Sequence record: NZ_CP114581.1 | Source: a plasmid | Reading direction: 5' to 3' (one strand) | DNA length: 41,842 nt | In this document: piece after piece, positions 1 to 41,842 of the stretch | How positions within the stretch are numbered: position 1 is the stretch's first letter | Layout of the letters: every line of letters begins with the position of its first letter | Program-made: the position numbers and the translations under genes | Notes under the pieces: model-generated | The model's input: the letters and a program-made list of their open reading frames with translations, nothing else | Told to the model about the DNA's origin: nothing | Database searches by the model: none

Positions 1-412
1 TATTTCGTTTCCAATCATCTTCATTTTCCGCTTTCATTCTTTCGTCGGGATACATTGCGCGCCCCCAACTATACAAATCATAAAACCAGCTACCGTTTAT
101 AGCGCCATCAGGAATGCCACCAAAACTTTTAGATGCTGTTAATGATTGTATTTTATTAAAATCAAAAAAATAGTCTATAGTTTTCTCGATACGGCACAAA
201 TTAGTAATTATATCTTTAATTTCTGTAGGAAAACCCCTAACCATATAATTCTTAAAAAGCTCATCCCATCTCAAAATAGTATTTGAATCCGCCGTGGGTT
301 TATATAGCTCAACTTTACCTAAATTAACATCATTTAACTGATCAATGACATAATTATCCGTTGTCTTATATATAAATGCAATAATGCTATCTGTTATTTT
401 CTTTATCAACAT
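1..412 (-). CDS. hypothetical protein, partial (5' end at 412, 3' end beyond window start)
   Basis: Open frame on the minus strand starts at ATG 412..410 (MLIKKITDSIIAF...) and runs off the window edge with no stop. It lies directly downstream of the SGNH hydrolase gene in the same orientation. Confidence 0.35.
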   Translation of the reverse strand, partial: MLIKKITDSIIAFIYKTTDNYVIDQLNDVNLGKVELYKPTADSNTILRWDELFKNYMVRGFPTEIKDIITNLCRIEKTIDYFFDFNKIQSLTASKSFGGIPDGAINGSWFYDLYSWGRAMYPDERMKAENEDDWKRN

Positions 413-1043
413 TAATTAAGCTCCTTATTACATTATCAGCCCCATTTTCTGTTATATGAATACCATCACTGGTTCTTACTTTAACACCATTAATAAACTC
501 TGAGTATTGATACCCTAAAGATACTCGAGTATCCATCGTTTTTATCTTATTTTTTCTTGCTGCTTCACAGATTGCAATTCGGGTATTTGATAATAAATTA
601 TTTTTTTCTTTATTTTTTAGGGTAGGGGGGAGTAACCAAACAATCTGCCTATTTTGCTTTTTTATGGTTTGGATAAAGACACTAGCCTTTTGTTGGTATT
701 CGGGGATATCTGCCTTAGAAATGAGATCGTTTGTACCTAAAACAATATACACCGTGTCATAAAGCGAAAAATCGATATTCTGTGTGTAATCTTGCCAACT
801 TAAAATCTGTTTTGATTGCAACCCTGTGCTTTCAAGGAATTTAGCATCAACAGGGGCAATTTTTTTGTAACTCATGGCGAGTTCATAAGTCAGTGAATCA
901 CCAATAAAAAGGGGCTTACATTGCCCGATAACAGGCAATGTAAGAGACAGCAGGAGAGGGAGATTAACCCAACGAAGAAGGGTGATTTTCAAAGAGTTTT
1001 TCCGCTTCTTTAATGTCATCTTTAGCATCGCTGGCTTTATCAA
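387..1043 (-). CDS. secreted SGNH/GDSL-family hydrolase
   Basis: 218-aa ORF with an N-terminal signal-like hydrophobic segment. GDSL block I (FIGDSLT), block III (LGTND) and block V (DGIHIT) are present. The 5' end overlaps the 3' end of the H-NS gene in another frame, so the true start may be an internal Met (MLKM or MTLKK). Confidence 0.55.
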   Translation of the reverse strand: MIKPAMLKMTLKKRKNSLKITLLRWVNLPLLLSLTLPVIGQCKPLFIGDSLTYELAMSYKKIAPVDAKFLESTGLQSKQILSWQDYTQNIDFSLYDTVYIVLGTNDLISKADIPEYQQKASVFIQTIKKQNRQIVWLLPPTLKNKEKNNLLSNTRIAICEAARKNKIKTMDTRVSLGYQYSEFINGVKVRTSDGIHITENGADNVIRSLINVDKENNR

Positions 1044-1479
1044 TCAAAAATTCATCGAGAGAATGACCTGCATCAATTAATAGTTGCAATCCTTTCTTCA
1101 TACGACCAATTCCCGTCCATGTGTCTGTTTTACCTGTTTCGGGATGCGTAAAGCGATATTTCGCAGGCGTATTTTTAGACTTTCTTTTCTTTCCTTTTTT
1201 ATCGGTTGTTTCAAAAACGGAAATGTGGATTGTTTCTGGATCTAACCCCAACTCTTCTAAGTATTTAATCGCTTTTAGGCGTTTTTCTTCCAGTTCAGCA
1301 AGTTCAAGTTTGCGTAACTCGAATTCTTCACGCTGTTCTTCTACAATACCATTGAGTTGATTGGCAAGATTTTCTAACCATTCAAAATTTTTCGTTTTTG
1401 CAAACTTTCTTAGCTCTGTTAATCCCGTCAGTGATTCAGACGTAATTTTGTATTTTTCTTCTCTAGTTAATTCGCTCAT
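964..1479 (-). CDS. H-NS family nucleoid-associated protein (plasmid-borne)
   Basis: 171 aa with a coiled-coil charged N-terminus and a C-terminal DNA-binding motif TWTGIGRMKKG, matching the H-NS TWTGQGRTP signature. A good RBS and AT-rich context are present. Confidence 0.7.
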   Translation of the reverse strand: MSELTREEKYKITSESLTGLTELRKFAKTKNFEWLENLANQLNGIVEEQREEFELRKLELAELEEKRLKAIKYLEELGLDPETIHISVFETTDKKGKKRKSKNTPAKYRFTHPETGKTDTWTGIGRMKKGLQLLIDAGHSLDEFLIDKASDAKDDIKEAEKLFENHPSSLG

Positions 1480-1523
1480 GTTTTACCTCAATATAAAAAT
1501 GGTTTTCTGTTAAAAAATAATAG

Positions 1524-3842
1524 TTACTTTTTCTTTTCAGGGAAACCTATCTTCCCTGTTTTCTTATCATCTAAAACAAGTTCAGTATCAAATGTTTTCC
1601 CTGCTTTGGTTTTAAACCCTTTAATAACGGCAGTTTTTCCATCTTTAATGAGTTTTTCCACTTGATTCTGTGTGAGTTTTTTACTGCAAAATTCAGCCCA
1701 TATTTTAAATTCACATCCTGTACAGAAGTATCCTTTTGGTCGAATAATTATTTCGTTACTGCATGACGGACACATGACATTTAAACGTGCTACTGCGCCC
1801 TCATTAGGTTGTTTTTCTGTAACTGGTTGCCCATTTTTATCGGGAAATGCCGTCTTACATTCAGGATAGCATGAACAACCCCAAAAGAAACCATTTTGCC
1901 CCTTACGTTTGATTAAAAACCCCTTTTGACAAACAGGGCAAGGTGTACCGTTAGCTGTGATATTTATTCCGTTAGCGTCGAGTTCGGCAATCAACTCCTT
2001 AATATAGCTGTCTGTTTCTTTAATAAAGTCAGCAACGGTCAGTTCCCCTTTTTTAATTAAGGCTTGTTTTTCAGCCCATCGAGCCGAAATATCGGGCTTG
2101 GTAATTTCATCAGGCAGAGCAGCGCAAAACTCTTGCCCTTGCTTTGTTGTTTTCCAAACAAGCTCTGAATAGCCTTTTTCTTTTTCAATCGAAATTAATC
2201 CCGTATTTTCGGAGAGTTTTTTTAATATCCCTGCGCGAGTCGCTTCTGTGCCAATACTGCCTTGATCAGTGCTCCCCTCGTCTTTAGCTTCAAGTATTTT
2301 TCGAAGTTCAGGATCATCAATAAATTTTGCCGCACGTGTCATAGCGGCAAGGAGTGTTGAAGCAGTAAAATATTTAGGTGGAAGAGTGGGCTTTTTATCC
2401 ACGTTAGCTGTTTCACACACCCCATTATCATTAAATTTTAACGTTGATAAATCAAAGTCGAGTTTTTCTGGCTCTTCTGTTTCTTCTTCGTCGCTGTCTT
2501 TACCTAATGATTCCCATCCTGACTGGACTAATACGCTTTGTGTGGCGGTAAAGGTGTTGCCTTTGATATCAAAATGCACTTTTGTTTTATCTCGAATGCT
2601 ATCGGGATAAAATAAGCCAATAAAGTAAAGTGAAACTAATCGATACACATTTTTCTCTTTCTCATTCAATTGAATATTAGAGCCGTCTTTCGTTGTTGGC
2701 ACAATAGCATGATGCGCTTCAATTTTGCTGGCGTTAAAGGCTTTGTGTTTTTGAACTTTATCCATGTGCTCAACCGTGCTTGCCAATTCTGGCAATGTAC
2801 CGATAACTGCTTGAGCGATATCATTCGCTTGGTAATAGTGCTCGTCAGACAAATAACGATTGTCTGTTCTTGGATAGGTCAATAATTTATGCGTTTCATA
2901 CAGGCTTTGCATAATATCCAGCGTTTCTTGTGGGGCATAGCCAAATCGTTTAGCGCAAATTTGCTGTAGTGTAGATAAATTTAACGGTAAAGGTGGTTTT
3001 GTGTTTTCCGCTTTCGTTGCTGCAATGGTCACTTTTACCGCTTGCCCTGAAACGATTTCAGTAATGTGTTTGGCTTGGGCTTCTGAGATTAAGCGACGCT
3101 TATCATCAATCTGATCGTTATCGGTTGTTTGATATTTCGCCTTAACTTGATGTCCGTTCATCTCAATTAAAGCATAAATATCATAATAGAAACTTTCATT
3201 GTGGTTTTGGTTCGCCAATGTTCGCATATTCACAAGCCCCAAAACTGCACTTTGCACCCGTCCCACGTTTAAAACACCTTGATAGCCTTTTTCACGCCCT
3301 TTTAATGTACAGCCACGAGTAAGGTTATAGCCAAAACTCTGATCGAGCAGAGAACGGGATAACGCACTGTTTGACATACCGCGAAATTTTTCATTCGGTT
3401 GTAAATCGGCTAAGGCTTTTTTAACAGGTGCTAAGTTTAAATCCGATACTAAAATACGCTCTACGGGCTTTTTATTTTTTGCGTAATCTAAAATTTCATT
3501 GACCAGAAGACAGCCTTCCTCGTCTGGGTCGCCAGCATTAACAATGGTTTTTGCTTGGTCAATTAATGACAAAATGATTTTTGTTTGTGCTGCCGTTTCT
3601 TTTTTTATTTTATAGGTTGGTGGGAAAACCGTTTTAATCGGTAAGTCACCAAAACGCCAGCTTGCATATTTCTCATCATAATCTTGGGGGTCGCTCAACT
3701 CGAGCATGTGACCAACACACCACGTCACAACATCGTCACCGTGTTGAAAATACCCTTTTTTCTTTTCCGTGTTTGGATTACCACCTAATCCCTCAAAAAT
3801 GGCTTTTGCTAATGATGGTTTTTCCGCAATAAAGACTCTCAT
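1524..3842 (-). CDS. topB: DNA topoisomerase III (type IA) with C-terminal zinc-ribbon repeats
   Basis: 772 aa. N-terminal Toprim region (MRVFIAEKPSLAKAI) and a type IA catalytic core. C-terminal C4 zinc fingers (CPVCQKG...CSCYPEC; CPSCSNE...CTGC). RBS AGGAGA upstream. Confidence 0.85.
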   Translation of the reverse strand: MRVFIAEKPSLAKAIFEGLGGNPNTEKKKGYFQHGDDVVTWCVGHMLELSDPQDYDEKYASWRFGDLPIKTVFPPTYKIKKETAAQTKIILSLIDQAKTIVNAGDPDEEGCLLVNEILDYAKNKKPVERILVSDLNLAPVKKALADLQPNEKFRGMSNSALSRSLLDQSFGYNLTRGCTLKGREKGYQGVLNVGRVQSAVLGLVNMRTLANQNHNESFYYDIYALIEMNGHQVKAKYQTTDNDQIDDKRRLISEAQAKHITEIVSGQAVKVTIAATKAENTKPPLPLNLSTLQQICAKRFGYAPQETLDIMQSLYETHKLLTYPRTDNRYLSDEHYYQANDIAQAVIGTLPELASTVEHMDKVQKHKAFNASKIEAHHAIVPTTKDGSNIQLNEKEKNVYRLVSLYFIGLFYPDSIRDKTKVHFDIKGNTFTATQSVLVQSGWESLGKDSDEEETEEPEKLDFDLSTLKFNDNGVCETANVDKKPTLPPKYFTASTLLAAMTRAAKFIDDPELRKILEAKDEGSTDQGSIGTEATRAGILKKLSENTGLISIEKEKGYSELVWKTTKQGQEFCAALPDEITKPDISARWAEKQALIKKGELTVADFIKETDSYIKELIAELDANGINITANGTPCPVCQKGFLIKRKGQNGFFWGCSCYPECKTAFPDKNGQPVTEKQPNEGAVARLNVMCPSCSNEIIIRPKGYFCTGCEFKIWAEFCSKKLTQNQVEKLIKDGKTAVIKGFKTKAGKTFDTELVLDDKKTGKIGFPEKKK

Positions 3843-3845
3843 AAT

Positions 3846-5525
3846 TTACTCTCCTAAATTAATTAAATTAACTTTATTTATTTTGCTGTTGACTTGATTT
3901 AATACTTTTTTACTCATTTTTATTATTTCACTTGAAACCGCAGAGTTTGATACTCCCATTACTTGGTCAAATTTGAATATTTTATGGTTTTCGACTTGTG
4001 AAATCCCTAAAGTGGCTCTTTCATCATTATTTATGATAGTGAAAACTCGATATGTTTCATTGGCGCAATCATGAGCGTAGGAATAAACGCAATGATGCAT
4101 TTCTTGACCTTCTTTTTTTAGTTGTTCTAGTGTCGTAATTTCACTTACCGTCATTTCAGAAATGCACGATTGCCAATCAATATCAATACCATTCCATTGA
4201 GGGGAAATTTCTGCATAGTCATAATCGTCATGATTGAGTTCTTCAACCCATTCTTCTGATAATCGATAGATAGAAGCTAAAGACTGATTTTTTTGGATGT
4301 AAAAATCGGTGTTAAACACCCATTCTATAGCATGTGCAAAGCGATTTAGTTCCGTGTTCCAGCGTCTTGTTACCGATTTATAACCAATATTTTTATAAAG
4401 GTCTTGATGATAATCGAGCCATTTTAATGCAATGCGGTAAACCGAAGTATAACCATGTTCAACGCGTAAACCATTCCATACGGTCTCTAAAAAATCAAAA
4501 ATAGCCTTAGTAGGGTATTTTTTAATTTCAGGCTGCCTGAGTAATTTCATGATTATTTTAATTTTATCATTTATACCAAACCGATATCTGTCACGTAGAC
4601 TTATAAATTCAATTAACTGTGCGATTAATGAGGGCTTTAATGTATACATATATTTAAAATCCCCGTAAGAAATTGATTCAGGTAGTTGTAGCTCTTTATA
4701 CAGGTCTTTTATTTTACCTGTTAAAGTATAGTGATAATTAGATTTTTTTTGCTTCCGTAAAAAACCTATCATCAACCAAAGTCCTTTATAATCGACATTA
4801 TCATTGATGCGTATCTGTTTTGAGAATTTATAATAATCCAAAAAATTAGCATCTAATATTGAATTACGTACGAAGGAATTAAAATGTGCTTTTCCGTATA
4901 AAGAAAATACCCCCTTATCAATAACTTTCCATATATTTTTGGATAAACTCATGCTTGCATATTTTTGGGTTTCATTATTAATAAATGCATTTATTCTAGT
5001 CATAATTTTTATGCAAATATCATGACGCATTTTACTCATACTCATACCCGCTAAATAATGAGGATAAAAAAAGGTTTTTTCCTCAAACATTTCACTAGTC
5101 GTATCAAAATCTGGTTGTATATCTTCAAGAAGTATTTTCGTTTCAATCCCTCCATAAAATGATTTATACATATAACATATACCACTGATCGAGTAATTTG
5201 ATTTCACTATTGAGTCAATAACATGGGTTACTGCACTTTGTAACCAATATTGTATATTATATATATTTTCATTTTTCCAAAAACAAGGGATTCGGTTAGG
5301 TAATGATTTTCTAACTCGCCACTCGCCTGACTCTAAGTTTGTAAAAAACCACGTATGCAATGTGACTTTTTGTGTTTTTTTATTAAGCCTAATTTGATAA
5401 ACGCCACAGATAATAATTTTAACAAATGAGTCGTTTTCTTCGACTTTGACTAATCGAAAAACACCGTTCGCTTCACAAAATTTAAATAACTCATGAAGTG
5501 TTAATATTTTATTTTGTTTAATCAT
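3846..5525 (-). CDS. hypothetical 559-aa protein; C-terminal EGQEMHHCVYSYAHDC motif (possibly PcfJ-like)
   Basis: Long AT-rich ORF with an RBS, starting 4 nt after the topB stop. No Walker or other nucleotide-binding motif was seen. The conserved-looking His/Cys cluster near the C-terminus resembles the EGxxMxHCV signature I associate with PcfJ-like conjugative-plasmid proteins. The family assignment is from memory, not verified. Confidence 0.55.
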   Translation of the reverse strand: MIKQNKILTLHELFKFCEANGVFRLVKVEENDSFVKIIICGVYQIRLNKKTQKVTLHTWFFTNLESGEWRVRKSLPNRIPCFWKNENIYNIQYWLQSAVTHVIDSIVKSNYSISGICYMYKSFYGGIETKILLEDIQPDFDTTSEMFEEKTFFYPHYLAGMSMSKMRHDICIKIMTRINAFINNETQKYASMSLSKNIWKVIDKGVFSLYGKAHFNSFVRNSILDANFLDYYKFSKQIRINDNVDYKGLWLMIGFLRKQKKSNYHYTLTGKIKDLYKELQLPESISYGDFKYMYTLKPSLIAQLIEFISLRDRYRFGINDKIKIIMKLLRQPEIKKYPTKAIFDFLETVWNGLRVEHGYTSVYRIALKWLDYHQDLYKNIGYKSVTRRWNTELNRFAHAIEWVFNTDFYIQKNQSLASIYRLSEEWVEELNHDDYDYAEISPQWNGIDIDWQSCISEMTVSEITTLEQLKKEGQEMHHCVYSYAHDCANETYRVFTIINNDERATLGISQVENHKIFKFDQVMGVSNSAVSSEIIKMSKKVLNQVNSKINKVNLINLGE

Positions 5526-5539
5526 TATCCACTCCCATT

Positions 5540-5734
5540 TTATTTATTTATTTTTGCATTGCTTTTCCAAACATAAACCCCACCTCGATACTTAAATACT
5601 TTTTCAATAATCTTATCTTCATCTTCTTTGGAAAGTACATTTCCATTAACGAGGTAATGTAAATCAATATCATCAGGCAAATAATGATTTTGTCTTTTTT
5701 TGCAATAGGTATGAATAGACAATTGTTCATTCAT
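5540..5734 (-). CDS. small hypothetical protein (64 aa)
   Basis: ORF immediately upstream of the 559-aa gene in the same orientation. An alternative overlapping frame (5548..5730) also exists, so which frame is coding is uncertain. Confidence 0.3.
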   Translation of the reverse strand: MNEQLSIHTYCKKRQNHYLPDDIDLHYLVNGNVLSKEDEDKIIEKVFKYRGGVYVWKSNAKINK

Positions 5735-5883
5735 ACCTATATTTTCTTGTAAAATATGAATTAGTCATTCTTCTTTTAGTTGTTTCGATATAAAATCAAA
5801 CAACTCCCGAAATTCCAACTCCATTAATTTGTTTGCTTCTTCGGGGTTATCACCATAGGCGAAAGGATCAAGATCTAAATATT

Positions 5884-6396
5884 TCATTGGTCGCTTCCTT
5901 TGTCATATTCAGGAAAAACAATTTTCAGTGGCATTCCGTTGGTTTCTATCATGTACTGTTTCACTAACCGTCCAACTTGGTCTTTTGACATATATTGTTC
6001 AACGACGAGTTCACCTTCATCAATCCATGAAAACAATTCATCATCAGGATAAAAGGCATTTTTACTTTTCAGTATTTTTTCAGCGTCATCATCGGTATAG
6101 TTGAAATAAACTCTATTTTCCTTTTTGATTTTTCTATTATTAAAATCCAAAAAACGATAAATCGCATACACACAAACAGAAATAATAAATGAAAAATATT
6201 GTACGTTGCCACTCGCAACAAATTGGCTGAATGAAATTTCATCAATCTGAGAACCATCAAAAGTTAGAATGATATACAGCCATATAATAATAATCGGAAT
6301 AGTAATTGCTAAAATGAGTAATAGCTTAATAACAAAAACAGCAAGGCTATAAATTTCCTTAGCAGCACTCCATCCTATTTTTTTTAGTTTCTTCAT
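5884..6396 (-). CDS. membrane protein (170 aa, N-terminal TM helices)
   Basis: Hydrophobic N-terminus (LLLILAITIPIIIIWLYIIL) and an acidic C-terminal domain. Its stop overlaps (ATGA) a possible 39-aa ORF at about 5767..5887. Confidence 0.5.
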   Translation of the reverse strand: MKKLKKIGWSAAKEIYSLAVFVIKLLLILAITIPIIIIWLYIILTFDGSQIDEISFSQFVASGNVQYFSFIISVCVYAIYRFLDFNNRKIKKENRVYFNYTDDDAEKILKSKNAFYPDDELFSWIDEGELVVEQYMSKDQVGRLVKQYMIETNGMPLKIVFPEYDKGSDQ

Positions 6397-6411
6397 AAAG
6401 TCACCCTTTAA

Positions 6412-6555
6412 TTAAAATCGTTTAATTTCTTTTGTTAAATACTGATAACTTATTTTTGTCACATCCGCCAACACAGAAAAACATACATAAAAACAATAAA
6501 TAAAAATGCAAGGTAAAAATAAAATCTTTCCATAAATAGATTTTATCGCATTCAT
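6412..6555 (-). CDS. small hydrophobic peptide (47 aa), not in the ORF track
   Basis: Hand-translated: ATG at 6555 with a GGAGG RBS 7 nt upstream. Product MNAIKSIYGKILFLPCIFIYCFYVCFSVLADVTKISYQYLTKEIKRF. It sits 15 nt upstream of the 170-aa membrane protein gene. Confidence 0.25.
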   Translation of the reverse strand: MNAIKSIYGKILFLPCIFIYCFYVCFSVLADVTKISYQYLTKEIKRF

Positions 6556-6609
6556 AACAACCTCCATTTTTTAATGGGGTACAGCTTTATGCCAATACCC
6601 CTATATAGG

Positions 6610-7158
6610 CTAATCAACCCATCGACCACCTGAATTATTCCAACCTGCCACAGATTCTTTCTTAACCCATTCCATTTTTCCCTGATAATGCAGGCTACTA
6701 TCTAAATCAGTCCATTCATGATTAACGTAAGCACGGCAATAGTTAGGAAGTTCATTTTTTATGCGATAGTACGTTTCATACCAACAATCTTCTTCCTTTC
6801 CCCGACTGCGGCACTTTTGCTCTCTCTTTTCTTCATACAGAAATTTATTAAGATAAGTAGCATCACAACGCCCTGCGCCATTAGCAATGGCATTAACTAA
6901 CTCAGGCATTCCTGCATCACTTGATGCAGGGCAAAGCTGTAAGAAATTTTTTCTTGCATTAACAGTATCAGACCAAAACTTTTTATTAATACCAAAGTAA
7001 CGTGATAATGCAGGAGCGCACTCACTTGGGCGCGTACCTGATGAAAGACACAAGACCGCTTCACAAGCTAACTTGACATCCCCTGTGAATACGGGGACAT
7101 CTGCTTGTGATAATACGGGTAAGAAAAATAAACTTATCGCAACGATTTTACTTTTCAT
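6610..7158 (-). CDS. secreted cysteine-rich protein (182 aa), T4SS-associated
   Basis: Signal peptide MKSKIVAISLFFLPVLSQA and 10 Cys residues. Translationally coupled (11-nt overlap) to the upstream lipoprotein gene, at the distal end of the virB/virD4 operon. Confidence 0.55.
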   Translation of the reverse strand: MKSKIVAISLFFLPVLSQADVPVFTGDVKLACEAVLCLSSGTRPSECAPALSRYFGINKKFWSDTVNARKNFLQLCPASSDAGMPELVNAIANGAGRCDATYLNKFLYEEKREQKCRSRGKEEDCWYETYYRIKNELPNYCRAYVNHEWTDLDSSLHYQGKMEWVKKESVAGWNNSGGRWVD

Positions 7159-7555
7159 TTTGATTTTCCTTAATAAGATAAACTGTTATTGGATTATTTA
7201 ACCAGTTTGATTTTTTTTGATATTGTATTACCCCATTTGCACCGTGAGCCTGTAACCATTCTTTTGTTTTCAAAAATTCAGTGCCATTATTTGCTTCAAC
7301 AATAATTTTATTCGAATGTGCAATGGCAAAATAAACCGCATCATCATAAAGACGATTTTCAGGAATAAAATTATTAATTCGTTTTTGCCATTCATCATTA
7401 ACGACGTCACTACTCACCACGGTATGAATTGGTGTCCATGTCATTATTTTAGCATTTACCGCAACCTCTTTTTTTCCCCAATCCACTTTCGGGGCTTCTG
7501 GCGGAGATGAACATGCCGTTAATAAAACAACACTAAGCCATAATCCTTTTTTCAT
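7148..7555 (-). CDS. lipoprotein (135 aa), T4SS operon-associated
   Basis: Lipobox LLTAC|S after a signal peptide. The start overlaps the virD4 stop (7552..7555). Confidence 0.55.
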   Translation of the reverse strand: MKKGLWLSVVLLTACSSPPEAPKVDWGKKEVAVNAKIMTWTPIHTVVSSDVVNDEWQKRINNFIPENRLYDDAVYFAIAHSNKIIVEANNGTEFLKTKEWLQAHGANGVIQYQKKSNWLNNPITVYLIKENQNEK

Positions 7556-9384
7556 AAAAACACCTCAGATTCTAATTCACCTAATGACAGCATTTTTTCT
7601 TTATCGGGATAACGTAATCCTTTCACCCCAATAACCGTTGATTTTTTATTAATTTTTTTTACTTCATCTTCAAGTTTCGGACTGACCTTTAACAATCTGT
7701 CCATAAAATAATTATCAGAAAAATAAAGCGCTTTTTCTGCTTTAACAGGGTTTTCGCCTTTTAATAAAATAAACTCTTCTTTAAAATCGAGCGTACCTAA
7801 TTCCTGCGGTAAAACTAAAGCACGACGTGCTTCGCTTTCCGATTTACTTTTAGATGAACCACGACCTTGACTTTTGCTTTCTCCTTTTGATTTTGTCGTG
7901 ATATAACCAAGTTTTGCCGAGATTTGTTCAGCATCATCTTGTTCACTGACAGCATAAATAACCCTACAAGGATGGGCGCTTAACAATGTTTTCGCTCCCT
8001 CGATGCCGTAAATCTCATTTAACTGGCTAACATTTTGATAAATGGTTAACAATTTCAAGTTAAATCCTGCGATATAGCCAGAACCCTTTTTAATGATCGG
8101 CATATAACCGATTGACGGAAATTCATCTAACATCAACAAGCATGAATGTTTTAATGATGGGTCAAAATCAGGGTTTTCACGTAATGTCACTTCAACCACA
8201 AAATTAAAAAAGAGATTTAAAAAATCATAGGCAATACCTAAATCCTCCGCATTAATCCCAACATAAATCGTGATTTTTTCGCGTCGTAACTGACGTAAAT
8301 CAAAATCGTTATTATCTGTACATTTACGTACTGTGGGTAAATAAAACAGACTCATTTTTTTTCGAAATGAACCATCGACACTCGAACGCTGTTCATCTTC
8401 GGTTAAATGGTATTCCTGTAGTTTTGTTAGCCCATCTTGTAAATGATAAAGTGTATTTTCATCACGGGCTTTGGCTTCAATTTCTTGCCTGTTGTTAAGG
8501 ACTAATTCCCTATCAATACGCCCGTATAAATCCACGACACTGCCAATAGAAAAAACAGGTTTAACATCAAACGTTTTCAAATATTCAGGGGCATGATGAA
8601 TAAAGAAATATAATAACTTTGTTAATCCCGTAAAATATTGTCCTGCCAAGTTATTAAAGTGTGCCTCTGCCCCTGTTGAGCCATAGGATGGAAATAAAAT
8701 TTCCACTAACTTTAATAAATCTTTTGCGCCACTTTCTTTATCTAATTCGATATAGAAAAAGGGATTAAACCCGTGTGTTTTGCTATTAAACGGGTCAACC
8801 AGATAAACCCGATGCCCTAACAGTTTTTCACGGACTTTACTGGTAATTTTCCAGCACTCTTGTTTAGGATCGAGAATAATCAGCGAATGCAACCACACAA
8901 GCAAATTAGGAATGCCAATAGCTGCTCCTTTACCCGCCCTTGTTCCAGCCCCTAATGACACAAAATCAGGCGCGGTATACCAAAGGTATTTCCCTTTATA
9001 TTTCCCAACTAAAATACCTTTTGAATTTTCCTTTTCCCATTTTAATAGTTTTGATTTTTTTAAATCATTATCACTGGCAAATTTTGCATCTCCGTGAAGT
9101 GACATTTTTTCTTGATTTAATAAATAAATCACCGCCACAGGTAAAATAAAAGATGCCACGAAGCCAATCAGCAAAGCAGGAATAGCCGTTACCCGTATAG
9201 ATGCTTTAATTCGGCTTTCGCTAATCAATTGCCACAATAAATCAGATTGATAATGCTTATAAATATATAAAAAATCATAACCATTTAAAAAATAAACAAT
9301 CACACTTCCTGCGTAATATGTGATACCTAACATAACAATAGCAATAAAAATACTTTGAGGTTTGTCGGGATATTTTCGCGCCAT
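7552..9384 (-). CDS. virD4: type IV coupling protein VirD4/TraG family
   Basis: 610 aa with N-terminal TM segments and Walker A GAGTRAGKGAA. The domain order and overall composition are typical of T4CP. Confidence 0.9.
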   Translation of the reverse strand: MARKYPDKPQSIFIAIVMLGITYYAGSVIVYFLNGYDFLYIYKHYQSDLLWQLISESRIKASIRVTAIPALLIGFVASFILPVAVIYLLNQEKMSLHGDAKFASDNDLKKSKLLKWEKENSKGILVGKYKGKYLWYTAPDFVSLGAGTRAGKGAAIGIPNLLVWLHSLIILDPKQECWKITSKVREKLLGHRVYLVDPFNSKTHGFNPFFYIELDKESGAKDLLKLVEILFPSYGSTGAEAHFNNLAGQYFTGLTKLLYFFIHHAPEYLKTFDVKPVFSIGSVVDLYGRIDRELVLNNRQEIEAKARDENTLYHLQDGLTKLQEYHLTEDEQRSSVDGSFRKKMSLFYLPTVRKCTDNNDFDLRQLRREKITIYVGINAEDLGIAYDFLNLFFNFVVEVTLRENPDFDPSLKHSCLLMLDEFPSIGYMPIIKKGSGYIAGFNLKLLTIYQNVSQLNEIYGIEGAKTLLSAHPCRVIYAVSEQDDAEQISAKLGYITTKSKGESKSQGRGSSKSKSESEARRALVLPQELGTLDFKEEFILLKGENPVKAEKALYFSDNYFMDRLLKVSPKLEDEVKKINKKSTVIGVKGLRYPDKEKMLSLGELESEVFL

Positions 9385-9392
9385 TATTCCTC

Positions 9393-10424
9393 CTACCCTA
9401 ACAGTCTCGCTAAGTAATCATTTTGATGGACATCTTTAAAATAAATATCACTCGCAAAACGCTTATCATCATCACTAAGGTATTTAATGCTCATGATGAC
9501 ATCGATGTTATTTAACACTTTTCGGACTAATGCATTAAAGGGTAAATTATTACACTCCGTATTTTGATAACACCGTGTCACCATGCCTAAAATGGCATCT
9601 TCTGGTTTTTCTTCATGCACCGTAGTTACACCACCTGAATGCCCTGAACTTGACGCCTTTAAAAAATCCCACGTTTCTGCACCCCGAATTTCTGTCATTA
9701 AAATACGGTCGGGATTCATCCTTAAACATGCACGGAGTAACGATGCTGAGGTGATAAGGTTATTTCCCCCCTCTGACGGATAATAAAGTTTGACGTGATT
9801 TTCATGAAAACGAAAACGGGTTTCGTCAGTATCTTCAATAGAAATTAATCGTAAATGATGTGGAATATAAAACATAACCGCATTACTAAACGTGGTTTTA
9901 CCGCTCCCCGTTCCGCCACAAAACACCATGGTTTTCCCTTGACGTAAACATTCAGGAATAAACGCTGCAAAATTACCCGTGTGGTATAAATCCACTAAAT
10001 CAGATGAAGCATTTTCTGATTTAAATGACTGCCCCACTCGGGAATAAAATCCTGACTTCACAATATCATCATGGGTAATAAACACATTCGAGGGTTTTCG
10101 GATCGTAATAGAGACTTTATCTTTTTCACACGCAGGGGGAATAACCACCTGTACACGTTCACCGTGAGGCAGTGTTGCGGATAAAACAGGCTTAATATCA
10201 CCGATTGAATCACTGTGATAATCCGCTAACGTTGACGCAAAAGAAAGACAATCATCATATGATATTTTCGGTTCGCGTTTCTCCCAACGTCCTTTAACCT
10301 TCAAAAAGAGTTTATTAGGCTCATTTACCGCAATTTCCGTTAATCCCTTAACGCCATTAAGGTATTCAGCAAAAAATTGTTGCGTTAAATCGTGAATGAG
10401 ATGTTGATTGTGATATTCACGCAT
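9393..10424 (-). CDS. virB11: VirB11-family T4SS ATPase
   Basis: 343 aa with Walker A FCGGTGSGKTTF and downstream motifs typical of VirB11/TrbB. Confidence 0.9.
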   Translation of the reverse strand: MREYHNQHLIHDLTQQFFAEYLNGVKGLTEIAVNEPNKLFLKVKGRWEKREPKISYDDCLSFASTLADYHSDSIGDIKPVLSATLPHGERVQVVIPPACEKDKVSITIRKPSNVFITHDDIVKSGFYSRVGQSFKSENASSDLVDLYHTGNFAAFIPECLRQGKTMVFCGGTGSGKTTFSNAVMFYIPHHLRLISIEDTDETRFRFHENHVKLYYPSEGGNNLITSASLLRACLRMNPDRILMTEIRGAETWDFLKASSSGHSGGVTTVHEEKPEDAILGMVTRCYQNTECNNLPFNALVRKVLNNIDVIMSIKYLSDDDKRFASDIYFKDVHQNDYLARLLG

Positions 10425-10426
10425 AA

Positions 10427-11611
10427 CTATTTCATCCTTAATTGGTAAATTGAACTAAAATCTAAATCACTTCCCGTAATCAAGGTGATAATTTCGCCTT
10501 GATTTTTATACAGCGTAGGCGGAATGTTAACGCTGTTCGCAAATGCCTGTTTTGCTATCTCGGAAAAGGCTTGACGACTATTCGCGGTATAATCGGTCTG
10601 ATTATCTTTATTATCTTTTGCCACATTATTTAATCCCTGCATGGCATCGGGGATCATGCCTAGCATCATTGCCCCACCGAAGCGATCCCAAAAATGCGTA
10701 TCAATCCAACCATCAACCCCCGTTTCACCTAATGCGCCCGCAGCTTCGGAATCTACTAATGGAATATCAATAAAAGGCTGTGTACGGGTTCGTAGCTTAG
10801 TTGCCATTAAAAAGACATGCCCTTGCCCCTGATTAGGCACATAAGCCGACTTATAAACCAAATGTGCTACCGTGCCTTTATCTATTAGCTTTACATTGCC
10901 GTTTGCACTGTAAACGTCCTCATAGACGGTACACGTCAATTTACCCGCTAAATCTGAGACAAATCGACGATCTAACGAACACGGAATTGCCGTATTTTCA
11001 GGAATAAACAAATTCGGGTCATAGGGTAAGCGCGTTATTTTGGTTTTACTGCCAACAACCGTTTCAGGCTGCGTCGTTGTTGCGCTCACAGTCTCTACGG
11101 GTGCATTTTGGCTACTACTAGGTGTGCTAGTACTGCTTGAGCGTGTCGAAACCCCTCTGTCCATTCCACGACTGAATTCAATGCGCTTTGGCGGTGGTGG
11201 TGTACTTTCAGCTGGCTCATTGGTATTTGCCGTCGTTAACTCACCTGCATTGTTTAATTCTGCTTGACCAAATGGGTCAACATCATTATTTAGCCCTGTT
11301 AACTTGTCACGGCCACCGGTTGAAATCGTTTCTTGTGGCACTTCTTCCGCTTCATCACTGCTAATAAACGCACGCAATAACGAAGGGAAATAATATAAAG
11401 ACAATGCACCAATTGATAAGACAAAAAAAAGAATAAGCAACACGGTTCCTTTTTTGGATTTTTTTAATTTATCAATCCCAAGTGAAACTTTTTTTGGTTC
11501 TGGCGTTGATTCTTTATTTTCGGAAGATTGGTCAATTTGCAATTGACGTTCTTGTTTAAGTTTTTGCTCAATTTCAACGGCAGTTAATGGCTTTTCAGTA
11601 TCTTCACTCAT
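10427..11611 (-). CDS. virB10: VirB10 T4SS protein
   Basis: 394 aa: N-terminal charged region, a single TM segment, a Pro/Ser/Thr-rich linker and a conserved C-terminal beta-barrel domain. Confidence 0.85.
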   Translation of the reverse strand: MSEDTEKPLTAVEIEQKLKQERQLQIDQSSENKESTPEPKKVSLGIDKLKKSKKGTVLLILFFVLSIGALSLYYFPSLLRAFISSDEAEEVPQETISTGGRDKLTGLNNDVDPFGQAELNNAGELTTANTNEPAESTPPPPKRIEFSRGMDRGVSTRSSSTSTPSSSQNAPVETVSATTTQPETVVGSKTKITRLPYDPNLFIPENTAIPCSLDRRFVSDLAGKLTCTVYEDVYSANGNVKLIDKGTVAHLVYKSAYVPNQGQGHVFLMATKLRTRTQPFIDIPLVDSEAAGALGETGVDGWIDTHFWDRFGGAMMLGMIPDAMQGLNNVAKDNKDNQTDYTANSRQAFSEIAKQAFANSVNIPPTLYKNQGEIITLITGSDLDFSSIYQLRMK

Positions 11612-12525
11612 TGGATCACCTCTTTAACAACATTGTCAGAAACAGTATCACTGTTACTTAAACGCACTTTACCAAGTCCTTTATTTTCAATACCAATAAC
11701 TTGATCCCCTAAACGTAAAATCCAACGGTCATTAACTTGATGTGCGACTAATACCGTATAATTCCCCCGTTTTTCAATTGTTGGGTTTGTGATCGTTTCT
11801 TGCTCCCCAATTTGTGAAAATAAGCTCGGCATTTTTTTATTCGGATTAAATCCAAAATACGTAAATCGACCATCATCATAGGCATAGTCAGGCATAATCA
11901 TTTCACTACCTTTAGCCACTCGTTGATAATATTGCCAATTTTTAGGTGTTTTGGCATTTTCAAGTTCCCGATTGATTTTTGCGGTTTCTTGTTGCCGTTG
12001 GTATTCAGCTAAACGTTGTTGTTCAATTTCATTTTGCTGTTTTCTTTTTTCATCGGGATAACGATAATTCACCACAAAGGCTATTTTTTTTGGCTCTTTA
12101 AATGTTTTCGCATTCAATTCTAAGCTGTAATTTCTTTTTGTAGTCACAACAAATAAATTTGTTTGCCAGCGTGACAAGTCTGTTTCAGGGTCAAGCGCAA
12201 TTTCTTTTTGCTCAACCTTTCCATTGTCCGCCATTTCTTCAACAACTTGTTTTACAGGTAACACACGGATATAAACGCGGTTATCTGCTTTAGAAATATC
12301 CCAACCTTGCTCATAGCCTGTTTGTGCATCAATCACCTTTTCATCATCATCAAACACAACCGTTGTAATATAGCCAATAGCACTATTAATCACGGTCGTA
12401 TTTAACGGATTGAAATTAACAACTTGATTTCGTGGGTCATAGCGACTTGCAGAAGGTAATATTTCCGCAGTACTTTGTTGTGATAAAAAAACAGCCAGTA
12501 ATAACAAAAGACTTTTCTTTTTCAT
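11608..12525 (-). CDS. virB9: VirB9 T4SS protein
   Basis: 305 aa with a signal peptide. It lies between virB8 and virB10, overlaps virB10 by 4 nt, and has composition consistent with the VirB9/CagX family. Confidence 0.8.
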   Translation of the reverse strand: MKKKSLLLLLAVFLSQQSTAEILPSASRYDPRNQVVNFNPLNTTVINSAIGYITTVVFDDDEKVIDAQTGYEQGWDISKADNRVYIRVLPVKQVVEEMADNGKVEQKEIALDPETDLSRWQTNLFVVTTKRNYSLELNAKTFKEPKKIAFVVNYRYPDEKRKQQNEIEQQRLAEYQRQQETAKINRELENAKTPKNWQYYQRVAKGSEMIMPDYAYDDGRFTYFGFNPNKKMPSLFSQIGEQETITNPTIEKRGNYTVLVAHQVNDRWILRLGDQVIGIENKGLGKVRLSNSDTVSDNVVKEVIQ

Positions 12526-12527
12526 TA

Positions 12528-13247
12528 TTAACCTCGAATTTCTTTTTCAGCGACCCAACTGGTTACAACAAAGCCTAATGGATTTGCATTTCGTTCACTT
12601 TCTTTTTTCTCAACGTCAGGCATAAAACGGTAAGTCATTCTCGCTACCCATGTTTCCTCAACACTGCGATTTGTTGTGACATCCTTGATGATTTTTTTAA
12701 AACGAACGGTAGCTAACAAATCAGGATCACCTTTCTGAGACGATGGATTAATAAAAACAGGATAGATAATTTCTATATCAACGGTACGTTGTGCTTTTTT
12801 ATACACAATAGTTGGTCTAGCATCCGTTTTAAAAATAGCGGTATAATCATTAGCGACATTTTCCGCACTCCATAACATCACCATGTCATAATCATGCTGT
12901 AAACGAAAATAGTTATACCCTTCACGCGCTTTAATGTATTGCGTCACAAAATAGCGACCTAACGCTTCATCTTTTGTCAGGTTTTCATCTTTCACACGTG
13001 ACACCTTTTCTGTTTGCCCTGTATTTTTGTCAACTGTCCATATTTCCACTTCCGTATTTTTTAATGGCAGCATCATTATCCAACCAAGTAAACTTAAAAA
13101 AGCAAACGCCAAACCAGAAAGCCCAAAAATCTTATACAACGTATTAATGATTTTTTGTTTTTTAATGTCTTTTTCTTCGAAGGTTTTTGCTAGTTCAATT
13201 TTTTCTTTCTTTTTTAAAAATGGTATTCCCACTTTTTTATTTTTCAT
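12528..13247 (-). CDS. virB8: VirB8 T4SS protein
   Basis: 239 aa, bitopic (one TM after a cytoplasmic N-terminus) with an NTF2-like periplasmic domain. Position is conserved in the operon. Confidence 0.8.
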   Translation of the reverse strand: MKNKKVGIPFLKKKEKIELAKTFEEKDIKKQKIINTLYKIFGLSGLAFAFLSLLGWIMMLPLKNTEVEIWTVDKNTGQTEKVSRVKDENLTKDEALGRYFVTQYIKAREGYNYFRLQHDYDMVMLWSAENVANDYTAIFKTDARPTIVYKKAQRTVDIEIIYPVFINPSSQKGDPDLLATVRFKKIIKDVTTNRSVEETWVARMTYRFMPDVEKKESERNANPLGFVVTSWVAEKEIRG

Positions 13248-13491
13248 ATCTACCTCCCCTTTGAATAAAACTCAAATAATTTTTGGTTTCCACTTCGATA
13301 TAACCTTTATCACAAGAAAGCCGACATGAGGAATCTGTGATTTTCACGTCATATTCTTTATAGATAGTAATAAAATTTTTTATTTTCTCTTTTTCAGAGC
13401 CTGAAACTATAATATTTATTACGACAGATACAAAAAATCCGATGACGAAAAAAATTACAGCGATAATAATGCCACTCATAAATGACTCCAT
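13237..13491 (-). CDS. small membrane protein (84 aa) inside the T4SS operon
   Basis: One TM helix (IIIAVIFFVIGFFVSVVINIIV). Overlaps the virB8 start by 11 nt. Confidence 0.4.
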   Translation of the reverse strand: MESFMSGIIIAVIFFVIGFFVSVVINIIVSGSEKEKIKNFITIYKEYDVKITDSSCRLSCDKGYIEVETKNYLSFIQRGGRYEK

Positions 13492-13541
13492 TTAAAAACT
13501 CACGATTAAATTATTTATAACTAAGGTAAGCCCCTCTTGGT

Positions 13542-13667
13542 TTATTTTTCATTTTTCATCACCTCTGCCGTATTTATGGGTTGCAACTCACCAGTGACTT
13601 TGGGGAGTAATTTATTTGATTGACAGGCAGTTAAAAGAAAAACAACAAGTATTAGATATTTGTTCAT
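13542..13667 (-). CDS. virB7: VirB7-like small lipoprotein (41 aa), not in the ORF track
   Basis: Hand-translated from ATG 13667..13665: MNKYLILVVFLLTACQSNKLLPKVTGELQPINTAEVMKNEK, stop TAA. It has a classic lipobox LLTAC and occupies the VirB7 slot between virB6 and virB8. Confidence 0.5.
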   Translation of the reverse strand: MNKYLILVVFLLTACQSNKLLPKVTGELQPINTAEVMKNEK

Positions 13668-13668
13668 T

Positions 13669-14703
13669 TTATGTTCCATAACGTTTTCTCACATTATCAA
13701 TCGAGGCTTGCCGACGCGATTTTGCCGAGTTAGGCGCAGACGAACCACTATTCCCACTCGCTGAAGCCCCATTCCAGCCCCTATCTCGATTACTTTTACC
13801 CATATTTGACGCGGTATTTCCTGCTTTTCTGATACCTTTAAATGCCATTACAGCAGCTCCTGCAACTCCCATCATTGCCATACCCTGAACTGCACCGTCT
13901 ACACCTACCCCTGCTAGTTGAGTTGCAAAGTTTTTAGCTAAAATCATTACAAATACCATAAATAATCCAGCCGCTGCCGCAGTTGCCCCTAATTGCATGA
14001 GATTAGCTTCCGCAGCTTGAGCCACCGAAACGCTCAAAACAATATTCAAAAACGACATACCCGCCCGTAACGCTAACGAACCAAACATAACAATGAATAA
14101 AGAACTGAAAATCAGTTGTAACCAGTTATTGAACATTTGCCGTAAAAAACCAAACATCAGACACAAAATGAAAATAGGAGCCGTTGTCGTCAGCAGTAAT
14201 AAAGTAATTTCAGCAGCAAAAAATACGAATGAGCAAGTAAGTAAAGCAGCCAACCCTCCAAAATAAGTAAGAAATGAGCCAATTCCCCCATCAACTTTCA
14301 CATACGTTGATGTATCCTTTGACATTATATGTGCAGCAACCTGAGATGTTTTAACCCACAGTTGATCCATCCACTTCCAAGGATCACCACCTGCCAAAGT
14401 GTCGCGCAATCCGTAAATAGCATCGGTGCTGGCACTCAGCCAGCCCCCGCTATTTTTAATAAACATCAAGATGATAGTAAAACGCGCCAAGTTCCAAATA
14501 AAATCAGGCACAGGCGTTTTATTTTTTAAAGCTAGCGTACTGAATGCAAACCATAAAATATAAATTGAAATCCCGTACTGTGCCAAATCCGCAGCAATTT
14601 GAGAGTATTCAGAAACCTTATTTGCCACTGTTTTATTCAGCATATCCCAAATAACTTGATATGCTGTTTGAAAAAAGTCGGATGTAGCTGTCGCGTTTTC
14701 CAT
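13669..14703 (-). CDS. virB6: VirB6 polytopic inner-membrane T4SS protein
   Basis: 344 aa with multiple TM helices and a Gly/Ser/Asn-rich C-terminal tail. Position is conserved. Confidence 0.8.
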   Translation of the reverse strand: MENATATSDFFQTAYQVIWDMLNKTVANKVSEYSQIAADLAQYGISIYILWFAFSTLALKNKTPVPDFIWNLARFTIILMFIKNSGGWLSASTDAIYGLRDTLAGGDPWKWMDQLWVKTSQVAAHIMSKDTSTYVKVDGGIGSFLTYFGGLAALLTCSFVFFAAEITLLLLTTTAPIFILCLMFGFLRQMFNNWLQLIFSSLFIVMFGSLALRAGMSFLNIVLSVSVAQAAEANLMQLGATAAAAGLFMVFVMILAKNFATQLAGVGVDGAVQGMAMMGVAGAAVMAFKGIRKAGNTASNMGKSNRDRGWNGASASGNSGSSAPNSAKSRRQASIDNVRKRYGT

Positions 14704-14710
14704 AATTTAC

Positions 14711-14962
14711 CTATTCTTTGTTTTGTGTTTTCTTATATGCATCCATAAAAGATGGTGATTTTGCTGTTAATTGTTTATGACGGAATAATCCATCTTTTGC
14801 ATTTCGGCAATTTTCACTATCATTTCCGTTGGAAGAACATTCCGTTACTTTTTTCTGTGCTTCATCTGCATGTTCTTGCCACCATTGAACTGATTTCACT
14901 TCTTCACCACATGCCGATAGAAAGAGAATAGATACTGCGCCAATTAATAATTTTGTTTTCAT
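14711..14962 (-). CDS. small lipoprotein, Eex-like entry-exclusion candidate
   Basis: 83 aa with lipobox FLSAC|G. It lies between virB5 and virB6, exactly where eex sits in pKM101-type operons. Confidence 0.45.
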   Translation of the reverse strand: MKTKLLIGAVSILFLSACGEEVKSVQWWQEHADEAQKKVTECSSNGNDSENCRNAKDGLFRHKQLTAKSPSFMDAYKKTQNKE

Positions 14963-15729
14963 TACTGAAATTCCTCATCAAATTGAGACTTATGATAAGC
15001 ATCTAAATATGAAGGTTGACTATCTACTGCTTTTAGCTGCTTATCACGGAAATTAGCTTGATTAAGCTGTTCTTTATATTCAGCTAAATCACGCTGTTTG
15101 TCTCGGTACATTTGATACTGGAACTGTAATTTTTCAAATTTTAATTGTTCAAAAGAAATCGCATTTGCGGCATCAGCCGTCGCTTTAGGGTCTTTCGCAT
15201 TTTGGACTTGCTTTATCAGGCTTTCCATACGGCTATTATCTTGCTCTAATTGCTTTTGCAATGAATCACCGTACTCTGACACAGAAAGAATTGATAAAAA
15301 CTGCGCTTCACACCCTTTAATTGCATCCCCCACATAGCCTTTGTTCGCACAGGTTTTTGAAACGTTATATTTAGATAACAGGGCTTGAGCTTGCTGTGAG
15401 AACGCTTCCGTTGGGTTTTGCGCGTATTTGTCAATAAACGCATTCCCTTGATTGTAAATTGCCGTTAAATCATTTTTGATGGATTGAGCATCTTGAATTA
15501 ATTGCTGAACATCACGGATACCCGTCTTAGCTAACAATTCATCCTGATAGGACTGAATTTGAGCATTATAATGTTTCACTGTATCGGACCATTGCTTCAA
15601 TTTTTCAGACCACCGCCCCGCTTCAATCGCCCATTCAGGGTTAGCGTCAATAGCAACAGGAATACCAGCCGAAGCCATAAATGAAGCCCCAAATACCATA
15701 CTGATCAATGTTAATTTGAATTTGTTCAT
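14962..15729 (-). CDS. virB5: VirB5 minor pilus/adhesin protein
   Basis: 255 aa, signal peptide, helical Gln-rich body. Immediately downstream of virB4. Confidence 0.75.
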   Translation of the reverse strand: MNKFKLTLISMVFGASFMASAGIPVAIDANPEWAIEAGRWSEKLKQWSDTVKHYNAQIQSYQDELLAKTGIRDVQQLIQDAQSIKNDLTAIYNQGNAFIDKYAQNPTEAFSQQAQALLSKYNVSKTCANKGYVGDAIKGCEAQFLSILSVSEYGDSLQKQLEQDNSRMESLIKQVQNAKDPKATADAANAISFEQLKFEKLQFQYQMYRDKQRDLAEYKEQLNQANFRDKQLKAVDSQPSYLDAYHKSQFDEEFQ

Positions 15730-15738
15730 TGTTATCTC

Positions 15739-18510
15739 CTAAGCGGCTTGGTTTGCTCTTTCAAGATAGATATCTATCCACTCATCAGGTTTCATACCGT
15801 CTTGGTAGATTTCATCAAATATTTCTAACTGCTCTGTTGATGCACTCAATATCGGCAAGTAATATGCAGCTTCCCCAAGTTCAAGACTGGCAAATGCCGC
15901 GAAATCTTGAGAGTCGCCTTTTCGTTGTGGGTTTTTAACCACTAAAAAGCGTCTTGAAAGCGGGTCAATTTTTTTGATTTTATTAAAATACAATTCATTA
16001 ACTTGTAGCCCATCAACATATTCACTCTTTTTCGCATTCGGGTTAGCTAAGTAAATATGTGTTGCTAATTGCTCTCTCAGGGCTGAAATCATTGGAGATT
16101 TCAATAACTCATCAGGAGACTGAGTGGCAAAAACAATGACCATATTGAGTTTTCGCCCTGTTTTGAGCTTGTTATAAATCATCATGGCTGTCAGCATGTT
16201 TGCTAACCACTGCCAAAACTCATCAAAATACAGTGTTAAACGACGTCCATCTGCTAATAACGTTATTTTGTAAATCAGATAAAAAGGCACAACCTGAGAT
16301 AAAATGGCATCTTCTAAAAATTCGGTGCCATCAATGCCAAAAATGGTTTTATCGCTGATATCAAAATCATCTGTGGCATTATCAAACACCCAACCAAATT
16401 CACCACCTTGTTTCCATGCAGCTAAACGTATTTTGAGTCCATCTCGTAATGTTTCTTCTGTTCTTTCCTCCATGATAAGTGGGATCAGCTTACTGATACC
16501 GAAAGAGCGATCTTCTCGCTGCATTAATCGTTCTACCGCATCCGAAATCAGTTTATTTTGATATTCGGTTAACCCTTTTTCGCTATTTAACGTACATAAA
16601 TTACGAATTAAATCTTTTAGAAAAATCAGGTTCCGCTTAGTCGCAGGCATAGCAAATGGATTCCAACCTGTTGGTTCACCCAATTTCACTTTATAATAAT
16701 CGCCCCCCATCGCACGAATAGCGACTTCCCCTGCGCGGTCTTTATCAAAAAAGATAGTCGTTTGTTTTTTAACTTTACTATTCGGTGGAAAAGAAGTTTC
16801 AGACCCAAATTGTTGTAAGGCACAGGCTTGCATCATCATTAACACCGTTTTACCCGCATTCGATGTACCTAATATTTCGCTATGCCCTAGCGTCGGGTTT
16901 TTACCAAAAAAATTCTGATATTCGGTCGTCATGTGATAATTCAAATGATAGATATCATTACCAGAACCTTTTAAGGTTAATAAGCAATTACCCCATGTAT
17001 TTCCCGTTTCTTTCCCTGTAAAGAAATTATGGAAACATTCCATTTCAGCGTAATTCAGGCTACTCAAAATCGATAATCGAGGACGCAAAGTATAATTCCC
17101 TGGTAATTGAGAGAAGAACGCAGCTCCCAAAGATAAAGTGGAATAACTCAAAATAAGCCCTAAGTCTTGTAACGCCCCCGTTACCATATTCGTGTTTTTA
17201 ACCAATTCATCAGGACTATCAGCAAAAACACACAGCGTTAAATGGCTATGACCCATCGATAAATAACCACTAGAGACCATATCAACAGCAACCTCTAAAT
17301 CGGTAATTTGAGATTTAGCGGCATCGTCCGTCATTTCTAATTTTTCACGCTGGTCATCGAGTTTTTGAATTGCTTCCCGTTTGTCTAATGGCGTAAAAGA
17401 GGTTGTCAATGTGTATTCAACAGGCATATACATCAACGAATCAAAAATGCCAGATTCTGTATCTTGAAAATAATCTTTGATCTCGATAATGCGGAAATAG
17501 CGCATCGGTTCAGAAATACTAATTTGCCCCGCATCACCACCAAAGAAAATATCTTTACCACCTAAATACGTATAGAACGGGCTATTCGTCACTCTAACTG
17601 GCTGCCACTGTCCACTAAGCAGATATTGATAAAAACTCAATTGAGATGAAAATACACGGTCATTCTCAGTATAAACCCCTAAACGATGTGCTTTGTAACG
17701 AGATAAATAGTTAGTTAATCGAGCACAGATTTCATTCATTTCGTTAATGGGTTCAGCTAAAATCGATTTATCTTTTTGTTTATTTTTCTTTTTAGAACTT
17801 AAAAATTGAGCCACTTTTTCTTCTAATGAAAAAGGCTTAAAACAAACGGTTAAAAATAAACGATTTTGATAAAAATCAGATTTTGTTAATGAACCGTAGT
17901 AAGCATTCATCACGCGATTAGCAAAAGGAATAGGACTATTAAACTCAGCTTTAACCTGTTTTTTATTTCTAATACGATGTGTATAGAAAGTTACGGGTTT
18001 GCCTTCATAACTTCGTATGAGTGTATTAAACTGATCAACCATTAATGACAAATCATTTTCACTGACACATTCAAAGTAAGCCCCCGATAATTCAAATGTA
18101 GCAATTAAATCTCTATTCTGGCTTAAAACTAAATCATCCGTAATATGAGAAGAGTATGGAATGAGTTTTTCCAATGAAGCCTGATCACTAAGTTTCATAA
18201 AATTCTCCACATCGGATAAATCAACACGGTCATAATCATTCCCACCTACATGAACAGCATGATATTTTTGATTTGAAACAGGATTTCCCATCACTAAATA
18301 ACGAAGATAAATTAATTCAAAATACCGTTCATCAATCTTCATTATTTTTCGAATAACAAATATCCCGACAATAATTAAAAAATAAAGTGCTTCATGTATC
18401 CAAACGCCAAGTAACACACACAAAACACAAGTAAATAAAAACGGGTATAATGGGACGCCTAACCCGCGAATAAGTGCGGGGCGTGTTAGTCCCTTAAAAA
18501 CAGTGCTCAT
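15739..18510 (-). CDS. virB4: fused VirB3-VirB4 T4SS ATPase
   Basis: 923 aa. The first ~90 aa carry two TM helices in a VirB3-like pattern (LIRGLGVPLYPFLFTCVLCVLLGVWIHE). The VirB4 body has Walker A GTSNAGKTVL. No separate virB3 ORF lies between virB2 and virB4. Confidence 0.9.
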   Translation of the reverse strand: MSTVFKGLTRPALIRGLGVPLYPFLFTCVLCVLLGVWIHEALYFLIIVGIFVIRKIMKIDERYFELIYLRYLVMGNPVSNQKYHAVHVGGNDYDRVDLSDVENFMKLSDQASLEKLIPYSSHITDDLVLSQNRDLIATFELSGAYFECVSENDLSLMVDQFNTLIRSYEGKPVTFYTHRIRNKKQVKAEFNSPIPFANRVMNAYYGSLTKSDFYQNRLFLTVCFKPFSLEEKVAQFLSSKKKNKQKDKSILAEPINEMNEICARLTNYLSRYKAHRLGVYTENDRVFSSQLSFYQYLLSGQWQPVRVTNSPFYTYLGGKDIFFGGDAGQISISEPMRYFRIIEIKDYFQDTESGIFDSLMYMPVEYTLTTSFTPLDKREAIQKLDDQREKLEMTDDAAKSQITDLEVAVDMVSSGYLSMGHSHLTLCVFADSPDELVKNTNMVTGALQDLGLILSYSTLSLGAAFFSQLPGNYTLRPRLSILSSLNYAEMECFHNFFTGKETGNTWGNCLLTLKGSGNDIYHLNYHMTTEYQNFFGKNPTLGHSEILGTSNAGKTVLMMMQACALQQFGSETSFPPNSKVKKQTTIFFDKDRAGEVAIRAMGGDYYKVKLGEPTGWNPFAMPATKRNLIFLKDLIRNLCTLNSEKGLTEYQNKLISDAVERLMQREDRSFGISKLIPLIMEERTEETLRDGLKIRLAAWKQGGEFGWVFDNATDDFDISDKTIFGIDGTEFLEDAILSQVVPFYLIYKITLLADGRRLTLYFDEFWQWLANMLTAMMIYNKLKTGRKLNMVIVFATQSPDELLKSPMISALREQLATHIYLANPNAKKSEYVDGLQVNELYFNKIKKIDPLSRRFLVVKNPQRKGDSQDFAAFASLELGEAAYYLPILSASTEQLEIFDEIYQDGMKPDEWIDIYLERANQAA

Positions 18511-18570
18511 AACAGCCCCTTGATAGAGAGGTTAAACGTATAGTTAATTTAAATACGATAAATATTTAAA

Positions 18571-18858
18571 TTAACCCAACCAATCAGGCAGATATGGCGC
18601 AATGATAAAGATAATAATCCCGATAATCAGTGGATATATCCAAGCCATATGATTACGTGCAAATAATGCAATAAAACCAATACCTAGAGCACAAATAGTG
18701 ATAGCTGGCTTTCTAATTGTCGTTAAAAAATCAATGATCCTATCTAAGAATCCTGTTGTCGCTGTAGTTACATCAGCAGCTTGAGCAGGAAAAGTAAAAG
18801 CAATCAATGACATTAATCCGCACATTAATAGAAATGGCAATTTTTGTGATGTTTTCAT
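18571..18858 (-). CDS. virB2: VirB2/TrbC-type pilin
   Basis: 95 aa with a signal peptide ending AQA, then two hydrophobic helices. Confidence 0.7.
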   Translation of the reverse strand: MKTSQKLPFLLMCGLMSLIAFTFPAQAADVTTATTGFLDRIIDFLTTIRKPAITICALGIGFIALFARNHMAWIYPLIIGIIIFIIAPYLPDWLG

Positions 18859-18867
18859 ATTAAATCC

Positions 18868-19482
18868 CTAATTTTCTTTGACTACACCCCTCATTACATA
18901 ACGAGGATAAACAATTTTGTTTGATGGTTTTAATTTCTCAATAACAACGTCTGATTCAGCTTTCGCCACCTCCTGATTTTCTTCCTTATAATTTTTTGTA
19001 CTTGGAACAATATAATTATTTTTATTATCTGAAATTCCTATTCGTTCTATATAACTGGTGTTGGCAAACTGCGTTTCTTTCTTTTTTCCTGTTTTAAAAT
19101 TGCCTGAGTAATAACAACTCAGCGCATTGGCTAGACTCCCTCCCCTTTGATAACAATCAACTAAAATTTTTTCAAAGATATTCAAGTTACGGCAGCTATC
19201 AAGTAATTCTTCTGGTGTAACTTCAAAACCCTTAAAATTACCAGAATAAATTTGCATTAATCCTACCGAGTACCGAGCATTACTCGTCTTTAATCTTGAA
19301 ATAATATTTAAGGCTTCATTTTTAGTTTTGGGTAAATGGCTAATGACTTTACCTTTAGCTTTTATTTCAGCAATTGCGTAAGGATTGAATCCACTTTCAA
19401 CCTTAGCAATATCATGAGCAGTATCAGGGTGCACTAACGGTGCACATTGCAATGCTAATGAAAGTAAAGTTTCTTTGATCAT
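18868..19482 (-). CDS. virB1: VirB1-like lytic transglycosylase
   Basis: 204 aa with SLT-domain catalytic motif AKVESGFNPYAI. First structural gene of the operon. Confidence 0.85.
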   Translation of the reverse strand: MIKETLLSLALQCAPLVHPDTAHDIAKVESGFNPYAIAEIKAKGKVISHLPKTKNEALNIISRLKTSNARYSVGLMQIYSGNFKGFEVTPEELLDSCRNLNIFEKILVDCYQRGGSLANALSCYYSGNFKTGKKKETQFANTSYIERIGISDNKNNYIVPSTKNYKEENQEVAKAESDVVIEKLKPSNKIVYPRYVMRGVVKEN

Positions 19483-19661
19483 AAAATATCGTTATCCAAA
19501 TTAAGCGGTTGTCTTTTAGACAAATCTTTTGTGCGCGCTTCTTCAATAAGATGTAAAAGAAAATTACGTTTAGAACGATTCTGATCTTTTGATTTAAAAT
19601 TAATCCATGCATTTAAATCATCAGGCACAGCTAACGTAATATGTGTTTTTGAATTTTTCAT
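19479..19661 (-). CDS. ribbon-helix-helix (CopG/Arc-like) regulator, first gene of the T4SS operon
   Basis: 60 aa with an RHH pattern (THITLAVPDDLNAWINFKSKDQNRSKRNFLLHLIEEA). Overlaps the virB1 start by 4 nt. Confidence 0.55.
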   Translation of the reverse strand: MKNSKTHITLAVPDDLNAWINFKSKDQNRSKRNFLLHLIEEARTKDLSKRQPLNLDNDIL

Positions 19662-19725
19662 TTATAATTTCCAATCAGTAATATCAATCACAATCAAATC
19701 ATGATTTGCATCTTAAGTTAAATTA

Positions 19726-27398: not shown

Positions 27399-28355
27399 AT
27401 GAAAACGTTAAGACCTAAAAAATACAAGGAAGAAGAATTTTTTATCGCTGATGAAGTTGAAATTTCATCTTTTCGGGATGAGTTAGCCAGTATGGAACAC
27501 CCTTTTTTTGCTTTAAAAGGGGGGGATGATAAAGTTAGAGAATACAGAAATAATAATATTTCTGTATTAGTTAGACCCGCAACTGGAATTGGATTAGCTA
27601 CTGTATTTGATAAAGATATTTGGATTTATGCTATTTCTAAATTGCAACAAGCGATTTTTGAAGGAAAACCGATTAGTCGAACTATCGCTTTTACTCCTTA
27701 TGAATTTTTTGTTACGACGAATCGTGATAAAGGGGGAAGGTCTTATGATGAATTAAAAAAAGCCCTTGAGCGTTTAGCTGGTACTCGTATTCAAACCAAT
27801 ATTGTATATTCATCAGAAAAACAAGAAACAGAAAACTTTGGTTTAATTGATAAATGGAGAATATTAGAAGAAAAAAAAGGACGATTAGATATTGGCATGG
27901 TAGAAGTGACTTTACCTGATTGGCTTTATCAGGGCATTACAAAAAATAAAGTATTAAAAATTAATTCTGATTATTTTCGCATAAGAAAAGCAATAGATCG
28001 ACGTATTTATGAAATAGCAAGAAAGCATTGTGGATATCAAAAATCATTTTCATTATCAATAGAATTATTGCATTTAAAATCTGGCGCTACGTCAAACAAA
28101 AGAGAGTTTAAACGTTCAATTAAAAAACTTAGTTTAGTAAATGATTTGCCTGATTATGAGGTTTTATTAGATGCCGAAAATGATTGTGTGACATTTACTA
28201 ATCGTCATTTTGATGAGTCTCTCGAAAAGAAAATGAATCAATTAGCTAAAAATAAAAATATGATAGAGGAGGTTGTGAGTAATGGTAAATTACCTAAAAA
28301 ACTTCAAAAAAAGGTAGCTACAATTGCAGATAAAATAAGTAAAGAAAAAAGATAG
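27399..28355 (+). CDS. repA: iteron-binding replication initiator protein (Rep)
   Basis: 318 aa, basic, immediately downstream of the iterons. The size and arrangement are typical of theta-type plasmid Rep initiators. Confidence 0.65.
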   Translation: MKTLRPKKYKEEEFFIADEVEISSFRDELASMEHPFFALKGGDDKVREYRNNNISVLVRPATGIGLATVFDKDIWIYAISKLQQAIFEGKPISRTIAFTPYEFFVTTNRDKGGRSYDELKKALERLAGTRIQTNIVYSSEKQETENFGLIDKWRILEEKKGRLDIGMVEVTLPDWLYQGITKNKVLKINSDYFRIRKAIDRRIYEIARKHCGYQKSFSLSIELLHLKSGATSNKREFKRSIKKLSLVNDLPDYEVLLDAENDCVTFTNRHFDESLEKKMNQLAKNKNMIEEVVSNGKLPKKLQKKVATIADKISKEKR

Positions 28356-28364
28356 GGTGTTAAT

Positions 28365-28769
28365 ATGGCTAAAATATATCAATTCCCTCAAGGGAAAGAA
28401 AAAAAAGAAATACAGGCTAAATTAAAAAAATCTCGATCTGTAAAGATAAAAAAAGATATTAAGAAATCATCCTTATCCCATATACTTTCTATGCTGTTTT
28501 TGGGGATTCGTTATTTCTTAGGGGTAACGCTAGATGTACTTTTATTGATGGTAGTCTCTATCATCTCTGTTTTCCGTTATTTGATTATTCCACTCGGTAT
28601 TTTTGCATTGATATTATTCTATTACAACAATGAGAAAATGTGGAATGTAGAAATGACGGTGACAATGGCGTTAATGGTTTCTAGTCTTATCAACCCCGAA
28701 GTTTTACAAGATATACAGCCATTTCAAACATTATTTGGTGTAAAGTCACCACAATCTGAGGCTAAGTAA
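28365..28769 (+). CDS. small membrane protein (134 aa)
   Basis: Lys-rich N-terminus followed by 2-3 TM helices. Starts 10 nt after the rep stop. Confidence 0.4.
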   Translation: MAKIYQFPQGKEKKEIQAKLKKSRSVKIKKDIKKSSLSHILSMLFLGIRYFLGVTLDVLLLMVVSIISVFRYLIIPLGIFALILFYYNNEKMWNVEMTVTMALMVSSLINPEVLQDIQPFQTLFGVKSPQSEAK

Positions 28770-28775
28770 TTATAA

Positions 28776-28857
28776 TGCGATGCAGGATAGCCTAACAACC
28801 GTAAAAATGCTAGCATTTTACTTTTGTTAGGCGGTTGACCTACAGTCGGTTCTTGGG
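28776..28857. promoter_or_regulatory. oriT-like palindromic region, copy 2 (inverted)
   Basis: Reverse complement of 23505..23588 with about 2 mismatches. Contains AAAATGCTAGCATTTT. Followed by RBS GGAGGG and ATG 28865. Confidence 0.5.
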
Positions 28858-28864
28858 AGGGCAG

Positions 28865-29230
28865 ATGAGTTATCTTAGACAGCAATTTTTGACAGAAGAA
28901 GAAAGTAAATTATTAGTTATTTTACAAGAAAATGTAAAAGAAAACTATCATGTTTTTTGTAAAGTGAGATTGAGTGAGTTTTTATATTCTTCTCAAAAAA
29001 TGGGAACATCTGAATTTTTTAATGAATTTGAGATTATTAATAGTATTAATTTACCTTTTGCAATTTATGACACATTAGAGAATCAATTAGTCGCTGCTAT
29101 TAGTTACATTAATCCTATCGAAAAATCGAATTTATTAGAAAATCAAGATATAAAGGTTATTCATTTAACGATGTTAAAAGATACATTAACTAATGGTGAG
29201 CTATCAATGTTTTATTCTGATAGTGTTTGA
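28865..29230 (+). CDS. hypothetical protein (122 aa) transcribed outward from oriT-like copy 2
   Basis: The ORF track starts at 28835 inside the repeat, giving the same MTYSRFLGG as the mobC ORF. The likely start is ATG 28865 (MSYLRQQF...) with a GGAGGG RBS. Confidence 0.45.
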   Translation: MSYLRQQFLTEEESKLLVILQENVKENYHVFCKVRLSEFLYSSQKMGTSEFFNEFEIINSINLPFAIYDTLENQLVAAISYINPIEKSNLLENQDIKVIHLTMLKDTLTNGELSMFYSDSV

Positions 29231-29314
29231 GTTTTAATAACTATAATATTTTATATGTAAAAAATTGGGTGAATATGTCACCCTTAATTTTGCTAGTTAT
29301 TAATTAGTAACTTG

Positions 29315-29518
29315 TTATAATCCTTTTAGATTAACCAAATATTCTTTATTAATTATTCTTAAGTTATCTTTTTCATAATCATCTAATTCGTTACAATCAA
29401 TTTCCGATAGGTTACATTCTTTTAATACACTAGCGGAAAGTTCTGGCTTATCATGCAATTCTTGCAAAACGACAACAGCATGAATAATTTCTAACTCAAA
29501 CTCAGTTAATTGTTTCAT
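29315..29518 (-). CDS. hypothetical acidic protein (67 aa)
   Basis: ORF only. Confidence 0.3.
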   Translation of the reverse strand: MKQLTEFELEIIHAVVVLQELHDKPELSASVLKECNLSEIDCNELDDYEKDNLRIINKEYLVNLKGL

Positions 29519-29624
29519 TATTATTTCTTTTGTTACAGAACTAAATAATCAAAAATCAAGTCCAGTTGCATTTTTATTCATTAATGTATTTTGACTAAAT
29601 TAAAGTAACATATGATTAATTTAA

Positions 29625-29843
29625 TTATGAGCCGAATACTTGTAATATTGTCAGGTGTTCACTCCATGCCTTATAAGAACCATATGAAAAAACAGGCATG
29701 ACAATAATACCGATTACACTTATTATTAATTGGATATTATCCTCTAATCCTCCACTAACACCATTTAAATATAATAATCGAATTGTATTATATAATGCAC
29801 ATATCGCACCAAGCATTAGCAATATTGAAAAAATCAAATACAT
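29625..29843 (-). CDS. small two-TM membrane protein (72 aa)
   Basis: Two hydrophobic helices. Lies 35 nt downstream of the parG-like gene. Confidence 0.3.
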   Translation of the reverse strand: MYLIFSILLMLGAICALYNTIRLLYLNGVSGGLEDNIQLIISVIGIIVMPVFSYGSYKAWSEHLTILQVFGS

Positions 29844-29878
29844 AATAATTATCTTTGTGTTGATATTAAAAAAAGTAT

Positions 29879-30160
29879 TTAAAGTTTAAAAGACTCAAGT
29901 AATGCTAAGTTTTTGCTGTTTTCATCAAGGTTGCTGTAAGCCAATATAGCGGCTTTTAAAATGGCGGTTTTGTTTTGCCCTGCCCTTTCTGCTTCGGTGT
30001 CGAGAATGCTAATTGCGGATTCTGGCAAGCGAAAAGTGGATGGGATAAGTTTGTTTGACGTTGTTGGCCGTTTGTCTCCCGCCTTGATGAATTGGGTTGT
30101 CGAGTTCTTAGTTTTAGTGCTGGAGTCGGTTAAGTCTAAATCGGGTTTTTGAAGTTTCAT
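29879..30160 (-). CDS. ParG-like ribbon-helix-helix partition/centromere-binding protein
   Basis: 93 aa with a flexible basic N-terminal tail and C-terminal RHH (STFRLPESAISILDTEAERAGQNKTAILKAAILAY). Downstream of parA. Confidence 0.55.
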   Translation of the reverse strand: MKLQKPDLDLTDSSTKTKNSTTQFIKAGDKRPTTSNKLIPSTFRLPESAISILDTEAERAGQNKTAILKAAILAYSNLDENSKNLALLESFKL

Positions 30161-30177
30161 TGTATTTACCTTGTTTG

Positions 30178-30225
30178 TACGCTGTAATGATAGTGTAATA
30201 TATGTCTAGCTGTATGTACAGCGTA
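30178..30225. promoter_or_regulatory. operator-like inverted repeats (TACGCTGTA ... GCTGTATGTACAGCGTA)
   Basis: TACGCTGTA (30178) and its complement TACAGCGTA (30217) flank the palindrome GCTGTA-TG-TACAGC. Located in the 243-bp gap between parA and the parG-like gene. Confidence 0.4.
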
Positions 30226-30403
30226 TTAATTCTTTTATAATCAATGTATAAAGTCTGTGAATTAAAGTATTCATACGAACTTGGTATGAATACTTTAGCG
30301 GGTTAGAAAAATAATTTGTCTGCAAAAAGCATAATCCCCACAGCAATAAATAGGATTAAGATATATAGATATTTATTCTCTGGCATTTGGTATATCCCTT
30401 GAA

Positions 30404-31057
30404 TTAAATCAGCCCTATTTCTTTTGCGATTAATTCAATTTGCGCTTTTGCCACACCTAAACTACTTGCTTTTTCTACTTCATGAACACCCACGCCAGCG
30501 TTAACGGCATTTTCAAAAATATCTAGTTCTGAAATTCGATTTTTAAGCGGTTGCAGCCAAATTTCATCGGACTTTAATTCATTCTCAAGCGATACGGCAT
30601 CTTGCAGTTTATGCGACTTAATTCTCGTCATGAGTACGTGAGCTTTTAAGTCACTATTACCATGCTGCTTTTGCGCGGTTCTGACGGTTTTAGTCACATT
30701 CGTTAAGGTGTTTTTTTCTAAAGAGGATGAAGGCTTAACCAATGTGAGCAATACATCAGCCACCGTTAATGCACTTCGAAATTCTGAGCTATCATGTCCT
30801 GCACAGTCTACAACAACCACGTCACAGAGCTTTTCTAGGCGTTTTATTTCATCACTAATATTTCCGAATGCTTCATGAATGGGAATTGCTGAGAAGCCAG
30901 CTTGTGCGCGAATATCAGACCAGACAAACAAGTCTCGGTTTCTATCTGCTTTTAGCATAATCACACTTTTATTTTTTCTTTTAAGCATAACAGCCATATT
31001 GATCGCGGTTGTTGTTTTACCTACTCCGCCTTTATCAGAAGCAAAAACTAAAATCAT
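30404..31057 (-). CDS. parA: ParA/Soj-family partition ATPase
   Basis: Deviant Walker A DKGGVGKTT. The likely start is ATG 31057 (MILVFASDKGG) with a GAGGT RBS; the ORF track's 31099 start adds 14 aa. Confidence 0.85.
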   Translation of the reverse strand: MILVFASDKGGVGKTTTAINMAVMLKRKNKSVIMLKADRNRDLFVWSDIRAQAGFSAIPIHEAFGNISDEIKRLEKLCDVVVVDCAGHDSSEFRSALTVADVLLTLVKPSSSLEKNTLTNVTKTVRTAQKQHGNSDLKAHVLMTRIKSHKLQDAVSLENELKSDEIWLQPLKNRISELDIFENAVNAGVGVHEVEKASSLGVAKAQIELIAKEIGLI

Positions 31058-31094
31058 AAATACCTCGTATTTTCTTTGTATTGTTGTGGTAAAT

Positions 31095-31350
31095 ACCATT
31101 CTGTACTTCTTATGTACTTCTATTGTAAATACATCTAAGTATTAATTGCGTATGTACAGAGTATGCTCATGTTTGTATCACAGTGTACTAACCATGTAAA
31201 TACTAAATCGTATTTATTTTGTATGTACAATGTATGTTCATATGTGTATCACAGTGTATTTTTTGTGTAAATACATTTTTGTGTTTATTATGTATTTACT
31301 TTGTATGTACATTACTGTTATGGTGATGTACATACAATGTATTAATAACG
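31095..31350. repeat. centromere-like repeat field upstream of parA
   Basis: Multiple short repeat families: GTATGTACA (4 copies, one inverted), TGTATCACAGTGTA (2 copies) and TGTAAATAC (3 copies). Confidence 0.55.
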
Positions 31351-31674
31351 TATTTCTTGTAATTTTAAGGCTTTGAGAGGGATTTCGATGCAAAAAATAG
31401 TTTTGTTAAAATGTTTCTTAATTGTTTCAATTTTAACAAAAAACAAACAATGGAATTTTGGCGGTTTTAATAACAGAAATCTTCCTGTTTTAGCAGGTAG
31501 AGAGTATGAGTGACAGGGTAACAGTGATTTTTATCACTAAAGCCAGCGATTTAACATAATGGGTCTTATGTGATCCAGTTTTTTTATTATTAGTATTAAT
31601 TAATGGTAAAATTCACAACAAATAGCTATAATAGACATTCAAGCCATTTTGTACTTTTTTACGGAGTGTTACTT

Positions 31675-31938
31675 ATGGAAATTATTCCTGCTCAACTCGC
31701 CAAAAATCAATTTGGTGATTTACTAATGAAAGCTCAACGTGAACCTGTCCAGATCAGCAAACATGGAAAGCGTGTAGCTGTAGTCATTTCTCCAGACGAA
31801 TATGACCAATTTACACAGTTGAAGTTACAAAATTTAAAATCTATTTTGGCCGAATCTATTGAACAAGCAGAACGGGGAGAGTTACATCATATTGATGATG
31901 TTTTTGCACCTTTAACTAGCAATGAAATTGAAGGTTAA
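31675..31938 (+). CDS. Phd/YefM-family antitoxin
   Basis: Likely start MEIIPAQLAKNQF at 31675; the ORF track begins at 31603. Pattern is typical of YefM. Confidence 0.65.
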   Translation: MEIIPAQLAKNQFGDLLMKAQREPVQISKHGKRVAVVISPDEYDQFTQLKLQNLKSILAESIEQAERGELHHIDDVFAPLTSNEIEG

Positions 31939-31946
31939 TCTTATAA

Positions 31947-32249
31947 ATGAGTGTTCTATTTACCAAGAAAGCAAAAGAGCATATTCGCACCATAAGACGA
32001 TATTCTTTGACCCATTGGGGAAAAAATGTAGCTGAAACTTACATAAATTGCTTAAGAATCACAATAATCAATATTATTGAAAAACAACCCTCTATTGGTA
32101 TAGATCGTAGTGATGACCTTTTTACAGGAATAAGAAGTTTTCCTGTAGAAAGTCATATTATTTACTATCGAGAAGTTGAGAATGGAATAGAAGTATTAGC
32201 AGTATTACATCAATCTCAAGATCCATATATTCATATAAAAAGGGATTAA
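31947..32249 (+). CDS. parE: ParE/RelE-superfamily toxin
   Basis: 100 aa, 8 nt downstream of the antitoxin gene. ParE-like C-terminal region HIIYYREVENGIEVLAVLHQSQD. Confidence 0.65.
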   Translation: MSVLFTKKAKEHIRTIRRYSLTHWGKNVAETYINCLRITIINIIEKQPSIGIDRSDDLFTGIRSFPVESHIIYYREVENGIEVLAVLHQSQDPYIHIKRD

Positions 32250-32389
32250 TTTTTCCCTGTCATATCAATAGAGGAATGATTAATTGTTATATTCATATTA
32301 AACCCTAGCCGTTTTAATGTTTCTTTATGTGTTTTACAAACAACTATGATATATTAATTATCATAGGTACTACGTAAAGGCAGGTTACT

Positions 32390-32908
32390 ATGGATAATAA
32401 AAATCACCCAAATGATCATTTGTTAATTAAGTGGGGTTCAATATTCATCTTTATTAGTGCAATTCCGATATTTATTATTTTTTATTTTAATGATATAGAT
32501 ATATTATTTGCTGTGTATGAAAAAATAAACAATATACCATCAACTTATTCATCAACATATCCAATAATTAGCAAGTTATCATTTTTTTACTGCAAATTAT
32601 CACCATTAATAGTATTGTTATTTTTCATTTTTTGTTATAAGAAACTGACTCTTGTAAAACCTATACCAATTAATAAATTAATAATAAATGTTATTTTTCC
32701 ATGTCTTGTGATTACGATTATTTCTCTATATGTTTTATATTTTTACAATACTGATATATCAGATAGTGGTTGGAGTATACTTAAAACTATATCCAGTAAT
32801 AAACACCTATTATTTGGTTACTATATAGCTATTTTTTTGGGATATTATGTTTGGTTGTTTCTTTTTTTTATTTCATTTATTTATCTTCCATTTAAATCAA
32901 TTCGTTGA
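32390..32908 (+). CDS. polytopic membrane protein, candidate bacteriocin immunity protein
   Basis: 172 aa with 4-5 TM helices and a very AT-rich gene. It is convergent with, and ends 80 nt from, the 3' end of the pore-forming bacteriocin gene. This is the canonical layout for immunity genes of pore-forming colicins. Confidence 0.5.
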   Translation: MDNKNHPNDHLLIKWGSIFIFISAIPIFIIFYFNDIDILFAVYEKINNIPSTYSSTYPIISKLSFFYCKLSPLIVLLFFIFCYKKLTLVKPIPINKLIINVIFPCLVITIISLYVLYFYNTDISDSGWSILKTISSNKHLLFGYYIAIFLGYYVWLFLFFISFIYLPFKSIR

Positions 32909-32987
32909 TAAATAGTGATTACTTAATTTTTATAAAAATAAATGGTTATCTTAGATAGTTTTAACTAAATAAGATAACCAAAAGTAA

Positions 32988-34454
32988 TTAATGAGCTTCT
33001 GGAATAAGTAAGTTGTTAATTTTATCAACAACTTTATCATCAATTAAGGATGCTAAATAACTAATTAACATTATAGTTGCTATAATTGCTAAGGTTGTAG
33101 GTAATGCTCCTATAGCTAAAAATGATGCAATTGATGAGATAAAACTTATTGCTATACTTATCGCTATCCCCGTAGCATATCCACTGATTATCATAGCTTC
33201 CACTTCCAGCATCAATGGTTTCCAGTTACCAGTCTCAAAACCAATAGCTGCTTTTTCGCGAAGCTTTTCAACACTCAAGACTTTACCCAATACCCCGAAT
33301 GACTTACCTAAACGCTGAAAATTTTCAGACAGGATTTTTGTATCCACATGGCGCACTGCATTAGCCAGTACCACTCTATCCGCTTGTTTTATCTTAATAT
33401 TAGGATTACGGTTGATTTTTTCCATCATTTTTAATGCATCAGACAAGCTACGTAATTTCTTTCCCTGAAAGTTACGTAAATCACTAGCGATCTCATTAGC
33501 AATAGTTTTGTATTTTTCCCCCAAGTGTTTACTAATTTTTTCGCCAGTATTAGTGATAATATCTGCCGCTCCCATCAATGCCTCTTTTTCTGCATCTTGG
33601 ATAAATTTTTTATTTTGTGGGTACGATTGATATGCATTAACAACCATTAATTTCGCTAAATTTTCTTTTTTTTCATCTTGTTCAATATTTAAATCTTTAT
33701 AGAATGCATTTAACTGGCGGCTTTCATATTGTGATGCTTTTATAATTTTCTTGGAGAATTTTTCTATAAAACCTAATTTATTTAATGTAAAAATAAATTC
33801 ATATTCCTTTATTTTTACATTATAATCAAGAATATTACTAGGCTCAGTTTTATAACCTAATATTGCAAATCTCTTTACCTCTTCTAATCTATCTTTTTTC
33901 TCATTTGGTATCCCCTTAGAATAGCGATTATAGGTTTTCTCTATATATTCCTCAGAAATATTTTGCACGTTTCCAGCGTCATCAAATGTGACGGTATGAA
34001 TATAATGCCCATTATAAATAGATACTCTAGCCTTATTATTTTTCAAATCAAAATAATCTTTTCTTATTCTCGACGTTAATCTCCCTAAATCTCGATCACG
34101 AGCCAACTTATTATTATAAGGTATCGGTAATTCAAGTTGGTTATTCTGAACATTATTTTTTTTATAATCAACACTATTACCTTTTCCATCAACTTCAATA
34201 TTATTAGTCGTATGACCATTTTGAGGATTAATAATCCTTGCTCCGTGTACAGTCACCGTAAAGTTTAATCCCTCAAGCCCTTCTATTGTTGACGTAGTAT
34301 ATGAAAACGAAGCATTTGGATCACTTAAACTGATAATATTTCTATCTCCTCCATCGCCTTTTCCTACTGGGCCACTACCTAAATCACCTTTACTAGGTCT
34401 ATCGGCAGTCACTGAAAGATGATCGGTCTCTGCTGAATGATTATTTTTACTCAT
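32988..34454 (-). CDS. pore-forming colicin-like bacteriocin
   Basis: 488 aa with a Gly-rich N-terminal domain (GDLGSGPVGKGDGGDRN), a central helical domain, and a C-terminal channel domain. The C-terminus ends in a ~40-aa hydrophobic hairpin (GYATGIAISIAISFISSIASFLAIGALPTTLAIIATIMLISYLASLIDDKVVDKIN). Its flanks (GNWKPLMLEVEAMI..., SLIDDKVVDKINNLL) parallel the colicin Ia/Ib/E1 C-termini, where ENWRPLFVKTETII precedes the hydrophobic hairpin and LIDESLVEKANKFWGI follows it. Confidence 0.8.
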   Translation of the reverse strand: MSKNNHSAETDHLSVTADRPSKGDLGSGPVGKGDGGDRNIISLSDPNASFSYTTSTIEGLEGLNFTVTVHGARIINPQNGHTTNNIEVDGKGNSVDYKKNNVQNNQLELPIPYNNKLARDRDLGRLTSRIRKDYFDLKNNKARVSIYNGHYIHTVTFDDAGNVQNISEEYIEKTYNRYSKGIPNEKKDRLEEVKRFAILGYKTEPSNILDYNVKIKEYEFIFTLNKLGFIEKFSKKIIKASQYESRQLNAFYKDLNIEQDEKKENLAKLMVVNAYQSYPQNKKFIQDAEKEALMGAADIITNTGEKISKHLGEKYKTIANEIASDLRNFQGKKLRSLSDALKMMEKINRNPNIKIKQADRVVLANAVRHVDTKILSENFQRLGKSFGVLGKVLSVEKLREKAAIGFETGNWKPLMLEVEAMIISGYATGIAISIAISFISSIASFLAIGALPTTLAIIATIMLISYLASLIDDKVVDKINNLLIPEAH

Positions 34455-34490
34455 AAAAATTTCCTTTTTTTATTAAAAATCAGTCAATGA

Positions 34491-34510
34491 TACTGTATAT
34501 GCATACAGTA
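34491..34510. promoter_or_regulatory. LexA (SOS) box in the bacteriocin promoter
   Basis: TACTGTATATGCATACAGTA gives CTGT-N8-ACAG, a perfect gammaproteobacterial LexA consensus. The minus strand reads TTGACG-17/18 nt-TATATT(TA) directly followed by the box, 37 nt upstream of the start codon. This matches colicin promoter architecture. Confidence 0.75.
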
Positions 34511-35293
34511 TAAATATAAACCTTATTCCTCCTCACGTCAATTTCTTTCTGAATAATTATTGAATATAAAAAAATCTTATTTTTCAAAAAATTAAAAGGC
34601 GCTATTAGAAAATAATTGAAAAATTGGGGACGTAACGATATTGCTACCATAAGCAATTTAGGGAACGTTTGTTTTGTAGGAAGGAATTAAACACCGTAAC
34701 AACTTTCATGCTCTCCTAAAGTCACGCATTTAACCATATTGTGTCTTACGCGCTCCTCGTTTTTTGATTAGCTTAATTTTTTGAGTAGAGTTGCTGTGGC
34801 TAAAGCATGTTTCATGCAAGACACATTAATGTTGTAACTAAAGGTTCCTAATCTTATTCAAAGAATCTGGAACGGCCGCAACCAATCAGGAAGATGGCCA
34901 TCGCCATTGAGCGATTACCGGCGATTCTATGAATCTTTGTTTTACAGTAAGTTAGGTTTTTTCAGTGTAAAAAATATCAGTGAGTATTTTTGAATGAGAC
35001 AAAAAGACGTTGTATTACGTGAATTTTAGCGTAATGGCAGGGGGATTAGTGGTCAAATTTCACGTAAATGCACCAGATTAATCAGTTATGGAGCGTCATA
35101 GTGCTAATTGCGTGCTGTTTTGTTCAACTTTTGGTAATCTTTCAGCGGGTGCTTGATCCTGTCCGGTTCAAGCATTTAGTGAGAGCCAGATAGAAGAAAG
35201 CCCCGATAAGGTTATTTATTACCATAATCGAGGCTGCAATTCTCTACTTAGCACTAGAAATTGTGCCTCCTAATAAGTTAGGAGTCAAGGAAA

Positions 35294-35440
35294 ATGACCA
35301 AGTACGCCCTGATAGGGCTGATTGCCGTTTGTTTAACGGTACTGTGTTTCTCTCTGTTAATGCGCGATAGACTCTGTTCTATCAGTGTGAATAGTGGGAA
35401 TACAGTAGTTCAGGCAACACTTTCTTACGAAGAACGGTGA
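35294..35440 (+). CDS. Hok/Gef-family type I toxin (PndA-like)
   Basis: 48 aa, MTKYALIGLIAVCLTVLCFSLLMRDRLCSISVNSGNTVVQATLSYEER. It carries the TM helix, conserved Cys pair and GN.VV.A.L.YE tail of the Hok/SrnB/PndA family. Hand-translated; too short for the ORF track. Confidence 0.8.
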   Translation: MTKYALIGLIAVCLTVLCFSLLMRDRLCSISVNSGNTVVQATLSYEER

Positions 35441-35447
35441 TGCCTAG

Positions 35448-35477
35448 CGGGGGAGCATTCCCCCGCATTTTCTTTTT
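35448..35477 (+). terminator. rho-independent terminator of the hok-like mRNA
   Basis: GCGGGGGAGCATTCCCCCGC hairpin followed by ATTTTCTTTTT. Confidence 0.6.
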
Positions 35478-35508
35478 CTGTGTTTAGTTTAGGTTTCAAG
35501 CACCCTTT

Positions 35509-35974
35509 CTATTGAAAAATAGAATTTGGATTTGGCATTTTCAGATAACGAAGTTCATGCAAATAAGGTTTTGTATGATATTCATTTGGTAATCTAAAAT
35601 AGTTCGGCAGATTGATTATTTTTTTCTGGTCATGTGCTTTATTAATCCAGTTATTAAATAATTCTGAATCTATTTTTAATGATTCTTTAGGAATAAAGAT
35701 AATCATTAAGTTCTGATAATAATGTACGGGTTTCAGAATTGAAATATGCGTACTGATTAGCTCTGTTATTACATTAATAAATTTATCACTTTCCGATAGG
35801 GATTTGGGATTGCTATCATTATTAATGATGAATGAATAGTATTCATTATCCAGCATTCGTATATAATAACTATTAAGAGAAACCTTTTCTAAAATAGTTT
35901 CTCTTGTGTATTTAATTTTATCTCTGATTGATTGATACACTACCAATGCGGCATGATGAGAACCGCCTGTATTA
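35509..35974 (-). pseudogene. backbone gene disrupted by Tn3 (C-terminal part); N-terminal continuation at 40925..41022 is truncated by IS26
   Basis: The 35509..36006 ORF reads through the Tn3 IR. Removing Tn3 and one TATTA copy joins ...NRFVAP|NTGGSHH... in frame with the minus-strand ORF at 40925..41022, which itself runs into the IS26 IR. The gene is AT-rich, like the backbone. Confidence 0.5.
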
Positions 35975-36121
35975 GGGGTCTGACGCTCAGTGGAACGAAA
36001 ACTCACGTTAAGGGGTTTTGGTCATGAGATTATCAAAAAGGATCTTCACCTAGATCCTTTTAAATTAAAAATGAAGTTTTAAATCAATCTAAAGTATATA
36101 TGAGTAAACTTGGTCTGACAG

Positions 36122-36994
<873 letters not shown>

Positions 36995-37164
36995 TCAATA
37001 TTATTGAAGCATTTACCAGGGTTATTGTCTCATGAGCGGATACATATTTGAATGTATTTAGAAAAATAAACAAATAGGGGTTCCGCGCACATTTCCCCGA
37101 AAAGTGCCACCTGACGTCTAAGAAACCATTATTATCATGACATTAACCTATAAAAATAAGCGTA

Positions 37165-37885
<721 letters not shown>

Positions 37886-40800
37886 ATGCCCGTTGACTTT
37901 CTGACCACTGAGCAGACTGAAAGCTATGGCAGATTCACCGGTGAACCGGATGAGCTTCAGCTGGCACGATATTTTCACCTTGATGAAGCAGACAAGGAAT
38001 TTATCGGAAAAAGCAGAGGTGATCACAACCGTCTGGGCATTGCCCTGCAAATTGGATGTGTCCGTTTTCTGGGCACCTTCCTCACCGATATGAATCATAT
38101 TCCTTCCGGCGTCCGGCATTTTACCGCCAGACAGCTCGGGATTCGTGATATCACCGTTCTTGCAGAATACGGTCAGAGGGAAAATACCCGCCGTGAGCAT
38201 GCAGCGCTGATACGTCAGCACTATCAGTATCGTGAATTTGCCTGGCCCTGGACATTTCGCCTTACCCGTCTTTTATATACCCGGAGCTGGATAAGCAACG
38301 AACGTCCTGGCCTGCTTTTCGATCTGGCGACAGGGTGGCTTATGCAACATCGTATTATTCTCCCCGGAGCCACTACGCTGACCCGGTTGATTTCAGAGGT
38401 AAGGGAAAAGGCGACGTTGCGCCTGTGGAACAAACTGGCACTGATACCGTCAGCCGAACAGCGTTCACAGCTGGAGATGCTGCTGGGGCCAACTGATTGC
38501 AGCCGCCTGTCTTTACTGGAATCACTGAAAAAGGGCCCTGTGACCATCAGTGGTCCGGCGTTTAATGAAGCAATTGAACGCTGGAAAACTCTGAACGATT
38601 TTGGCCTGCATGCTGAAAACCTGAGTACACTCCCGGCTGTGCGCCTGAAAAATCTCGCACGTTATGCTGGTATGACTTCGGTGTTCAATATTGCCAGGAT
38701 GTCACCGCAGAAAAGGATGGCGGTTCTGGTTGCCTTTGTCCTTGCATGGGAAACGCTGGCGCTGGATGATGCATTGGACGTTCTGGACGCCATGCTGGCC
38801 GTTATCATCCGTGACGCCAGAAAGATTGGGCAGAAAAAACGGCTCCGCTCGCTGAAGGATCTGGATAAATCTGCATTGGCGCTCGCCAGCGCATGTTCGT
38901 ACCTGCTGAAAGAAGAAACACCGGACGAATCGATTCGTGCTGAGGTGTTCAGCTACATCCCAAGGCAAAAGCTGGCTGAAATCATCACGCTTGTCCGTGA
39001 AATTGCCCGGCCCTCAGACGATAATTTTCATGAAGAAATGGTGGAGCAGTACGGGCGCGTTCGTCGTTTCCTGCCCCATCTGCTGAATACCGTTAAATTT
39101 TCATCCGCACCTGCCGGGGTTACCACTCTGAATGCCTGTGACTACCTCAGCCGGGAGTTCAGCTCACGGCGGCAGTTTTTTGACGACGCACCAACGGAAA
39201 TTATCAGTCGGTCATGGAAACGGCTGGTGATTAACAAGGAAAAACATATCACCCGCAGGGGATACACGCTCTGCTTTCTCAGTAAACTGCAGGATAGTCT
39301 GAGGCGGAGGGATGTCTACGTTACCGGCAGTAACCGGTGGGGAGATCCTCGTGCAAGATTACTACAGGGTGCTGACTGGCAGGCAAACCGGATTAAGGTT
39401 TATCGTTCTTTGGGGCACCCGACAGACCCGCAGGAAGCAATAAAATCTCTGGGTCATCAGCTTGATAGTCGTTACAGACAGGTTGCTGCACGTCTTTGCG
39501 AAAATGAGGCTGTCGAACTCGATGTTTCTGGCCCGAAGCCCCGGTTGACAATTTCTCCCCTCGCCAGTCTTGATGAGCCGGACAGTCTGAAACGACTGAG
39601 CAAAATGATCAGTGATCTACTCCCTCCGGTGGATTTAACGGAGTTGCTGCTCGAAATTAACGCCCATACCGGATTTGCTGATGAGTTTTTCCATGCTAGT
39701 GAAGCCAGTGCCAGAGTTGATGATCTGCCCGTCAGCATCAGCGCCGTGCTGATGGCTGAAGCCTGCAATATCGGTCTGGAACCACTGATCAGATCAAATG
39801 TTCCTGCACTGACCCGACACCGGCTGAACTGGACAAAAGCGAACTATCTGCGGGCTGAAACTATCACCAGCGCTAATGCCAGACTGGTTGATTTTCAGGC
39901 AACGCTGCCACTGGCACAGATATGGGGTGGAGGAGAAGTGGCATCTGCAGATGGAATGCGCTTTGTTACGCCAGTCAGAACAATCAATGCCGGACCGAAC
40001 CGCAAATACTTTGGTAATAACAGAGGGATCACCTGGTACAACTTTGTGTCCGATCAGTATTCCGGCTTTCATGGCATCGTTATACCGGGGACGCTGAGGG
40101 ACTCTATCTTTGTGCTGGAAGGTCTTCTGGAACAGGAGACCGGGCTGAATCCAACCGAAATTATGACCGATACAGCAGGTGCCAGCGAACTTGTCTTTGG
40201 CCTTTTCTGGCTGCTGGGATACCAGTTTTCTCCACGCCTGGCTGATGCCGGTGCTTCGGTTTTCTGGCGAATGGACCATGATGCCGACTATGGCGTGCTG
40301 AATGATATTGCCAGAGGGCAATCAGATCCCCGAAAAATAGTCCTTCAGTGGGACGAAATGATCCGGACCGCTGGCTCCCTGAAGCTGGGCAAAGTACAGG
40401 TTTCAGTGCTGGTCCGTTCATTGCTGAAAAGTGAACGTCCTTCCGGACTGACTCAGGCAATCATTGAAGTGGGGCGCATCAACAAAACGCTGTATCTGCT
40501 TAATTATATTGATGATGAAGATTACCGCCGGCGCATTCTGACCCAGCTTAATCGGGGAGAAAGTCGCCATGCCGTTGCCAGAGCCATCTGTCACGGTCAA
40601 AAAGGTGAGATAAGAAAACGATATACCGACGGTCAGGAAGATCAACTGGGCACACTGGGGCTGGTCACTAACGCCGTCGTGTTATGGAACACTATTTATA
40701 TGCAGGCAGCCCTGGATCATCTCCGGGCGCAGGGTGAAACACTGAATGATGAAGATATCGCACGCCTCTCCCCGCTTTGCCACGGACATATCAATATGCT

Positions 40801-40891
40801 CGGCCATTATTCCTTCACGCTGGCAGAACTGGTGACCAAAGGACATCTGAGACCATTAAAAGAGGCGTCAGAGGCAGAAAACGTTGCTTAA
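37886..40891 (+). CDS. tnpA: Tn3 transposase
   Basis: 1001 aa beginning MPVDFLTTEQTESYGRF. The ORF track's 1054-aa version starts at an upstream in-frame ATG inside res. Confidence 0.9.
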   Translation: MPVDFLTTEQTESYGRFTGEPDELQLARYFHLDEADKEFIGKSRGDHNRLGIALQIGCVRFLGTFLTDMNHIPSGVRHFTARQLGIRDITVLAEYGQRENTRREHAALIRQHYQYREFAWPWTFRLTRLLYTRSWISNERPGLLFDLATGWLMQHRIILPGATTLTRLISEVREKATLRLWNKLALIPSAEQRSQLEMLLGPTDCSRLSLLESLKKGPVTISGPAFNEAIERWKTLNDFGLHAENLSTLPAVRLKNLARYAGMTSVFNIARMSPQKRMAVLVAFVLAWETLALDDALDVLDAMLAVIIRDARKIGQKKRLRSLKDLDKSALALASACSYLLKEETPDESIRAEVFSYIPRQKLAEIITLVREIARPSDDNFHEEMVEQYGRVRRFLPHLLNTVKFSSAPAGVTTLNACDYLSREFSSRRQFFDDAPTEIISRSWKRLVINKEKHITRRGYTLCFLSKLQDSLRRRDVYVTGSNRWGDPRARLLQGADWQANRIKVYRSLGHPTDPQEAIKSLGHQLDSRYRQVAARLCENEAVELDVSGPKPRLTISPLASLDEPDSLKRLSKMISDLLPPVDLTELLLEINAHTGFADEFFHASEASARVDDLPVSISAVLMAEACNIGLEPLIRSNVPALTRHRLNWTKANYLRAETITSANARLVDFQATLPLAQIWGGGEVASADGMRFVTPVRTINAGPNRKYFGNNRGITWYNFVSDQYSGFHGIVIPGTLRDSIFVLEGLLEQETGLNPTEIMTDTAGASELVFGLFWLLGYQFSPRLADAGASVFWRMDHDADYGVLNDIARGQSDPRKIVLQWDEMIRTAGSLKLGKVQVSVLVRSLLKSERPSGLTQAIIEVGRINKTLYLLNYIDDEDYRRRILTQLNRGESRHAVARAICHGQKGEIRKRYTDGQEDQLGTLGLVTNAVVLWNTIYMQAALDHLRAQGETLNDEDIARLSPLCHGHINMLGHYSFTLAELVTKGHLRPLKEASEAENVA

Positions 40892-41022
40892 CGTGAGTTT
40901 TCGTTCCACTGAGCGTCAGACCCCTATTAGGGGCAACAAACCTATTTAACCATTCGTAATATATGACATTAATAGGTCTGCACTTTCTGAACCCCTCAGA
41001 TTCAATGTGCGCAATATTTCGT

Positions 41023-41842
41023 GGCACTGTTGCAAATAGTCGGTGGTGATAAACTTATCATCCCCTTTTGCTGATGGAGCTGCACATGAACCCATTCAAA
41101 GGCCGGCATTTTCAGCGTGACATCATTCTGTGGGCCGTACGCTGGTACTGCAAATACGGCATCAGTTACCGTGAGCTGCAGGAGATGCTGGCTGAACGCG
41201 GAGTGAATGTCGATCACTCCACGATTTACCGCTGGGTTCAGCGTTATGCGCCTGAAATGGAAAAACGGCTGCGCTGGTACTGGCGTAACCCTTCCGATCT
41301 TTGCCCGTGGCACATGGATGAAACCTACGTGAAGGTCAATGGCCGCTGGGCGTATCTGTACCGGGCCGTCGACAGCCGGGGCCGCACTGTCGATTTTTAT
41401 CTCTCCTCCCGTCGTAACAGCAAAGCTGCATACCGGTTTCTGGGTAAAATCCTCAACAACGTGAAGAAGTGGCAGATCCCGCGATTCATCAACACGGATA
41501 AAGCGCCCGCCTATGGTCGCGCGCTTGCTCTGCTCAAACGCGAAGGCCGGTGCCCGTCTGACGTTGAACACCGACAGATTAAGTACCGGAACAACGTGAT
41601 TGAATGCGATCATGGCAAACTGAAACGGATAATCGGCGCCACGCTGGGATTTAAATCCATGAAGACGGCTTACGCCACCATCAAAGGTATTGAGGTGATG
41701 CGTGCACTACGCAAAGGCCAGGCCTCAGCATTTTATTATGGTGATCCCCTGGGCGAAATGCGCCTGGTAAGCAGAGTTTTTGAAATGTAAGGCCTTTGAA
41801 TAAGACAAAAGGCTGCCTCATCGCTAACTTTGCAACAGTGCC
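41023..41842 (+). mobile_element. IS26 (IS6 family), complete 820 bp
   Basis: Terminal IRs GGCACTGTTGCAAA at 41023 and ...TTTGCAACAGTGCC at the window end. The internal sequence encodes Tnp26. Confidence 0.9.
41086..41790 (+). CDS. tnpA: IS26 transposase Tnp26
   Basis: 234 aa, MNPFKGRHFQRDIILWAVRWYCKYGISYRELQEMLAERGVNVDHSTIYRWVQRYAPE..., the IS26 DDE transposase. The ORF track starts 6 codons upstream. Confidence 0.9.
   Translation: MNPFKGRHFQRDIILWAVRWYCKYGISYRELQEMLAERGVNVDHSTIYRWVQRYAPEMEKRLRWYWRNPSDLCPWHMDETYVKVNGRWAYLYRAVDSRGRTVDFYLSSRRNSKAAYRFLGKILNNVKKWQIPRFINTDKAPAYGRALALLKREGRCPSDVEHRQIKYRNNVIECDHGKLKRIIGATLGFKSMKTAYATIKGIEVMRALRKGQASAFYYGDPLGEMRLVSRVFEM

Follow-up and report, generated by a model that had tools for sequence, protein, structure and literature searches.

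An annotated bacteriocin and immunity pair of pHI4320-type IncX8 Proteus mirabilis plasmids, with a predicted LexA operator and a colicin pore domain of group PI

On a low-GC conjugative plasmid, a gene for a colicin-like protein faces a small membrane-protein gene, and the pair raises the questions of which kind of bacteriocin it encodes, how such a toxin would be expressed and imported, and whether it is new. The window analysed here is the whole 41,842-nucleotide stretch of plasmid sequence record NZ_CP114581.1. Its positions 31500-35000 are 100% identical to plasmid pHI4320 of Proteus mirabilis HI4320 (NC_010555.1), with no sequence difference in the toxin-immunity locus, and the window as a whole consists of plasmid backbone and a Tn3-family insertion at the right end. 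The plasmid types as IncX8, MOBP, MPF_T and conjugative, with a backbone GC content of 34.3%, in agreement with a first-pass annotation made from the sequence. The toxin open reading frame is WP_012368891.1, equivalent to PMIP30 of pHI4320, and is recorded as ‘colicin-like pore-forming protein’ in RefSeq and also as ‘putative colicin’; the convergent 172-residue frame, PMIP31, is named ‘colicin immunity protein’ in the literature (PMC5484520). The novelty that the first-pass annotation implied is therefore lost: the locus is the already known, annotated bacteriocin module of pHI4320-type IncX8 P. mirabilis plasmids and no new discovery.

The toxin gene is 100% identical in pHI4320 and at least six other plasmids. 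A near-identical allele is present on 19 PLSDB plasmids, all of which preserve the first 285 residues at 99% identity or more, and some of which also carry resistance transposons. A pHI4320-type plasmid is also found in Providencia, and in one plasmid, pPM1162, the toxin gene is broken into three CDS. The immunity gene is absent from the annotation in the PLSDB feature tables examined. The features of the locus are collected in Table 1.

Table 1 Features of the toxin-immunity locus, in positions of the window
Feature	Position	Strand	Evidence or detail
Predicted immunity gene, 172 aa, = PMIP31	32390..32908	+	PF03857; four hydrophobic segments
18-nt inverted repeat between convergent stop codons	32943..32980	.	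Repeat search: 89% complementary, 2-nt loop
Colicin-like pore-forming bacteriocin gene (predicted), 488 aa	32988..34454	-	ORF; PF01024; PDB colicin A match
C-terminal pore-forming domain (predicted), aa 286-488, group PI	32991..33599	-	PF01024; phmmer
Hydrophobic helical hairpin of pore domain, about aa 420-470	33045..33197	-	Kyte-Doolittle; alignment
Central domain, aa 146-285, predicted diverged colicin S4-type tandem receptor-binding modules	33600..34019	-	hhalign; AF2; Foldseek
N-terminal ~135 aa, putative translocation region	34050..34454	-	Family-specific; short Gly-rich stretch aa 20-37
TonB-box-like pentapeptide DHLSV, aa 11-15	34410..34424	-	Alignment; putative function
Ribosome-binding site AAGGA	34462..34466	-	Sequence read; 7 nt upstream of ATG
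Single predicted LexA (SOS) box CTGTATGCATATACAG	34493..34508	-	4 nt past -10 hexamer, 38 nt upstream of ATG
Predicted sigma-70 promoter TTGACG, 17 nt, TATATT	34513..34541	-	10/12 matches

The C-terminal part of the toxin matches the Pfam profile PF01024 at residues 288-482 (E=4.3e-19, 69.5 bits, cutoff 23.4), the outcome anticipated when the protein was first read as a pore former. In a phmmer search of PDB sequences, matches fall on eight colicin or pyocin pore domains of known structure, led by colicin A (1col, 2.6e-48), S4 (1.3e-46), N (2.4e-45) and B (6e-39); the weaker matches are Ib (6.3e-16) and Ia (1.3e-15), which rank sixth and seventh, and E1 (1.9e-9). The pore domains of the toxin and colicin A are 45% identical. 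The hydrophobic helical hairpin noted at the first reading is recovered by a Kyte-Doolittle scan, with segments centred on residues 427-464, and can be aligned to its counterpart in colicins A, S4 and N with no deletion. Because A, S4, N and B score far better and the long hairpin is undeleted, the pore domain is assigned by sequence to the colicin A/S4/N/B type, and not to the Ia/Ib type or the E1/5/10/K group; in the scheme of Arnold et al. 2009 (PMC2649078) the first of these is group PI (A, B, N, U, Y and S4) and Ia/Ib form subgroup PIIb. The AF2 model of the full-length toxin is poor (pLDDT 42); its best whole-chain structural match in Foldseek is colicin S4 (3few, E=6e-13, 409 aligned columns).

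The convergent gene, separated from the toxin gene by 79 nt, encodes a protein that matches PF03857 (Colicin_im; E=3.6e-13, 50.1 bits, cutoff 25.8) and displays four hydrophobic segments in a Kyte-Doolittle scan. By these sequence features it is predicted to be an immunity protein of the A type of pore-forming colicins, the role foreseen for it as a convergent membrane protein. The immunity proteins of Ia and Ib are shorter and have three helices.

Upstream of the toxin gene, the hexamers TTGACG (34541..34536) and TATATT (34518..34513) form the joint best sigma-70 match (10/12) between positions 32200 and 35500, and the perfect LexA box reported to follow them is indeed in place. CTGTATGCATATACAG is the sole CTGT-N8-ACAG string of the 41.8-kb window; with 0.24 expected and one or more found in 23 of 100 shuffles, this count is weak evidence by itself. 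The predicted box is made convincing by its position and by its conservation in the promoters of the Morganella homologue and homologue L004. It is the best-conserved block of the homologue promoter alignment, and of the three promoters read two retain it in the same place; it is perfect in Morganella and L004 and degenerate in Photorhabdus. Operons of E. coli colicins typically contain two overlapping LexA boxes; at this locus a second overlapping box is absent, and the adjacent CAGTATCATTGACTG does not qualify as one. No lipobox frame lies near the locus, which upholds the earlier statement that a lysis gene is missing, and the window holds just two small lipoproteins, both inside the type IV secretion operon. 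The AT-rich inverted repeat between the two genes receives no call in a terminator scan and is a possible bidirectional terminator.

The first-pass annotation had found the N-terminal and central domains unlike any colicin, a view that survives for the N-terminal ~135 residues and fails for the central domain. A profile of the family aligns with colicin S4 residues 166-303 (hhalign 95.6%, E=1.1e-8) and with the S4-like protein P0007 (97.7%, E=2.1e-12). The AF2 model of residues 119-295 (pLDDT 71.5) contains two modules in which helices follow a three-stranded sheet, and its sole significant Foldseek match in the PDB is colicin S4 (3few, E=1e-4, prob 1.0), the runner-up having E=0.24. Both predicted units are paired with the two in P0007 by the profile alignment, and a repeat-versus-repeat comparison is not significant (hhalign 3.5%). 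The central domain, about 19-22% identical to colicin S4, is thus best described, from profile and model, as a probable diverged relative of the duplicated S4 receptor-binding domain, a domain that was termed unique in 2009. In both alignment and model, the S4 helix that contacts OmpW is poorly conserved and is shortened in repeat 1; therefore the S4 receptor is not transferable to the Proteus toxin.

Within the toxin, only the N-terminal ~135 residues appear to be family-specific. A search with residues 1-285 retrieves only four cluster representatives among 1.84e9 proteins and five clusters among 5.8e9, and no match among PDB sequences. The AF2 pLDDT stays below 50 across residues 1-141. The Gly-rich N-terminal domain described earlier shrinks to a short stretch, with seven glycines in residues 20-37 and 16% glycine over residues 1-45. 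Across five aligned family sequences D11 and V15 are invariant and the N-terminus is elsewhere variable; the homologues read DTMTV, DSITV, DSLTV and DSIEV at residues 11-15, and the DHLSV of Proteus is the least canonical version. For comparison, pesticin has DTMVV as its accepted TonB box, and a TonB interaction is cited for colicins B, D, M and Ia as well (PMC3390615).

The toxin family is small and comprises members from Proteus, Morganella and Photorhabdus, and the toxin-immunity pairing is kept in Morganella, Photorhabdus and two metagenomic loci. A convergent PF03857 gene (177-181 aa) lies beside three of the four homologues examined, and the Photorhabdus homologue has a convergent 182-aa frame with no Pfam match. 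The Morganella morganii homologue (P0003/P0004) is 54% identical over its full length, its immunity protein is 73% identical to that of Proteus, and it shares the three-part architecture, the convergent immunity gene, the D-x-x-x-V motif and a perfect LexA box. The Photorhabdus akhurstii homologue (P0012/L006), at about 36-37% full-length identity, shares the architecture, the convergent gene and the motif; its LexA box is degenerate, unlike the Proteus box. Both are chromosomal, unlike the plasmid-borne Proteus locus, and both have an extra gene of 138-148 aa that overlaps the start of the immunity gene and bears a lipoprotein signal in Photorhabdus. The AT-richness of the locus had been taken as a sign that it is native to its host. 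The toxin gene (32.4% GC; immunity gene, 22.4%) does lie near the backbone value; however, the Morganella module has 40% and 24% GC against a 51% flank. As the module is low in GC in every host, the match to the backbone is little evidence of native origin.

Published data suggest that the locus is expressed. In a saturated transposon library, an insertion-free gap of ~500 bp lies inside PMIP31 (PMC5484520), and PMIP31 insertions are under-represented in vivo by 5.4- and 6.9-fold (Table S7), in a condition in which 909 genes were scored as hits. The PMIP30 protein has been detected in proteomes of patient catheter biofilms (PMC8260951). Shielding by H-NS, which would act on such AT-rich DNA, and not essentiality, could explain the transposon gaps. 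A literature search returned no functional study of the toxin, whether of killing, SOS induction, immunity or channel formation.

The route of import is the point on which the readings diverge most. A TonB-dependent, colicin B-like route is favoured because of the conserved D-x-x-x-V at residues 11-15 and the missing lysis gene, and is given chances slightly short of even. Should the toxin indeed depend on TonB, its nearest counterpart in general design would be colicin B (1rh1): the group PI pore domain of colicin B matches at E=6e-39, a TonB box lies close to its N-terminus, its immunity gene is convergent and a lysis gene is lacking. No homology between the two proteins is detected outside the pore domain, and the receptor domains differ, being S4-like in the Proteus toxin and, in colicin B, a fused receptor/translocation domain that binds FepA. 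The same bacteriocin may instead be imported through Tol in the manner of group A, with D-x-x-x-V irrelevant and the Gly-rich segment a degenerate TolB-binding site. This route is considered rather unlikely, although it draws on the closest characterised relatives of both the pore (A, S4 and N) and the receptor domain (S4), which are Tol-dependent, S4 through Tol and OmpF (PMC2649078). At the aligned position just downstream of D-x-x-x-V, DGSHGW in Morganella and GDYGWSSS in Photorhabdus resemble the DGTGWSSE of proteins P0008-P0010, so the ancestry is ambiguous; however, the spacing from D to W varies between homologues, and the Proteus toxin has no DG[ST]GW-type string, its aligned segment GDLGSGP being devoid of tryptophan. 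Colicin A (1col), the best pore-domain sequence match, resembles the Proteus pair also through its immunity protein Cai, the Proteus immunity protein matching Colicin_im and showing four hydrophobic segments. In the colicin A operon the immunity gene is followed by a lysis gene, and colicin A contains a TolB box; both are absent from the Proteus locus and toxin, and a missing lysis gene is unusual among group A colicins. Colicin S4 shares the pore group of the toxin, and its duplicated receptor-binding domain is homologous to the central domain; unlike the Tol/OmpF-dependent S4, the Proteus toxin contains a TonB-box-like motif, and its locus lacks a lysis gene. The N-terminus of the toxin shows no similarity to the N-terminal 160 residues of the S4-like P0007 (hhalign probability 0.1%). 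Other routes take the probability that remains beside TonB and Tol.

Three further readings concern what kind of toxin the gene encodes, or whether it still serves as one. The first-pass annotation placed the pair close to colicins Ia and Ib (1cii and 8iom), pore formers that depend on TonB, have their immunity gene in convergent orientation and lack a lysis gene. That layout does agree, and colicin B shares it; the likeness ends at the sequence, where the pore-domain matches of Ia and Ib are weak (E about 1e-15, compared with 1e-39 to 1e-48) and A, S4, N and B are better by 24 to 33 orders of magnitude. The undeleted alignment with the long hairpin of group PI, the four-segment PF03857 immunity protein and the structural comparison (8iom, E=1.3e-2, against 6e-13 for S4) also argue against this class, and the long coiled-coil receptor domains of Ia and Ib are absent from the Proteus toxin. 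The Ia/Ib type is rejected at the sequence level and is regarded as very improbable. A toxin that is no longer a working weapon, either because the module is a plasmid-addiction or immunity-only remnant or because the protein is never released, would be consistent with the missing lysis gene, the broken gene of pPM1162 and the lack of any killing phenotype in the literature searched. This reading is improbable but carries more weight than the Ia/Ib one. Against it, the reading frame is intact and its first 285 residues are nearly invariant among the 19 carrier plasmids, the promoter, ribosome-binding site and LexA box are preserved, the protein is present in patient biofilms and insertions in the immunity gene are depleted; moreover, colicins B, Ia and Ib function without a lysis gene. 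Contact-dependent toxins, delivered by CDI or type VI systems, reuse colicin-like pore domains, and the protein could in principle be such an effector and not a diffusible bacteriocin. The Pfam scan of the toxin, however, detects no delivery domain such as PAAR, Rhs or VENN, an S4-type receptor-binding domain is present, the gene has its own promoter with predicted LexA control, and the only secretion system of the plasmid is conjugative, which leaves this the least probable reading of all.

The pair is very probably a LexA-controlled group PI pore-forming bacteriocin with an A-type immunity protein, carried on pHI4320-type IncX8 plasmids. The toxin gene would be read from a strong sigma-70 promoter whose predicted transcription start is overlapped by the single predicted LexA operator; most cells would thus keep the gene repressed, and DNA damage would induce it. 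By homology, the toxin comprises a largely disordered region (residues 1 to ~135), two predicted diverged S4-type modules (residues ~146-285) and the pore domain (residues 286-488). Since no lysis protein is encoded, the toxin would have to leak out or be set free when cells lyse for some other reason, as happens with colicins B, Ia and Ib. Judging from these colicin families, the toxin would use its central domain to dock on an outer-membrane protein of a related cell within the Morganellaceae. Its N-terminal part may then thread through and engage an energised import system, the weakest step of the scheme, and the pore domain would insert its hairpin into the inner membrane, forming a voltage-gated channel that depolarises the cell. 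The producer would be protected by the immunity protein, presumably a constitutive four-helix inner-membrane protein, which would block the channel inside the membrane. The module may confer a competitive advantage, and it may also stabilise the plasmid, because cells that lose the plasmid turn sensitive.

The sequence-only reading was essentially correct, yet it rediscovered an annotated locus. Practical value is modest. Plasmids of this family are common among clinical isolates, and a Proteus-specific pore-forming bacteriocin, once characterised, could account for the dominance of strains in biofilms and could have narrow-spectrum antibacterial potential. Tentatively, and with the odds somewhat against it, the Proteus, Morganella and Photorhabdus toxins may form a distinct lineage that combines a TonB-engaging N-terminus with an S4-type tandem receptor domain retargeted to a Morganellaceae outer-membrane protein, a pairing for which E. 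coli colicins offer no described example. If this lineage reading is true, the toxin would be active in catheter biofilms and could provide both a narrow-spectrum anti-Proteus agent and a probe of a new import route. Colicin biology would gain a divergent homologue of the S4 receptor domain and perhaps a new pairing of import modules.

Across 31500 to 35000 the sequence matches, at 100% identity, plasmid pHI4320 (NC_010555.1, from Proteus mirabilis HI4320) and several of its siblings. pHI4320 measures 36,289 bp and is typed as IncX8, MOBP, MPF_T and conjugative. The 488-aa protein corresponds to WP_012368891.1, annotated as 'colicin-like pore-forming protein', and a transposon-sequencing study lists PMIP30 as 'a putative colicin' and PMIP31 as 'a colicin immunity protein' (PMC5484520). 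Given this identity and the existing annotation of both genes, the reading made from the sequence alone correctly recovers a locus that was already annotated. Sequence comparison supports a group PI pore-forming bacteriocin and its immunity partner on a well-known reference plasmid. The two convergent ORFs called in the first-pass annotation are both confirmed, with their stop codons 79 nt apart, and the inverted repeat between them may serve as a terminator.

Positions of the features at the colicin locus, elsewhere in the window and in homologous loci (L003, L005 and L006, from Morganella and Photorhabdus)
Feature	Position	Strand	Remark
Toxin ORF (PMIP30), 488 aa	32988..34454	-	
Toxin pore domain	aa 286-488		PF01024 and colicin structure matches
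Immunity ORF (PMIP31), 172 aa	32390..32908	+	
Inverted repeat, 18 nt	32943..32980		between the convergent genes
-35 TTGACG	34541..34536	-	followed by a 17-nt spacer
-10 TATATT	34518..34513	-	
LexA box CTGTATGCATATACAG	34508..34493	-	four bases after TATATT
Ribosome-binding site AAGGA	7 nt before toxin ATG	-	
Phd/YefM-RelE/ParE toxin-antitoxin pair	31603-32249	+	directly upstream of the immunity gene
hok/sok post-segregational killing module	35147-35440	+	~700 nt upstream of the colicin promoter
Small lipoprotein ORF, 45 aa	13542..13679		type IV secretion operon
Small lipoprotein ORF	14711..14962		type IV secretion operon
Extra 138-148-aa gene	L003 6062-6487; L005 6034-6450; L006 4534-4980	- (all)	

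The C-terminal channel-forming domain proposed from the sequence is recovered by an HMM search, in which the Pfam colicin pore family PF01024 matches aa 288-482 (E=4.3e-19). Among solved structures, the best match is colicin A (E=2.6e-48, 45% identity over the pore domain), followed by S4 (1.3e-46), N (2.4e-45) and B (6e-39), with weaker matches to pyocin S5 (6e-20), Ib and Ia (~1e-15) and E1 (2e-9). No deletion interrupts the alignment of the hydrophobic hairpin, at about aa 420-470, to its long counterpart in colicins A, S4 and N. Arnold et al. 2009 place A, B, U, Y, N and S4 in group PI, and Ia and Ib in group PIIb (PMC2649078). By these comparisons the pore domain is assigned to group PI, not PIIb. 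The parallel to Ia/Ib drawn earlier does not hold for the protein, because of the match ranking (~1e-15 for Ia/Ib against 2.6e-48 to 6e-39 for A, S4, N and B), the undeleted long hairpin and the group PI placement. Colicins Ia and Ib share the gene layout of this locus but differ in the pore domain; the same layout is found in colicin B.

The phmmer alignment to colicin S4 reaches back to query residue 160, so the region upstream of the pore was tested. Sequence searches with aa 1-285 alone yield no match in the PDB and nothing significant in Pfam or NCBIfam; detecting the S4 relationship took profile comparison and fold search. Six family members were combined into a profile, which aligns to colicin S4 residues 166-303 (hhalign 95.6%, E=1.1e-8) and to the corresponding region of the colicin S4-like protein P0007, where both repeats are covered (97.7%, E=2.1e-12). 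The AlphaFold model of aa 119-295 (pLDDT 71.5) folds into two units in which helices follow a three-stranded sheet, and the OmpW-binding domain of colicin S4 is likewise described as duplicated, with a three-stranded sheet and then helices in each unit (PMC2649078). In a Foldseek search of the PDB with this model, colicin S4 (3few) is the sole significant match (E=1e-4, probability 1.0; next E=0.24). Compared by hhalign, repeat 1 and repeat 2 of the central domain show no significant similarity. The full-length AF2 model, built from 9 sequences, has a pLDDT of 42 and is too poor for detail; just its secondary structure and the first rank of 3few over 409 columns are retained. The central domain, aa ~146-285, is thus by homology and modelled fold a diverged S4-type receptor module, and not the domain unlike any colicin that the first-pass annotation had described. 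Identity to the S4 type is ~19-22%, and the OmpW-contacting helices of colicin S4 are shortened in the first repeat of the Proteus toxin, so that S4 is no guide to the receptor.

Novelty was proposed for the N-terminal domain as well, and there aa 1 to ~135 are indeed restricted to a small family: searched against 1.84 billion proteins, aa 1-285 recover only four cluster representatives, and the profile search finds five clusters among 5.8 billion. An hhalign comparison of the N-terminal ~135 aa with the first 160 aa of P0007 detects no similarity, which rules out a translocation domain shared with this protein. The region is largely disordered by prediction. The glycine-rich domain reported earlier reduces to a short stretch, with 7 Gly within aa 20-37.

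Two import routes are suggested by motifs near the N-terminus. D11 and V15 are invariant in the family, in which aa 11-15 read DHLSV in Proteus, DTMTV in Morganella and DSITV, DSLTV or DSIEV in others. This pentapeptide resembles the pesticin TonB box, DTMVV, and TonB interaction is also cited for colicins B, D, M and Ia (PMC3390615). On this motif resemblance, TonB-dependent import is put forward tentatively, as a serious possibility. Just downstream, DGSHGW in Morganella and GDYGWSSS in Photorhabdus resemble the DGTGWSSE string of the unrelated pore colicins P0008-P0010 and point to Tol, which speaks against a simple TonB reading; the Proteus protein has lost the tryptophan of this string. 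A Tol-dependent route is rated somewhat less likely than TonB. The remaining, smaller share of the probability falls to other import routes.

The convergent membrane immunity gene is borne out. Its 172-aa product matches PF03857 Colicin_im (E=3.6e-13), contains four hydrophobic segments and, by sequence, fits the A-type immunity proteins accompanying group PI pores. A convergent gene of 177-182 aa follows the homologous toxin gene in all four loci examined, and three of these four partners match PF03857; the Morganella partner is 73% identical to the 172-aa protein. No lysis gene is present among ORFs of at least 20 aa around the locus or in a window-wide lipobox scan, in agreement with the earlier reading. 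The scan returns two small lipoprotein ORFs, annotated in pHI4320 as 'conjugal transfer protein' and 'EexN family lipoprotein'. The 45-aa ORF is rejected as a lysis gene: its Lysis_col match covers the signal peptide alone and is below cutoff (E=0.064), and it lies in the type IV secretion operon, adjoining the EexN lipoprotein. In the Morganella and Photorhabdus chromosomal loci, the immunity gene is overlapped at its start by an extra gene that is absent from the plasmid. Pfam gives no match for this extra gene, its Photorhabdus copy carries a lipoprotein signal (LLLLSAC), and its product could act in release or as a further protective factor.

The toxin promoter matches the sigma-70 consensus at 10 of 12 positions, tied best within 32200..35500. 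The motif CTGT-N8-ACAG occurs once in the 41.8-kb window against ~0.24 expected, and at least once in 23 of 100 shuffles, so that the count taken alone is weak evidence; the LexA box gains meaning from its placement directly after the -10 hexamer of the toxin gene, as originally noted. Two overlapping LexA boxes are usual in E. coli colicin operons, whereas a single box is present at this toxin promoter and across the window. In an alignment of the promoters of the Proteus, Morganella and Photorhabdus loci and of the homologous locus L004, the LexA box is the best-conserved block, with a perfect-consensus box in Morganella (CTGTATATATATACAG) and a perfect box in L004 (CTGTATATTCACACAG). In Photorhabdus (L005 3930-3975 / L006 2430-2475) a 6-nt insertion and a change of CAG to TAG break the box (CTGTATATATTATCTTATATAG), and SOS control may have been lost there. 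For the plasmid toxin gene, predicted SOS control is well supported by sequence.

With a toxin-antitoxin pair on one side and hok/sok on the other, the colicin module is sandwiched between two plasmid-addiction systems. The Rfam sok model (RF01794) scores 104.7 bits at 35147..35306, the 48-aa Hok/Gef ORF occupies 35294..35440, and a strong terminator follows at 35447..35466. The non-coding stretch 34717-35000 is 91-95% conserved in colicin-less plasmids of Providencia stuartii, Klebsiella pneumoniae, Proteus and Morganella, where no annotation underlies it; it probably forms the upstream portion of a mobile hok/sok cassette. The window as a whole consists of a pHI4320-type backbone and a Tn3-family insertion at the right end, where GC is ~50%. 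From ~36000 to 41842, GC rises from ~34% to 46-52%, thousands of Enterobacterales plasmids match and a Tn3-family transposase is present, which identifies this part as an acquired transposon.

Nineteen plasmids in PLSDB carry the toxin gene (18 from P. mirabilis, one from Providencia rettgeri), in every case at 99% identity or more over the first 285 aa. Morganella morganii (54% identity) and Photorhabdus akhurstii (~36-37%) carry full-length diverged relatives on the chromosome, and further diverged relatives occur in a few other assemblies. The family appears to be restricted to Proteus, Morganella and Photorhabdus, with Providencia included through the plasmid. The claim that the locus is as AT-rich as the backbone stands for the toxin gene (32.4% GC against 34.3%; immunity gene 22.4%), but this match is rejected as evidence that the locus is native, because the module is low in GC in every host, including Morganella (40%/24% against a 51% flank). 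PLSDB lists no immunity ORF in its feature tables for pHI4320, p16Pre36-1 and pPM1162, with a gap in the accession series at WP_012368892, although it was listed as PMIP31 / PMI_RS18650 in 2017; the table could be incomplete or the gene dropped on re-annotation. In pPM1162 (NZ_CP089318.1, 1683-3146) the colicin gene is annotated as three CDS, one a 277-aa 'colicin-like pore-forming protein' starting at about residue 137; the split reflects genuine frameshifts or else errors in sequencing.

The name 'colicin E6' belongs to an rRNase colicin, whereas PMIP30 matches a pore domain; applied to this pore former, the name looks like a mislabel. Under it, the proteomes of catheter biofilms from one patient include PMIP30 protein (PMC8260951). 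In a saturated mariner library of HI4320, PMIP31 contains one insertion-free stretch of ~500 bp, and the largest plasmid gap, 1,252 bp, covers the intergenic region and part of PMIP30 (PMC5484520). The latter gap maps to window positions ~34045-35293 (pHI4320 22752-~24000), which by geometry fits the 839-bp upstream intergenic region and the initial ~410 bp of the toxin gene. The hok/sok module explains its far end only; toxicity from de-repression and H-NS shielding are possibilities for the rest. During co-infection, PMIP31 insertions were depleted 5.4- and 6.9-fold in bladder and kidney, a condition in which 909 genes were hits, and PMIP30 insertions ~2.4-fold in two conditions (PMC5484520, Table S7). 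Depletion of immunity mutants among toxin producers is what an active bacteriocin would predict, with two caveats: the large number of hits in that condition, and H-NS shielding of very AT-rich DNA, which could also make gaps. The gap in PMIP31 is downgraded as proof of essential immunity, because PMIP31 mutants evidently existed to be scored in vivo and because H-NS shielding of 22%-GC DNA is an alternative explanation. In the literature that could be searched, PMIP30/31 or a pHI4320 colicin appears only in these transposon-sequencing and proteomics mentions, with no direct killing, immunity or induction experiment found.

In conclusion, the additions to this already known locus are incremental: the assignment of the toxin to the A/S4 type and not to Ia/Ib, an S4-type receptor domain of putative tandem build, a conserved TonB-box-like motif with a Tol alternative, the conservation of the LexA box and the range of the family.
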